From assembly GCA_029838195.1 (NCBI GenBank), contig JALGVJ010000006.1, forward strand, positions 32,001 through 96,000: a stretch of DNA of 64,000 nt. Direction: 5' to 3'. The notes beneath the pieces were generated by a model. That model ran no database searches. It was not told the origin of the DNA and saw only the letters and a program-made list of their open reading frames with translations. Shown piece after piece: positions 1-64,000 of this stretch. A program made the position numbers and the translations under genes. Position 1 is the first letter of the stretch; the number at the start of each line of letters is the position of its first letter. This DNA is from Promethearchaeota archaeon. GTDB lineage: Archaea; Asgardarchaeota; Lokiarchaeia; Sigyniarchaeales; SOKP01.

Positions 1-1455
1 CGAGAGGAGGAGGAAAGGAAGGAAATCCGAGGGCTGTCCGTAGATGAAAAAAAAGAGGTATCAACATTTTATAACTTGCTTATTTTAGGAGATAATTTAG
101 CCACCATGAGATGGCTTTTAGAACATTTTAAAGAAAAAATTACCTTGATTTACATCGATCCTCCCTTTGGAACAGGCACGGCCTTTAATCTCAAAATAAA
201 AATCGGAGAAGGCAAATATTCCACTGATTCTAAATATTGGATTCGAGAACCGGCTTATAAAGATTCTTGGTTGGGAGGATTAGATTCTTACTTGGAGTTC
301 ATGTATCCCCGATTATTTTTGATGAAAAAATTATTAGCATCCCATGGAAGCATGTATGTACATTTAGATTGGCATGTAGTCCACCCGATTAAACTTTTGT
401 TAGATGAGATTTTTGGTAAAGAAAATTTCCGGAATCAAATCATATGGTATTATCCTGCTGCTTCCGCGCAGACAAAGAAATTCTTCATGCGTTCTCATGA
501 CGTGATTTTATTTTATTCTAAATCTAAAAATTATATTTTCAATGATGATGCTCAAATCTACATGGAATATTCCTCGAGGGTGAAAGATAATCTGAAACGG
601 GATGAGAAGGGCGTCTATTATTATAGAGGAGGAAGTCATAATGGATTGAAATTAAAAAGAAAAGTATATATTGATGGTAAGGGCATTTTTCCTCGTGATG
701 TGTGGTTAGATGTTCCTTATGTGAGAGCAAATACCTTGGAATATCAAGGATTTTCTACTCAAAAGCCAGAATTATTGTTAAAGCGCATCATATTGGCATC
801 TTCAAATGAAAAAGATTTAATAGCAGACTTTTTCTGCGGAACAGGCACGTGTTTAGCCGTGGCAGAAAAATTAGGGCGAAGATGGATTGGATGTGATATC
901 AGCAAGCATGCCGTTCATATCAGCAGAAAACGAATCCTTGATATTCATGAAGGCCGGGATTTAAACAATGGGAAGAAAAAACATGCTAAAAAAGCTACGC
1001 CTTTTAAAATTATGGTTCAAGAAGATAAAATTCACGATAAATCCTTTTTAAAGAGTTATTTAAAACCGGATCAAAACCATGAGGAGGGTTTATTTCAAGA
1101 TTTTAAAGAGCCCGAGATCGAGCTCAAGATTCTTGAAAAATACAATTCATGCATGAAAATTGAACTCGTGAATTATTCAATCCCCTTCGAGGAAAAAATA
1201 AAGAAATCAATAACCAATAAAATTAATAAGTGGTCTGATTGGATTGATTTCTTTGCGGTGGATTTTAATCCTTCGCAAGGAGTTTTTAATACATCTTGGG
1301 CATCTTATAGAACTCAAAAACAAAGAGAGATTTCTTTAGAATCATGTGGGTGGAATCATGAATTAAAAAAGATTCATTCTATTCAAGTAAAAGTAATTGA
1401 TATTCTTGGAAATGAAACAATTAAAACCATTAAATTAAACAATATTAAAATTTGA
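1..1455 (+). CDS. Site-specific DNA methyltransferase (N6-adenine/N4-cytosine, beta class, type III Mod-like); 5'-partial
   Basis: LIYIDPPF catalytic motif precedes the DFFCGTGT SAM-binding motif; TQKPELLL segment. Frame 1 is open from base 1 with no stop before the TTG at 76, so the gene probably starts outside the window. Confidence 0.85.
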   Translation, partial: REEEERKEIRGLSVDEKKEVSTFYNLLILGDNLATMRWLLEHFKEKITLIYIDPPFGTGTAFNLKIKIGEGKYSTDSKYWIREPAYKDSWLGGLDSYLEFMYPRLFLMKKLLASHGSMYVHLDWHVVHPIKLLLDEIFGKENFRNQIIWYYPAASAQTKKFFMRSHDVILFYSKSKNYIFNDDAQIYMEYSSRVKDNLKRDEKGVYYYRGGSHNGLKLKRKVYIDGKGIFPRDVWLDVPYVRANTLEYQGFSTQKPELLLKRIILASSNEKDLIADFFCGTGTCLAVAEKLGRRWIGCDISKHAVHISRKRILDIHEGRDLNNGKKKHAKKATPFKIMVQEDKIHDKSFLKSYLKPDQNHEEGLFQDFKEPEIELKILEKYNSCMKIELVNYSIPFEEKIKKSITNKINKWSDWIDFFAVDFNPSQGVFNTSWASYRTQKQREISLESCGWNHELKKIHSIQVKVIDILGNETIKTIKLNNIKI

Positions 1456-1476
1456 ATCAAGAAATTTAACACGATT

Positions 1477-2859
1477 TCATTTAATTATTTCTCGTAACAT
1501 CATGGTGGCATAGCATCCTTTAGGTAAACTGAATTCAAATTTTATTTTTTGATAATTAGGATGAATTTCATCTTCCCCAAATTCTAAGAGATTCAATCCA
1601 ATTGGTTTTACCAATAGCGTTCGTATTGTCCCTTTTAAATCGAAATTAATAAATGACTCGTCATAAAACATGTCTAGGCGGATTTGTTCTTCCTTGCAGA
1701 TTTCTTGAAATATCCGGCTCATTAAGGGGAAATCTTCTAAGTTAATTCCATGTCCTATGATTGGACACACGATTGCAGCCCGATCTCTTTCTATTGCTTT
1801 TAAGAGCCCCTCATCATAATGACTTCCAAAAATATATTTTACTGGGGTTGGTGAGCCATTAGTTTGCTCTAAAATGGAAATAACATCTCCTTCCTGGGGA
1901 GTAAAGAATGGAATACCTTTTTTATGTCTTAGAGATAACATTTTATTAAATAGGTATGATTGATAAGAACTGATAATTAATTTTTTCAAATCTGGAGGAA
2001 GGACTTCAAAGACTCCCTCGTAATCTCCGGGATGTTCCATCATGTAGGCGAGCATGTTTCTTTCATATTGAAGAGATTTCGGAAATAATGATAGTGCACC
2101 CTTGTAATCTCCCGTTTCTTTTAAATACGTTCTCGCCTTTTTAGATTTGGTAGATTCTGGAGGATAAGTGGAAATAACAAACTCATTAAAAGCTTCTTCA
2201 TATTTTCTCTCAATGAGGTATCTGCCCACTATATGAGAATTAGGCCGAAAAGTCCCGAATCTTTGTAGCCCATAATAGTTTGGAAATCCATGAGTTGTTA
2301 ATTTTTTAAATAGAAGCTCGATATCTTGTTTCAAATTTTCTCTATTCGGAATTTTTCTAATGGTAATCACGAAGAAATTACCCCAATGACTTCCCAATTT
2401 TACGGGTTTCTTGGTAGGATGAATATTTCTTATAAACAAATCTTTAATTCTTAATCGTTTTAATTGATCGATATAATTTCCCTTGATCGACATCTTTTGC
2501 ACCGTTATAGCGAGCTTATCTTTTAATCCCGAATAAGAAATCAAGGAAGGAGAAATTTTTAATTGATTGCTAAGTAAATCTACAGCCTCAAAAGTATCCT
2601 TATTTACTTTAATCAAATTAAAGGTGGTATATTTATCATTACCATCTTCTGGAAAAAAATGTTCCGTAAAATCTTCCCGTATTTCTAAAACTTCGCCCGT
2701 TTCAGAAATTTCTTTTACAATAAAATCTTTATAGCCATGTTTATAGATGCCTTTTATTCCTTGGATTTCGGAGGTGCTAAAAAATTTAATTTCAACAAAT
2801 TTTTCGATTTCTCGTTCAATCTTTTGAAAATTTATACTATTTTCCTCATTTTCATGCAA
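1477..2859 (-). CDS. truD: tRNA pseudouridine(13) synthase TruD/Pus7
   Basis: DFIVKEI, SGLKDKLAITVQ (catalytic Asp), GFPNYYGLQRFG and FSLPKGCYATMMLREI motifs. Confidence 0.95.
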   Translation of the reverse strand: MHENEENSINFQKIEREIEKFVEIKFFSTSEIQGIKGIYKHGYKDFIVKEISETGEVLEIREDFTEHFFPEDGNDKYTTFNLIKVNKDTFEAVDLLSNQLKISPSLISYSGLKDKLAITVQKMSIKGNYIDQLKRLRIKDLFIRNIHPTKKPVKLGSHWGNFFVITIRKIPNRENLKQDIELLFKKLTTHGFPNYYGLQRFGTFRPNSHIVGRYLIERKYEEAFNEFVISTYPPESTKSKKARTYLKETGDYKGALSLFPKSLQYERNMLAYMMEHPGDYEGVFEVLPPDLKKLIISSYQSYLFNKMLSLRHKKGIPFFTPQEGDVISILEQTNGSPTPVKYIFGSHYDEGLLKAIERDRAAIVCPIIGHGINLEDFPLMSRIFQEICKEEQIRLDMFYDESFINFDLKGTIRTLLVKPIGLNLLEFGEDEIHPNYQKIKFEFSLPKGCYATMMLREIIK

Positions 2860-2874
2860 TTTTCATTCCCATGG

Positions 2875-3231
2875 TCATAGTAGTTCTAAATTTCCCGTGA
2901 TTTTATCCAGTTCTGATGAGGGATGAGGTCCTATTCCTAAAGCGGTAATGGTGCCGGGAGCTAATTGGGTTAAACCGGCATCCTTGACTAAAAAATGAGG
3001 GATTTTTTGTTTTTCAAGCTCTTTTAAAATATCTTGTAGCATTTCCAAGCTTTTTGCTTTCAAGACTATTTTTTTCTGTCCCGTATTTTTCCAATTCTTC
3101 CAATTCTTTTTATTTTTAGTTCTAACTAAATCAGATGCAGATACGGAAGCATGACATGCTTGAGCACATTTCTTGCCTGTACTCATTTTTAAATCTGTCC
3201 TAATTAAAATTACTTGTTTTATTTCGTCCAT
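2875..3231 (-). CDS. pth2: Peptidyl-tRNA hydrolase Pth2
   Basis: [52 protein letters not shown]. Confidence 0.96.
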
Positions 3232-3290
3232 GGTTTTATAACCTTTAGAAAACGGCGTGCTTCTTGGAGCCTGTATTACTAATATACTAG

Positions 3291-3803
3291 TTATTGAAAT
3301 TCTATTCTCGTTGTCTGATTCGTGAGTTCAAAAATGAGCTCTTCTAATTCTTCTTTTGTAAAGGGAATTTGATCTTGATCTTCCTTTCGAATGACGGCTT
3401 TAAATTCGATATCCCCGGTTGCTAAAAAAATTTCATTCAATGAAATTAATTTGCTGGGATAAATCAAGCTCTCAACGACAGGACGGGGCTTTTTACTATT
3501 TTCTACTAAAATTATATTATCAATTTCATAGGTTTCTTTAATCATATCGATTAATTCTGAAGTAATCTTGAGTTTATCTCCCCGCCCTATTAGAAGTATG
3601 ACCAAATCGCCATAATCTATCGCTTTGTAAAAGGATACATCCTTTAAATAATTAAATCGGGAATCATTCTCTTCCAGCTCTAAAAAGAATTTCGCCAAAT
3701 CTATTTCAAAATCTGTTAAAATGCCTTCGTCATATTTCTCTTGGCAACTCGTACAGAGAAACTCCGATGAGATACATGTTCTGCAAGCTGGTAATACCCG
3801 AAT
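3291..3803 (-). CDS. Archaeal NusA-like KH-domain protein with N-terminal Cys cluster; start extended to a non-canonical codon
   Basis: The frame continues upstream of the called TTG (3698) as [38 protein letters not shown], matching the CxxC..LCxxC N-terminus of archaeal NusA-like proteins. In-frame TAA at 3810-3812. Lies upstream of pth2-truD. Exact start uncertain. Confidence 0.65.
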
Positions 3804-4265
3804 CTTCCATTACACCAACTATTTCTCAATAAAAATCGAAATACATGTAGATAAATCTAAAATATAATAAAAATTGAATCCTTCTTTTGAGAAAATATTA
3901 TCAATACTTTAAAAATTTTTTTATAATAAACTAAACCCAAAACTGAATAAATTGCTCAAGTTTTTTTAAAAATATCATATCATTAATTATCTTTACATTA
4001 AGATGAAGAAATTTTTTAAAGGTTCATGATAATAAGATTTTCATGAATATCATGAATCATTTTAAAAATCATTGAGAAGTAAGAATGAGGATTATAATTA
4101 TTTTAAAGTGATATTGACGATGATTTGGAATTTTTTAATTTTTATTTATTGTCTCTCATTAATAATTACTTAATATAATGCTTCTCCGAGATATTCTCAA
4201 ATATAATTAACTCTTAAATCTTGAATTTATTTTAAGATAAGAAAATATGGAACCATCAAGAAGGG

Positions 4266-4460
4266 TTATAATTCGATTATATCGCAATTTAAATTAGATA
4301 ATAATCTTTCTGCTGTAGGAGGATCGACTTTATAAGTATAAAGAGTTTTTTTTGTTCGCAATTTCAGTTTTACCACATCTTTTAATCTTTTTACGCGACA
4401 ATGGATCGCTCGCTCTGATAGTTCAATAAATTGTTTTTCATCAAAAATTTCTTTAGGCAT
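4266..4460 (-). CDS. rpl38e: 50S ribosomal protein eL38
   Basis: MPKEI...VKLKLRTKKTLYTYKV...AERLL, typical eL38 signature and length. Confidence 0.92.
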   Translation of the reverse strand: MPKEIFDEKQFIELSERAIHCRVKRLKDVVKLKLRTKKTLYTYKVDPPTAERLLSNLNCDIIEL

Positions 4461-4624
4461 GGCGTTTATTCCCGCTTTACACGATTAATTCCTTTTTACT
4501 TATGATTCTGTATTTTCCATCTAATTTTAATTTTATGATGGACCCTTCATAATGCGAAAATTTTTTAATTTTCGTGCTTTTTACCACCTATCTTTACTTG
4601 ATTAAACATATTATCTGAAAAATC

Positions 4625-4786
4625 ATGCCGATTGATGATCCCTTTAAGAGGAAAATTGCTCGCTACCACTTGCTGGAAAAAAGCGTGTGCCGTCGTTGTG
4701 GGGCTTTAAATCCCGTTAAGGCAAAAAAATGCAGGCGTTGTCGAGGGAAAGATTTAAGATTAAAGAGCAGGGAAACTTCCAAATAA
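4625..4786 (+). CDS. rpl40e: 50S ribosomal protein eL40 (53 aa; not in ORF track)
   Basis: Manual translation MPIDDPFKRKIARYHLLEKSVCRRCGALNPVKAKKCRRCRGKDLRLKSRETSK: CxxC-A-N..CRRC zinc finger and LRxK end. Confidence 0.93.
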   Translation: MPIDDPFKRKIARYHLLEKSVCRRCGALNPVKAKKCRRCRGKDLRLKSRETSK

Positions 4787-4956
4787 ACCCGCAATTTCTT
4801 TTTCTCTTTTACGTAAACTGACTTGCATCATTTTCCATGGTTCTTTTATTTTAGGGAAAGAGTTTTTTCCTCGATTTACTTCTTTTTATTTTTAGAAAAT
4901 TTTTTAAATTCTATTTTTCACTATGTTTTTAAAATTATTTAAAGGAAGGAAAGCTC

Positions 4957-5994
4957 ATGGTGGATATCAGAGGAGGTTTAAATTTTGCTTTTTCTACGCA
5001 TTTTTCCCCCAAACAAGATTTTAATCTTGATGATCTTAAGTTAGATTTACGATTTTTTCCGGGTCTTCAAGAACAAATACGTGAGTCCCTAGAAAAAGAG
5101 GATGAGGAGGAGATAAGAAAAATTATAGAATTTTTAAAAGAGAAAAGGAAAAAATTGAAAAAGAAACGTCTGAAATTACTGGGAAAAGACACCAATCCTT
5201 CAAAATTATTAATAGATGAAGAACTACCGCCAAAAATTATCAACTACATTAAAGAAAAAACGTCGATAAATAGTTTAGGGGATTTTCTAACACTGATTAA
5301 TAATGATGCTCAAGGCTTATCAAATAAAATACGCATCATGAATAGCACGCAATTAAAACGATGCTTAGAAATTGGAAGACAATCTTTTAAAGATTTAAGA
5401 GAAACCTCCAAAAATCCCTCACTTGCTGTAAAAAAAGCAATTTATCAATGTTTTGAATTATTCCAAATCCCAAGGGAAGAAATTAAAGAGTATGTTAGCA
5501 ATGATGAGGAAACATTAATCATTAATAATTCACGAGAGTTCTCCATTAGTTATATCAAGAACGACCATCTGAAAGAACTGCAGTTTTTAGATGAACAAGA
5601 TCCCGAAAAAACACATGGATATGAAGTAAGATGGGTGCATTTTAATGTTTCCCGCACTCGATGGGAAGAAATTTTAAAAAAAATAGCCACCACCCTTACT
5701 AGTTCTATTATTAAATTTATTGCCCCTAGAATCGGTAATTCTCTCACATCTCTACTTAAAATGGTCCTTGAGTCCAAAAATGATGAGTTGCTCATTAAGG
5801 CATGTAATTTCAATTTAAAATTGATTTTTCATGAACTTTTACGAACAAATATAGCCATTAAAAGCGTGAAATTCCAGAATTTTGAAGGAGAGTTGTGGAA
5901 TGATGAAGAAAAGAAGAAAAAATTAGTGAAATTCGGAAAAGAATTAATAAAATCCACGAGCATCCAAAATATTCTTGATTCAAGAAATAATTAA
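4957..5994 (+). CDS. Hypothetical protein
   Basis: 345 aa ORF, charged and helical, purine-rich RBS-like sequence upstream; no motif recognised. Confidence 0.6.
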   Translation: MVDIRGGLNFAFSTHFSPKQDFNLDDLKLDLRFFPGLQEQIRESLEKEDEEEIRKIIEFLKEKRKKLKKKRLKLLGKDTNPSKLLIDEELPPKIINYIKEKTSINSLGDFLTLINNDAQGLSNKIRIMNSTQLKRCLEIGRQSFKDLRETSKNPSLAVKKAIYQCFELFQIPREEIKEYVSNDEETLIINNSREFSISYIKNDHLKELQFLDEQDPEKTHGYEVRWVHFNVSRTRWEEILKKIATTLTSSIIKFIAPRIGNSLTSLLKMVLESKNDELLIKACNFNLKLIFHELLRTNIAIKSVKFQNFEGELWNDEEKKKKLVKFGKELIKSTSIQNILDSRNN

Positions 5995-6527
5995 TGAATC
6001 CCCGAAAAATTTATTCTTGCTTCCTAATTTGAACTACCGTCGCCGATTAGTCCATCTTGCTTAATTTTTTTAATTTTTTCCCTTTATCGGAACTCACGCA
6101 TCAATGTGAATATAAAATCGAGGAATGAAGAGAATTTATCATTCATTTGAAAATTTTCAAGCATAGAATTTTTTTTTACTTTTTTTATGACCATTATAAT
6201 CTCTTTATAATCATGGTTTTACCCCAAATTAAAACTTCGTCTTGCTTTTTGTTATTAGACTAAAAATTTCTTTTACTTCTTTAATCAATAATAAAATAGA
6301 AATTGTTTCCTTTTTCTCGATTGGAAAATCTCTCTAACCTTTTTCATTTATTTCATTTCTATTCCTTAAAAATTTGCGAAAAACGGGAATTTCCTAAAAT
6401 TTCAACATGTGGATAAACTTTAAATTATATAAAGATCTCTATATCATAAAAAATATGATCTTAATCTAATAATCTAAATTAAAATATACCTAAACAAAAA
6501 AGAACAAAATTAAGGTGAAAAATACAC

Positions 6528-8210
6528 ATGGCTCAATTAGGAGGTCAACCCATTTTAATAATGAAAGAAGGAACTGAACGAACAAGGGGAAAAGATGCTA
6601 TGGAAAATAATATCGCCGCCGCTATCGTAATTGCTGAAGCGGTGCGCACGTCTCTCGGACCACGTGGTATGGACAAAATGCTCGTCGATCAATTCGGAGA
6701 TGTTGTTATTACTAACGATGGGGCTACGATCTTGAAGGAAATAGATGTTCAACACCCTGCGGCAAAGATGATGGTTGAAGTAGCCAAAACACAAGACAGC
6801 GAAGTCGGCGATGGAACGACCACGAGCGTAATTCTTGCTGGAGAGTTATTGAAGCGTGCCAAGAAATTATTGGAGCAAAAGATTCATCCTACCGTCATTA
6901 CTGAAGGTTTCAGGAAAGCGGCGGAAAAAGCTATTGAAATTTTAGAGAGCATGTCGATAAAAAGCGGCATCGATGACTATAAATCATTGAAAGACGCTGC
7001 CATGACTTGCATGCAGTCGAAAATTGTTTCGGAATCCAAGGAGAAATTGGCTGATTTATGCATTAACGCTATTAAATCCATCGCTGAAAAAGATGAAAAT
7101 GGTAAATGGGTTGCTGACATTGATAAGGTTCAAATTCAGAAAAAGGAAGGAGAAAGTATTGATGATACTAAATTAATCCGAGGGATTATCTTAGATAAAG
7201 AAGTAGTCAGTGCGGGCATGCCGAAAAGAGTAGAAAATGCTAAGATTCTTTTACTTCAATCTGCTGTTGAGATTGAGAAAACGGAATTTGACAGTAAATT
7301 ACAAATTACCAGTCCGGAACAAATTCAACAATTTTTAGATGAAGAGGAGAAAATGCTTCGGAACATGGTGGAAAAGATAAAGAATTCCGGAGCAAACGTG
7401 CTAATCTGTCAGAAGGGAATTGATGACATGGCTCAACATTTCTTAACGAGGGAAAATATTTTAGCCGTGCGACGGGTGAAAAAATCAGATTTAGAAAAAC
7501 TTTCGAAAGCAACGGGAGGCAAGATCTTAAATGATCTCAATGATGCGAAGCCAGATGTCTTAGGTAAGGCGGGTTTGGTCGAAGAACGGAAAATAATGAA
7601 TGATTCTTGGATTTTCATAGAAGATTGTGAAGATCCTAAATCCGTCTCCATTTTAATCCGGGGAGGAACTGAATTAATTGTTGACGAGGTCGATAGGGCC
7701 ATTCATGATGCCCTCTGCGTCGTGAGAGATATCGTGGAAGATGAGAAGATTGTTGGAGGTGGCGGGGCTCCTGAATTAGAAACAGCGATTCAACTGAGAG
7801 ATTTCGCTCAAAGCCTTGGAGGGCGAGAACAACTCGCTGTAGAAATTTTTGCTGATAGCCTCGACATCATTCCAAAAACCCTGGCTGAGAATGCTGGTTT
7901 AGACCAAATCGATGTGTTAATGAAATTAAGAGCTTCTCATCAAAAAGGCAATAAATTTGCGGGATTAAATTTAGAAACGGGAGAAGTAATTGATAACATG
8001 ATGGAAGTCGGAATTATAGAACCGACTGTAGTAAAAATTCAAGCAATTAAAAGTTCCGTCGAGGCAGCATCAATGTTGTTAAGGATAGATGACGTCATAG
8101 CTAGTGCGAAGACGAAAATGCCTGCAGGTCCGCCCGGAGGTCCTGGCGGCATGGGTGGCATGCCAGGTGGACCCGGAGGAATGGGAGGCATGCCTCCGGG
8201 CATGTATTAA
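6528..8210 (+). CDS. ths: Thermosome (group II chaperonin) subunit
   Basis: [31 protein letters not shown]; Gly/Met/Pro-rich C-terminal tail. Confidence 0.98.
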
Positions 8211-8366
8211 AAGAATAAATTAACTTTTTTAATTTTAGTTTTCTTTTTTTTCTTTTGTTTAAGTTCATTGTTATAAATTTTCATATTTTTTACTCATGAG
8301 GTACAAACTTTAGAGATTTTGTTTAGTCATGTAGTTCTATTAATTTTAAAAAAAAATTACAAGGGA

Positions 8367-8450
8367 AACAGGGAAACCTTTCATGGATTAATAGAAGTGG
8401 TCGAACGACCTTAATTTCTTCATATTACCTAATCTTTTTAAGCCTTTTCT
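8367..8450. repeat. Degenerate ~84 bp dispersed repeat, copy A
   Basis: Ungapped manual alignment with 10351-10434 gives 59/84 identities. Confidence 0.55.
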
Positions 8451-8461
8451 ATTCTATTAAT

Positions 8462-8653
8462 TTAATATCGGTTCAATTGATTTCTAAAATCGCACGCAAT
8501 AACTCGTTCAAAAAGGACTTATTTTAAAAGCTTTCCAAAAATGCAATGCGCTAGTATCTTTGCTTTTTCATCGATTCTTATTACTTTTTTACCTGTCTTT
8601 TCGGCTATATAGGTCAAGAATTCGACGAATCGGGAAATGAATCCTTTATTCAT
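8462..8653 (-). pseudogene. tnpB: Decayed TnpB (IS200/IS605/IS607 family RNA-guided nuclease), C-terminal remnant
   Basis: Minus-strand translation MNKGFISRFVEFLTYIAEKTGKKVIRIDEKAKILAHCIFGKLLK*VLFERVIACDFRNQLNRY* follows the TnpB pattern LxYKAxxxGxxVxxIDE-TxxxCxxCG-CxCG-DRD, with an internal stop and eroded Zn ligands and RuvC-III. Confidence 0.7.
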
Positions 8654-8843
8654 TTTCGATTTCTCTTTTTATTGAGGATAAGAGGAGTAAAATGATTTAA
8701 AAGAGAGAGCTCGCTTTCGCTAACCATTCTTTTGAAAAAGAAAGACTTATCCCGACGGTTAAATATACGTGATTTTCTAACCATAGCGCTATAATTCAAT
8801 AGAGAAGAAAAATTTGAGATTTACCTCGCTTGTCATCCTTTTT

Positions 8844-10061
8844 CTAAGTCACGTCAACATGGGATTCTATGCGAGCGATCATTCTTTCTACCCCACCTTC
8901 CTCGATGGAAAGAGTTATCGCTCCAGTTGGGCACGCCTTCTCGCATCTCCCGCAACCCGTGCAGAAATCCTTGCCCTCCCGATCAATCACGGCTACGTTT
9001 TCAATGATCTCTATTGCACCAAAAATGCAAGCGTCGAGACAAAGTCTGCAGCCGTTGCAAAGATCAGGATTGACCGTTACAGACAAGCCCTCCATCTTCT
9101 GATGCCATTTTCTTAGATATCTCGGCAACTCCTTGATTCCCGCCTCGACACAACAACACTCACAACAGAAACAAATATGCATCAGATCTCCCTTTTCAGG
9201 CAGAGCTCTATAGACGATCGTATCAGATTTGACTCTTCCCAGAGAGGGCAGGAGACCAGCGGCAACGGCTCGTCTTGCACGTTCTAATGCCTCTTCTTTG
9301 GTACCGATTTTCCCAAAGGTTTTCATCCTCAGAACCCCCTTACCCAAGGCTATGCATCCGATAGATTGATCATAATTTTGACAGTTGGCGAGCGTTCGAC
9401 ACGGGCAAAATGGAAAGAGATAGACGTGACTTGCCTTTTTTATGAAGTATTCAAGAACTGCGAGAGGTATCAGCTGATTCTCGTAGGTTCCCAAGGACTC
9501 ATTTATTGGAATGCGCACGTCGTTCGAGTTCTCTGGGTCTGAGGTTCTCTCCATGATCGGTCGAAATGCGGGAATTCTCATCAGACGGTAAGTCAAGCTT
9601 TTTTCTTTAACATGGGCATTTTCTTTAGGGGCACTAAGCGTAGGGGCATTGCCGGGGGAAAAACCGATCAACTTTCCAATTTTTTTTTCCACCCATTTCC
9701 CATCGGGGCGCTTAAAGCCAACCATAAATTTCGTCCCCATAAAGGCCGGCCAATGAGGGATTTCATCGTTGAGGAACTTATAAGCCAGATCAAGATCAGT
9801 GCACCCCAATACTAAGGTTGGGTTTTCAGCCTCCTCATCGATCTTGTATGAATACTCTGTTTCATTGAATACTTGATATCCCCTAATAGGGCCGAATTTC
9901 CATTGCACTACCTCGTGGAAATCTTTCATATCTTCTTCGTAGAACTTCTCCCATACTGCATATTTTGCTGCATCTTCTAGCATTTTCACGAAGAGTTCTC
10001 GAACTCTGGCCTCCTTCTCTTCCATGGTTATTCCACTCTTCTCTTCTGATTTCTCTGGCAT
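8844..10061 (-). CDS. Fe-S protein with C-terminal 2x[4Fe-4S] ferredoxin domain and possible SCP2-like N-terminal domain
   Basis: CPCRTLANC, ICFCCECCC, CNGCRLCLDAC and CTGCGRCEKACP motifs. Confidence 0.8.
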   Translation of the reverse strand: MPEKSEEKSGITMEEKEARVRELFVKMLEDAAKYAVWEKFYEEDMKDFHEVVQWKFGPIRGYQVFNETEYSYKIDEEAENPTLVLGCTDLDLAYKFLNDEIPHWPAFMGTKFMVGFKRPDGKWVEKKIGKLIGFSPGNAPTLSAPKENAHVKEKSLTYRLMRIPAFRPIMERTSDPENSNDVRIPINESLGTYENQLIPLAVLEYFIKKASHVYLFPFCPCRTLANCQNYDQSIGCIALGKGVLRMKTFGKIGTKEEALERARRAVAAGLLPSLGRVKSDTIVYRALPEKGDLMHICFCCECCCVEAGIKELPRYLRKWHQKMEGLSVTVNPDLCNGCRLCLDACIFGAIEIIENVAVIDREGKDFCTGCGRCEKACPTGAITLSIEEGGVERMIARIESHVDVT

Positions 10062-10350
10062 TTTTAATGCCTCTTTTCAGTAATTCCAATTTTTATTGTA
10101 ATTTCATTCATTAGATTATCCCAATTTCTTGATTTTTAAATAGTTTAATTTAACAATTATAAAAGAAATTTTATTTTTTAAATTTTATCGATAAGGACTT
10201 ATTTCTCATTGTATTACACGTGCAATTTCTTGTCAAATGTATACGGTACTTTTAATTCGGGAATTTGAATGAAACCATCCTTAATTTATAATGTTTTAAG
10301 GTTATTTATTTCTATTAGATTAGAAAAAAATTTAGTGAGGTTAACAAGTT

Positions 10351-10434
10351 AACCAGGAAAACTTTTATGGATTAAAAGATGATTTTACTGAACATCAATT
10401 TATTCGCATTCCCAAATCTCTTTAAGCTTTTTTT
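10351..10434. repeat. Degenerate ~84 bp dispersed repeat, copy B
   Basis: Direct-orientation match to 8367-8450 (59/84 ungapped). Confidence 0.55.
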
Positions 10435-10602
10435 ATAAAATAATATTTTAATGCCTTCTTTAAACCGTGAAGTTGGAATTGAAAGTAGTCATGTGAAGTT
10501 GAACTTTTCCTTTTCAATTTAAATTTTAAAAATTATTTTTACTTAATAGAGATCATGACTAAAATAGAGAAAATTATTTCTTCTTAAAAAAATCGTGATA
10601 CT

Positions 10603-12072
10603 ATGAATCTAATTCTTAAAAATAAAGTAATCCTAATTTTTTATTCCATGACCACTATTTTTCTCTTGTTTTGGGCTATTTTTATTACATGGTTGATAAA
10701 AAAGGATGTGACTTGGAATCCCGTTCAATTTTTCATCGTGTTCGTTCCCTTGATTTTTTTAGCCTTTATTCCAAGTGTTTATTTAATTAAATTTGTCAAC
10801 AAATTGAGGAAGAATATTCACATCTCCTTTTCCATTTCAAAAAAATTTCTCGGTGCTTCCTTATTCATTGCTTTTTTAACGTGGTCTTTATCAATTTTTG
10901 CATTTACGATCTATTTTTTTCCCGCAGCCTCCATTAATTCTGAAGATAATGGTCCGTATCTGATTTGGAATGATGATCCTCGAACGACCATGGCTATTAC
11001 ATGGCTAACAGAAACACCAAAAACAACGAAATTAGATTACGGACCCTCGATTGAAGAGATGGTAGAATGGAATAATAACATTTTAACTCGAAAACATGTA
11101 GCGGAACTCAGGAATCTTCAACCGGGAACGTTTTATTATTATCGAATAGCAGATTTTCCTAATAAGCTATATAATTTCACAACGGCACCATCAGAACTTA
11201 CATCTCCTTTTAATTTCATTGCCTTAAGCGATACGCATGCTGCCTCCAGTTCGAGCAAGTTTGAAGCCATTTTAAACACCATGAACTCGTGGAAATATGA
11301 TTTTATCGTTCATGCGGGAGATGTAGCGGGCCAAGAAGGAGAAGACATTTCAGGATGGCAAGAGTTTTTTAGCATCATGGACCGACACGGTATTAATAAA
11401 CCTCTCATGATTGCTGCGGGAAATCATGAATATGGCGTGGATCTCTTCGGAAGAAATTTCAAGTATTATTTCTCTTATGATTATGTTGAATTATGGGGGC
11501 ATTATTATAGTTTTGATTATTTAAATGCTCACTTTGTAATGTTAGATGTTTTCCAAAATCAATTGGACTGGGGGGGCTTTCTTTTAGAGTCTCAAGAAGC
11601 TTGGCTCAAGAAAACGTTAGCAGAGAATCAAGATAAATGGCTCATCGTGGTCATGCACGCTCCTCTGTACAGTACGGGCGATTATAACATGAATAAAAAA
11701 TTAATTGCGCAATTGGCACCCATATTTTATCAATACCACGTGGATGTTGTTCTTTCCGGACACGACCATCATTACGAGGTTTTCTGGACTAATCGCTCGG
11801 AAGCGTGGGGCGGAACTTATTATTTCGTGATAGGTGGGGGTGGAGGCAGCCTCGATACTTCTATCATGAGGCGAGAAGAGAATCCGTGGAAAGAAAAATC
11901 TCATGAAGCCCCGATTTTGCCCTACCAATACGATTACGTCACGCTTAATGATCAAATTTACGGAGAGCTTGCCCACCATTTCCTTCACGTCGAAGTATAT
12001 CAGAACTTTTTACACATTCGGACAGTGCGACTCAATGGAACCATCATTCAGGAATTTGTAATTAGAAAATAA
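10603..12072 (+). CDS. Membrane-anchored purple acid phosphatase-like metallophosphoesterase (FN3-like + calcineurin-like domain)
   Basis: Three N-terminal TM segments; SDTH, HAGD, GNHE, MH, SGHDH metal motifs. Confidence 0.88.
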   Translation: MNLILKNKVILIFYSMTTIFLLFWAIFITWLIKKDVTWNPVQFFIVFVPLIFLAFIPSVYLIKFVNKLRKNIHISFSISKKFLGASLFIAFLTWSLSIFAFTIYFFPAASINSEDNGPYLIWNDDPRTTMAITWLTETPKTTKLDYGPSIEEMVEWNNNILTRKHVAELRNLQPGTFYYYRIADFPNKLYNFTTAPSELTSPFNFIALSDTHAASSSSKFEAILNTMNSWKYDFIVHAGDVAGQEGEDISGWQEFFSIMDRHGINKPLMIAAGNHEYGVDLFGRNFKYYFSYDYVELWGHYYSFDYLNAHFVMLDVFQNQLDWGGFLLESQEAWLKKTLAENQDKWLIVVMHAPLYSTGDYNMNKKLIAQLAPIFYQYHVDVVLSGHDHHYEVFWTNRSEAWGGTYYFVIGGGGGSLDTSIMRREENPWKEKSHEAPILPYQYDYVTLNDQIYGELAHHFLHVEVYQNFLHIRTVRLNGTIIQEFVIRK

Positions 12073-12191
12073 AAAAACCAGTCATTTTAGCTTGTTTCTT
12101 TTTTTTATTTCATGATCATGCTTAACGATAATAATAAATTGTATATCCTCTTTATTTTCACAATTCGAAAACAAAAAAGAGAATAATTCTC

Positions 12192-13061
12192 ATGATAAAG
12201 ATTGATTTTCATTGCCATTTATTCTCAGATTTAGACATAGAACAATTAAAATCGCGCGTTTTTAAAGATTTTAAGGGATATGGTTTTCATGACAGATTAA
12301 TGCAAAATTTAGAACACATTCCTTCTATAAACACCTATAACATGATTGAAAAGACATTATATCACGCTAAAAAAGCAGGACTTGATAAAATCGTGTTATT
12401 ACCCTTGAGCAAGAAAGAAAATGAACTAGTAAAGGAATGGTGCAGGGTTGAACCACGTGTTTTTATTCCCTTTTATAATCCTCCGGAAAAAGCTACTCCA
12501 AATGAAACTATAGAAGACATCTTGCTGGCTGATTTTCATGAAATTCAATTTAAAGGCTATAAAATCATGTTATCCTTTCGTGAAAAGAATTTGGATGATA
12601 AGATAATATACCCTGCATTGGAATTGGCTCAAGAGCAAGATCTCGTGGTCTTATTTCATGCGGGTTATCCTCCTCCCGGCACGTTTAAAAAAGTCTTGAG
12701 TCATGCAAATCCCATTCATCTCGAAAACATCATCCATTCCTTTCCAAAATTGAAAATCGTGATTGCGCATATGGGCTTTCCTTGGACGGACTTGACACTT
12801 GCTTTAGCGGTTCAATATCCAAACGTGCATGTGGATATTAGTAACATGACGTACATGATGCCCACTCACTTGAAACACTTGCTCCTTCAGGCGAAAGAAT
12901 TGATCGGCACGGATAAAATCTTATTCGGTTCAGATGGTTTCGTTCCTGAAATGTTGGAGCTGACCGTGAATTCTTTTAACAATATCAATGTTCTTTCCAA
13001 TGAGGAAAAAGAAAAAATCCTCGGAGGAAATGCAGCCAAGCTATTAAAACTCAAGGCATGA
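12192..13061 (+). CDS. Amidohydrolase family 2 protein
   Basis: IDFHCH, LFHAG, IAHMG, ILFGSD, KILGGNAAKLL. Confidence 0.88.
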   Translation: MIKIDFHCHLFSDLDIEQLKSRVFKDFKGYGFHDRLMQNLEHIPSINTYNMIEKTLYHAKKAGLDKIVLLPLSKKENELVKEWCRVEPRVFIPFYNPPEKATPNETIEDILLADFHEIQFKGYKIMLSFREKNLDDKIIYPALELAQEQDLVVLFHAGYPPPGTFKKVLSHANPIHLENIIHSFPKLKIVIAHMGFPWTDLTLALAVQYPNVHVDISNMTYMMPTHLKHLLLQAKELIGTDKILFGSDGFVPEMLELTVNSFNNINVLSNEEKEKILGGNAAKLLKLKA

Positions 13062-13133
13062 CCTAACAGAATCTTTTAAGTAAAATCAATTTAAAATCGT
13101 TTCATGCGAATATCATTAAAATTTGAAAAATTA

Positions 13134-13895
13134 CTACCACCATGCTAATAACTGAGCAATGTACCATACTTGTCCGTTAATGAGCGTCCAAGCGAGCATG
13201 GGCCCAAGGGAATTTCTCGTGTATTTAAAAATTATTCCTAAGATAAGAAAAATAGAACCCGTATAAACAGCATTAAAAATGCTCCCCGTGGTAAATACAT
13301 GAGCCATTCCAAAAAGGAGCGTGGTAATCATCAAACCATTAGAAAAGAGAGAATTTTTAGAGTGGTAGATCAAATCCGTTTCATAAATGAGCCAAGTAAA
13401 AAAGAACACTTCTAATGGGCCCCAGCAAAAAATTCCAAAAATTCCATAATAAATATTTAGGGGAAAGGGGGCAGAAATGCTTTGGCGGGTATCTGACATG
13501 AGGGTTCCCTGAAGCAAGTATCCGACAATAAAGAAAATCGTTGTTAAAAGTAAAGAAAATAATAGGGACTGGAGTAGAGCTTTTTTTTTAAAATTTACTC
13601 CGTAATAGAACGGGTCATTTTCATGGAAAATGGTAAAACATAAGGGTATTAGCCCTACTCCTACAAATTCAACGTACACCATTAAATATGGTTCATTATT
13701 TATTTTACTGGTTAATTTTTCAATATTGAATTCGAACAGGAGGAAAAAGGAAAGAAATACGAGTAAGGATCCGATGATAAAGAAGACCCAAGTAAAAATT
13801 ACCCGAAATTTAGGGTTTTCAATTATTCGATCCTTTTTATTTTCCTTCATCGCGAAACGGAATGAACTTGCCATTAAAAAGTATTTGGAGTCCAA
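13134..13895 (-). CDS. CPBP/CAAX-protease-like integral membrane protein (degenerate motifs)
   Basis: Multiple TM helices; GPLEVFF (cf. EExxFR) and LLFGMAH motifs; start may be the ATG of MKENKK. Confidence 0.6.
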   Translation of the reverse strand: MDSKYFLMASSFRFAMKENKKDRIIENPKFRVIFTWVFFIIGSLLVFLSFFLLFEFNIEKLTSKINNEPYLMVYVEFVGVGLIPLCFTIFHENDPFYYGVNFKKKALLQSLLFSLLLTTIFFIVGYLLQGTLMSDTRQSISAPFPLNIYYGIFGIFCWGPLEVFFFTWLIYETDLIYHSKNSLFSNGLMITTLLFGMAHVFTTGSIFNAVYTGSIFLILGIIFKYTRNSLGPMLAWTLINGQVWYIAQLLAWW

Positions 13896-14161
13896 TTCTT
13901 AGAAGAGAGGAATAACACCTCATTTTCAATTATTACCTTTTAGATTAAAATGAATACTATAAAGAATTGCAAACTTAATTGAATGCCACAAATTAAGAAA
14001 AACGGGAAAAAGAAGAGAAACTGAGTTATTTTTCAATTTAAATTAGGACTCATGAAATTAAAAAAAAGAAGTGATTAATAGATTAAAACCAAAAGATATA
14101 TTAAATAAGAAAAGTAGAGATTTCTCATCCCCTCGTAATTGAAACTGAACATCATAAGGCC

Positions 14162-14872
14162 ATGATCATGAAAATTCACTATTTACAACACGTTTTTTTT
14201 GAAGATTTAGCAAACATCAAAGAATGGGCACTTCAGAGAGATCATTCGATTTCAAGAACTTTTCTTCCAGTTAATGAGCCTTTTCCCACCCTCAAAAACT
14301 TCGAGTGGCTCATTATTATGGGAGGGAGCATGAATGTGAATGAAGAACAAGAGTTTCCGTGGCTCAAGAGGGAAAAAAAATTCATTAAAAAAGCAATTGA
14401 CGGTGAAAAAGTAGTGCTGGGAATTTGCTTGGGAGCCCAACTCATTGCTAATGTTTTAGGAGCAACTATTTATAAAAATAAACATACTGAAATAGGATGG
14501 TTTCCTATCACTTTAACGAAAGAAGCATTGCCACTAGTAAATGCTTCCATTTTCCGAGGGTTTCCCGAGAACTTTTTAACATTTCACTGGCATGAAGACA
14601 CGTTTTCCCTTCCTAACAATGCTAAACGATTGGCAAGGAGTGAAGCTTGTGAAAATCAAGCTTTTCAATTCAAAGATAAAGTAATCGGAGTACAATTTCA
14701 TTTAGAATCTTCACTTGCTTCCATTTCCCGCTTAATTAAAAATTGTCCCGAAGATCTTAGAGAAGGAAACTACATTCAAAAAGATAAAGACCTCTTGTTG
14801 AATCCCTCTAACGTGGCTCGACTAACACCTCTCATGGAACTTTTTCTAAATAATGTGGAACAACTATATTAA
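14162..14872 (+). CDS. Class I glutamine amidotransferase-like protein
   Basis: IIMGGSMN, LGICLGAQ (catalytic Cys), FHWHEDTF, QFHLE. Confidence 0.92.
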   Translation: MIMKIHYLQHVFFEDLANIKEWALQRDHSISRTFLPVNEPFPTLKNFEWLIIMGGSMNVNEEQEFPWLKREKKFIKKAIDGEKVVLGICLGAQLIANVLGATIYKNKHTEIGWFPITLTKEALPLVNASIFRGFPENFLTFHWHEDTFSLPNNAKRLARSEACENQAFQFKDKVIGVQFHLESSLASISRLIKNCPEDLREGNYIQKDKDLLLNPSNVARLTPLMELFLNNVEQLY

Positions 14873-15120
14873 TGATAGTGTATTTTCTTCGGTTCCTTTA
14901 TTTCCATATAGAGAAGGAAAAATAAATTTCATAATGCGAATAAGAAATAGACAAGGTGAAGGTTTCTTATATTTAATATTTCATGATCGAATGATCACCT
15001 TCTCAAACCTTTTAATATGAGTTTTTTTATATTCGTGCTCGTGTTTCTTTAAATTTATCGATTTCTGGAGTTTCTTATAATGGATAAAGTTTTAATAGGA
15101 ATTAGTCCCTTTGAATATTC

Positions 15121-15924
15121 ATGAAGTTTATAGATTTAAGCATTCCAATAATTAATCCCGAAGAAGCCGTGTTCGACCCTCCTCTCACGCAGCCTAAAAT
15201 CGAATATACTTCTCATGATGAGGGCGCCGAACAAATGGGATTTGTCTTTCCACGATTAAAACCCGAAAAACACTTGCCTGATGGAAAAGGTTGGGCAGTG
15301 GAAACAATAACCCTTGGAACACACTCGGGAACTCACATGGATGCGCCATGGCATTTTGCTCCCGTTCAAGATAAGGAAAAAGGAGAGAAAAAAGCCCTCA
15401 CTATCGATGAATTTCCATTAGAATGGGGAATAGGACCCCTAATCGTTTTGGATTGCACGGATTATGAAGAAGGATACGTGTTGACTTCGGAAGATGTGGA
15501 TTCCAAGTTGGAACAGATTGGACACGAGCTCCAAGAGGGAGATATTTTATGCGTTCACACCAATGCTCCAAAACATTATGGAACTAAAGATTACATTAAT
15601 TACGGCGTTGGAATGGGGAAGGAGGCCACGCTACACATCGTGCGGCAGGGAGTTCACGTGGTAGGAATAGATGCATGGAGTTGGGATGCACCTTTCTCTA
15701 TCACTGCCCAGAAGTGGAAGAAATCCCTTAAGGAAAAAAAGCCGGATACTTCTTTAATTTGGGAGGGACATTTTGCCGGGATCGAGCTCGGATATTTTCA
15801 AATGGAAAAAATGTACAATTTGGATAAAGTTCCTCCCGTTGGAGCTACAATATACTGTTTTCCCATAAAAATTGCGAGAGCCAGCGCAGGTTGGGTGAGA
15901 GCCGTTGCTACGATTCCGGAATAA
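15121..15924 (+). CDS. Cyclase / kynurenine formamidase-like metal hydrolase
   Basis: HSGTHMDAPWHF, VGIDAWSWD, QMEKM. Confidence 0.9.
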   Translation: MKFIDLSIPIINPEEAVFDPPLTQPKIEYTSHDEGAEQMGFVFPRLKPEKHLPDGKGWAVETITLGTHSGTHMDAPWHFAPVQDKEKGEKKALTIDEFPLEWGIGPLIVLDCTDYEEGYVLTSEDVDSKLEQIGHELQEGDILCVHTNAPKHYGTKDYINYGVGMGKEATLHIVRQGVHVVGIDAWSWDAPFSITAQKWKKSLKEKKPDTSLIWEGHFAGIELGYFQMEKMYNLDKVPPVGATIYCFPIKIARASAGWVRAVATIPE

Positions 15925-16102
15925 GCAGGGATTGTTGAGTAAAAACCTTCTTATCGATAATTTTTAATTTCTCTTTTTTTATTTCAATGAAAAGTTATTT
16001 TGTTGAAATTATTTTTAGAGAATACCAAACCATTTTCTATTTTTCTTTTGCCTATTTTTTAAAAAGAAGATTTAATTTTGTTGAACATTTTCTTTTCTTG
16101 CC

Positions 16103-17197
16103 ATGATAAAAAAAAATAAAATTGGAATCGTTTCTCATGAAAATTTCACTTACATGCATGCACCTCTTTATCCTCGTCCTTTATTTACTTCTCATGAAAA
16201 TCCTCTCAGGGTCAAATCGATTTTAGATTATTTTAACAGAATTGATTTATTTTCGAATGAACAAATTGTTAAACTTATTCCGCAACTAGTTACTAAAAAG
16301 ATTTTATATTTAACTCATTCAGCATATCACGTGAACTTGATAAGGAGATTATCTCGACAAGGAGGAGGATTATTAGGAGACGAGGTTTTCATCACGCACG
16401 ATACCTTTAAGCTGGCAAGGCTTGCAGCGGGAGGTGCTATTGAAGCCATGAAGAGCGTGATTCAAGGAGGAGTTAATCAATCTTTTGCCCTCGTGCGACC
16501 TCCTGGCCATCATGCAATGCGTGATAACGCTTCTGGATTGTGCATCTTTAATAATATCGTGGTTGCGATTAATTTTTTGAGAAATGAGCCGCAATTTAAG
16601 AAAAAAATTGCTATTATTGATATTGATAGCCATTTTGGGGATGGCATCGCTCAATTTTTCTATGAAGATCCTTCAATATTATATTTCTCCATTCATGAAC
16701 ATGATTTCATAGAAGGGGAAAAAGGTTTCATCACAGAATTAGGAGAAGGGGACGGACTTGGCACGAACATAAATGTTCCCGTTCCTCTTGGCCTCACGGA
16801 CTCCGATTTCTTGGATTGCTTGTCAATCTTACCTTCTATATTGAATCAATTTCAGCCCAAATTGATCGTGGTGGCATGCGGTTTCGATTTTCATTTTTCG
16901 GACCCCATTGGAAATGGTTTTTTGACGAGTTTATCCTATTATAATTTTGCCCGCCTTCTCATGGAGCTTGCCACGGAACTTTGTGAGGGAAAAATTTGTT
17001 TCATATTAGAAGGAGGATATAGCATCACAGCTTTACCATTTTGCGTCCATGCCATCATAAAGGCTATTTTAAATTCAGACTATAAGCGTCCTCCTTTTGA
17101 ATTTTTAGATTTCTCTCCATTTTCTAAAAAAGAAGAGATAACAAAAATAAATTCTATCTTAAAACAAAAACTAATGCAGTATTGGTCTCTGGACTAA
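16103..17197 (+). CDS. Histone deacetylase family (Zn-dependent deacetylase) protein
   Basis: RPPGHHA, GLCIFNN, DIDSHFGDG, GFDFHFSDP, LEGGY. Confidence 0.93.
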   Translation: MIKKNKIGIVSHENFTYMHAPLYPRPLFTSHENPLRVKSILDYFNRIDLFSNEQIVKLIPQLVTKKILYLTHSAYHVNLIRRLSRQGGGLLGDEVFITHDTFKLARLAAGGAIEAMKSVIQGGVNQSFALVRPPGHHAMRDNASGLCIFNNIVVAINFLRNEPQFKKKIAIIDIDSHFGDGIAQFFYEDPSILYFSIHEHDFIEGEKGFITELGEGDGLGTNINVPVPLGLTDSDFLDCLSILPSILNQFQPKLIVVACGFDFHFSDPIGNGFLTSLSYYNFARLLMELATELCEGKICFILEGGYSITALPFCVHAIIKAILNSDYKRPPFEFLDFSPFSKKEEITKINSILKQKLMQYWSLD

Positions 17198-17269
17198 CCA
17201 CGAAGATCTTTTCCCCTTGATTTATCCTTGAACCCGAGAAGTAGTAGAAATTCTGACAAGATGACGCCT

Positions 17270-17665
17270 TCACACGAAATTCGTGAATTTTTTAGCGTAT
17301 TCTTGAACGGTAAATAGGACATCCCTGGGGCCCACGGCGGGGTTCACGTAACAAATTAACGCTCCTGTACCTCCTACGGGAATGGGACAAATGATCACGT
17401 GTCCTTTTCCGGCAACATTTGTTCCGATTTTTCTTTCGGGCGTGTTTTCCACGATCATGTACTTGATCCCTTGAAGAGTAATGCTTCCGATACCCCTCTC
17501 CGATTTGATCAACTCGTTGATGCCTCCCTCTTTATGGAGATCTGCCGAAAGATCCCAATTTTCAGTTTGCGTGAGCATGGTTCCATCTTTCTTCACGAGG
17601 GCCACGCCATAAATATCGGGTTCTTGATTTAATAATTCATCAATAAGAGTTTCGAAAGTTGACAT
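17270..17665 (-). CDS. Asgard (Loki-type) profilin
   Basis: 131 aa; TQTENW, SITLQGIKYMIVENTPERKIGTN, GKGHVIICPIP, GPRD: segments characteristic of Lokiarchaeal profilins. Confidence 0.9.
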   Translation of the reverse strand: MSTFETLIDELLNQEPDIYGVALVKKDGTMLTQTENWDLSADLHKEGGINELIKSERGIGSITLQGIKYMIVENTPERKIGTNVAGKGHVIICPIPVGGTGALICYVNPAVGPRDVLFTVQEYAKKFTNFV

Positions 17666-17781
17666 TTTACAAAAAAATGTGTAAATAAATATTAGTTATT
17701 GTTATTATTAATATTAGTAATATAATGCTTTAATTTAAAAATATTGGAAAGACCATAAAAAAAATTCATTTGGTGAAATAA

Positions 17782-18327
17782 ATGGCTTTTAGACTATGGA
17801 GAAAAGCAATCCTCATGACCTTAAGAGAGAAGCGCATGTTCATCATTTTCACGCTCATTTATACCGCACTCATATTTTTAACGAGTTTCTTCATCCACAC
17901 GACCTTTTCTACTCAAGGAAATACATTGAGCACGTATTTTGTACTGATATTTTTTCTCGTGAGTCTGTTTCTATCCTTACTTTATGCATGGATAATCGTC
18001 GCTCGAAATAGACGGACGTGGGCAACATTAAAGTGCATTGGCTATACAAATAGGGATATTAATACTTTAGTTTCGGGAATCATCCTTTTTACCATGATTA
18101 TTGGTTTTTTCATCGTGGTGGAAGTATTATTTCATTATGCAGCGGTTTTTACCTATGCGCAATCCGTTGGATTACTCACTACCTTACCTTCGATTTTAAT
18201 CAATTTATTACCCGTTGTCTTGACATTCTTGATGTTTCTCGGTGTCCAGCTCATTGCTATATTATTAGCGAATAGAAAAATACTGAAAGTTCGCCCAATC
18301 ATTGCATTAAAAAAACCGGGTGAATAA
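17782..18327 (+). CDS. FtsX-like ABC permease (minimal, 4 TM)
   Basis: RNRRTWATLKCIG motif (cf. RxxEIGxLKAxG) and KVRPIIALK C-terminus. Confidence 0.8.
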   Translation: MAFRLWRKAILMTLREKRMFIIFTLIYTALIFLTSFFIHTTFSTQGNTLSTYFVLIFFLVSLFLSLLYAWIIVARNRRTWATLKCIGYTNRDINTLVSGIILFTMIIGFFIVVEVLFHYAAVFTYAQSVGLLTTLPSILINLLPVVLTFLMFLGVQLIAILLANRKILKVRPIIALKKPGE

Positions 18328-18345
18328 TAAAGAGGTGATTGAAAA

Positions 18346-19041
18346 ATGCCAATAGATAAAGATGTCATGATTGAAGCGATTAATGTGAATAAAGAATATC
18401 GCCGTGCGGGTGCTATTATCCGAGCACTTGCGGATATTAATCTGACCATCAAATCGGGAGAATTCGTCATGATTCAAGGACCCACCGGCTGCGGAAAATC
18501 AACTCTGCTAAATGTATTATCAGGATTAGATTATCCTGACTCGGGAAGGATAATTTTTGATGGAGAAAACATCGCACGTGCCACTGAGGATAGGTTAAGT
18601 AGAATTCGACGGCAAAAAGTAGGTTTTGTGTTTCAAGATTTCAATTTAATTAACACTTTAACTGCTATGGAAAATGTAGAAGCCTTATTATGGCCAACAG
18701 TACTGCGGTCTAAAGAAATAGAAGATAGAGCAATCGCTGCTCTTAGGGATGTCGATATGCTCCATCGAAAAGATCATTTTCCTTCACAGATGAGTGGAGG
18801 AGAAAAGCAGCGAGTTGCATTAGCCAGGGCTTTAGTTGGAAAACCCCGCGTGATTTTTGGAGATGAAATAACCGGAAATTTGGATCCTGAATCGGAAAAG
18901 CAAATCATGGAGTTATTGAAAAAAATTAACACGGATTATGAAACGACCATCATCGTAGTCACCCATCGTGAAACGGTCGCTAAATATGGCGATAGAGTCA
19001 TCCGCATGGATAAGGGTACTATCGTGTCGGGAGGAAAATAA
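18346..19041 (+). CDS. ABC transporter ATP-binding protein (LolD/MacB/FtsE family)
   Basis: GPTGCGKST, GFVFQDFNL, MSGGEKQRV, GDEITGNLD, VTH; GAGGTGA RBS upstream. Confidence 0.95.
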   Translation: MPIDKDVMIEAINVNKEYRRAGAIIRALADINLTIKSGEFVMIQGPTGCGKSTLLNVLSGLDYPDSGRIIFDGENIARATEDRLSRIRRQKVGFVFQDFNLINTLTAMENVEALLWPTVLRSKEIEDRAIAALRDVDMLHRKDHFPSQMSGGEKQRVALARALVGKPRVIFGDEITGNLDPESEKQIMELLKKINTDYETTIIVVTHRETVAKYGDRVIRMDKGTIVSGGK

Positions 19042-19278
19042 AGAAAAAATTGATTAAAAAATTTCATGTTCGATTTTTTCTATTCACTTTTTAACCAGTT
19101 CTCATTCCTTTTTTCTTATTTCTTTTTCGCCTTATTTTTTCTCTCAAAACATCTTTCTTTTTCAACCAGTTTTCTTTAGAAGTAAAGAAAGCAAGAATGA
19201 GGGAGGAAAACTTTTTTTTTTTGGGAAACCGTGTTAAAAAAAGAAAAATAGGAAAATAAATTAAAAATAAAGTTATCA

Positions 19279-20307
19279 TTAATCTTCCAAGGTGAGAAAG
19301 GTATAGAAAAAGATGGCGATGAAAATGGTTGCTAATGCCACCAAGCTCCATAAGCTAATGGCCTCCGAGACCTCGGGATTGAAAAGAAAAAAGTTCGATC
19401 CCATGAAAATCGCTGCTAAAATATAGCCAAAAACATGTCCTTTAAATTTCTTCATCCTGGCCTTTCCCGAGAAAAAATTCACGATAGACACGAGGACCAC
19501 TATAAAAAATCCCAGGTAATAAAAAAAATCCACCACCGCAAAATCCAATAGTGCTAAAATGAAAAGAAAGATAAAAAAGAGGAATTCAAAGATTTTAACG
19601 TGCATCATGCTTTTCGATTCTGATGGCGTTGCAAATAATTGTTCATACTCCGAGACCCCTCGATTTGCCAAGAGCACCAAGAAAGATCCGATTGCTAAGG
19701 CGGTACAGAGAGCATAGCTAAATGTATAGACATATTCCGTTAAAGGAATCCATACTGTATTCCATAAGAACAAGGGCAAGTCCAAATAATCAGGAATGAT
19801 GCATATCGTGCAAAAAATAGGCAAGAGTGAGAAGAGTACAATCGTAAATTTTGTTAAAAAAGAGGGCCCCGTGTCGTCCCACATTTCTTTCTTGAACGTA
19901 GTCAAGCGCCATGCTAATGAAGCAAAACTTAAAATGGATATCAACGGCGTGATAAGCGGAAACACGAAGATGAATAAAATGAAAAGAGCATTGATTCCAT
20001 AAAAAATCTTCAATCGTAAAGGAATGATTCCTACCGTTTTATCCATCGAATCGATCGTTTCAGCAAATCTATTTGCAAAAAGGATCAAAAAAAATAGCCA
20101 ACTCACGCTAAACACAAATGGGCACAAAACCCGTATGAGCCAAAAATCTAACACGGGATCATCGGAAAACCATAGAGTGAATCCTACAATATTAAAAATC
20201 AAAAAAATAATGATCGGAACCAAAATAATGGAAATGAGGATGACTAACCGGCTCAAAAGAACACCTTTTAATTGCCGGCCGCCTCCTTCCTTGATCGTGC
20301 TTGACAT
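19279..20307 (-). CDS. Multi-pass membrane protein, unknown function
   Basis: 342 aa with about 9-10 hydrophobic segments. Confidence 0.7.
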   Translation of the reverse strand: MSSTIKEGGGRQLKGVLLSRLVILISIILVPIIIFLIFNIVGFTLWFSDDPVLDFWLIRVLCPFVFSVSWLFFLILFANRFAETIDSMDKTVGIIPLRLKIFYGINALFILFIFVFPLITPLISILSFASLAWRLTTFKKEMWDDTGPSFLTKFTIVLFSLLPIFCTICIIPDYLDLPLFLWNTVWIPLTEYVYTFSYALCTALAIGSFLVLLANRGVSEYEQLFATPSESKSMMHVKIFEFLFFIFLFILALLDFAVVDFFYYLGFFIVVLVSIVNFFSGKARMKKFKGHVFGYILAAIFMGSNFFLFNPEVSEAISLWSLVALATIFIAIFFYTFLTLED

Positions 20308-20572
20308 GACATTTTTCCTCTTAATTATTTATTTTTTCTTAATAAACATAAAAAAATTGAGATTATTTAATCTTTAGCCCCCTTAAAAATTTTATTCAGT
20401 ATATTGAATGCTGATCTCCTAAAAATTCCCCGCTTCCTCCATTTTTTTTCTTTTTCATCTCCCCATCCTACATATTTATTACGTATTCTTAATTACTACT
20501 AACGAATTATTGCATTTTTAAAAATTTTTACTTAAAAATAAATGTAAACTAAAAAATTGAGGTTTTAAAACA

Positions 20573-22363
20573 TTGCCTGTTAAATTGGAGGATAAATATC
20601 AAGTAGATGAAAACAAAATTTGGTTTAAAAAATGGTGGCCCGAAAACGTCCCTAAAAACTATGACTTCCCGGAAAAAACCGTAAACCAATTCCTTGATGA
20701 GCAAGTAGAAAAGCATGCTGACCGATACATCATGTGGTTCCTCGACACGTGGATGACCTATAAGGAATTCCAGGACCATGTCAAGGCCCTAGCGACCGCT
20801 TTATCCCAACTCGGCATTAAAAAAGGAGATGTCGTGGCCATGCATCTGGGAAATTGCTTCCAATATGTCATCGGCTATTACGCCATTACCAGAATCGGTG
20901 CCATTGCTTCCGGCATTAACCCGACTTATCAGCCCATGGAAATACTCCACCAATTCGATATCATCAAGCCTAAAGCTCTCATCGCTCTAGATGCCTTGTA
21001 CGAACCCTATATTAAACCCATCATCGATAAATCTAGCGTGGAAATCGTGATCTATACCAATATTGCTGATTTAGCACATGGATTGGGCTTCAAGCGCACG
21101 CTTGGAAAGTTGCTCAAAAAAATCCCAACCGGAAAAGTTGATTTTCCCGGCGCTTTAAAATTCATGGATCTGCTGAAAACACCCCCAAATGTTCCAGAAG
21201 TCAAGATAGACGTAAAAACTCATCCCTCTACATATATTATGACAGGTGGCACAACTGGATTGCCAAAAGCAGCAGTTTTAACGCATTTTAACGTGGTTTC
21301 GAATGCTCTCCAATGCGCGTTATGGCTTGGAGGCGAGAAGCCAGGTATTGGAAGTGTAGGGGTCTTACCCCTATTTCACTCCTTCGCACACACGGTTGTC
21401 ATGAACGCAAGCATTGCATTGGGAGGCTGGATGATGTTATTTCCCCGCCCTCCCTCTCAAGACGAATTATGTGCCACGATTGAAAAATTGCCATGTCCGG
21501 AAGGATTAATATATGCGGGAGCTGAAATTTTATTCAAACGGCTTGCTGAATTTGAAGGATTGAAGAATTATCCGGGTGTAATGGGCAAGCTAATGCTATG
21601 CATTTCTGGGGCTGGTCCCTTGCATCGACCCGTTCGAGATGCTTTCGTAAAAAATACGGGCGGCAATATCGTGGAGGGATATGGTCTCACGGAGTCAACT
21701 CCTGTCGTTAGTGCCGGTAATCTTTTTGGAGAAAGCCCAATTGGCGTTATCGGCCTTCCTGTCACGGGCACGGAATGGGGAATTTGGCCCTCGGAGGATT
21801 TTGATAAAGGGCCCATTTGTTTAGGGAATCCTGACGATACTAATTTTGGCGAAGAGCACACGGGAGAGATTTGCGTTCATGGACCGCAAGTCATGCTTGA
21901 ATATCTTAACAAGCCCGATGAAACAGCTGAAACCATTAAGGAATATGATGGTAAATTATGGCTCCTAACGGGAGATATAGGCTTTATGAATTCCGATGGA
22001 ACAATTGAAATCAGGGACCGAAAGAAACAGCTCATCAAATATAAAGGCTATAGCGTGTATCCGAAAGAGGTTGAAGAATTACTCATGAAGCATCCCGAGA
22101 TTTCGGAAGCTGCGGTGGCAGGCATTCCTCACGACGAATTTGGGGAGGCGGTCAAGGCTTGGGTGCAGTTAACTCCGGGTTCCACGCTAACGCCTGAGGA
22201 GATTAAGAAATGGGCAGAAGAAAACATGACACATTACAAGAGACCGTATTATGTGGAAATCTTGGATGAAATTCCGAAGAATTTAATTGGAAAAGTTCAG
22301 CGGCGGATCTTGCAGATTAACGATCCGTTATATAAGGCAAAATACGGCGAGCCAAAAGAATAG
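20573..22363 (+). CDS. Long-chain fatty acid--CoA ligase (AMP-binding family)
   Basis: TGGTTGLPK, EGYGLTE, LTGDIG, DRKKQLIK, PKNLIGK; TTG start with GAGGT RBS. Confidence 0.93.
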   Translation: MPVKLEDKYQVDENKIWFKKWWPENVPKNYDFPEKTVNQFLDEQVEKHADRYIMWFLDTWMTYKEFQDHVKALATALSQLGIKKGDVVAMHLGNCFQYVIGYYAITRIGAIASGINPTYQPMEILHQFDIIKPKALIALDALYEPYIKPIIDKSSVEIVIYTNIADLAHGLGFKRTLGKLLKKIPTGKVDFPGALKFMDLLKTPPNVPEVKIDVKTHPSTYIMTGGTTGLPKAAVLTHFNVVSNALQCALWLGGEKPGIGSVGVLPLFHSFAHTVVMNASIALGGWMMLFPRPPSQDELCATIEKLPCPEGLIYAGAEILFKRLAEFEGLKNYPGVMGKLMLCISGAGPLHRPVRDAFVKNTGGNIVEGYGLTESTPVVSAGNLFGESPIGVIGLPVTGTEWGIWPSEDFDKGPICLGNPDDTNFGEEHTGEICVHGPQVMLEYLNKPDETAETIKEYDGKLWLLTGDIGFMNSDGTIEIRDRKKQLIKYKGYSVYPKEVEELLMKHPEISEAAVAGIPHDEFGEAVKAWVQLTPGSTLTPEEIKKWAEENMTHYKRPYYVEILDEIPKNLIGKVQRRILQINDPLYKAKYGEPKE

Positions 22364-22520
22364 ATTGTTTAATTTAATCAAGAATTAGCTTAAAAAATTC
22401 AAGGAGCATTCCGTGTTTTATTTTTTAATATATTTTATATTGTTTTTTTTTATTCTTTTTCTCAGTTCGAGCATGACTTTTTATCTTGAATCAACACGAG
22501 TTTTATTCCTTGAGGGAGAA

Positions 22521-23063
22521 TTAAATTAAATTGCTATTTTGTAGCATTAATCTTGTTAGCATTTGAAACGTTTCTTCTACATTCGTGCCTGTTTTAGAAC
22601 TAGTTTCGAGAAACCCATCGAGGCCTCGTTTTTTCACGATTTTAAGCGCATCACTGCTCTTCACTTCTCGTTCATCTTCTAAATCTAATTTACTGCCCAC
22701 TACTAGTATCGGAAATGGCGAAAAATTGTTAGGGGATTTAGCTTGTTGATTTTTAATGACTTCGAGCCAGTCATCGATGTGCAACAGAGAGGCTTCATTG
22801 GTGATATCATACAAGAAAATACCACCATTTGCACCCCTTACATAGGTTGGGAGGAGGAATCTGAAGCGTTCTTCTCCTCCAAAATCCCATATTTGCAATT
22901 TAACTTTCTTTTTTTCGACGTTAAGCGTTTTAATTTGAAAATCAACACCGATAGTCATTTTAGAGTCCGATACGAACACGTTAGTGAGAAATCTGTGTGT
23001 AAGAGTGGTTTTACCTGTTCCTGCATCACCAAAAATTACAATCTTGAAAGTAGCTTGATACAA
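22521..23063 (-). CDS. Rab-like small GTPase
   Basis: G1 GDAGTGKT, G2 TIGVDF, G3 WDFGGE, G4 SKLD, G5 TSSK; no C-terminal Cys. Confidence 0.93.
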   Translation of the reverse strand: MYQATFKIVIFGDAGTGKTTLTHRFLTNVFVSDSKMTIGVDFQIKTLNVEKKKVKLQIWDFGGEERFRFLLPTYVRGANGGIFLYDITNEASLLHIDDWLEVIKNQQAKSPNNFSPFPILVVGSKLDLEDEREVKSSDALKIVKKRGLDGFLETSSKTGTNVEETFQMLTRLMLQNSNLI

Positions 23064-23344
23064 ATCCTTTTACCTCTTTTTTTTTAATAATTAAATCTAC
23101 ATAATATCATATCTAAAGTTGAGAAATTTTTAATGAATTTAATTTATTTTTTTATAAAATAAAAAATGAAGAGAGGCAATTCGACTGATGATGGAAAGGG
23201 TGATGATTCGTTTTTGACTCATATATATAATATTTTTTCGAAGGAATATTTAAAGATTTGTTTAATTATTACATGCATGAAACTTGATGTAAATTGGAAT
23301 GGTAGCAATAACAAGAACTACATCATGAGAGATGAGAATAAGAA

Positions 23345-24535
23345 ATGATATGCGAGGCAACGTATGATGAGGTAAAGCCATTAGTAGAAGACAAGAAAGT
23401 TCCCATGGTCATTTGTGATTTGGATGCATTTAATCACAATTTAGAACTTGTAGGAAAGTATTTGAGAGAAACGGGCAAGAAATTGCGACTCTGTACTAAA
23501 TCGGTGCGCGTGCCGGAATTGATAACCAGAGTTAATAAGCAAGATTTTGTTAGCGGCGTGTTCACTTATAATTCCGCAGAAACCCTTTTTTTGGCAGAAA
23601 AACACGGGATTAAAGACATCTTGATGGGCTATCCCACAACTTCAAGAGTTGATGTTCAAGAAGCATGTCAAGCAGCGAAGATAAAGGGAACCCGAATCTC
23701 GGTCATGGCGGATTCTATTTTTCATTTAGACTTGCTGGAAGAGGGCGCCAGTTCTCATGATGTCGAATTAAACGTGTTGCTGGAAGTGGACGTGGCGGAC
23801 CATTTTTTTGGCATTAATGTGGGTGTTTTAAGAAGCCCTCTGAGAGAACCCGAACAGGTGGTGAAAATGGCACGAGAAATTCAAAAGCGAAAACATCTTC
23901 GATTTTCTGGAATAATGGGCTATGAAGCTCAGAACGCCTCTATAGGGGATGATAAATTTTTATATCGATATCTTAAAAAACGGTCGAGGCCAAAAGTTAA
24001 TGCTCGGCGAGCGGCCGTGATGAAAGCATTAAAAGAGAACGGACTAATCGGAGAGGATTTCATCATGAATGGGGGAGGCTCGGGTTGTTTTCAAGAAACG
24101 GCCGCAGATCCTACCATTACAGAAATTGGAATTGGTTCCCTGCTATTCAAATCTCACGTGTTTGATCCCATTGAATCTTTAAATGAATTCGTTCCTTCCT
24201 TATATTTCGTGCTTCAAATCGTTCGCAAACCCCGTGAAAACTACGTTACGGCATTCTCAGGTGGATACGTGAGTTCAGGCGTTCGGGCAAATCCTCAAGT
24301 CTTTTTGCCCAAGGGACTAACCGTGACGAAACGTGAGGGATTCGGGGAAGTACAAACGCCTTTTCAATATGATCCAAAAAAATTGACCTTGAATTTAGGC
24401 GACCCCATTTTTTGCAGGTTTGGAAAAGCCGGAGAGCCCTTGACACGCTTCAATGAAGTTTACGTGTATTCGGATGAAAAACTGATAGGAGATACCTATT
24501 TAACATATCGTGGATTTGGAAAGCAATTTTCTTGA
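23345..24535 (+). CDS. PLP-dependent alanine racemase-fold protein (D-amino acid deaminase/aldolase, DSD1-like)
   Basis: LRLCTKSVRV (PLP Lys), GIMGYEAQ, NGGGSG, EGFGEVQTP. Confidence 0.82.
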   Translation: MICEATYDEVKPLVEDKKVPMVICDLDAFNHNLELVGKYLRETGKKLRLCTKSVRVPELITRVNKQDFVSGVFTYNSAETLFLAEKHGIKDILMGYPTTSRVDVQEACQAAKIKGTRISVMADSIFHLDLLEEGASSHDVELNVLLEVDVADHFFGINVGVLRSPLREPEQVVKMAREIQKRKHLRFSGIMGYEAQNASIGDDKFLYRYLKKRSRPKVNARRAAVMKALKENGLIGEDFIMNGGGSGCFQETAADPTITEIGIGSLLFKSHVFDPIESLNEFVPSLYFVLQIVRKPRENYVTAFSGGYVSSGVRANPQVFLPKGLTVTKREGFGEVQTPFQYDPKKLTLNLGDPIFCRFGKAGEPLTRFNEVYVYSDEKLIGDTYLTYRGFGKQFS

Positions 24536-24700
24536 AAAGGTTCTTTTCTCACGGGTATTTTAATCAAGAGAGGCCCATTCTTATTTACCATTTTATTATT
24601 CTTCCTTATTTATTTTTTAACTCGTGTCCAAGGTATCATTTATTAATAGCCGTGATCTACTATTATTATTGAAAACACATTCATTCATGAGGCAAGTTAA

Positions 24701-26011
24701 ATGGTAAGAGATGTAATTAATTGGTCTAAATATTTTTCCATTGACCCGCAAAAAATTGAGGCCGTGAAAAAAAAATTTGGCGCCGAAAAAATATTTGCCA
24801 TGGGACTCATGCCCGTGAGAGGCCCAATTGGTTTTCGGAAATTAGATTATGATTTTGCAGAAAAAGAATTGAACGTGAAAGAAATCATGGATAAACTTGA
24901 AGAGTGCCATTTTAACATCTTAGGATTAGTCATAAAGGATACGGATGGAGCATGCATATGGGACACGAAAGCAGGATGGAATCCAACAAATCGGGACATA
25001 TTAGGGGAGTTTTGCGATGCTGCGCAAGAGAGGAATATGGGATTAATTGTTTCTTTTACTTCCATGAACGATGCTTATCAGGGAGCGATTCATCCGGAAC
25101 GCGTGAGTGTTCACGGCCGAGAAGTGAAACATTCGGGAAAGATATATAAAATAGGAGAGATATCCACCCACGAAGAAGGAGAAATGAGAGTAGACTTACC
25201 TCCTGGCGTATCCTTGGAGGTGTATAAAGAAAAAATCCCATTTTTAACAGATAAGCGGGATGAAAAGATAGGCAAATCCCGAGGGGCAAGGGGTAAAGGC
25301 TATATCCCTCTAACGAGCTTCATGTGCCCCAATTCTGAGCATGTAGATTATCTCTTAGATTTGGCAAGAGAAGTCGTGAAAAATTATCCTATAAAAGGAT
25401 TTTTTGCGGATTATATTAGATATGATGGAGATTTCACGGATTTATGCGCATGTTCTCGATGCGTGAGTGCATTTCGGGAAAAATACGGTGAGAAACCGAA
25501 AATATTGTCCAGTAAAGAATGGTTGGACTTTAGAGAAGACACGATTGCCGATTATGCACGTAAATTGCATGACGTTATCAAGAAGGAGAATGCAGATTGC
25601 ATTTCAGGTTGGTTTTGCCTTCCCGGTCCGAAGAAATTATTTACGAGAAAGCGCATAGCACAAGACTGGGTGAAATTATCTTCTATACTGGACGTGTGCA
25701 GCCCGATGGAGTACCCTTACCTCATGGGGACTCGAGATGATGGCTGGTATTGGGGAAAAGTCGGCGATTTTTCCTTTTGGTATTTTGTTCGAAACATGAA
25801 AAAGCGAGCTCGTGAGATTAAAAGTCCTGCTTTAGCCGTGGTGAATTCAGTGGAATGCAATACGCCTGAAATGTTTCGGCAAGTGAGAGCATTTGATTTT
25901 GGATTAGGAATTGCGGTATTTAAATATTTTGGAACGAAAGAGGAGCAATGGAAAGCATTAAAAAAATATGCAGAAGAGGTATATGGCGTGGACGCATTAA
26001 AAATCAAATAA
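24701..26011 (+). CDS. Putative glycoside hydrolase-like TIM-barrel protein
   Basis: DILGEFCDAA, MCPNS..YL..LAREVVKNYPIKGFFADYIRY, CACSRC, WLDFR: resembles GH10-like/GH42-like families. Confidence 0.55.
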   Translation: MVRDVINWSKYFSIDPQKIEAVKKKFGAEKIFAMGLMPVRGPIGFRKLDYDFAEKELNVKEIMDKLEECHFNILGLVIKDTDGACIWDTKAGWNPTNRDILGEFCDAAQERNMGLIVSFTSMNDAYQGAIHPERVSVHGREVKHSGKIYKIGEISTHEEGEMRVDLPPGVSLEVYKEKIPFLTDKRDEKIGKSRGARGKGYIPLTSFMCPNSEHVDYLLDLAREVVKNYPIKGFFADYIRYDGDFTDLCACSRCVSAFREKYGEKPKILSSKEWLDFREDTIADYARKLHDVIKKENADCISGWFCLPGPKKLFTRKRIAQDWVKLSSILDVCSPMEYPYLMGTRDDGWYWGKVGDFSFWYFVRNMKKRAREIKSPALAVVNSVECNTPEMFRQVRAFDFGLGIAVFKYFGTKEEQWKALKKYAEEVYGVDALKIK

Positions 26012-26087
26012 TTAAAAAATAATTAGTTACCATTTGAAAAAAAGAGTGTAGCGTTAAGAAAAATAAAGCGAGGGGATTTAACACGGG

Positions 26088-26357
26088 CTAACCCCATTCA
26101 CTCTTGTAGCCCGTGCCTCCTTTAGGCCAATTGAAAATGATGGCATCCGCTTCACAAATGTAGGAGCAGCACATGCATTCCATGCAATTTTGTAGGCTTT
26201 TAATTCTTGCTTTCTTGTTTTTTATTTCGAAACATCCTCCCAAGCAAATTTTTACGCAATTTGCGCATCCGGTACATTTAGCTTCATTGATTTGGATGAA
26301 TTGGCCGGTTCCATTAATCCATTCTACACCAGGAAACTCGGGATTAGTTCTAACCAT
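26088..26357 (-). CDS. 2x[4Fe-4S] ferredoxin (FixX-like)
   Basis: CTGCANCVKIC, CMECMCCSYIC, WPKGGTG; overlaps the end of the upstream flavoprotein. Confidence 0.88.
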   Translation of the reverse strand: MVRTNPEFPGVEWINGTGQFIQINEAKCTGCANCVKICLGGCFEIKNKKARIKSLQNCMECMCCSYICEADAIIFNWPKGGTGYKSEWG

Positions 26358-28071
26358 GATGACTCACCTCCATAATGGGTTGCTCTTCAAATAATAACGG
26401 ATGGGCATTGACAACAAACGTGGTAATTTTCTTGCTTAATTTTTCGGATATCGGATTCATGAGCCTTAACATGGCGATATAAATAGGCTCCAATATAGGT
26501 AACATGAGTTTCGTCATCTGATTTGCAGAATTTGCAAGGCTCCAGGTAAAATATTTAATCCATTTTGGAGAATGCCTGCGCATCCATGTCATGGTATTGT
26601 CCAGAATTTTCATGACCGTTTCAAAAATCTTTTCAGCTCGTGAAAAGCGGATAGCTTCTTTCTTTAGTGTTGGCTGAGTACCCGTGGATTTAGATGTGAA
26701 ATCAAAACGCTCATGGGCCCAATTATAGTAATAACGGCAATACATTTTAATCCATTTGGTCAAAAGGAATGGGTCATTGTTTAAACTTGAAAGGACCATT
26801 TTCATCAACGGCGTTGCAACGTGCGTCATCGCAGCAATTCCCCACCCCGCATGAACGTATTTTCTCAAGAGCTTTAGATCGTGCTTTTCTTGAGCATAAC
26901 GCAAATTATATCGATTGGTCCCTGAAATTGACCATTGAATTAAAGGATGGCTTTTAATAAGAGTATCATATTTTTTCAAAAATTTTTCCGATACATCCTT
27001 TTTTTTAATGGCTTCAATAGCAACGCTTGCGGCGATTTCAGCTGAGAACCATGCGGCCGGCACGCCATCGCAGAGTTCTGTACTTTCTAGCCCTGCTGCG
27101 TCGCCAATTAACAAAATTCCATTCCCATGATTTTTCATCTTTCGCAAGCGGGGATTAAGCCCCACAAAAATTTCAAAGCCTTCCCACATTCGTGCTCGAA
27201 GTTTCACGTGAGGTGCAACAAGGTTTTTCCACCAGGGCAATTTTGTCGTGATGTTTTCATGATATAAATCAAACGTTTTGCGCATGTTAGGGACGATATT
27301 TCCTTTAAGTTTCAGGCATTGGTCTTGCATAAAGTGTAAGCTCCTCCGATATGGCCAAAGCATCAAACCATTTCCAAATCCCAAGGGAGGAGTTAATTTT
27401 AGCTCGTCCCACGCCCAGCAAAACCAGACAGAATGGCCAAATATCTTATCTATGAGCGGTTTTGGCATTTCATAATCATAAGTATCTGCTAAAGAGATGG
27501 TTTCGGGGGGATATTTCTCCCGGATGCTTGCTTTTATTGCTAATAATCCTTGAGAGCCTTCAGCATCAATGATGATCTTGGATTTAATTCGCTCGCCCTT
27601 GGCCGTAATGACGCCGATGATTTGATCTCCCTCCTTGATCAATTCCGTGACTGTGGTAGATGTTCGTAGGATGACACCCGCTTCTATTGCTTTTCTTGCT
27701 TCCCACTCGCAAAACGGTTTGCAATAAGCATTAAACCCAAAAGCTATTACCGGTGAGAGAGGTTTTGGGATTTTTAAAGTGTCATCTATTTCGATATCTT
27801 CCTTGTCAATATCTTTAATGATATAATTCACGATACCATCCACCGGTCTTTCAATAGGAGGGTTTCCCTCTCTGATAAAAGCAGGACCAAATAAGAAACC
27901 GTATAATGGAATGGTGAGACCTGATATGACTTTCTCTCCCACGTTTTCTGAGCGTTCAAGCATGAGCGTTTTCAAACCCGCTAAGGCACATTTTCTTGCT
28001 GCCACGGGTCCTCCGAAGCCAGCTCCTACAACGATTACATCATATTCCTCTGTAAAAGATTCTTCGCTCAT
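26350..28071 (-). CDS. FAD-dependent oxidoreductase (FixC / geranylgeranyl reductase family)
   Basis: VVGAGFGG, LERSENVGEK, IIDAEG, LIGDAAG. Confidence 0.85.
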   Translation of the reverse strand: MSEESFTEEYDVIVVGAGFGGPVAARKCALAGLKTLMLERSENVGEKVISGLTIPLYGFLFGPAFIREGNPPIERPVDGIVNYIIKDIDKEDIEIDDTLKIPKPLSPVIAFGFNAYCKPFCEWEARKAIEAGVILRTSTTVTELIKEGDQIIGVITAKGERIKSKIIIDAEGSQGLLAIKASIREKYPPETISLADTYDYEMPKPLIDKIFGHSVWFCWAWDELKLTPPLGFGNGLMLWPYRRSLHFMQDQCLKLKGNIVPNMRKTFDLYHENITTKLPWWKNLVAPHVKLRARMWEGFEIFVGLNPRLRKMKNHGNGILLIGDAAGLESTELCDGVPAAWFSAEIAASVAIEAIKKKDVSEKFLKKYDTLIKSHPLIQWSISGTNRYNLRYAQEKHDLKLLRKYVHAGWGIAAMTHVATPLMKMVLSSLNNDPFLLTKWIKMYCRYYYNWAHERFDFTSKSTGTQPTLKKEAIRFSRAEKIFETVMKILDNTMTWMRRHSPKWIKYFTWSLANSANQMTKLMLPILEPIYIAMLRLMNPISEKLSKKITTFVVNAHPLLFEEQPIMEVSHHG

Positions 28072-28214
28072 TTTTCCTTATATTTTTTCTACTATAAATT
28101 TTCTAAATTGAATTGTTTATCTTTAATTTAGTTTTTTACATAAATAAGATTATTTTTTTTTACCTCATGAAAAAAATTCATGGAATTAATAAAAATTAAA
28201 AAAAAGGAAGAAAA

Positions 28215-28592
28215 TTAGGGCATGTCGATTAAAACGGTGACAGCAGCGCAACACATGATCATTTGATCGGATTTATCTCCTAGTTCGGGAATTTTTACTC
28301 CTTGCGCTACCATCCCTCCTTTGACGACTTCGAGAGTTTTTTGGCCGAATGGGATGGCTTTTAATACTTTTTTCTCATTAATTGTATCGGGATAAGGAGC
28401 TCCAATTTTCACGTGAACTTTCATTCGCACGAGATCTTCCGGCGTATTAAGATCACAAATTTCAGATAATCCAATCAAGCAATTATTGGAAATTGCATTT
28501 TTTATCGCTTTAATAGCCGCATTAGAGCAATCATTATCATGACCGTGCTGATCAACGCCGTAGCCTAATTGGACGATAAATTTTTTTTCCAT
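28215..28592 (-). CDS. Lin0512 family protein
   Basis: IVQLGYGVDQHG..AAIKAIKNAI, KIGAPYP, IPFG, GG, AAVTV. Confidence 0.85.
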   Translation of the reverse strand: MEKKFIVQLGYGVDQHGHDNDCSNAAIKAIKNAISNNCLIGLSEICDLNTPEDLVRMKVHVKIGAPYPDTINEKKVLKAIPFGQKTLEVVKGGMVAQGVKIPELGDKSDQMIMCCAAVTVLIDMP

Positions 28593-28727
28593 GACGTTTT
28601 TCCTCTTGATTTTCTTTAAATAATTGATACATCCATACTTCTTAAAAATATACCGCTAATTTTTTATTTTGGTAATATTGATAAAATTAGGAGGAAGGAT
28701 ACCTATTTATTTGAGAAATTATTAAGG

Positions 28728-28991
28728 TTGAGGATATCCGATTTTAAAGGGAGCTTTTCGCAATATAATTTTACGGTTAAAAAACTCAAGAAAATGGTCG
28801 AAGCGAGTCTCTTGCAATTCGCGGAGGTGAGAGGAAAACTGATATTTGTAAATTTTATCCCACGGGAGGAGATTAATGAGAGGCTTTCTGATGAGCGAGT
28901 TAATAATGAGATGCTGAAATTAGAAATGATGTTCAATGAAGAACCGTCCATGGTGGGAGCTAGCGCACGCCTTCAAGTAATAGGGAAATAG
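28728..28991 (+). pseudogene. C-terminal remnant of a class I SAM-dependent methyltransferase-like gene
   Basis: FTVKKLKKMVE..VRGKLIF..LKLEMMFNEEPSMVGASARLQVIGK resembles methyltransferase C-termini; the frame closes about 70 nt upstream and has no SAM-binding motif. Confidence 0.4.
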
Positions 28992-29092
28992 CCCAGTTCG
29001 TGAAGGTAGTTTCATAGTTAACCGCGAGGGGGAATGGTGATAAAATATAAGATGATAAAAAATTTAATGATCATTATGGTATAAAATAGGGG

Positions 29093-30145
29093 ATGAGAAT
29101 GGAAAAAATTAGAGTTGGGATCATTGGTTCGGGCTTCATAGCAGAGCATCATGTTTATTCTTATTCGCTCTTGCCGAACGTGGAGATTGTTGGTATCGCC
29201 TCCCTTAAAACCGAGGAAGCTAAAGGTTTAATGAAAAAGTATAATATTCCGGGAGAACCTTATAAAAATTACGAGGATCTTCTGAAATTGGATTGTGAGG
29301 TGATATCCGCATGCGTGCCAAATTTTTTACATGAAAAAACATGTGTTGATGCATTAAATGCGGGCAAGCATGTATTAGTGGAGAAACCATTAGCTAGAAA
29401 CGTCGAAGAAGGGTTGAGAATGATTGACACGGAAAAAGCGTCCAATAGAAAAATTTTCTACTGTGAAAACAACATGTATGCGCCTTCTTTTTCCAAGGTA
29501 AAAGAAATCATTGAAGAAGGAGCTGTGGGGAAGATTTATATGGGGAGAGGAAAAGAGCAACATTCGGGGCCTCATTCTGAATGGTTTTACAAAAAAGAAG
29601 CTGGCGGAGGAGCACTTTTGGATTTGGGGATTCATGATATTGCTTGTCTCACGTGGTATTTGGATTGTGATGTTGTAAACGTTTTTTGTCAGACCAGGAC
29701 GATTTTACCGGACCGGGGAGAATTTGGTCGCTGTGAAGTAGAAGACAATGCGGTCGGGATTTTGTATTATGAAAATGAGGCCCAAGTCGTAATTGAAGAA
29801 TCTTGGACTGCTCCCGGAGGATATGACATGCGATTTGAATTATTCGGAACGGACGGGCAGATAAAAGTTGCGCCCACCTTTAGTAATTTAATTAGCGTGT
29901 ATAGTGAAAAAGGCTATGGATATGCGGTTGAGAAGGCAGGAACAACAAAAGGGTGGACTTTTCCCGTTCCGGAAGAAGCATGGAGCTTTGGATATCCTCA
30001 AGAGATAAAACATTTCATGGACTGCATCCTTACCAATAAAAAACCCTTAACGGATGGCATGTATGGATTAAAAATCTTGAATATCGTGGAAACCATGTAT
30101 AAAAGTGCCCTGTCAGGCAAGCTGGAAGAAGTTAAATCCCTTTAG
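29093..30145 (+). CDS. Gfo/Idh/MocA family NAD(P)-dependent oxidoreductase
   Basis: GIIGSGFIA, GKHVLVEKPLA, GGGALLDLGIHDI. Confidence 0.94.
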   Translation: MRMEKIRVGIIGSGFIAEHHVYSYSLLPNVEIVGIASLKTEEAKGLMKKYNIPGEPYKNYEDLLKLDCEVISACVPNFLHEKTCVDALNAGKHVLVEKPLARNVEEGLRMIDTEKASNRKIFYCENNMYAPSFSKVKEIIEEGAVGKIYMGRGKEQHSGPHSEWFYKKEAGGGALLDLGIHDIACLTWYLDCDVVNVFCQTRTILPDRGEFGRCEVEDNAVGILYYENEAQVVIEESWTAPGGYDMRFELFGTDGQIKVAPTFSNLISVYSEKGYGYAVEKAGTTKGWTFPVPEEAWSFGYPQEIKHFMDCILTNKKPLTDGMYGLKILNIVETMYKSALSGKLEEVKSL

Positions 30146-30265
30146 TTCCGTAATTTTCCTTTTTTCTTATCAATTCTTAGTTTTTTTCTTTTCATTTTTA
30201 CTTGAGGTTAAAGAGAATGAAGCCATTCAGCTCTGATTGGATAATGTTTCTTTATGGGCTAAAAT

Positions 30266-30389
30266 TTTCAACGATTAGAAAAAATTTAATATGATTCAGA
30301 ATCGTATTTAAGGTTTAACTTTTATTATTTCAACGATTAGAAAAAATTTAATATGATTCAGAATCGTATTTAAGGTTTAACTTTTATTA
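30266..30389. repeat. Perfect 2 x 62 bp tandem duplication
   Basis: tttcaacgattagaaaaaatttaatatgattcagaatcgtatttaaggtttaacttttatta at 30266-30327 and 30328-30389. Confidence 0.95.
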
Positions 30390-30452
30390 AAGAATGTTCA
30401 TTCTAAAAAGGAAGGAATACATGCTCAAGTTTTAAGGAGAAAAGTAATAAAA

Positions 30453-31253
30453 ATGGAATCTTTCGACTTCAGCTCTTTTAAAGAAGCACGAAGGAATTTT
30501 CAATATGATTACATCTTTATCGATGCGATTTTTTATGTTTTGTGGGTAATTACTCTTATAAAGAATAGAAAGTGGAAGGCGCTCAAGGCTGGATTAGTCT
30601 CGGGATTTATCGTATATTTCATTGATGCTATTTGGTGGTGGAACATGCCTGCCGGAAAGAATTACCCCGTGGGGACGTATGTTCGAGAATACTGGATAGG
30701 GGGCATTCAGATGCCGCATCCTCTGGGATCCTATTTTTGGCTAAAATTTTGGGCGGATTTCATGATGTGTTTTTCTTATTCCATGTTCATGTTCGCATGG
30801 TTATGGATCGTGCTTGATAATTACAAGGAGAAAAATTTAAAATCTTCTCTGTTCTACAGCTTTTTCCTATTTGGAGCATGGTTGGTCACGCCGTTTCTAT
30901 CCCAACTTTTACCTCTTGATGATACGGTTGTTAATACCGTGCGACACATGGACACCCAATTTACTACATGGATCGTAAATGTTATTATAGGCTATAGTAT
31001 ATTGAGTATCCTGTATGTAGGAGGCATTAAGGTTTCCAGAGAGCCCCGTATTTTGGGCTTGGTTTTTCTCGTGGGGTGTTTGGGTTCTTTTTTCATGGAA
31101 TTTCCTCTCTTCTTATCGGGAATCCGTCCAACAGGAATATCATTTTTACTTTTTGAAGTGGTCTTTTTATTTAACCAAGGAGCGCCCTATTTGTACCTTC
31201 TTCACGATAAAATTTTACCTTTCTTGGGAAAGAAACTTGGATCAAGGGGATGA
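30453..31253 (+). CDS. Integral membrane protein, unknown function
   Basis: 266 aa, about 7 hydrophobic segments; AGGAG RBS-like sequence upstream. Confidence 0.7.
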   Translation: MESFDFSSFKEARRNFQYDYIFIDAIFYVLWVITLIKNRKWKALKAGLVSGFIVYFIDAIWWWNMPAGKNYPVGTYVREYWIGGIQMPHPLGSYFWLKFWADFMMCFSYSMFMFAWLWIVLDNYKEKNLKSSLFYSFFLFGAWLVTPFLSQLLPLDDTVVNTVRHMDTQFTTWIVNVIIGYSILSILYVGGIKVSREPRILGLVFLVGCLGSFFMEFPLFLSGIRPTGISFLLFEVVFLFNQGAPYLYLLHDKILPFLGKKLGSRG

Positions 31254-31279
31254 GTCATCAAGACCGTTTTAGACACACC

Positions 31280-32497
31280 TTATTTTTTCATTGATTCGAT
31301 GAATTGAGCAACCCAATCCAGCTTATCCTTGGACGTTAAAAGCATTTCTTGAGGAAATTCAACGCTTCGTGAGTAAATATCCGATACAACCGGAAAATTA
31401 GCATCATTGCTTTTTGAACCGCCCCAGTTTGCGGAGCTATAGTCAATCCCCTTGCGCAAATCCACATTTTTGAAACAATCCAATCCATGGAGGGGGGGAT
31501 AGCAATCATCCGTGGGAATGCCATTATCATTTAATGTCTTGTAAAATTGCTCTTTAGTAATGTTGCCAAATTTTTCGGGTTCGAAAACAAAGGGATAAAC
31601 GTACCAGCCTAATTCGGTCGTTCCTGGTGTTGGTTTCATTGTCCGAATTCCATTAATAGCATTGAGTTTTTGAGAAAGATATCTGGCATTCTGATTTCTC
31701 AGCTCATGTTGTTGTGGGAATCTTTTTAATTGAACATTTAACACGGCCGCCTGATATTCGCTCATTCTAAAATTAGAACCGTATCTAAAATGTTTATAAA
31801 AATATTCATTCTTGTTTCTGCCACAGTCAGAAATGGAATAGATTAAATCAGCCAATTCATCATCGTTAGTTATTATAGCACCACCCTCTCCAGCAGTTAA
31901 TACTTTTGAAGCTTGGAAACTAAAAGTCCCAGCGTGGCCCCACGTGCCCGCCCTTTTTCCCTTATATCTTGAGCCGTGAGCATGAGAACAATCTTCTACG
32001 ACTTTCAGATCGTGCTTCTCTGCGATTTCCATTAATCTATCCATTTCAACGGGATTTCCTCCTAAATGAACGGGAACAATTGCTTTAGTTTTTTCATTTA
32101 TTAATGGTTCTACTTTATCCACATCCATTACGAGCGTTTCGGGATCGATATCTACAAAAATAGGAATGGCATTAGTAGCCACGACAGCGGAGGCAGAGGC
32201 GACAAAAGTATAATCGGATACAATGACTTCATCTCCCAAGCCAATTCCTAAAGCCAACAAGGCACATTCAATTGCCACCGTTCCATTAAACACGGCAACA
32301 CAGTTTTTAGCTTCTTGGTATTTAGCAAAAGCTTCTTGAAATTTCCAAACGTTTTCCCCTTTATGGACGGAAGGAGAGCCGCACCACCAATTTCCTGATT
32401 TAATTACCTCAGCTAAGGCTTCAATTTCAGCCTCATCATAAATTGGCCAAGTAGGAAAATTTTTTTTTGCTTCTTGTTCAAACGCCATTTTGCACAA
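31280..32497 (-). CDS. DegT/DnrJ/EryC1/StrS aminotransferase (RifK / 2-deoxy-scyllo-inosose aminotransferase-like)
   Basis: FPTWP, NGTVA, YTFVASA, EDCSHAHG, FSFQASKVLTAGEGG. Confidence 0.92.
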   Translation of the reverse strand: MCKMAFEQEAKKNFPTWPIYDEAEIEALAEVIKSGNWWCGSPSVHKGENVWKFQEAFAKYQEAKNCVAVFNGTVAIECALLALGIGLGDEVIVSDYTFVASASAVVATNAIPIFVDIDPETLVMDVDKVEPLINEKTKAIVPVHLGGNPVEMDRLMEIAEKHDLKVVEDCSHAHGSRYKGKRAGTWGHAGTFSFQASKVLTAGEGGAIITNDDELADLIYSISDCGRNKNEYFYKHFRYGSNFRMSEYQAAVLNVQLKRFPQQHELRNQNARYLSQKLNAINGIRTMKPTPGTTELGWYVYPFVFEPEKFGNITKEQFYKTLNDNGIPTDDCYPPLHGLDCFKNVDLRKGIDYSSANWGGSKSNDANFPVVSDIYSRSVEFPQEMLLTSKDKLDWVAQFIESMKK

Positions 32498-32618
32498 CCC
32501 CTTAAATTTTAATGAGAAATTTTTTGAGTTTTAATGAATATATTTAATTAAATTTGATAAAATTTTGTGTTATTTTAAAAATTACTAGGGTATCATCAAT
32601 TCACGATAAAGGATCTTT

Positions 32619-34361
32619 ATGAAAGCTGTTACTCGAAGGGATCTTGCTAAATTCTTATTTAAGGTCTTAGAGGATTATTTAAAACCGGAATCAAGCGATT
32701 TTACTTTGGATGCCATTGAGGCCATGATCGAGCTTCCTCCTCAAGAAATTAAGGCCACGTACGCATTTCCTTGTTACAAGCTGGCGAAAGTAAAGAAAAA
32801 AAATCCTCAAAAAATTGCGGAAGAGATCAAGGAACAAATAAACATGCCTGATTTTTTGGAAAACGTGGAAGCACGAGGGGCATATTTAAATTTCACGGTG
32901 AATAAGGAATCTGTATTAAAAAATATCATGGAAGCAAAAGAGAAATACGGCCTTCTAGGAAATAATTTGAACCAACAACTGCAAAAACCATTAAAAATTG
33001 TAATAGAATATCCCGCACCTAACACGAATAAGCCGTTGCATTTAGGACACGTGAGAAACATGTTGATAGGAAGTACTCTCGCAAATCTTCTAAGATATCT
33101 TGGTCATCAAGTTTTCGAAGTAAACCTATATAACGATAGGGGCGTCCATGTTTGCAAGAGCATGTTAGCTTATAAAAAATGTGGTAAAGGTGCCCAACCC
33201 GGCAAAATAAAAAGCGATCATTTCGTAGGGGATTTTTACGTGAAATATGCGGAATTGGAAAAAGAAAACAAGGATGTAGAGGAAGAATTGCGCAATTTAT
33301 TGAAAGCTTGGGAAGAAAATGATCCGGAAGCACGTGAATTGTGGAAAAAATTGAATAAATGGGCGTTGGATGGCTTTAAAGAAACGTTTGAAAAATTTGA
33401 AATTCATTTTGATAAAGAGTATCACGAGTCGGAATTTTATGAAAAAGGCAAGGAGCTCATATTAAAGGGATTAGAAAAAGGGATTTTTAAAAAAAGAGAA
33501 GATGGAGCAATCATTGCACCTCTAAAAGAAAAATATAATCTTCCCGATAAGGTATTATTACGAGCTGATGGAACCTCCATATATATCACGCAAGATATTT
33601 ATCTTGCTTATTTAAAAAAGAAGGATTTTAATCATGACAAATCGATATATGTCGTGGGAAATGAGCAAAACCTATATTTCAAGCAGCTCTTCACGATATT
33701 AGACCTATTAGGATTCAAGGAAGACAAGTATCATTTATCCTACGGAATGATCTATTTGCCAGAAGGAAAAATGAAAAGTAGGGAAGGAACCGTGGTAGAT
33801 GCGGATGATTTAGTGGAAGAAATGGAGAACCTTGCCATTAAAGAGATAGAAAAAAGATATCCCGCTTTACCGGAAAAAGAAAAGAAACATAGGGCATCCA
33901 TTATTGGAATGGCCGCCCTCCGATTTTTCATTTTAAAATTTAATCCGAGATCAGATTTTACCTTTGATCCTAACGAGAGCATTTCATTTGAAGGAGAAAC
34001 GGGTCCTTACATCCAATATTGTTATGCCCGGATCGAATCCATCATTAGAAAATCTAAGGAACCCATTTCCATGATCTCTAATCTGACATTATTAACTCAT
34101 GAAAAAGAGCGCTCCTTGATAAACAAGCTCAATTATTTTCCAGAAATCATCGAACGTGCGGCAAAATCCTATGAGCTGCATTTAATACCACAGTATCTTT
34201 TAAATTTATGTCAAGATTTTAATTCTTTCTATGCAGCTTGTCCGGTAATCTCGGAAGAGAAAGAATTAGAAAGGGCACGATTAGTATTGATACGCTGCAT
34301 TCAAATCGTTATTGAACTCGGATTAACCCTTTTGGGGATTAAGACCTTAAAAGAAATGTAA
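32619..34361 (+). CDS. argS: Arginine--tRNA ligase
   Basis: PNTNKPLHLGHVRN, DGTSIYITQD, KMKSREG, FEGETGPYIQYCYAR, C-terminal EM. Confidence 0.97.
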   Translation: MKAVTRRDLAKFLFKVLEDYLKPESSDFTLDAIEAMIELPPQEIKATYAFPCYKLAKVKKKNPQKIAEEIKEQINMPDFLENVEARGAYLNFTVNKESVLKNIMEAKEKYGLLGNNLNQQLQKPLKIVIEYPAPNTNKPLHLGHVRNMLIGSTLANLLRYLGHQVFEVNLYNDRGVHVCKSMLAYKKCGKGAQPGKIKSDHFVGDFYVKYAELEKENKDVEEELRNLLKAWEENDPEARELWKKLNKWALDGFKETFEKFEIHFDKEYHESEFYEKGKELILKGLEKGIFKKREDGAIIAPLKEKYNLPDKVLLRADGTSIYITQDIYLAYLKKKDFNHDKSIYVVGNEQNLYFKQLFTILDLLGFKEDKYHLSYGMIYLPEGKMKSREGTVVDADDLVEEMENLAIKEIEKRYPALPEKEKKHRASIIGMAALRFFILKFNPRSDFTFDPNESISFEGETGPYIQYCYARIESIIRKSKEPISMISNLTLLTHEKERSLINKLNYFPEIIERAAKSYELHLIPQYLLNLCQDFNSFYAACPVISEEKELERARLVLIRCIQIVIELGLTLLGIKTLKEM

Positions 34362-34383
34362 AAAACAATCGGGAAAAATAAAA

Positions 34384-35307
34384 ATGGAGATCATGACTTT
34401 TTTTGATGTAGGAGAAGTGATTGATGAGAAAACGGAATTCGTTTTATTTGGGATTCCTTGGGATTATTTAACTTCCGTGGATAATGCAAATTCGTCCATT
34501 GCTCCTACGCATCTCCGTAAAGTCTCCAGAAACCTCGCACTCACCACGGAATTAGGCATGGAAATACCAAATTTGAATTTAGTGGACGTGGGAGATGTCT
34601 CAATCTTACCCATGAAAGTAAAGAGGAATTTTACTTCTATTCAACATTATATTGAGGAGATTTATCAGCAAAAACGCGATGTAATTTTGGTCATGATGGG
34701 AGGAGATCATTTTTGCACGTATCCCGTTGTAAAAACGATTGGTGATAATTTTAAAGAGAAAGATAAATTTGGCGTGCTGATATTTGATGCTCATTTGGAT
34801 TTTTATGAGGAATGGGATAAAGGCGTTTATTCTCACGCTACAGTCTCTCATAGGATCTTTGATCTTGATTACATTTCTAATAAAAATCTGCTGATCGCAG
34901 GCACGAGAGATGTAGACATTCTCGAGTTAGAATTAGCTAAGCAAGAAGAAATCCGAGTTTTTCCAGCTCACGATATCAGCACCATGGGCCTTTCTACTTA
35001 TATTAATAATTTAATTCGATTTTTTCAAACGCACGAAATTTCACACTTGTATGTTTCAATTGACATTGACGTGTTGGATCCCTCGATAGCTCCTGGAACG
35101 GGTTTTGCGATTCCCGGAGGACTCACTTATAGGGAATTATGGCATGTAGTGAAAAAAATTGCCGAAAATTTTAACGTGATTGGTTTTGATGTCGTGGAAA
35201 CTTCACCAAACTTGGACTTGCCAAATAAAATAACATGCAATGTGGCCGCTAAAATCATCATAGAATTTATTAGTTTCATTAAAAATCGAAAAGCAGAGAA
35301 AAGATAA
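34384..35307 (+). CDS. speB: Agmatinase (arginase family)
   Basis: GGDH, DAHLD, SH, SIDIDVLDPSIAPGTG. Confidence 0.9.
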   Translation: MEIMTFFDVGEVIDEKTEFVLFGIPWDYLTSVDNANSSIAPTHLRKVSRNLALTTELGMEIPNLNLVDVGDVSILPMKVKRNFTSIQHYIEEIYQQKRDVILVMMGGDHFCTYPVVKTIGDNFKEKDKFGVLIFDAHLDFYEEWDKGVYSHATVSHRIFDLDYISNKNLLIAGTRDVDILELELAKQEEIRVFPAHDISTMGLSTYINNLIRFFQTHEISHLYVSIDIDVLDPSIAPGTGFAIPGGLTYRELWHVVKKIAENFNVIGFDVVETSPNLDLPNKITCNVAAKIIIEFISFIKNRKAEKR

Positions 35308-35311
35308 AAAA

Positions 35312-36259
35312 ATGAAAAAAAATGACTTTAAAAAATCCTTGAAGAAGGTTCATCAAATCAAGATTAATAAGGATTCCACTATACAGGATATAATCGAAGG
35401 ATTAAAAGATACGGGGTTTAATGCTAAAAGATTAGCGTTAGGATGTGAAATCTATGAAACCATGATCAAAGATGCTGATTGCGTAAAATTTTTCGGGCTT
35501 GCGGGCGCAATCGTTCCTTGTGGCCTTCAAGGAATAATCCATGATTTCGTGGAAGAAGGTTTCATTGATATTCTTGTCACTACCGGAGCTAATCTTACTC
35601 ACGATCTTGCTGAAACCTTGGGATATCACCACCTCCAAGGAGATATGAATGTGGAGGAGATTAATGATAGTAGACTACATGAAGAAGCGCTAAATAGAAT
35701 TTATGATGTTTTTTTGCCCAACCAAGCCTATGAAGGCATTGAAGATTTTATATCGAACTTGTCCATAAGAGAAGAGCAAATGACCGTGAGCTCTTTTTTG
35801 AAGCTCCTGGGAGAAAAATTACCGGAGAATGACAAGTCGATATTAAAAATATGTGCACGGCGCAATGTACCCATTTTTTGTCCAGCTTTCACGGATTCGG
35901 GCTTAGCCTTACAATTAGGATTTCATCATCCAAATGTTAATTTGAATCACATGAAAGACATGTTAACGATGGTAGATTTAGCGTGGGAAGCAAAAAAAGC
36001 GGGGATTTGTATCGTGGGAGGCGGAGTTCCTAAAAATTTCATCCTGCAATCCCTTCAATTTTCTCCAAATGCCGCACTCTATGCGATCCAGATTACCATG
36101 GACCGTCCCGAACCGGGGGGACTTAGTGGAGCCTCATTAAAAGAAGCCATTTCATGGGGCAAATTAAATGAAAAGGCGCTGTATTCTACAATCATTTCAG
36201 ATGCCAGTATTGCATTACCCCTAATGTTATGGTATTTAAAACAAGCTTTTAATAGATGA
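35312..36259 (+). CDS. dys: Deoxyhypusine synthase
   Basis: TTGANLTHD, RIYDV, CPAFTDS, GGGVPKN, GGLSGASLKEAISWGK (catalytic Lys). Confidence 0.95.
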   Translation: MKKNDFKKSLKKVHQIKINKDSTIQDIIEGLKDTGFNAKRLALGCEIYETMIKDADCVKFFGLAGAIVPCGLQGIIHDFVEEGFIDILVTTGANLTHDLAETLGYHHLQGDMNVEEINDSRLHEEALNRIYDVFLPNQAYEGIEDFISNLSIREEQMTVSSFLKLLGEKLPENDKSILKICARRNVPIFCPAFTDSGLALQLGFHHPNVNLNHMKDMLTMVDLAWEAKKAGICIVGGGVPKNFILQSLQFSPNAALYAIQITMDRPEPGGLSGASLKEAISWGKLNEKALYSTIISDASIALPLMLWYLKQAFNR

Positions 36260-36301
36260 TTTTTAATTAATTACTCATGTTTGACAAAACCGAGGTATGT
36301 A

Positions 36302-36766
36302 TTATAAGAAGACGCCTTTTACTTTTTGGTCGATGGTATATACATCCAAACCGAACGTCTTATCCAGGATCTCTTTAAAAGATTGTAATTGTGAAATCTC
36401 ACTAAGATTTTTCCCGTGAAATTGCTTTTTGAACTGCTTCAAGAGGTCTTTTAATACGGGATGGATGATTTTTTGAATCGTTTTATCAATATTTTTCTCT
36501 TGATCTAAAATAGCATAGGCTAGTAAATTTTCAGGTCCCCGTACTTTTTCTGAAATAAAAGTATCTTGGGCAAAAGCAATGACAAATTTTTTTCCTTCCA
36601 AGTATTCCACGTCATTTTGTTCAAACGTGGTTTTCGCAAATTGGATTAATGCGCTTAAAAGCCCACTTCTTAAATCTTTATCAATTTTTCCGTGCCCTGT
36701 TTGATGATATTGAGAAAATAAGATGGTAAAACCTCTAAAAATTAATCCAGCTTCTCGAACAACCAT
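36302..36766 (-). CDS. Longin-like domain protein
   Basis: beta-beta-G, DKDLRSGLLSALIQFA helix, beta hairpin, LKDLLKQFKKQF and FKEILD helices: pattern of Asgard longin-fold proteins. Confidence 0.6.
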   Translation of the reverse strand: MVVREAGLIFRGFTILFSQYHQTGHGKIDKDLRSGLLSALIQFAKTTFEQNDVEYLEGKKFVIAFAQDTFISEKVRGPENLLAYAILDQEKNIDKTIQKIIHPVLKDLLKQFKKQFHGKNLSEISQLQSFKEILDKTFGLDVYTIDQKVKGVFL

Positions 36767-36862
36767 CGAACCACCCTTATCCTCGTTCTCACGCGAAAAA
36801 ATTTTTTTTATTCATGACAACTAAGTGATTATTAGATAAAAGTTCATGGTATTAAATTTAAC

Positions 36863-38326
36863 TTATAACTCCCTCAACCACTTATCATAAAACTTTTTCC
36901 AAATGATTAAACTCCATTTCGGAAGCTTGGGGAATAATGTTAAAAGGGGAGCATAAGAATCCTTGTAATTGCTGATTAATTCCTTTTTCGAATAATTCTT
37001 GGAAGGTTTTTCGGGAACGGAATTCTTTAACGGATTTGATTTTATTTTCCACCATTCCCTAATGAATTTGGTTCCAAACTTCTGTTCATAATATGCCATG
37101 TTTTGATACACGTGGACGTTCGGGTAATTAGAAAATAACGTGGGAGATAATTGGATGTTTTCATGGAGCGCGTGTTGTTCTACAAAATTCAAAGTTTTTT
37201 TAAAAGTGTCTCGATTTTCTCCCGGAAATCCGCATAAAAGATTCAAACGGCAATGAATACCACTTTCATCTTTATATTCCTTTAGGATTTTTTCCATCAT
37301 TCGAATGTATTCACGAGGGTGTTCCGTTTTATGCATTTCCTTTAATAATGCCTCATGGGCGGATTCAAAACCAAAACCAATGATCATGTTGCATTTTCGA
37401 AACTTTTTTAAAAGGGATAGATTTTTGCCAATAGTTTCTACCCTACACTGACACGAAAAGAAAAAGCGGTCTTGAAGCTCATTTTGAAGTATATAATCCA
37501 ATATTTTATCTCTAATAGCAATTTTATCAAAACTCTGATCAGAAAAGGCAATTTTTAAGAGTTTAGGATTATATTCTTCCACGATACCATGTAGATTTTG
37601 GAAATATTCTTTAAATTTCTTAAAAAAATAACTCCTGAACTCATAATTCTCAGCACAAAACGCGCATTGAAAGGGACAGCCCCGAGAGTAAAAAAGATCA
37701 AATTTAAATTTATTTTTATAAGGATATCTGGTCAAATAAAGTTCAAGATCAGGAAACGGCAAGGTGTTAACATCAATGAGCTCGCGGGATGTTATTATCG
37801 TGGTATTTTTTTCCCTCGGTAAGGATAAATCTTTATTTAATAACCTGTTTAAAATGCGTTCCATAGGAAGTTCTGCCTCTCCTTGAATTACGTGGTCAAA
37901 GGGAGAATTTTCATTTGCGAAATCTTCGGGTACCGCACTTGGATGATATCCGCCGACTACCATGATAACATTGGGAAAATGTTTTTTAATAATTTCTCCG
38001 ATTAACCCGGTTTGGAGATATTGAAAACTCGTATAACAATTCACGCCAATGACATCTTGCTCTTGCACGTTATTGTTTTCCATGATTCTTAAAAAAGTCC
38101 GTTCGAATTCTTGAGGAGAAATATCGTTTCCCGACAGTTTTTCCTCTTTTTCACTTTCTACCCGCAAATCAATTATGTCTGTCTTAAAAGGGCCTCGTTG
38201 TTTTAAGTAAGAAGATATCTGAAGCGTACCTAAAGGAATATCATTATGATATAATTTACGTTGGTATTCTTCAATATAAAAGAAACCCGGGATTAAGAAT
38301 AAAATATTGAGTTTATTCTTTAACAT
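36863..38326 (-). CDS. B12-binding radical SAM protein
   Basis: PLG..ISSYLK, VVGGYHPS, GEAE, SRGCPFQCAFC, GFES, GFPGE. Confidence 0.9.
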   Translation of the reverse strand: MLKNKLNILFLIPGFFYIEEYQRKLYHNDIPLGTLQISSYLKQRGPFKTDIIDLRVESEKEEKLSGNDISPQEFERTFLRIMENNNVQEQDVIGVNCYTSFQYLQTGLIGEIIKKHFPNVIMVVGGYHPSAVPEDFANENSPFDHVIQGEAELPMERILNRLLNKDLSLPREKNTTIITSRELIDVNTLPFPDLELYLTRYPYKNKFKFDLFYSRGCPFQCAFCAENYEFRSYFFKKFKEYFQNLHGIVEEYNPKLLKIAFSDQSFDKIAIRDKILDYILQNELQDRFFFSCQCRVETIGKNLSLLKKFRKCNMIIGFGFESAHEALLKEMHKTEHPREYIRMMEKILKEYKDESGIHCRLNLLCGFPGENRDTFKKTLNFVEQHALHENIQLSPTLFSNYPNVHVYQNMAYYEQKFGTKFIREWWKIKSNPLKNSVPEKPSKNYSKKELISNYKDSYAPLLTLFPKLPKWSLIIWKKFYDKWLREL

Positions 38327-38523
38327 GAGCCATCAATTAATTTTTATATTAAAAGAATATAAAAAACACGCTATTTTATTTAATTCAAACTGAAAGAACT
38401 ATTCTTTTTTATTCTTCATCTGGTCAAGTTTCATCGCACGCTTTTAAGTGGTTGGCTGTTAAATTAAAAATATTTCATGAAAAAATAGAAAAAAACGATT
38501 ATTTTAACATCAATCTTCACGCT

Positions 38524-39015
38524 TTATAACCTAAAATCATTTTTAATGAAAAAATCTAACTTGTTCACTATTTCTCCGAGTACTTTTTCTTTAAACTCGA
38601 TTCTATTGGCCTTAAAATAGTGTTTTTCCACTATTGTCATTTCTTTAGCGGAAAACCCGATAAATACCAAGCCCACGGGCTTCTCGGGAGTACCTCCTGT
38701 AGGACCTGCGATGCCCGTGATGCCAATTCCTAAATCGACATTTGATAATTCCCGAATGTTCCTTGCTAACTCAAAAGCTATCGGTTCGGAGACTGCGCCA
38801 TGTTCTTGAATGTATTGGGGATTGACGCTTAATATTTCTATTTTTGCCTCATTACTATAACATATCACGCCTCTATCAAATACTTTAGACGCACCTGAAA
38901 TATTGGTTATCATGTGGCAAACATAACCCCCAGTACAAGATTCCGCCACGGCAATGGTGTATCCTCGAAGCGTGAATGCATGTAAAATTTCCTTTAATTT
39001 TTTTAAAGTGTTCAT
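38524..39015 (-). CDS. CinA C-terminal domain protein / NMN amidohydrolase (PncC)
   Basis: AVAESCTGG, SGAS, YSNEAK, GAVSE, TGIAGPTGG..KPVGLV. Confidence 0.93.
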   Translation of the reverse strand: MNTLKKLKEILHAFTLRGYTIAVAESCTGGYVCHMITNISGASKVFDRGVICYSNEAKIEILSVNPQYIQEHGAVSEPIAFELARNIRELSNVDLGIGITGIAGPTGGTPEKPVGLVFIGFSAKEMTIVEKHYFKANRIEFKEKVLGEIVNKLDFFIKNDFRL

Positions 39016-39223
39016 GTTCGATTTATCAAAAGGAATCCTTACTTATTATGGATCTAATTTTTTAATAATTAAATTTTCAATCCATAAGAAATCGCATGTC
39101 ATTTCATGCGTTGAATGGAAGCGAAATATCCATCTAAGAATCTCTCGCCCAGAACCCCAAGGCTCACTGAAATTAAAAAAAAAACAAGTAAACAAAAAAG
39201 AAAGTAAAAAAAAAGGGATTTAA

Positions 39224-40366
39224 TTAAATGAGATTTTTCTCTTCAAGTGTCGCCCGTGCTCGTTCCATTTTACGAGTACTAAAACCAATAATTTTCGCAA
39301 GCATTTCCGACTTTTTGATGGAAGTGTTTAAATCATACTTCTCTTGGAGGTATCCCTCCCGCAAGGCATTATTATATACCTCATCTCCCATTTCCGTTCG
39401 AATGAGAACGGTCGTGTAGCCATCTTTAGACCCCAACCCACCAAAAGAAAAATCCGCATAGATGTTAGAAAAATCAGAACACGCAAAACATGCTGGTCGG
39501 ATGAAATCATTTATAGCATTAAAATCCACGTGTAAGGTCTGATTATCTTTTAACTCCAACATGATATCTTCCTTGATGTTCATGTTCTCCACATCATCGA
39601 AAGAAAATTCATATTTTTCTTCCATCCTTTCCCGACCACTCGTGTGAAAGGAAAAATTCGCATTGCAAAATAAACCAAACGCGTATTTTACCACGTGAGC
39701 GGGAAGAATGCTAAGCTCTTGCATTTTTCTTATGGAATGAATTTGACACGGCGTTCCCACCACCGCAATCCTCATCATGTCGGAATGGGGAATGGTTTTC
39801 AATTTCGTTATGGTCGGAATGAAGGTATTATAATCTTCTAATTTCACCACGTGATTCGATATATCAAAATGAGAGCCCGCCGCTTCTAAAAACTCTTCCC
39901 TTGTTGTTGCGAAATAGGGAATTCTATTAAAAGGACCCACCCTCTTGCTGACAATGGCGCCATTAATCAGATTATGATCTAATAAATATAATAAAAGCGC
40001 CGTGACCACGCCTCCATCCGTCGCTCGAACTCGTATTTCCTCCATCGCCGCTTGGCTGGAAATGATTTTCTTCCAATTGCCAATGGGAGGCTTGTACTTG
40101 TATCTTTCATTTAATTCATCATTCAAGATATGGGTTTGTGGGCAAACAAGATAACAGATTCCACAATGCAGGCAATTATCTTTGTTCAAATAGCGCGGGG
40201 GGCCATCTTCGGACATTTGGATGGCTTTAATTTCAGAAGCTGAGCAGAAGCTCACGCATCCGCCACATTGGCCGCATAACCCTTTTTCATGCACGTCTCT
40301 AATGAGATCTTCAAATGATTTTGGCTTAATTTCACCAGGCAAGATTCTTTCTAAATTTTCATTCAT
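39224..40366 (-). CDS. Coenzyme F420-binding FrhB/FdhB/FpoF-like subunit with N-terminal 2x[4Fe-4S]
   Basis: CGQCGGCVSFC, CLHCGICYLVCP, DGGVVTALL, AAGS, VGTPCQ, GLFC, CFACSDF..ADFSFGGLG. Confidence 0.9.
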   Translation of the reverse strand: MNENLERILPGEIKPKSFEDLIRDVHEKGLCGQCGGCVSFCSASEIKAIQMSEDGPPRYLNKDNCLHCGICYLVCPQTHILNDELNERYKYKPPIGNWKKIISSQAAMEEIRVRATDGGVVTALLLYLLDHNLINGAIVSKRVGPFNRIPYFATTREEFLEAAGSHFDISNHVVKLEDYNTFIPTITKLKTIPHSDMMRIAVVGTPCQIHSIRKMQELSILPAHVVKYAFGLFCNANFSFHTSGRERMEEKYEFSFDDVENMNIKEDIMLELKDNQTLHVDFNAINDFIRPACFACSDFSNIYADFSFGGLGSKDGYTTVLIRTEMGDEVYNNALREGYLQEKYDLNTSIKKSEMLAKIIGFSTRKMERARATLEEKNLI

Positions 40367-40392
40367 GTATTTCCCACCTCGTACGCTTTAAT

Positions 40393-41235
40393 TTAATATT
40401 CATTAGGTAATTTTTTTAATTCGGCTAATGAAAAAACCGGCCCATCTATGCAGACGTATTTATTCCCGATATTGCACCGACCACATTTTCCCACTCCGCA
40501 TTTCATGCGCATTTCCAGAGAATTTAAGATCTGATCATCCTTGAATTCAAGCTCCTCGAGGACCGCAATAGTGGTTTTAATCATGATGGGAGGACCGCAT
40601 ACGAGGGCAACAGCATTCTTAGGAGAAGGAGCCACTTCCTTGACCACGGGGGCAACGAATCCTACTTTTTTAGTCCAGCCCTCCTCGGGCTGGTCAATTG
40701 TTAAGACCAATTCGATATCATCTCGTTTTTCCCATTGCTTTAAATCCTCTTTATACAATACTTCACCGGAATTTCGATTCCCATAAATTACCATGAGTTT
40801 TCCATAATTTGCCCTGTTTATCTCATCCAAAATATAGGTAACGAGAGAACGGAGCGTGGAAAAAGCAAAACCCCCGCCAATGATCACAATGTTTTTTCCT
40901 TTCATTTCTTCCACGGGCCAGCCATTTCCTAAGGGTCCTCGCACGCCGATAATGGCCCCTACATCAGAAGCATGAAACGCTTGCGTGACTTCGCCCATCC
41001 TTTTTATGGTAAACTTGATGGAGCCTTTTTCTGTCGGAGATGAAGCAATCCCGATTGGACATTCGCCCTTTCCAAAAATGCTTAATTCGGCAAATTGACC
41101 GGGGATGTAATCAAATTCTTCTAAATCTTTCTCATTTTTGAAGGCTAATTCAAACGTCTTGATATCATTTACTTCATTTTCTTGCGTAATGGATATTATT
41201 CTCGTTAATTTTGGAATGTATATGCTACTCTGCAA
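40393..41235 (-). CDS. flxA: FAD/NAD(P)-binding subunit with [2Fe-2S] (FlxA/AsrB-like)
   Basis: PGQF, RGPLGNGW, GGG, CGPPIM, MKCGVGKCGRC..C; true start taken as TTG at 41235, behind AGGAGGAGGT. Confidence 0.85.
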   Translation of the reverse strand: MQSSIYIPKLTRIISITQENEVNDIKTFELAFKNEKDLEEFDYIPGQFAELSIFGKGECPIGIASSPTEKGSIKFTIKRMGEVTQAFHASDVGAIIGVRGPLGNGWPVEEMKGKNIVIIGGGFAFSTLRSLVTYILDEINRANYGKLMVIYGNRNSGEVLYKEDLKQWEKRDDIELVLTIDQPEEGWTKKVGFVAPVVKEVAPSPKNAVALVCGPPIMIKTTIAVLEELEFKDDQILNSLEMRMKCGVGKCGRCNIGNKYVCIDGPVFSLAELKKLPNEY

Positions 41236-42295
41236 TGTAAACCTCCTCCTTTTCTTTTTTTTCTTCAATTTCTGTAAATCTTTTGATGATCTCTCTAATA
41301 TCATTATTAACAGGACAATATTCAATGCATCTGCCACATCCCACGCAACCTAACAGGTCATAATTATTGGGATAATAGCAATATTTATGTAATATCCGGT
41401 TTCGGCATCGCTCAACCTTAGTAGGGCGGGGATTATGACCACTGGTGTGCTGCGTGTATAACTTGAACTGGCACGTATCCCATATCCTTATACGCCTTCC
41501 TCGTTTATTATATTGATCATTTTCATCCAAGACGTCAAAACAATGACACGTGGGACATAAAAATACACAAGACCCACAACTCAAGCATGTATCACTTATT
41601 TCCTTCCAAATCGGATGATCAAAATTGCTGTTTAATATGTCCGGAAGCTTTCCGACATTAACGAGAGGTTTCATGGCTAATTCTGCTTGATTTGATAATT
41701 CCAATGCTTTTTCAAGGTCCTCTTCTTTAGCATGCCCTAATCCCTTGATGTTTCCGAGCACTTCATTTCCTTTTTCCGTGATGCCTTCTACCAGGTATTT
41801 TTTACCTAAATCCACGAGAAAGATATCAACATCTTCTTTATTAAAAGGATGCCCCTGTAAAGAAGTGCAAAAACACGTGCTTCTTGGATGAGTACAAGCC
41901 ATCCCCATGAGAATGGTATTATCCCATTTCTTTAGAAAAAGCTCATCCTTGAATTCCCCGAATCCAAAAAACATGCGCATTAACTGAAATGAATGCGCAT
42001 CACACGGACGTATCCCAAATATGAGTGTTTTTTTCCTTTCTAATTTGGGAGGAATGATTTCAATATCATCATCGCCTACCTGCTTGAATTCAAATAATAT
42101 CTCGACTTTTGGAAAAAGCACTTCTTTAGGGGGAACTTTTGAATTAAAATACTCTAACGCAATTTCCTCTGAGGACGTTATCTCTTTAAACAAAATATTT
42201 CCCTCTACATTTACCGGTGCGAAAATGGTATATTCCTCTTTTAAGGACTCAATCATCTTGCCAATGTTTTCTTTCAACATTATTTTTTCTTTCAT
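41225..42295 (-). CDS. flxB: [4Fe-4S] subunit (FlxB/AsrA-like)
   Basis: GIRPCD, CFCTS, CLSCGSCVFLCPTCHCF, WDTC, CVGCGRCIEYCP. Confidence 0.85.
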   Translation of the reverse strand: MKEKIMLKENIGKMIESLKEEYTIFAPVNVEGNILFKEITSSEEIALEYFNSKVPPKEVLFPKVEILFEFKQVGDDDIEIIPPKLERKKTLIFGIRPCDAHSFQLMRMFFGFGEFKDELFLKKWDNTILMGMACTHPRSTCFCTSLQGHPFNKEDVDIFLVDLGKKYLVEGITEKGNEVLGNIKGLGHAKEEDLEKALELSNQAELAMKPLVNVGKLPDILNSNFDHPIWKEISDTCLSCGSCVFLCPTCHCFDVLDENDQYNKRGRRIRIWDTCQFKLYTQHTSGHNPRPTKVERCRNRILHKYCYYPNNYDLLGCVGCGRCIEYCPVNNDIREIIKRFTEIEEKKEKEEVYIAE

Positions 42296-42324
42296 TTTTC
42301 TAACCCCTCATTTTTTTATTTTTT

Positions 42325-43347
42325 TTACTCTTCCTCTCCCAACATGAATTCTTGATCGTCATTCATATCATATGTCATCATAGGTGGAATAGCCTCAAGA
42401 TCCAAACCAGAAATATAATTAAATCTCCTCTTTACAATTTCTTCTAATTTGCGATTAATGAAATTCAAATTAATTCCCATGGGACAGGCGTTCTGGCATG
42501 CCCCGCAAGCCACACACCTCCCAGCTAAATGCAACGCTCTATTCATGTGAAATATAATGATATCCGCTAATTCTGTAGTCTTTCCAAACCAAACGGGAAG
42601 ATTTTGATCCACGAAACAGTAGTTACAGTAGCACATTGGGCAGATCTCCCGGCAAGCGTAGCACCGGATACAGTTTTTTAGCGCATCCTTAAGGAACTCA
42701 TACTTTTCTTCTGGTGGTTTTGTTTCGTAATCGGTAAGATCATCAAAAGAATATTCAAGAGGCGTGGTTGGTTGAGATTCGCCCACGATATATTGTGACG
42801 TGGAATTTGAAATAGGAGGCGCTTTAATTTTGCACGTCTTGCAGAGCTCACTTAGATATTCTTGAAAGGGCAATTCCACTTCCGTGTCATTGCTTTTGAC
42901 ATAAATAGTATTATCTTTCACGGCTACATCCGTAATTTCAGCGATTCCCATTTCTTTTTTAATTCTGGCTCTATCCAAGATGCCATTGCATGAAATTCCA
43001 ATGATCTTAATATCTTCCATGTCCACCTTTCTTTCCAGGGCAAGTAGAAACACAGCCCTAGCAGTGCATCCTTTCGAGATGATGCCAACTTTTAACTTTA
43101 CGGGTTTTCCTTCCACCATCTTGGTGGGAAACGGAACGAGATATTTTGCCAGATTAATATAGCAAGAATTATTCCAGATTAATTCTTCCACCTCTTCCTC
43201 TTTTCTAATAAAACGAGGTGAACTGGTAAGAGGAAGGGTCCCTTGAGAATATCCAATAATAACATCCACGGTTTTTTCCTTAAGAAGTTTTCTAGCTACT
43301 TCTCTCATTTCTTGCTGTATTTTTTCATTTTCTTGAGCAATATTCAT
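42325..43347 (-). CDS. flxC: [4Fe-4S] subunit (FlxC / FdhB-like)
   Basis: KGCTAR, CKTC, CIRCYACREICPMCYC..CF, RALHLAGRCVACGACQNACP. Confidence 0.83.
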   Translation of the reverse strand: MNIAQENEKIQQEMREVARKLLKEKTVDVIIGYSQGTLPLTSSPRFIRKEEEVEELIWNNSCYINLAKYLVPFPTKMVEGKPVKLKVGIISKGCTARAVFLLALERKVDMEDIKIIGISCNGILDRARIKKEMGIAEITDVAVKDNTIYVKSNDTEVELPFQEYLSELCKTCKIKAPPISNSTSQYIVGESQPTTPLEYSFDDLTDYETKPPEEKYEFLKDALKNCIRCYACREICPMCYCNYCFVDQNLPVWFGKTTELADIIIFHMNRALHLAGRCVACGACQNACPMGINLNFINRKLEEIVKRRFNYISGLDLEAIPPMMTYDMNDDQEFMLGEEE

Positions 43348-43353
43348 GATTCT

Positions 43354-43809
43354 TTACCACCTCTTTTTAAATTGATCATTGGGTCCTAATTTCTTGATGA
43401 TTTCCGTGGCTTTCGTGACTAATTCAGCAAATCTTTCTCCTTCAGCTGCTGATGCCCACATGAATTGTACGCGTCCCGATGGAATGCCAAAATAGTCCAA
43501 TAAATCATGCAAAATCGCAAATCTCCGGCGCGCTACGAGATTTCCGGAGATATAATGGCAATCTCCAGGATGGCAGCCTGAAACGATGACTCCATCCCAT
43601 CCATCCACTAAGCTTTTAATTATGAAAAAAGGATTAATTCGTCCAGAGCAAGGGACTCGAACAATCCTGATACTGGGTGGATATTGGATTCGGCTCACGC
43701 CAGCAAGGTCTGCGCCTGCATAAGAACACCAATTGCATAAAAACGCAATTATTTTTGGCTCCCAAGGAGCTTCTTTTTCTTCTGTTCTTTCTACTACTTT
43801 TTCGGTCAT
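43354..43809 (-). CDS. mvhD: MvhD/FlxD [2Fe-2S] subunit
   Basis: FLCNWCSYAGADLAG, CSGR, GCHPGDCHY, WASAAEG. Confidence 0.95.
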   Translation of the reverse strand: MTEKVVERTEEKEAPWEPKIIAFLCNWCSYAGADLAGVSRIQYPPSIRIVRVPCSGRINPFFIIKSLVDGWDGVIVSGCHPGDCHYISGNLVARRRFAILHDLLDYFGIPSGRVQFMWASAAEGERFAELVTKATEIIKKLGPNDQFKKRW

Positions 43810-43811
43810 GT

Positions 43812-46800
43812 TTACATCCTCCCTGTTATCATTGCATGAATTTGCTGGGCTGTAAACCCAAATACATCAATTGCCGAGCTCCTGCAGCTGCCAGAGCAAA
43901 GTCCACAGCCCTTGCAAAGAGCTTCGTTAATGGAGGCGATCAGGCCGAACCGCCTATCCTCTACCAATTCGATAGCATTATATGCACAGATTTCGACGCA
44001 CATTCCGCATCCAGAGCAGCGTTCTGCGATGACACGGGCCACTTTTCCTTCTGCCTCGATTTCCTCCTTGGATAGAATCGTGCACGCTCTCGACACGGCG
44101 GCATTGGCTTGGGCAATGGAATCTTCAATGGGCTTTGGACAGTGAGCCAATCCCGCCACGAACACGCCTTCGGTTGCAAAATCAACGGGCCGAAGCTTCA
44201 CGTGAGCTTCCAAGAAGAATTTATCGTCATTAAGCGGCACTTTCAGCATTTTTGCGAGCTCTTCATTTTCTTTTGCGGGAGCTTCAATTCCCACGCTTAA
44301 CACCAAGAGGTCAGCTTTGATGCCAACCTTGCCCAATTTTGGATTTTCTACCTCCACTTTCAACCATTCACCATCTCGGGAGACGTGCGGAGGATTTTTT
44401 TCATCGTATCGAATGAACACCACGCCGTTTTCCCTTGCTTTCCGATAATACAGCTCTTTAAAACCATAGGTGCGAATATCTCGATACAATATCACGATCT
44501 CCGCGGAAGGGTTCAATTCCTTGGCGCAAAGTGCGTTCTTGATCGCTTCTGCACAACACATCTTGCTGCAATAGGGATGCTCTTCATTTCTCGACCCTAC
44601 GCATTGGATCATCACGATTGTCTTTTTATCTTTAATTTCATCTGTTTTATTAAGCAAGTATTCAAATTCCGACTGCGTGATCACGCTCATGTCTTGCCCT
44701 GCCATGTATTCTTTTGGTTTATATTCGCGTGCTCCCGTTGCCACGATGATGACGCCATGTTCCACTTCTTCGTTCTTGCGATCTTTCCCGTGCACTAAAT
44801 ACGTTTTAAAATTCCCGATGTATCCATCGATAGTTTCTATGTCTGCCTCCGTAAATACATGAATGAGTTCATGAGAGGTGACGTGCTCGATCAAGTCGCT
44901 CAAATAGGCCTGCACGTCCTTGCCCTCTAGTGTGGTAAAAATGTTTCGAGCGTGGCCTCCCAAGTGTTCATTCTTTTCCACCAAATATGTTTCATATCCT
45001 TGTTCGGCACAATTCAGCGCCGCCACCATCCCCGCAATGCCGCCACCAATAACCAGGACCTTGGGCGTGACCTTTAACTTGATCCTGTCTAAGGGCACGA
45101 TGTTGCGTGCCTTGTTTACCGCCATCCTCACCAAATCTTTTGCTTTCTCCGTTGCTTCTTTCGGCTGCATCATGTGGACCCAAGAACATTGATCCCGAAT
45201 GTTGGCCATTTGAAACAAGTATCGATTCAAGCCAGCTTCCCTGATGGTTTCTTGAAATAAGGGTTCGTGTGTCCTTGGCGTGCAGGACGCCACGATAACC
45301 CGATTCAAGTTATACTCTTGAATTTTTTCCTTTATGATCTGCTGCGTATCGGCAGAACATGTGTACAAATTCTGATCTGCTAACACCACGTTAGGAAGTG
45401 TTTTGGCATATCGCACGACCTCGGGAACGTCCACCACGCCACCAATATTGATTCCACAATGGCATATGAACACCCCTATTCTTGGGGGTTGCCCTGATAC
45501 ATAAATTTCTGGAGGCAACATCTTTTCCGTTATTAAAGTACCGCGTTTCTCATATAATAACGCATTCACGCAACCCGCCGCCGCACTTGCTTGTGTCACC
45601 GTTTCCGGGATGTCTTTTGGTGATACGAACGCTCCACAGGCAAATATCCCTTCCCTTGACGTATGAACCGGATTGAACACCTCTGTCTTCACAAAATTAA
45701 ACTCATTCAACTCCACGCCAAATTTTTCTGCCAAGTATTTTGCATCCCTCGGCGGATTCAACCCTACCGCTAACACCACCATGTTAAATACCTCCTCTAC
45801 GATGCTTCCATCCTCTGCTTCATAGGTGAGCTTTAAATCCTTCGTTTCCGGCACTTCCGTAATCGAAGACACTCGACTGCGAATGTAGCGAACTCCATAC
45901 TCCTCCTTCGCCCGCTCTATATACTTGTCAAAATCCTTCCCATACGCTCGAATGTCCATGGAGAAAATTGTCGGCTCCACTTGATGCATGTGCTCTTTTG
46001 CTATTACCGCCTCCTTCGCCGTGTACATGCAACACACGCTCGAACAATACGGCTGCCCTTCCCTTAAATCTCTTGAGCCCACGCACTGCAAGAAGGCGAT
46101 CTTCACGGGAACGTCTCCATCCGAGGGGCGAAGAATTTTCCCCGAATACGGCCCGCTCGCACTTAAAATCCTCTCGAATTCTATGCTCGTGACCACGTTC
46201 TTATACGTTCCATAGCCTAACCTTTTTACGGCTGTTGGCACGAACTCATCAAATCCAGGGGCTAAAATTACTGCTCCCACGTTTATATCAATGATCTCAT
46301 CTTCCCTATCATATTCCACCGCTTCAGCCCTACACACGCCCTTGCAGATCCCGCACCCAATGCAGAATTCCCGATTAATAGCATATATTAACGGAACTGC
46401 TTGAGGGTATTTCACGGAAGTTGCTTTATTCTTGGCTAGTCCTTCATTAAAAATGTCGATAGCTTCAACGGGACAATTTTGTCCACAGACGCCGCATCCC
46501 GTGCATTTATCGGGATTAATGAATAAAGATTTTTTTCGAATTTTTATTTTGAAATTACCCGCTTCACCCGTCACCTTTATAATTTCTGTATTTATGTGTA
46601 GGTCAATGTTTTGGTGACGCCCTGTCTCAACCAACTTTGGGCTTACAATACACATAGCACAATCATTAGTTGGGAAGGTTTTATCGAGTTGAGCCATTAC
46701 TCCGCCAATGCTGGTAGTAATTTCGATCAGATGAACTTTGAACCCGGCATCAGCAAGGTCAAGGGCGGCTTGGCATCCACCTATACCTCCCCCTACAACC

Positions 46801-46823
46801 AAAACAGCTCCAACTTTGTCCAT
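43812..46823 (-). CDS. hdrA: Large HdrA-like flavoprotein with two FAD modules
   Basis: Two GGGxxG motifs, LDKTFPTNDCAMC, CVGSR..CSSVCC, internal RIGVFICHCG..CTPRTHE..NIRDQCSWVH, C-terminal 2x[4Fe-4S]. Confidence 0.94.
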   Translation of the reverse strand: MDKVGAVLVVGGGIGGCQAALDLADAGFKVHLIEITTSIGGVMAQLDKTFPTNDCAMCIVSPKLVETGRHQNIDLHINTEIIKVTGEAGNFKIKIRKKSLFINPDKCTGCGVCGQNCPVEAIDIFNEGLAKNKATSVKYPQAVPLIYAINREFCIGCGICKGVCRAEAVEYDREDEIIDINVGAVILAPGFDEFVPTAVKRLGYGTYKNVVTSIEFERILSASGPYSGKILRPSDGDVPVKIAFLQCVGSRDLREGQPYCSSVCCMYTAKEAVIAKEHMHQVEPTIFSMDIRAYGKDFDKYIERAKEEYGVRYIRSRVSSITEVPETKDLKLTYEAEDGSIVEEVFNMVVLAVGLNPPRDAKYLAEKFGVELNEFNFVKTEVFNPVHTSREGIFACGAFVSPKDIPETVTQASAAAGCVNALLYEKRGTLITEKMLPPEIYVSGQPPRIGVFICHCGINIGGVVDVPEVVRYAKTLPNVVLADQNLYTCSADTQQIIKEKIQEYNLNRVIVASCTPRTHEPLFQETIREAGLNRYLFQMANIRDQCSWVHMMQPKEATEKAKDLVRMAVNKARNIVPLDRIKLKVTPKVLVIGGGIAGMVAALNCAEQGYETYLVEKNEHLGGHARNIFTTLEGKDVQAYLSDLIEHVTSHELIHVFTEADIETIDGYIGNFKTYLVHGKDRKNEEVEHGVIIVATGAREYKPKEYMAGQDMSVITQSEFEYLLNKTDEIKDKKTIVMIQCVGSRNEEHPYCSKMCCAEAIKNALCAKELNPSAEIVILYRDIRTYGFKELYYRKARENGVVFIRYDEKNPPHVSRDGEWLKVEVENPKLGKVGIKADLLVLSVGIEAPAKENEELAKMLKVPLNDDKFFLEAHVKLRPVDFATEGVFVAGLAHCPKPIEDSIAQANAAVSRACTILSKEEIEAEGKVARVIAERCSGCGMCVEICAYNAIELVEDRRFGLIASINEALCKGCGLCSGSCRSSAIDVFGFTAQQIHAMITGRM

Positions 46824-47600
46824 TTATTCCATCACCTCCATTAAGCTCACGTATATTGGAGTATTTTCAATAATTTGTTCCATGGTAACCGTACCTCGAT
46901 TTTTTAAGACGATAATGTTATCTAACACTTCGCTGGGATCAAGTTGAAGTTCCGTGGCTAATTCTTTTACGGATTTAGGACTTTCTTGTAAGGCAAGTTG
47001 AATCCGGGCGCGGTGATATTCATCGAGAACGGTTTGAGTTAATAATTGGTCAAATTCTTCGGGGGGAATTTTTTCACCATAGACATTTTCATTTTGAGTG
47101 ATATCTCGTTCTCTCCCCACGAGTGCCCGAATTCGGTAGCTGGTGGCAGCGAGCTTGATGGCTTTCAGCTTTGGTCTCAATTCTCTTGCGAGTTGTTCAT
47201 CTTTTAGAGGAGTTGGGCCAAGATTCTTGATTTGTTCCGTGAAATGGGAGATTACCTCAGCGAACCGGCTACCTTCCGAGGCAGATACCCATTCCAAGTG
47301 AACTCGTTGGTCCATGTGTAGTAATTTTAGGAATTTTTGGACCATGTGAAATTTCATTTCCGCTTCGTAATTTCCTTCGAGATAGTGACAATCGCCTGGA
47401 TGACATCCCATAACAATGACCCCGTCAAGACCGGTGAGCAGTCCTTCGAAAATGAATTCAGGGTCCACCCGTCCGCTGCACATGACGCGAATGACGCGAA
47501 GATTCGGAGGGTATTGAATGCGGCTCACGCCAGCAAGGTCTGCGCCGGCATAGGAGCACCAATTGCATAAGAATCCTAAAATTTTTGGTTCAAAACTCAT
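46824..47600 (-). CDS. mvhD: MvhD-like subunit fused to a C-terminal winged-helix-like domain
   Basis: MvhD motifs in residues 1-130; C-terminal RIQLALQESPKSVKELATELQLDPSEVLDNIIVLKNRGTV reads as a wHTH. Confidence 0.88.
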   Translation of the reverse strand: MSFEPKILGFLCNWCSYAGADLAGVSRIQYPPNLRVIRVMCSGRVDPEFIFEGLLTGLDGVIVMGCHPGDCHYLEGNYEAEMKFHMVQKFLKLLHMDQRVHLEWVSASEGSRFAEVISHFTEQIKNLGPTPLKDEQLARELRPKLKAIKLAATSYRIRALVGRERDITQNENVYGEKIPPEEFDQLLTQTVLDEYHRARIQLALQESPKSVKELATELQLDPSEVLDNIIVLKNRGTVTMEQIIENTPIYVSLMEVME

Positions 47601-49282
47601 GTTATTTCAGGACCTCCGAGAGCATGGATTTCAGATAAAATTTGATCATTCGTGAAGTGTTTAATGACGATAGCTTTTTGTGGGCAACTTGCGGCACACG
47701 TTCCACAACCCTTGCATAGGGCTTCAATGATGAGGATTTGAGCATCCTCATCCTTTTGAATGGCATTAAATGGGCAAATTTTAACGCAGATTTCACATCC
47801 CACGCATAAATTTTTATTCCAGTCGGGTAAGAATGCCGTGTTGCCTTCTACTTTAATGGTTTCTTGAGAGAGTACCGTGGCAGCTCTTGCGGCAGCGGCA
47901 TGTCCTTGCGAGATGGCTTCTGCGATGGTAGCAGGCCATTTTGCAGAACCGCACACGTAAACGCCGTCGGTTGCAAAATCATTCGGGCGTAGTTTCACGT
48001 GAGCCTCTAGGAAGAAATTTTTTTCTTCGAGAGGTACTTTTAGTAATTGAGCGAGATTTTTATTTTGAGGGCTTGCGATGAGGGGCGTGGAGAGGACTAA
48101 AAGGTCATAGGGAATGGACATGATTTCACCAATATATTCATTAAACACGTCCACGTGGTCTTCTTCCACGACGAGCTCTTTTTCGGGGGAGTATCTAATA
48201 AAGAGAATGCCGCTTTCTCTTGCTCGCCTATAATATTCTTCGCCCTCGATGCCAGGAGTATAGAGATTTCTAAACAAGATGATGATATTTCTATCCGGAT
48301 TGCGTTCTTTCAAAATGAGAGCATTTTTTAGGGCGCTCATGCAGCATACATTTGAGCAATAAGTTCTTTCTTCATTACGTGCACCAACGCATTGAATCAT
48401 CACGATATTTTTAGCCTTAACCGTTCCTTCTTTTAAGAATCGTTCTAATTCCAGTTGGGTGATTCTAATTTTTCCATCATAGCCGAAGAGATTGAAAGGC
48501 GTGAGATTCACGGCGCCCACTGCCACGATGATGGCTCCTACGTTCACCGTTCGAGGAGTTCCATCGTGGTTCATGGATACTGTAAAATTGCCGATGTAGC
48601 CATTGATATCCTCCACCACGGCTTTAGTATAAACGGTCAAATTTTTAGCATTTTGAATTTTTTCCTTGTAATCTTTTAAAAGAGTGGCAGCTTCAACCTC
48701 TTTTGGAAACGTTTTATAGAGTGATGTTAGCAGGCCGCCGAGTTCGTCTTCTTTTTCGATCAAGTAGGTTTCATACCCTTGATTATTAAGACTGAGAGCC
48801 GCAGCCATGCCTGCAATGCCTCCGCCAATGACTAAAGCGGAGGGATGAATTTCTATGAGGATATCTTCTAAAGGTTCGAGTTTAGCAGCTTTTGAAACGC
48901 CCATACGAATCAAATCGATGGCTTTATTGAATGCTGCTTCGGGGTTTTTCATGTGCACCCAGGTGCATTGTTCTCGTATGTTTACGAATTGAAACAAATA
49001 AGGATTTAATCCTACCTCCCGAATGGTTTCTCGAAATAAAGGTTCATGAGTACGAGGAGTACACGAGCATACCACGACGCGGTTCAAATCATGCTCCTCT
49101 ACTGCCTTTTTTATATTAGTCAACCCTGTTTCGGAGCATGTGTATAAATTATCTTCCGTATAAACGACATTAGGGAATTCTCTTGCTTTTTCTGCCAATT
49201 TCTTGCAATCTATTAAACCTCCAATATTGGAGCCACAATGACAAACAAAAACACCAATTCTGGGCTCCATTTCTTCATCCAT
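47597..49282 (-). CDS. hdrA: HdrA-like flavoprotein (matches the C-terminal half of the 1003 aa HdrA)
   Basis: RIGVFVCHCG, CTPRTHE, GGGIAG, CVGAR..CSNVCC, FLEAHVKLRP, C-terminal ferredoxin. Confidence 0.92.
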   Translation of the reverse strand: MDEEMEPRIGVFVCHCGSNIGGLIDCKKLAEKAREFPNVVYTEDNLYTCSETGLTNIKKAVEEHDLNRVVVCSCTPRTHEPLFRETIREVGLNPYLFQFVNIREQCTWVHMKNPEAAFNKAIDLIRMGVSKAAKLEPLEDILIEIHPSALVIGGGIAGMAAALSLNNQGYETYLIEKEDELGGLLTSLYKTFPKEVEAATLLKDYKEKIQNAKNLTVYTKAVVEDINGYIGNFTVSMNHDGTPRTVNVGAIIVAVGAVNLTPFNLFGYDGKIRITQLELERFLKEGTVKAKNIVMIQCVGARNEERTYCSNVCCMSALKNALILKERNPDRNIIILFRNLYTPGIEGEEYYRRARESGILFIRYSPEKELVVEEDHVDVFNEYIGEIMSIPYDLLVLSTPLIASPQNKNLAQLLKVPLEEKNFFLEAHVKLRPNDFATDGVYVCGSAKWPATIAEAISQGHAAAARAATVLSQETIKVEGNTAFLPDWNKNLCVGCEICVKICPFNAIQKDEDAQILIIEALCKGCGTCAASCPQKAIVIKHFTNDQILSEIHALGGPEIT

Positions 49283-49288
49283 TTTAAT

Positions 49289-50593
49289 TCATCCACCTCC
49301 ATTTATGATTTCAGCAATTTTTCCCGCAGCAGCACTTCCTTCTGCAACAGATGTCGGAATATCCATGGGAGCATGAGAACATCCGCAAGCAAAAATCCCT
49401 TCTCGACTGGTGAGAATGGGAAAATAAGGATCGGTCTCAATAAATGAATGTTGGTTCAATCTAATATTTAATACTTCCGCAATTTCCTTGGTGCCTTGCG
49501 AAGGAATGATGCACGTGGAGAGCACGACTAAATCTACTTTTAACTGCTTAATTTCGTCAGTATCCAAATTCTCATACGTGAGGATGGGATTTTCCTCTTC
49601 ATCCACTTGAATTTCATTCACCTTGCTCTTGATGTACTTGATGTTATATTCTTCAGCACCACGTTTAAGGAATTTTTGAAAATGCTTGCCGCCCGCACGC
49701 AAATCGATATAAAAAACGAATGATTCTATTTCATTATCATGTTCGTGAGCAATCATGGCTTCCTTCGTGGAATACATGCAGCATATCGAGGAACAATAGG
49801 GATGACTCCTCACGTTTCGAGAGCCCACGCATTGAAGGAAGGCGATTCGTTTCGGATCCCTTCCATCAGATAAGCGCCGCAAGTGTCCTCCTTGGGGACC
49901 AGACGCGCATATTAATCTTTCAAATTCTAATCCCGTTACCACGTTTCTAAATTTCTTGTATCCATAGCTACCAAGAGGATTAATATCTTCCAACACATCA
50001 TATCCCGTGGCAACAAGGATTGCGCCTACATTTGATAACGTGATGATTTCATCTTGTTGATCAAAATCGATGGCTTGGCGTTCGCAATTTTTTTCACATA
50101 TCCTACAAGCATTTTTTGTAAACCATAAACAATGCTCCTTGTCAATTGTCATGATCGCAGGAACGCCTTGTAGATAATACATGTAAATTGCCTTGCGCTT
50201 CTTGAGGTACCGATCAAACTCGTCATCCACCCGCATTGGACACTTTTCAGCGCAGACGCCGCAATTAATGCAAGCATCTTCCTTGACGTAGCGTGCGTGC
50301 TTGAGAATCTTTACGGTAAAATTTCCCGCTTCCCCATCCACTTCTTGTACATCAGAATATGCATGGAGGGTAATTAAGGGATGTCGTGCACACTCTGATA
50401 ACTTTGGGGCTAATATACAAATAGAACAGTCATTCGTGGGAAAAGTCTTATCCAATTGAGCCATCCGGCCTCCGATGCATGGTTTTTTCTCCACCAAATC
50501 CACTTTAATTCCCATGTTAGCAAGATCTAAAGCGGATTGAATGCCTGCAATCCCTCCTCCAATTATTAAAGCGCTTTTTGATTTTTTTAACAC
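49289..50593 (-). CDS. hdrA: HdrA-like flavoprotein (matches the N-terminal half of the 1003 aa HdrA)
   Basis: GGGIAG, LDKTFPTNDCSIC, inserted ferredoxin, CVGSR..CSSICC, DIPTSVAEGSAAA. Confidence 0.92.
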   Translation of the reverse strand: MLKKSKSALIIGGGIAGIQSALDLANMGIKVDLVEKKPCIGGRMAQLDKTFPTNDCSICILAPKLSECARHPLITLHAYSDVQEVDGEAGNFTVKILKHARYVKEDACINCGVCAEKCPMRVDDEFDRYLKKRKAIYMYYLQGVPAIMTIDKEHCLWFTKNACRICEKNCERQAIDFDQQDEIITLSNVGAILVATGYDVLEDINPLGSYGYKKFRNVVTGLEFERLICASGPQGGHLRRLSDGRDPKRIAFLQCVGSRNVRSHPYCSSICCMYSTKEAMIAHEHDNEIESFVFYIDLRAGGKHFQKFLKRGAEEYNIKYIKSKVNEIQVDEEENPILTYENLDTDEIKQLKVDLVVLSTCIIPSQGTKEIAEVLNIRLNQHSFIETDPYFPILTSREGIFACGCSHAPMDIPTSVAEGSAAAGKIAEIINGGG

Positions 50594-50648
50594 GTTCCAA
50601 ACCTCCTTTTTTTATTTCTTTTAAAACATTTTTTAACATTCATCCTCC

Positions 50649-51521
50649 TCACTGTGGAAAGCCAATTTCTTCAAAAAACGCTTTAGTTCGCATGCGGTGG
50701 AAATTCAAACCGATTTCTTGAGGAGTATAACCGAACGCCAAGGCAATTAATTCCGAAAGGTAAAATACCGGAAAATTATAATTCGAATTATTCCTTTTAT
50801 TCAATTCATTTTGATTGAAATCATATTGTTGGTAACATGCGGGGCAGACAACTGTCACGCAATTTGCTCCTGCTTTTTGAATGGATTTTAATTTATTATC
50901 GATCATCAAAAGGGATAAATCCTTATCCGATTTATCCACCGGATTTCCACAACACTCTAATTTCAAATCATAAGGGATGGATTCCGCGCCCAATGCATTT
51001 ACAATATCATCAAGAGTATTCGGCTCAAAGGGATCATCCCCTTGAATGATGTCTGAGGGTCTTAAATAATGACATCCATAATGCACTGCCACTTTAAATC
51101 CCGTCAATGGTTTTTCCACTTTTTCTCTCAATAAATCCAAATTCTCATGAATGACTTGAGCAAAATGCTTCACGCTCGTTTTTCCATCATATTTTCGTCC
51201 AACTTCCTTTAAAATAGCGTTTACTTCTTCTTTCACTTCGGGATCCTTGTTGATGTAATAATTGACTCCCTTCAAGGTTTCCACGCAGCCCGAGCAAAAA
51301 GAAATGATCCCTCCATTTTCCGATAAACTTAAATTTCGGGCGCCCAATGCCAACCAAGTCTCATGATCTATCTGTTCGACGCCCGTGGGATCGGGACAAC
51401 AACTAAATCCTTCAATGTCGTTTAATTCAATTCCCAGCTTTTCACATACTTTTCGGGAAGAAGCCTCCAAAAAAGGAAATCGCGCGGGAATCACGCACCC
51501 CAAAAACACGTCATATCCCAT
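50649..51521 (-). CDS. hdrB: Heterodisulfide reductase subunit B
   Basis: Two CCG domains: FLGC, SCCP, CSGC, HYGCH, CCG, CPAC. Confidence 0.95.
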   Translation of the reverse strand: MGYDVFLGCVIPARFPFLEASSRKVCEKLGIELNDIEGFSCCPDPTGVEQIDHETWLALGARNLSLSENGGIISFCSGCVETLKGVNYYINKDPEVKEEVNAILKEVGRKYDGKTSVKHFAQVIHENLDLLREKVEKPLTGFKVAVHYGCHYLRPSDIIQGDDPFEPNTLDDIVNALGAESIPYDLKLECCGNPVDKSDKDLSLLMIDNKLKSIQKAGANCVTVVCPACYQQYDFNQNELNKRNNSNYNFPVFYLSELIALAFGYTPQEIGLNFHRMRTKAFFEEIGFPQ

Positions 51522-51523
51522 TT

Positions 51524-52027
51524 TTAAGATTCACCTCCTCCCGTTGCAAGCTTCTTGTCAAATTGAGTACGGTGGAAGATTTTTTTTAATTCATCCAGTG
51601 GTGCATTGGTAATGACCGGCAAGCCCAGCTTTTCTCGCCGGGAAAGAATCGACTTGGAATAGGGAATGGCAATTCCATTGTCTAAAATAGCTTTTCCCTG
51701 GGCAATAAATGCCTCAGGAACTCTTCCTTTTTCAAAACACTTGTTTTTTATCAGAGTAAAGATTTCGGTCAATTCTACTTTCTGTGGGCAAAGTTCCACG
51801 CATTTCTGACAAGTTGAACAAAGCCAGGGGCTCGGATCTTGCTGCTCAATTAGTTTCTCATGGAATCCTAAAATGGCCTCCTCAATGATTTTTCTCGGAT
51901 TATACTTGCCATTTGTTAGCAAAGCCATGGGACATGCGCTCGAACACGTAGAACACTGAAAGCAGTAGCTCAGGGATGCGTTGTGTTGTAGTACTTCTTT
52001 TCTGAATTCAAAATCTATTACATTCAT
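51524..52027 (-). CDS. hdrC: Heterodisulfide reductase subunit C
   Basis: CFQCSTCSSACP, NPRKII, WLCSTCQKCVELCP, RREKLGLP. Confidence 0.95.
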   Translation of the reverse strand: MNVIDFEFRKEVLQHNASLSYCFQCSTCSSACPMALLTNGKYNPRKIIEEAILGFHEKLIEQQDPSPWLCSTCQKCVELCPQKVELTEIFTLIKNKCFEKGRVPEAFIAQGKAILDNGIAIPYSKSILSRREKLGLPVITNAPLDELKKIFHRTQFDKKLATGGGES

Positions 52028-52290
52028 GGTTTTTTACCATTTATATTTTTCTTTTTAGATTTTAGATCATCTATTTTCATATTTTATTGCTTTCGATAAT
52101 GTTAATAATAGTTTATTGTCATTATTTATAAAAATTACTATTTATGGTATTAGGTCGGGAAAAATGTTTCAAGGTCGATCATTAATAATGGTATATTGTT
52201 TGATATTGTTCTGAATGATCTAAGAGGAATCATATAATGATGAAAATTATGGTTTCTGAAAAATATAATCATGATAATTTTGTGAAAATG

Positions 52291-52308
52291 ATCATATTTA
52301 AATATGAT
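52291..52308. promoter_or_regulatory. Perfect 18 bp palindrome containing a TATA-like core, in the divergent hdrC / Cys-rich gene spacer
   Basis: atcatatttaaatatgat equals its own reverse complement; a regulatory role is inferred from position only. Confidence 0.45.
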
Positions 52309-52368
52309 AGTTACTAATAATGATAATAGGTACAAAAAATTAAATATAAAAAAAAAGTTGTAAGACAC

Positions 52369-52656
52369 ATGTGTAATTATTGCGATTGTGAAAACATGCA
52401 TCTTTGTTCCATAGTGGGAACGATTCCTTTAGGCTTTTGTTGCCCAAAATGCGTGTATTATAATGAAGAGCACGCGTGCTATAGATCTCAATGGAACGTG
52501 GAAAGCAGAATTCCTAGTAGCTTGAAAAGTGAATCGGGAAAATTAATATTATTTCCTGAGAAATTTTGTCTTAAAACCGCACGAAACACCCAACTAGAAG
52601 AGCTGAAAGAAGAAGAGACCGAAGAAGAGCTCGAAGTTTATAACGAACATCAATAA
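52369..52656 (+). CDS. Small Cys-rich putative metal-binding protein, paralog 1
   Basis: 8 Cys + His in the first 37 aa, shared with the next gene; acidic tail. Confidence 0.75.
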   Translation: MCNYCDCENMHLCSIVGTIPLGFCCPKCVYYNEEHACYRSQWNVESRIPSSLKSESGKLILFPEKFCLKTARNTQLEELKEEETEEELEVYNEHQ

Positions 52657-52731
52657 ATTAATCTGAAATTAATTTAAAAGGAATTAATCCGGAAGGAATT
52701 AAAGATTAATAATATAAAGGAGTGAAAAGAA

Positions 52732-53004
52732 ATGTGTCAAAATTGTAATTGTGAATTTCGTGAGCAGTGTTCAATCGTCGGGTATATTACCTCGCCCGGA
52801 TTTTGTTGTGAAAAATGTTTTTTATATGATGCGAAACATACTTGCTTACTTTCCCGGACGCACTCAAAACGTGCCGAAGAGAAAAGAGATTTAGAGGAAT
52901 TATGCCCTATTAGCACCAAAATTGAGGGGGGCATTTTAAAAGTGGTAATTGAGCAGAAAGGCAAGAGGATCCCCATTTTAATTGATTTGCAAAAACATTT
53001 ATGA
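52732..53004 (+). CDS. Small Cys-rich putative metal-binding protein, paralog 2
   Basis: Same CxxCxCx5CSIVG..GFCCxKCxxYxxxHxC motif; GGAGTGA RBS upstream. Confidence 0.78.
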   Translation: MCQNCNCEFREQCSIVGYITSPGFCCEKCFLYDAKHTCLLSRTHSKRAEEKRDLEELCPISTKIEGGILKVVIEQKGKRIPILIDLQKHL

Positions 53005-53356
53005 GTCAAAAGAACTCGAGATAGATTTCCAAGGAAACATGAGTTTGAAGGGATTGTCATTCTAAAGGATGCAATTTAGTCATGGAGCTATAATCACTCC
53101 ATTGGAACATTTCTTCATAATTTTGAGAGGAAGAATAGATGCTTTTTTCATGAAATTAGAATGAAGAAAGTATGGCATTACACTATTTTTTATACCATGT
53201 TTTTTACCCTTCGGATTCTTTTCTAAAAATTTTAATAGAAGTGTTTAAATTATGATAATATTGAACAGTTGTTTTACTTGAAATTTACTTGAACTATAAA
53301 AATTCGAACGAGAAGAAAATAACCATGAATCAGAAATTGAGGCAGATGGAGGTATC

Positions 53357-53902
53357 GTGAGCATGGAAGAGGAGGAAAGGGGTTTTGTGTTTAAGATTAC
53401 CGTGATTGGTGATGGCGCTGTCGGGAAAACATCCCTTATTAAGAAATACACGCAAGGAAGTTTTCAGAAAGATTATATCAAGACATTAGGAGCACAATTT
53501 TCAAAATATGACGAGAAGATTAATGGAGATAACGTGAAGCTCTTTTTTTGGGATATTGCAGGCCAAGCTGAGTTCATGTTCATGAGGCCAACTTTCTATA
53601 AGGGCAGTAAAGCAGCGATTATCGTATTTTCCCACGGACCGGGTGAAGAAGAGTCATTTAATCACGTAAAAAATTGGCATGACGATATAAAGCAGTATTG
53701 CGGGGATTTACCCGTGATTTTATTCGGGAATAAAATTGATTTGGTGGACGAGAAGGAGTTGAACGATGAGCCGATTAAACAATTAGTTAAGGAGAGGAAT
53801 TTCCTGGGATACTACAAGACTTCTGCGAAAACGGGAGAAGGCGTATACGAAGGATTTCAGACGATCATTAAGGAGTTACATGCGAGATATAAGGACATGT
53901 AA
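53357..53902 (+). CDS. Rab-like small GTPase
   Basis: GDGAVGKT, TLG, WDIAGQ, NKID, TSAK; GGAGGT RBS. Confidence 0.94.
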   Translation: MSMEEEERGFVFKITVIGDGAVGKTSLIKKYTQGSFQKDYIKTLGAQFSKYDEKINGDNVKLFFWDIAGQAEFMFMRPTFYKGSKAAIIVFSHGPGEEESFNHVKNWHDDIKQYCGDLPVILFGNKIDLVDEKELNDEPIKQLVKERNFLGYYKTSAKTGEGVYEGFQTIIKELHARYKDM

Positions 53903-53936
53903 ACATGGAATAACGAATAGCGGCTAAAAGAGGAGA

Positions 53937-54224
53937 ATGACAACAAAACGAGGATATCCTGTTATACTTTTTTTCAGTTCGGCGCATTGTCAGCCTTGCA
54001 AGCCAGTTGAAGAGATGTTGAAAAGGATCAACGTGTCGCTGTTTGGCAAGCGATTGACGATTGAGAAGATAGATATTGAAAAGAATCGGCAGCTGACGGA
54101 GAAGTACAGGATTACGTCCTTGCCGACTTTAATTATTGGGGATCGACGGCTTTCGATCCAGATTCAAGAACAAGAAATCATCGATGCGATCTTGAGTGCA
54201 TTCATTTCTTCAGTGAAGATTTAA
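53937..54224 (+). CDS. Thioredoxin-fold protein (CQPC)
   Basis: FFSSAHCQPC..V, KIDIE, SLPTL cis-Pro loop. Confidence 0.85.
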   Translation: MTTKRGYPVILFFSSAHCQPCKPVEEMLKRINVSLFGKRLTIEKIDIEKNRQLTEKYRITSLPTLIIGDRRLSIQIQEQEIIDAILSAFISSVKI

Positions 54225-54403
54225 AATAAAAATAGAGTTTTTAATCCATGGTCAAAGTAGGTTCATGTGAGGAGAGAAAAAAAAATAACCACCATCTTTG
54301 TTGAAAAAATTTCAGAACATTTAACATGAAAATGAATGAAAAAAAAGAAAAGGATAGAAAATTTAATTAGAATGGTAAAGGTAGCAAGAGGAAAGAAAAG
54401 AAA

Positions 54404-54883
54404 ATGAATCGTGCGTTACTTTCTCAAATTTTGAAAGAGATGAGAGAGCGTTTATTAAAGGGGGAGGAGATAGGCGACATGAAAGTGGGCGCCTTATTAG
54501 CCTTAGGGCATCAGCTCGAGGCGATTTTTTATTATTTAGGGCACGAATTAGGAACGTTTCTTCCTACCCGTGAGGAGAAAGATCCGACGAAGCTTTCGGG
54601 TGCGTTAGAAAAGGTAATACAGGAATATCATGTGGGGGAGGTGCTCATGGAGAAAAACACCCAAGAAATCATTCAGATGAAAATGAAAGGGCATTCCTCC
54701 GTTAAAGATTTAGTGGATAAGGGGATCAAGGCGGAAGGGAATTTTTGCTCGTTTGAAGCAGGGTTGTTGGCGGGTATGGTCGAGAAAATGAGCGGAATAC
54801 ACTGCTTCGCCCAGGAATTGAATTGCAGCTTGCAGACGGGAAAGGAATATTGTCAATTCATGATAGTATTTCAAACGGATTGA
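54404..54883 (+). CDS. V4R-domain protein (H-NOX/Bet3-like fold)
   Basis: YYLGHELG, CSFEAGLLAG, ELNC, CQF. Confidence 0.85.
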   Translation: MNRALLSQILKEMRERLLKGEEIGDMKVGALLALGHQLEAIFYYLGHELGTFLPTREEKDPTKLSGALEKVIQEYHVGEVLMEKNTQEIIQMKMKGHSSVKDLVDKGIKAEGNFCSFEAGLLAGMVEKMSGIHCFAQELNCSLQTGKEYCQFMIVFQTD

Positions 54884-54935
54884 ATGATAAATGATATAAG
54901 GCTAAAAATAGGGATCGTGATCTCTCATCTTTTCT

Positions 54936-55325
54936 ATGGATGATAATAAAGCATTAAAGAAGCATTTGGTTAAATGTCGCACGTGTGATAATTATTATTT
55001 CAAGCATGAATTAATACCTTGCGATATTTGTCAGGAATTTCATTGTCCTGAATGCACCATAATAGCAGGGCGCAAGGGCACCACGTGTCGAACTTGTTTT
55101 AATGATTTGCCGGAGGCAGAACAAAAAGAAATTGCTGCTTTAGCGAAAAAGCTGCGTTTTTGGGCGGGAAAGGGTTATTATTTTTTAATTGTCTTAGTAG
55201 CTGCCACGATGTTTAGTTTTAGCTTGATCCTTTTAAATCGATGGTTTTTCCTCGTGGGACTCGTGTTGGTCGTGATTGATTTTTTTTATGGTTATCGTCT
55301 TTTTAAGTTCCTCTCGAACGGATGA
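54936..55325 (+). CDS. 8-Cys zinc-finger (FYVE/rabphilin/B-box-like) protein with two C-terminal TM helices
   Basis: CRTC-x11-CDIC-x4-CPEC-x10-CRTC followed by two hydrophobic segments. Confidence 0.75.
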   Translation: MDDNKALKKHLVKCRTCDNYYFKHELIPCDICQEFHCPECTIIAGRKGTTCRTCFNDLPEAEQKEIAALAKKLRFWAGKGYYFLIVLVAATMFSFSLILLNRWFFLVGLVLVVIDFFYGYRLFKFLSNG

Positions 55326-55418
55326 AATAAAGGGAGATGTCATTATTTAAAAATGGGAATTCTTACTATTATAATGTAAAAAAAATTATCGAATAATAAT
55401 AGGAAGAAGTTTGCTCCC

Positions 55419-55952
55419 ATGGTAGAGGTAGAACCTAATTTTAAGTTCAAGATCGTGCTTTTGGGCAATCCTGGAGTTGGAAAAACGTCCCTTGTATATA
55501 GATTTATAGAAAATAAGTTTAGAAGCGACTACAAGTCTACTTTAGGCGTGAATTTATTGAAAAAAGAGATAAAGTATAATGAAAAAGTAATTTCTCTTCA
55601 AATATGGGATCTTGGAGGCCAAGAATCTTTTCGATCTTTGCGTAAATTATATTTAGAGGGTTCTCATGGAGGATTTTTAGTTTTTGACTTGACCAATAAA
55701 AAATCTTTTGAGGATCTTCCCGAATGGATGGGGGATTTTAAAAATATTAGAGGAGAGCTTCCTTTAATTCTTATAGGAAATAAACGAGATTTATCCGATA
55801 GCGTTCAAGTAGAGGACGGACAAGTGGAAGAATTTGCAAAAACACATGATTTAACCCATTACATTACTTCAGCAAAAACGGGAGAGGGCGTGGAGGATGC
55901 GTTTTTGGAATTGACTAAAAGTATTTTAGAATTAACCGTCACCAACGTTTAA
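55419..55952 (+). CDS. Rab-like small GTPase
   Basis: GNPGVGKT, TLGV, WDLGGQ, NKRD, TSAK. Confidence 0.94.
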   Translation: MVEVEPNFKFKIVLLGNPGVGKTSLVYRFIENKFRSDYKSTLGVNLLKKEIKYNEKVISLQIWDLGGQESFRSLRKLYLEGSHGGFLVFDLTNKKSFEDLPEWMGDFKNIRGELPLILIGNKRDLSDSVQVEDGQVEEFAKTHDLTHYITSAKTGEGVEDAFLELTKSILELTVTNV

Positions 55953-56171
55953 ATAAATGCCTCATTTTAATTAATACATGATTTTCCATTTTATCCTTCT
56001 ACTCGGACTATTTTATTGGGGAAAATAAATTCATGGTTCTTGTTACTTTCTGATTTTATGATGGAAATGAGCGTGCTTTTATCATCTTATTGAGGATATA
56101 TGGGGATCTATGGCATCATGTACATCTAGATAATACTTCTTTTTTTCAATGAAGGAAAAAATTACCTCTTT

Positions 56172-56459
56172 ATGAAACTTCCGTTTTTTGAGGAGCAAGC
56201 AAGAGAATTTCTAGATGCGTTAATAAAACACCAATGTCCAAGGTGTAGTTCTCGTTTGTTCATGGATGATCAGAGGGATTCGGTGTACGTGTCGTGTAAA
56301 AGGGATTATCATCATTTTAGGATATCAGGGTTTAAAGACTTGTATACGGGAAATCTCGTGTTGATGTATTTTAATGATGGGGAGGAGGGAATAATAAATA
56401 AGAAGCTCTTAAAGAAATTTCAGAAAATCTTATATCGAAGAATTCCAAGAACTTTTTAA
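56172..56459 (+). CDS. Small putative Zn-ribbon protein
   Basis: CPRC ... CKRDYHH. Confidence 0.6.
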   Translation: MKLPFFEEQAREFLDALIKHQCPRCSSRLFMDDQRDSVYVSCKRDYHHFRISGFKDLYTGNLVLMYFNDGEEGIINKKLLKKFQKILYRRIPRTF

Positions 56460-56583
56460 CGGGGAATTTGCAGAAAAATTAAGAATTTATGGAAAAATTC
56501 TACATTTTTTGAAAGATTAATTTTTTAGATCATTTTATAATTTCTTCAGATTTAAGCAAAAAGGAAATAAAGGGAAGATATAT

Positions 56584-57114
56584 TCATTCCAAGGAAATTA
56601 CTTTTAATATGGATTTAATTAAATTTTTGAATGCGTTTTCCACGTTTTCCCCTGTCTTAGCGGAGGTGATGATTAGTTGCAAGTTTAATTTATCCGCATA
56701 TGCTTGAGCTTCTTCTTTTGAAACTTTCATGTTTACTTTTAAATCGGCTTTATTTCCAATAAGTACGAGGGGCCATTTATCTCCGAGGATTTCTCTAAAG
56801 TCATTGATCCAATCCTCTAATTTTTCAAAACTTTTACGGTTGGTAACATCAAACACCACTAATGCCCCATTCGCACCTTCTAGGTACAATTTCCTGAGAG
56901 AACGAAAGGATTCCTGGCCTCCTAGATCCCAGACTTGAGTAGACACTTCATTATTATCAATTTTTAGGTCTTTTTTCATGAGATTTACTCCGAGAGTGGC
57001 TTTATAAGAATTACTAAATGTATTTTCGATAAATCGATGTGCAAGCGAGGTTTTTCCCACATTAGCTTCACCAAGCAAGCAGCATTTCAAAATCCAATTT
57101 TTATCTTCACTCAA
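56584..57114 (-). CDS. Rab-like small GTPase
   Basis: GEANVGKT, TLGV, WDLGGQ, NKAD, TSAK. Confidence 0.94.
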   Translation of the reverse strand: MSEDKNWILKCCLLGEANVGKTSLAHRFIENTFSNSYKATLGVNLMKKDLKIDNNEVSTQVWDLGGQESFRSLRKLYLEGANGALVVFDVTNRKSFEKLEDWINDFREILGDKWPLVLIGNKADLKVNMKVSKEEAQAYADKLNLQLIITSAKTGENVENAFKNLIKSILKVISLE

Positions 57115-57477
57115 TTTCTTATTCCCCCTTAATTTTTCAATATAGTATTGATTTAGTCATCATGACAAGTTAGAAATATTCTTTTAAATGAAAGAATTAC
57201 AAAAAATTGTTATATTAAAAACAAGATCAATACTTTAATAAATCTTTCTACTCTTTTACCAATATTTATCTCAGAGTTCTTCTTTAAATCTCGGGGTGTT
57301 AAATATAATGCTTTCAATATTCTCTACATTCCATTTCAGGAAAAAATTTAAGGTCAAGATATTTTTTTTAAGAAAAAGATCGTGAAACATGCCTTTCACG
57401 ATTAAAGATACATGCTGCCGTGATATTTTTAGAAAAGGAGAAGGGATTAGGGCTAAGAAAAAAGAGTGTTAAAGAAC

Positions 57478-57750
57478 TCAAAAGGCGTATTCAAAACTCG
57501 TGAATTTATTCGTGGGTTCCTTAAATTCGTATTCTACCCGTTCGACGCGAGCATGCCGTGGACCTTTTTTAGCAAATTCTAACAATTCCAATAATTTATC
57601 TTCGGGGCCTTCAGCTTCAATATAAACGCTTCCATCGGGCATGTTTTTAACATGACCCGTGAGTCCCAATTTTCGAGCGATTTTGCGGGTCGTATAACGA
57701 AAAAACACGCCTTGTACTAATCCATATACTTTTATTATAATCCTTTTCAT
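57478..57750 (-). CDS. acyP: Acylphosphatase
   Basis: GLVQGVFFR, GHVKNMPDGSV, GPRHARV. Confidence 0.96.
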   Translation of the reverse strand: MKRIIIKVYGLVQGVFFRYTTRKIARKLGLTGHVKNMPDGSVYIEAEGPEDKLLELLEFAKKGPRHARVERVEYEFKEPTNKFTSFEYAF

Positions 57751-57843
57751 AATCCTATAAGAAAGTCTTCAATTTTTTACGGCATGATTTTATAATTTTA
57801 ATATTAAGTTCTCATTAAATTTAAACGGTTGCATGAAACTCGT

Positions 57844-58977
57844 TCAATTTTCTGTGAGTTTTTTCATGATTTCTATGTACTCATTTAAGGCTTGTGGGGA
57901 TATTTCCGGAGAAATATCCAGAGCAAAGATTTCTTTAGCAATGCGTTCCACGATGGGGAGCTGTATTACATCATACTTCATTTTTTTTCCATAAAATGGA
58001 CAGCTCCACGGACAACCTTTCGGATACCCTAATTTATGTTTAAATAATTTGGTTTTATACAGCGGTTCGGGATATAAGGTTTTGCTCTGGGGAAATTTTT
58101 CTAAAAATTGGGTTTTATTCATTTTAATTATTTCAGGATGGAGTTTACCAATCCAATAATTAAAGGCGGGCTTGCAATAATCAGGGACGTGCGGAGGACT
58201 AATGCCTTTAATATTTTCCACGTTTTTTGATAAATAGAATGCATTTTGATTTCTTTTTTCAATGAATTTATCTAATTTTTTTAGCTGCACCACACCAATG
58301 GCTCCTTGGACTTCCGTCATTCTATAATTCCAGCCAAGACGCTCATACACGTACCAAGCCGATTCTCCATGATGCCGTATCAGCCTACATTGTTCTGCTA
58401 ACTCATCGTCATTGGTGATGATCATCCCTCCTTCTCCCGTCGTCATATTTTTAGAAGGATAAAAACTGAAAGTTCCTAAATCTCCGATGGAACCTACTTT
58501 TTTGCCTCGATACTCTGCGCCGTGGGCCTGACAAGCATCTTCGATCACGTGCAGATCATGTTGTTCAGCGAGGTCCATGATAGGATCCATATCGGCAGAG
58601 ATGCCGGCTAAATGCACGGGAATAATGGCTCTTGTTTTTTCCGTGATCTGTTTTTCAACGGAATTCGGGTCCAACGTGTAGGTTTTCTCATCAATATCTG
58701 CAAACACGGGGATGGCATTATTATGGATGATCGTGCTGGCAGTTGCGATGAAAGTAAAAGGGGGAATAATGATTTCATCCCCTGGACCAATATCGAGTGA
58801 AGCGATGGCTACATGGAGAGCCGCCGTCCCAGAATTTACACCTATGGCATGCTTTACACCACAATAGCGAGCAAATTGTTTTTCAAACTCCCGAACTACC
58901 TCACCTGTTAAAAGGCTGAGTTGTTGAGAGCGTAATACTTTTTCCACTTCTTTTATTTCTTCTTCTGATAATTGCAT
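57844..58977 (-). CDS. DegT/DnrJ/EryC1/StrS aminotransferase
   Basis: NSGTAAL, FTFIAT, EDACQAHG, FSFYPSKNMTTGEGG, GWNYRM. Confidence 0.94.
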   Translation of the reverse strand: MQLSEEEIKEVEKVLRSQQLSLLTGEVVREFEKQFARYCGVKHAIGVNSGTAALHVAIASLDIGPGDEIIIPPFTFIATASTIIHNNAIPVFADIDEKTYTLDPNSVEKQITEKTRAIIPVHLAGISADMDPIMDLAEQHDLHVIEDACQAHGAEYRGKKVGSIGDLGTFSFYPSKNMTTGEGGMIITNDDELAEQCRLIRHHGESAWYVYERLGWNYRMTEVQGAIGVVQLKKLDKFIEKRNQNAFYLSKNVENIKGISPPHVPDYCKPAFNYWIGKLHPEIIKMNKTQFLEKFPQSKTLYPEPLYKTKLFKHKLGYPKGCPWSCPFYGKKMKYDVIQLPIVERIAKEIFALDISPEISPQALNEYIEIMKKLTEN

Positions 58978-59072
58978 GATAGGGATTATCCACCTGATAG
59001 TTTAAATTTGAAGATTAAATTAAAAAAGATATTTTCATTCATGAAGGCATTCCCACATTTCATGATTACAGC

Positions 59073-59711
59073 TTAAAGCATGAGGTAATAACTATCTCTA
59101 TTAGGATTATAAGATATGATTTTCTCTTTGAGTAATGATTTTATCACCGTGGTGATCCAAGAATCGCTGGCTCTTATAGCTTTTTTCAAATCTTTAATGG
59201 TCAATTGATCATTTTGAATAAGGAGGAGAAGAATTTTATTTCTTACACTCAACCGTTTGGAGTTCAAGATTTTCTTAAACCGTTCTTCCATATCAAAAAG
59301 TTTTAATTTTAGGGTCATGACTTCATTACTTAATTTCAATATGACCTCATCCGTGGTTCTAAATACTCTTAAACTGAGATTAAATACTTTTTCCAAGTTA
59401 GCTTTCATGGCTTCTTCCGATTCGGGGTATTTTTCCAATTCTTTATTAAATTCGGCAAGAACTTCCCTATAATCACTACCATTATCATATTTATCCAAGA
59501 CTAATACGATTACTATCTCTTTATTCGGGTTATAAAAAGAAATGGAATTCCAGTTCTCTTCATTCGTAATGATATAAGATTCCACGAAGTTATGGGAGAT
59601 TTGAATCTGCTGAACAATATTTTGGGGAGTTTCTAAATCCTCGGGATATTTCATGTAGACCTCCCCGCCTTTAATCCTATCAAATTTTATGAGAAAAATA
59701 CCCTTAGGGAT
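59073..59711 (-). CDS. uDENN/longin-like domain + coiled coil + winged-helix protein; start extended to ATC
   Basis: The frame extends 19 codons upstream of the called ATG as IPKGIFLIKFDRIKGGEVY-MKYPE; C-terminal KILLLLIQNDQLTIKDLKKAI..WITTVIKSLLKEKII is wHTH-like. Confidence 0.6.
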   Translation of the reverse strand: MPKGIFLIKFDRIKGGEVYMKYPEDLETPQNIVQQIQISHNFVESYIITNEENWNSISFYNPNKEIVIVLVLDKYDNGSDYREVLAEFNKELEKYPESEEAMKANLEKVFNLSLRVFRTTDEVILKLSNEVMTLKLKLFDMEERFKKILNSKRLSVRNKILLLLIQNDQLTIKDLKKAIRASDSWITTVIKSLLKEKIISYNPNRDSYYLML

Positions 59712-59920
59712 TGTACTTCACATCCTCTTTTAACAATTCCTTTTAAATAATCCATAAACTTTATTAACCTATACCATTAGAAACAAGTTGATTCATGCAA
59801 TGCAATTATTCATGTTCATTCCGAAGCTTCCTATATTTTCTTATTTTTCTTAATTATTTAAATGTATCTTAAATCCCAATAGAACTAAAAAAATTTTTAT
59901 ATGTTCGAATAATAGTACAT

Positions 59921-60208
59921 GTGGTTGAGAAAAACTTGGATGTATATTACGTGTATATCTTGGAAACGATATCAGAAAATGGAGATAAGCATTATTACAC
60001 GGGACATACAAAAGATCTTTTCACGCGAATAAAAAAGCAACATGGAAAAGGACACGGTGCGAGATTTTGCCGGAATAAAAAAAAGATTTCCTTGGAATAT
60101 TTTGAATCCTTCTTAACAAAAAAAGAGGCCATGAGGCGAGAATTAGAAATAAAATCGTTTTCTAAAAAAAAGAAAGAAGAATTAATCAAGAACTTTAATG
60201 AGAGATGA
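59921..60208 (+). CDS. GIY-YIG nuclease family protein (UPF0213-like)
   Basis: YVYIL..YYTGHTKDL..R, HG.G.GARF, EAMRRELEIK. Confidence 0.9.
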   Translation: MVEKNLDVYYVYILETISENGDKHYYTGHTKDLFTRIKKQHGKGHGARFCRNKKKISLEYFESFLTKKEAMRRELEIKSFSKKKKEELIKNFNER

Positions 60209-61001
60209 ACCCTTCTTGCCCAAACTAAAGAATTTTCTCATTTGTTTGACGGGATTACCGGCGAGTGGCAAATCTTTTTTTGCGAAGAAGTTGAAGGAGG
60301 ATTTAACCTGCCAGCAATCAAATGTTAGTGTAAAAATTATCGATCCCGACCTCATTCGAGCCGCCATTCAAGAGGAGGGATTTGATCCTCGTAAAGAAAA
60401 ACTTGTTAGGAAAAAGAATTTGGAATTAATTAGAAAATACTTGAAAGAGGGTCATGTTGTTATTAGCGATGATCTAAATTATTACACGAGCATGAGACAT
60501 GACCTCAAACAAATTGCTGATGATTTAAAGATCAAATTTATCATCCTTCACATCTCCACACCGGTTCAAACCTGTGTAAAATGGAACGAAAAACGAGGAC
60601 GTCCCATCCCGGATCATCTCATTCATGATATAGCTAATAAATTTGATAAATTTGGCAAATATCAATGGGATCAACCCTTCCAAGTGCTTGATTTATCTAC
60701 GATTACGGATATCGATGCATTCATGAGAAGTTTCATTCCAAAATTGGTTGAAAAAGTCCATGAGATAAGAGAGATTGAAGGCATATCAACTTTATCCTCA
60801 CATTCTGCTCATGAAAAATTAGATCAGAAAACAAGGTTACTCGTAGGCTCAATATTAAAGCAAGAGAAATATAAATCCCATAAGAATGCCATCCTCGATT
60901 TCCGAAAGCGATTCTTGAAACAATACTTGGACGTTCCTTTGGAAGATTTTGAATTAGAAAAAGAATTTAAAAAACAATTACATGAATTCTTAAATATTTG
61001 A
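60198..61001 (+). CDS. pstK: O-phosphoseryl-tRNA(Sec) kinase (PSTK)
   Basis: GLPASGKS, DLIR, DDLNYYTSMRHDL, NEKRG..IP, KFD..GKYQWDQPF, as in archaeal PSTK. Confidence 0.85.
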   Translation: MRDEPFLPKLKNFLICLTGLPASGKSFFAKKLKEDLTCQQSNVSVKIIDPDLIRAAIQEEGFDPRKEKLVRKKNLELIRKYLKEGHVVISDDLNYYTSMRHDLKQIADDLKIKFIILHISTPVQTCVKWNEKRGRPIPDHLIHDIANKFDKFGKYQWDQPFQVLDLSTITDIDAFMRSFIPKLVEKVHEIREIEGISTLSSHSAHEKLDQKTRLLVGSILKQEKYKSHKNAILDFRKRFLKQYLDVPLEDFELEKEFKKQLHEFLNI

Positions 61002-61121
61002 TAGGGGAAAAATTGAAAATGAAACATTTTTTTTACTCTAATAGTATATTCATGAAAATAAAAACACGAAATTTTTTTACTTGATCATTAAATGAATAAA
61101 TTTTTTCGAGCATAATTCAAA

Positions 61122-63404
61122 ATGGAAGGAAGCTCATTTAATAGCACTATAAAATTAAGAGTAGAACGGTTAGAAAAGAATCGCAGTGGAAGAAGGTTAT
61201 GCTACGTGGACCAAGCCGTCATGGAAGAATTAGGCTTAGTCACGGGAGATATCATCGAAATTATTGGAAAGAAAACCACGGCAGGTATTGCGGTAGCCAG
61301 CGTGGCGGACAGAGGTTCAAGAATCATAAAGTTAGACGGCATTCAGCGATTAAATGCGGGCGTGACCATTGGCGAGCTGGCAACCATACGAAAAGCAGAA
61401 GTATATCTCGCAGAAAGAGTGGTCTTAAGTCCTACAAAAGCAAATATTGATATTAAACGGCAAGCTGAAGCAATTAAAGCCAAATTGATTGATAAACCGG
61501 TAGTCACTGGAGATATCGTAGATATCGTGGGGACATTCACGATTCGCAAGTCAGAAGATGACCCCATGGAAGACTTAATGAAAATGATGCCTTTTTTCAG
61601 GGGTGGGAAAAGAGGTCCCACGCTCGGCACGTTAAGATTAGTAGTGGAAGAAACTTCCCCATCCGGGTGCGTGGTTAAGATTGATCGCAAGACCGTCATT
61701 AAAGTGACAAAAAAGGTCGTGCTCTTAAGTTCCTCAGGGGATGTTTACACTTACGACGATGTTGGAGGTTTAACGGAAGCCATTCAAAAAATTCGAGAAA
61801 TTATTGAACTTCCATTAAAACATCCGGAACTCTTTCAAAGATTAAATATAGAACCTCCAAAGGGCGTTTTGTTTACGGGGCCTCCTGGAACGGGAAAAAC
61901 ATTAATGGCAAAAGCCGTTTCTCAAGAATCTAATGCTAATTTTTTCACAATAAATGGTCCGGAAATTATGAGCAAGTTTTATGGAGCAAGTGAAGGAAAT
62001 TTACGGGCAATTTTCGAAAAAGCAGAGCGAAATGCACCCTCCATCATATTCATAGATGAAATTGACTCAATAGCTCCAAAGAGAGAAGAGATTACGGGAG
62101 AAGTGGAGCGGAGAGTTGTTGCTCAACTCTTGAGTTTAATGGATGGCTTGAAGGGAAGGGAAGACGTAATATGTATTGGAGCTACCAACCGAATTGATTC
62201 CCTCGACCCCGCACTTCGAAGACCGGGAAGATTTGATAGAGAAATCACGTTCGGAGTCCCTGATAGAACCGCCCGCAAGGAAATTTTTCAAATCCATACC
62301 CGTGGCATGCCTTTAAAAGAAGATGTCAATCTCGATAAGTATGCAGAAATCACGTATGGCTACGTGGGTGCCGACATCATGGCAGTTTGTAGAGAAGCAG
62401 CGATGTTTGCGTTGCGGAAAATCTTGCCCAAGATTGATCTTGATGAGCCAATTCCCAGCGAGATCATCCAAGAGCTAAAAATTTCGGACGAGGATTTCAT
62501 AAAAGCTATAAACATTATTAAGCCGAGTGCCATGAGGGAGATCATTATTGAAGTGCCGAATGTATCATGGGATGATATAGGAGGACTTCATGAAGTGAAA
62601 CAAGAGTTAATAGAAGCCGTTCAATGGCCATTAAACTATCCTCATCTTTTTAAAAAAGCCGGAATACGTCCGCTTAACGGCATCCTCTTATTTGGACCAC
62701 CCGGCTGTGGAAAAACGCTATTAGCGAAAGCTGTAGCCACGGAAAGCAAATCCAATTTCATATCGGTAAAAGGTCCCGAAATCTATTCCAAGTGGGTAGG
62801 GGAAAGTGAGAAAAGAATAAGAGAGATCTTCACGAAAGCACGACAAGTAGCGCCGGCGGTGATCTATTTCGATGAAATCGAAGCGTTAGCTTATGGAAGA
62901 GGATCAAATCAAGGATCTCACGTGTATGACTCCGTTATAAATCAACTATTAGTAGAATTAGATGGTATTGAAAACCGCAAGGGAGTGGTGGTAATTGCAA
63001 GCACCAACCGACCAGATATCGTGGATCCTGCCCTATTAAGGCCCGGACGTTTTGATCGCTTGGTTTTCGTGGAAGCTCCCAATTTAGAAGGAAGGGAAGA
63101 AATATTGAAAGTACACACTAAAAACATGCCCTTGGCGGAAGATGTTTCCCTTAAGAAAATAGCCTTGCTCACGGAAGGGTTTTCTGGCGCTGACATAGAA
63201 AATTTATGTCGCGAGGCGGGCATGAACGCGATTAGAAGGAAGATGGAGGATTTTGATAAAGTAGAGCTTCAAGATTTTGAAAAAGCGCTCTCTAAAATTA
63301 AATCCACCTTACCCAAAGAAGTCGTCGAGAGATACATTGAAATGGCGAAACAAATAACCAAATCTCGCAACATTGCCGAACCGAAGGCTGATTTATATCG
63401 ATAA
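61122..63404 (+). CDS. cdc48: Cdc48/p97/VAT AAA+ ATPase
   Basis: N-domain plus two AAA modules: [19 protein letters not shown] and [19 protein letters not shown]. Confidence 0.97.
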
Positions 63405-63662
63405 TTAGAGGATCTCATGTATATAATTCCGGGAGGGTTTTTTTCAAGAGTTCCAATAGGATTTCCTCACTTCATAAGTGTTGAATAGCGGAACTCTTAA
63501 GATTTTTCTATTTTGATCATAGTTCTCCATCACTAAATCCTCAGGGATTGCGGATTTAAAAATCCTGGAACTTTTTTCCGATTCAATTCAATTTAAAAGC
63601 TAGAGGAATCTAATATAAATATTAATAATGTTAAAATTAATGCAGGAAAAGTTAAAGAGAAA

Positions 63663-64000
63663 ATGAGTGAAATTAAAATAAATTGGGAAGGACATGTTCA
63701 AAAATATCAGCAAGCCATGGAAGAGCTGAATTTAGATTTTTGCGTGCTCACGCGAGTAAAATCCATAACCTATTTAACGGGATGTTTTGTTCCTTGGAAA
63801 AGTTATATTTTCTTACCAAAAGAAGGACACGGGCTCCCGATCTTATATACGGTATTGTTAGATGTGGAACGAATCAAGGCAGAAAAGCAATCAAATATCG
63901 AAATCCAAGGTTGGGGCCCCATGAAAGGATTTTTTTGGGAAAAAAAAATGCAATCGGCGGCTAAAAAAGCCGGCGTGTATGAACCGAAAGGAAGAACCCC
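63663..64000 (+). CDS. Xaa-Pro peptidase / creatinase N-terminal domain protein (M24 family); 3'-partial
   Basis: Manual translation MSEIKINWEGHVQKYQQAMEELNLDFCVLTRVKSITYLTGCFVPW... open to the window end. Confidence 0.7.
   Translation, partial: MSEIKINWEGHVQKYQQAMEELNLDFCVLTRVKSITYLTGCFVPWKSYIFLPKEGHGLPILYTVLLDVERIKAEKQSNIEIQGWGPMKGFFWEKKMQSAAKKAGVYEPKGRT

Follow-up and report, generated by a model that had tools for sequence, protein, structure and literature searches.

A Ras-superfamily switch encoded beside a small dimeric partner is known from MglA-MglB, in which the partner is a roadblock/LC7 GAP. The cavity of V4R/Bet3-fold proteins has precedents as a ligand site in PoxR, MopR and palmitate-bound Bet3. 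Archaeal V4R proteins are not known to have exchange activity. MsvR is a methanogen-specific V4R regulator. In MaMsvR, the redox-dependent binding of DNA is under the control of C206 (PMC3729527), and oxidised MsvR of Methanosarcina acetivorans is re-reduced by the thioredoxin system (PMC7278568). The equivalent cysteine site of Thor-TRAPPC3 and PoxR binds a structural zinc, and two TRAPPC3/V4R proteins of MK-D1 (WP_147663132.1 and WP_147661794.1) have been modelled with predicted Zn sites and as homodimers (Tran et al., 2024).

The locus described here lies in a window of 64,000 nucleotides, the whole stretch of DNA that was analysed, from a Promethearchaeota archaeon. As in MglA-MglB, a GTPase gene stands beside a small partner gene, but the partners here are V4R and thioredoxin. 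A sequence-only reading of the window had proposed seven genes at 53357-57114 as one candidate module. An ORF check found all seven present at these coordinates, as follows.

53357..53902, + strand: G1, small Rab-like GTPase whose gene opens the trio (Pfam Ras, 1.4e-42)
53937..54224, + strand: Trx, small dedicated thioredoxin with CQPC (PF00085, 36.5 bits)
54404..54883, + strand: V4R, stand-alone protein of the V4R/Bet3 superfold in which four Cys are invariant (AF2 model and fold comparison)
54936..55325, + strand: ZnTM, binuclear zinc finger with 8 Cys, then a two-helix membrane hairpin (Cys pattern and model)
55419..55952, + strand: G2, Rab-like GTPase, the more diverged G2/G3-type copy (Pfam Ras, 2.6e-49)
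56172..56459, + strand: ZnR, small CxxC...C...H protein, a neighbour outside the module (motif, without family match)
56584..57114, - strand: G3, Rab-like GTPase closest to the G2/G3-type gene that other genera have in single copy (Pfam Ras, 1.9e-52)

The conserved part of the locus is a three-gene Lokiarchaeal operon in which G1 is joined by its own thioredoxin and a stand-alone V4R protein. The three occur together in approximately 100 loci from three families of one Lokiarchaeia order, and they do so in all relatives examined there. The idea of a single seven-gene module did not hold, as only this G1-Trx-V4R core is conserved and ZnTM, ZnR and the third GTPase are local additions. Likewise, the synteny survey of relatives, which the sequence-only reading had set as its refuting test, demonstrated that gene order is kept for the trio, but not for all seven genes. 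No published description of the G1-Trx-V4R cluster was found in the literature. The trio pairs an Asgard GTPase with a candidate regulator in a way that can be tested.

The three genes were co-directional in 24 of 25 loci from 17 genera and three families (f1-f3) and in 78 of 80 further loci. G1 was located directly 5' of Trx in the same proportions (24/25 and 78/80), and the exceptions to the linkage are loci cut by contig ends. Trx always lay between or beside G1 and V4R in the surveyed loci. The trio is kept in Lokiarchaeum ossiferum (NEF87_005024) and in Promethearchaeum syntrophicum MK-D1 (V4R, DSAG12_02516, WP_147663616.1). The MK-D1 orthologue is a third protein, not discussed by Tran et al. 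(2024), whereas the two MK-D1 proteins of that study come from the same organism group and superfamily as the V4R protein of the locus. The intergenic gaps of the trio are operon-like, with a median of 24 nt from G1 to Trx over 90 loci, followed by medians of 54 nt from Trx to V4R and 158 nt to the next GTPase; the Trx-V4R gap in this window is 179 nt, which is long for an operon.

Orthologues of G1 with 50-81% identity were found in 131/134 genomes of f1, 13/14 of f2 and 1/1 of f3, and none at this level was found in f4, f5 or f7. V4R is a single-copy orthologue in 124/134, 14/14 and 1/1 genomes of the same three families, with only distant paralogues elsewhere in the phylum. The G1 and V4R orthogroups have the same phyletic range, being present in f1-f3 and absent from f4-f7 and the rest of the phylum, and neither was found outside that one Lokiarchaeia order.

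The surveyed genomes are kin rather than independent samples, and the trio could owe its persistence to an inherited neighbourhood, that is, to adjacency without functional coupling in a region that rearranges slowly, in Asgard genomes rich in GTPase genes. Ras-family genes number 43-62 in the genome and 10-11 on this contig, and the GTPase genes of MK-D1 are generally not in operons with regulators (Tran et al., 2024). Synteny across f1 and f2 extends to unrelated genes of the wider neighbourhood (wHTH, GIY nuclease and PSTK), and part of the trio conservation could therefore be inertia. Additionally, a search for GTPase-V4R and Trx-V4R fusions gave none, which counts weakly against coupling. 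However, the trio remains intact although both flanks change among relatives, although its order in f3 is G1-V4R-Trx, although G1 is inverted in genome G037, and although the position of the second GTPase varies. The operon-like gaps and the phyletic range common to the G1 and V4R orthogroups also argue against mere adjacency. Furthermore, a second, unrelated V4R gene of the genome is located directly 3' of an Arf-like GTPase gene, and this independent pair follows the same rule, being kept in 29/29 loci of relatives. An inherited neighbourhood is considered a very unlikely explanation.

The earlier identification of three Rab-like GTPases was confirmed by Pfam Ras matches (1e-42 to 2e-52), intact G-motifs and, for G1 and G3, top PDB matches to Rabs. 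The G1 protein retains all five motifs (G1-G5), including DIAGQ, NKID and SAK, and its closest PDB relatives are Rab23/21/35; those of G3 are Rab11/21/6. It was also correct that the GTPases have no C-terminal Cys for prenylation: no Cys occurs among the 15 C-terminal residues of G1, G2 or G3, and the geranylgeranylation Cys motif of the eukaryotic Rab family is lacking in all three.

Three strong GTPase ORFs would fall within 3.8 kb with P of approximately 0.02 under uniform placement of the 43 such ORFs of the genome. The suggestion that this clustering is meaningful survives in part, as a second Rab-like lineage stays linked to the trio, but the third GTPase is a genus-level duplicate. G2 and G3 share 56% identity, compared with 40-44% for the next best paralogue (40-42% in the case of G2); because they are mutual closest paralogues, the third copy is a local duplication. 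Besides this genome, both are present only in the same-genus genome G001, and the pair is a genus-specific duplicate. In f1, orthologues of G3 (54-70% identical) are located downstream of V4R, on either strand; in f2 (MK-D1, L. ossiferum and G053) they are upstream of G1. The G2/G3-type lineage as a whole stays linked to the trio, with varying side and strand.

Trx exceeded the PF00085 cut-off (36.5 vs 23.5 bits). Its active site is CQPC here and CxPC across orthologues, and an S/T-[LV]-P-[TS] cis-Pro loop is visible. Trx is the most divergent of the three thioredoxin genes of the genome.

The V4R protein fell below the Pfam cut-offs for V4R (23.7 vs 31 bits) and DUF2507, but precomputed annotation assigns PF02830 and PF10702 to most of its orthologues. 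Its AF2 model (pLDDT 88) showed the V4R/Bet3 fold. As the sequence-only reading had stated, V4R shares the fold of TRAPP Bet3, with VIA Z scores of 12-13.4 to Bet3, Trs33 and TRAPPC3 (Trs33, 13.4; Bet3, 13.3; Thor-TRAPPC3, 12.6). The scores against sensor V4R domains were 14.8 for PoxR, 14.3 for MopR and 13.9 for MJ1460 (13.5-14.8 overall), a difference of about 1 Z unit. On the model, V4R thus appears tied with, or marginally nearer to, the sensor V4R domains than to TRAPPC3.

Four Cys of V4R (C115, C134, C141 and C150) are invariant in 16 sequences. Their spacing of 19, 7 and 9 residues resembles that of C206, C225, C232 and C240 in the V4R domain of MaMsvR (19, 7 and 8). Like the locus protein, MsvR has a V4R domain whose conserved Cys are spaced in this way, and its output is redox-dependent; V4R also matched the C-terminal (V4R) half of MsvR in NCBIfam NF053755 (4.5e-9). 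However, with 36 bits this match stayed below the cut-off of 220, so that the locus protein is not an MsvR. MsvR carries an HTH at its N-terminus and acts by binding DNA, whereas no HTH domain was matched in the locus protein by Pfam search; it consists of V4R only, and its genomic partners are a GTPase and Trx. Together, the thioredoxin and the MsvR-like Cys pattern favour a redox or ligand sensor no less than a GEF.

The V4R protein could instead be a plain ligand sensor, whose cavity binds a small hydrophobic molecule such as a lipid, hydrocarbon or aromatic and signals to G1, with the four Cys holding a structural zinc and Trx only keeping them reduced or serving another client. The top fold matches are the phenol-binding sensor domains of PoxR, MopR and DmpR, and invariant residues of V4R (GHE, FCSFEAG and CFAQE, polar and aromatic) could line a pocket. 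In addition, Asgard TRAPP/V4R proteins have been regarded as probably ligand-binding with a structural Zn site (Tran et al., 2024). On the other hand, no specific ligand is inferable, a dedicated, co-inherited Trx would be unexpected for a purely structural zinc site, and the MsvR precedent indicates that the same Cys positions can serve as a redox switch. We consider this explanation rather unlikely.

The alternative closest to the sequence-only reading is a proto-TRAPP, in which V4R, alone or as a component, would provide a Bet3-like exchange factor for Rab-like GTPases, and ZnTM would be a rabphilin-like membrane receptor replacing prenylation. V4R shares an alpha/beta superfold and an association with Rab-like GTPases with Bet3/TRAPPC3, with Trs33/TRAPPC6 of the Rab1/Ypt1 exchange factor and with Thor-TRAPPC3 (PDB 7yh3), the last of which has a four-Cys Zn site. 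Its model also aligned to Bet3 in TRAPP-Ypt1 complexes with Z of 11.7-12.0 (3cue_E and 7kmt_F). The conserved operon linkage to a Rab-like GTPase, the existence of the second V4R-GTPase pair and the missing prenylation Cys of G1, G2 and G3 are likewise consistent with a proto-TRAPP. However, V4R is at least as close to the sensor domains (Z 14-14.8 vs 12-13.4), and no match to Pfam TRAPP (PF04051) was detected at E<=0.1. The TRAPP exchange surface requires the longin subunits Bet5 and Trs23, and the operon contains no longin subunit gene. A proto-TRAPP would also leave Trx, which is as conserved as V4R, without a role. An exchange factor is unsupported here, and a proto-TRAPP is judged unlikely, also in view of the properties of ZnTM described below.

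The reading that we prefer, a thiol- or ligand-gated GTPase switch built on G1-Trx-V4R, is given about an even chance of being correct. V4R, probably a dimer like other V4R/Bet3-fold proteins, would act as the sensor. Its four-Cys site, as a zinc-thiolate or disulfide, and/or its ligand cavity would switch between states in response to redox conditions or a small molecule, and the operon's own Trx would re-reduce it. The state of V4R would be read by, or would control, the nucleotide switch of G1, so that V4R may be a regulator or an effector. The second Rab-like lineage, represented here by G2 and G3, may be a linked but separately transcribed second switch. Since the equivalent Cys site of Thor-TRAPPC3 and PoxR binds structural zinc, the Cys pattern of V4R may be purely structural and the link to Trx coincidental.

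In this and a few other lineages, a FYVE-shaped finger with a hairpin anchor appears to have been inserted just upstream of the second GTPase, where ZnTM may hold the second switch at a fixed place on the cytoplasmic side of the membrane. ZnTM, inserted between V4R and the next GTPase gene, is restricted to only approximately seven lineages: a set of 5.8 billion proteins contained just 8 clusters of it, and a set of 1.84 billion contained 12 representatives at E<=1e-10. The order V4R-ZnTM-GTPase (G2/G3-type) was observed in every case, including a copy of 25% identity. As it is absent from most genomes having the trio, ZnTM cannot be essential to the module, and its absence from most trio lineages also weighs against the proto-TRAPP.

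The Cys residues of ZnTM (C14, C17, C29, C32, C37, C40, C51 and C54) form four CxxC pairs spaced 11/4/10, and the eight Cys and a FWAxxGY motif are invariant in 10 sequences. The AF2 model (pLDDT 87) predicted helices at 60-99 and 103-128, and hydropathy peaked at approximately 91 and at 105-113. FYVE and Rab-effector fingers (EEA1, Hrs and Vps27; rabphilin-3A, RIM, Slp4 and Slac2-a) likewise have eight Cys, arranged as four CxxC pairs with a central spacer of 4 residues. A wide structure search with ZnTM was swamped by the helical hairpin. The finger aligned to approximately 20 FYVE-type fingers over 49-55 residues with VIA Z of 3.9-5.9, all with Foldseek E >0.3. The best matches were largely Rab-effector fingers, in agreement with a proto-TRAPP: RIM, 5.9; Slac2-a (with Rab27B), 5.8; RUFY FYVE, 5.1; and Slp4, 5.0, followed by the weaker Vps27 FYVE (4.9) and rabphilin (3.9).

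Unlike FYVE-type fingers, ZnTM is anchored by a two-helix membrane hairpin and lacks the WxxD, R(R/K)HHCR and RVC lipid-binding motifs, with K-x-x-F/L-x-x rather than RRHH before the second Cys pair. The flanking SHD helices and the SGAWFF-type Rab-binding motif of rabphilin-type domains are absent as well, no match to Pfam FYVE (PF01363) or FYVE_2 (PF02318) was detected at E<=0.1, and a language-model feature search pointed, with a weak score (0.83), to B-box and prokaryotic RING fingers. These features argue against a rabphilin-like receptor. The earlier description of a FYVE-like membrane finger is thus supported by the eight-Cys spacing, the two transmembrane helices and a shape most like FYVE/Rab-effector fingers (Z 4-6), but not by any lipid- or Rab-binding motif.

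A bolder version, in which the V4R dimer is a direct thiol-gated regulator of G1 (an exchange factor, or GDI/GAP-like) and ZnTM, where a lineage has it, is the membrane receptor for the neighbouring unprenylated GTPase, is regarded as distinctly unlikely. If it were true, V4R would be a present-day relative of the stage that gave rise to the Bet3-based TRAPP-Rab pairing, and ZnTM with its GTPase would be the first prokaryotic Rab-and-effector-at-a-membrane system.

ZnR had also been counted in the module as a Zn-ribbon protein. No family match was obtained in Pfam or NCBIfam, but the label is plausible because of its conserved CxxC...C...H motif. ZnR belongs, however, with an acylphosphatase gene: in relatives it is co-directional with that gene and convergent with the GTPase, and its orthologues occur only in genera g1, g6 and g9. 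Compared with G001, the [G3, ZnR] segment has the opposite orientation, and ZnR lies beside G2 here only through this local inversion.

Seven genes occupy positions 53357-57114 of the window (G000:C42:32001-96000), which is derived from a 4.5-Mb Promethearchaeia (Lokiarchaeia) MAG. In order along the window, they are as follows.

G1, strand +, Rab-like GTPase
Trx, strand +, thioredoxin with a CQPC site
V4R, strand +, V4R protein
ZnTM, strand +, 8-Cys protein with two C-terminal hydrophobic helices
G2, strand +, Rab-like GTPase
ZnR, strand +, small CxxC...C...H protein
G3, strand -, Rab-like GTPase

The G motifs of G1, G2, and G3 are intact, their nearest solved relatives are Rabs, and none of the three has a C-terminal Cys; these features confirmed the seven-gene observation made by the sequence-only reading. 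The genome gave 62 Pfam Ras matches, including 43 strong ORFs, and uniform placement would put three strong GTPase ORFs inside 3.8 kb with a probability of approximately 0.02. G2 and G3 are mutual nearest paralogues (56% identity), indicating that the third GTPase copy is a local duplicate. The contig itself (C42) is GTPase-rich, carrying 10 of the 43 strong Ras-family ORFs and a divergent GTPase pair at C42:133845-135590, and GTPase pairs less than 3 kb apart were found at about 3.4 times the level of random placement (4 observed, 1.2 expected). Two small Cys-rich proteins encoded in tandem upstream of G1 (window 52369-53004, strand +) had no family match and lie outside the conserved module; they are kept only in the same-genus genome, with 65% and 73% identity.

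Synteny was probed with the rarest gene, ZnTM, first and the V4R gene second. A single-copy V4R orthologue was identified in 124 of 134 genomes of the window's family (f1) and, within two further families of one Lokiarchaeia order, in 14/14 genomes of f2 and 1/1 of f3, and none was found in four other families (f4-f7). In the rest of the phylum, the E-value of the V4R profile falls from 1e-64 to 1e-9, indicating that only distant paralogues exist there. The f2 members include Promethearchaeum syntrophicum MK-D1 (V4R, QEE16686.1/WP_147663616.1, DSAG12_02516), Lokiarchaeum ossiferum (V4R, NEF87_005024), and Harpocratesius repetitus. G1 orthologues have the same range as V4R, and G1, Trx, and V4R (the trio) were found together and co-directional in a first set of 25 loci (17 genera) and in another 80, the exceptions being loci cut by contig ends. 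A further locus search with the V4R profile returned close relatives only and reached no wider.

The trio was kept intact despite a differing upstream flank. Its order is G1-V4R-Trx in f3, and in one genome G1 is inverted with the trio still together. Median intergenic gaps were 24 nt and 54 nt within the trio compared to 158 nt to the next GTPase, and the genes 3' of V4R vary among ZnTM, a GTPase on either strand, TBP, and an Lrp-like gene. No longer GTPase-V4R or Trx-V4R fusion protein was found, although this counts as weak evidence, and inspection of the AT-rich spacers of the window locus by eye gave nothing decisive. Overall, the trio is very probably a functional unit. Inherited adjacency alone would likewise leave the three genes side by side, and it is highly improbable when set beside their retention through changes of flank, order, and orientation.

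The only public 'RNA' run containing the MK-D1 locus was rejected as evidence of transcription. The locus lies on one contig of ~39 kb with flat depth, which looks like DNA, and the run is thus silent on co-transcription.

Other genes were observed near the trio. In f2, a gene for a stand-alone Lrp/AsnC ligand-binding (RAM) domain (PF01037, 1e-14; L019:7864-8112 in MK-D1, with equivalents in the other f2 loci) lies directly 3' of V4R, in the slot taken in f1 by ZnTM or the second GTPase. Synteny with the trio extends, in f1 as well as f2, to a wHTH gene (window 59073-59727, strand -). The orthologues of this gene in f2 are 216-287 aa long with an N-terminal GIFIIDWDEYEGGIISLKYP-type segment, which the called ATG of the window gene would drop; this fits an upstream non-ATG start. 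A longin/DENN-like fold suggested for the N-terminal domain was not confirmed; Pfam showed a weak C-terminal wHTH alone, and the ESM Atlas contained no model for this neighbor.

The G2/G3-type GTPases constitute a second conserved Rab-like lineage with 54-70% identity. In f1, the gene lies downstream of V4R, sharing its strand in 51 loci and opposing it in 28. Among the f2 genomes, three (MK-D1, L. ossiferum, and one more) have it upstream of G1, and in four it was not found within 6 kb. Outside the window, both G2 and G3 were present in the same-genus genome (G001) only. There, the order is G2+ G3+ ZnR- AcP-, relative to which the [G3, ZnR] segment of the window (56172-57114) is inverted. ZnR orthologues were identified in three genera, where they lie 3' of an acylphosphatase gene and are encoded on the other strand from the operon, sometimes with TBP next. 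ZnR, counted as a module member by the sequence-only reading, is a neighbor that adjoins G2 through the inversion and elsewhere goes with the acylphosphatase gene. Of the proposed seven-gene module, therefore, the trio and its linkage to a G2/G3-type GTPase are conserved, whereas ZnTM, ZnR, and the third GTPase are local additions.

Clear orthologues of ZnTM were detected in only five other f1 genomes. Database searches yielded eight clusters among 5.8 billion proteins and 12 representatives (E<=1e-10) among 1.84 billion proteins, and a pattern scan recovered ZnTM in 9 of 106 loci, corresponding to six distinct genomes. In every copy, the gene lies between V4R and a G2/G3-type GTPase. A metagenomic copy is 25% identical to that of the window, beside V4R and GTPase neighbors that are 79% and 60% identical, respectively. 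Given this fixed position and divergence, ZnTM is a fast-evolving accessory gene. Two weak ZnTM-like matches were rejected as GTPase-linked: the genes around P0160 are unrelated, and the 1.6-kb contig of P0166 offers no informative neighbor.

In the ZnTM model (pLDDT 87), residues 10-56 form a small beta-rich finger, and the two helices after it, the first of them long, make up a hairpin. Hydropathy and the flanking basic residues suggest that the finger and both protein ends would be cytoplasmic. Foldseek with this model gave no significant match (E>0.3). When its candidates were realigned, the best match was RIM (Z 5.9, rmsd 1.7 over 49 residues), followed by Rab27B-bound Slac2-a (5.8), RUFY (5.1), Slp4 (5.0), Vps27 (4.9), Hrs (4.7), EEA1 (4.5), and rabphilin (3.9), with PHD fingers ranking below FYVE-type fingers. 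A structure search without Foldseek was uninformative for the finger because helical hairpins filled the list; a feature-based search gave weak matches (0.83) to B-box and prokaryotic RING fingers; and the ESM Atlas held no model for ZnTM. On the modeled fold, 'FYVE-shaped binuclear finger' appears to be a fair name, whereas 'FYVE domain' or 'Rab effector' would go beyond the evidence. The earlier proposal of a membrane-anchored, FYVE-like finger agrees with the modeled shape, but ZnTM lacks the lipid-binding motifs and Rab-binding flanks of FYVE-type fingers, and Pfam FYVE models did not match it. Rare, small, and tractable, ZnTM is a candidate for placing an unprenylated GTPase at the membrane.

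The window's genome contains three V4R genes. The second (C1:180863-181456, strand -) is located 3' of a gene whose 340-residue product carries an Arf-like GTPase domain, and this adjacency was kept in 29/29 loci of relatives. The region is as follows.

G000:C1:180863-184030 of the window's genome, outside the window (extracted locus L121:3364-6531), strand -, GTPase-V4R pair

Together with the trio, these loci demonstrate that a small GTPase beside a V4R protein is a recurring arrangement in this group, which argues for a functional GTPase-V4R partnership, whatever its chemistry. The first gene of the region encodes a protein of 428 aa with a zinc ribbon at its C-terminus. The GTPase has an extra N-terminal domain ahead of its Arf-like domain (PF00025, 2e-30), and the V4R-like protein of 197 aa matched V4R (8e-7) and, weakly, TRAPP (0.026). 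The third V4R paralogue (G000:C56:64751-65542; L152:2252-3040; 263 aa) is above the Pfam V4R cut-off and carries an N-terminal domain of ~100 residues whose sequence looks roadblock/longin-like by eye.

The AF2 model of the trio's V4R was confident (pLDDT 88). It aligned with the sensor V4R domains of PoxR (Z 14.8), MopR (14.3), and MJ1460 (13.9) and with the TRAPP subunits Trs33 (13.4), Bet3 (13.3), Naegleria TRAPPC3 (13.2), and Thorarchaeota TRAPPC3 (12.6), as well as Bet3 within TRAPP-Ypt1 complexes (11.7-12.0). The Bet3 superfold that had been proposed for V4R is therefore borne out by the model alignments, which place it at least as near to sensor V4R domains as to TRAPPC3. V4R had no Pfam TRAPP match, and its profile recovered MJ1460 alone (E 0.004), and no Bet3, among PDB sequences. 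A proto-TRAPP reading matches the fold and the linkage but leaves the thioredoxin unexplained, lacks the longin subunits, and sits poorly with the patchy ZnTM; we consider it distinctly unlikely.

Four Cys residues of V4R are invariant (C115, C134, C141, and C150), and their spacing matches C206/C225/C232/C240 in the V4R domain of the methanogen regulator MsvR (Methanosarcina acetivorans), on exactly the V4R half of which the NCBIfam alignment of V4R falls. C206 of M. acetivorans MsvR governs redox-dependent DNA binding (PMC3729527), and the thioredoxin system re-reduces oxidized MsvR (PMC7278568). In Thor-TRAPPC3 and PoxR, zinc occupies the corresponding Cys site, and ligand binding has been favored for V4R/TRAPPC3 proteins (Tran et al. 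2024). A pure ligand sensor with structural zinc would agree with the latter findings; placed next to the MsvR precedent and the linked thioredoxin gene, it seems rather unlikely. From the observed gene identities, folds, invariant residues, linkage, and phyletic co-occurrence, we infer, at about even odds, that V4R acts as a thiol/zinc or ligand sensor that is reset by its dedicated thioredoxin and coupled to G1, the nucleotide switch. A linked second switch would then be provided by the G2/G3-type GTPase, and ZnTM, where present, may offer a membrane site.

Asgard archaea have dozens of small GTPases of eukaryote-like type, almost none of which have been matched to a regulator or effector. 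The single structural study to cover GTPases, roadblock proteins, and TRAPPC3 from Asgard archaea found genome layout to be no help in such matching; it discussed two MK-D1 V4R/TRAPPC3 proteins other than the trio's V4R and stated that, as a rule, the GTPase genes of MK-D1 do not share operons with genes of this kind (Tran et al. 2024). Given that general statement, the trio is an exception unreported there: a Rab-like GTPase lineage tied to a thioredoxin and a V4R/Bet3-superfold protein across a whole Lokiarchaeia order, including both cultured species, with a second V4R-GTPase pair obeying the same rule. No published description of the trio was found in the papers searched on V4R in Asgard archaea or Lokiarchaeia and on FYVE in Asgard archaea, nor was any mention there of its MK-D1 and L. 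ossiferum locus tags. The trio and the second pair supply defined partners that can be assayed for binding, nucleotide exchange, and redox behavior; such assays bear on the question of an archaeal origin of the TRAPP-Rab relationship, as against Asgard V4R proteins being mere sensors.

Short stop-bearing inserts at fixed sites break some otherwise well-conserved V4R and G1 orthologues. In V4R, inserts of 39, 39, and 30 nt follow GALLA|LGHQ in L153 (G157), L155 (G035), and L154 (G006), and a '1 TAA' flag or split V4R match was likewise seen in G133, G145, and G093. Insert-bearing G1 orthologues were found in L156 (G016), L157 (G074), and L014 (G013), with inserts of 30 nt at WDI|AGQ and 27 nt at KITV|IGDG and, in G013, two frame-breaking inserts. 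When the three V4R inserts were folded, their flanks paired exon-to-exon around an internal hairpin, resembling bulge-helix-bulge mini-introns. The window's own V4R and G1 copies are uninterrupted.
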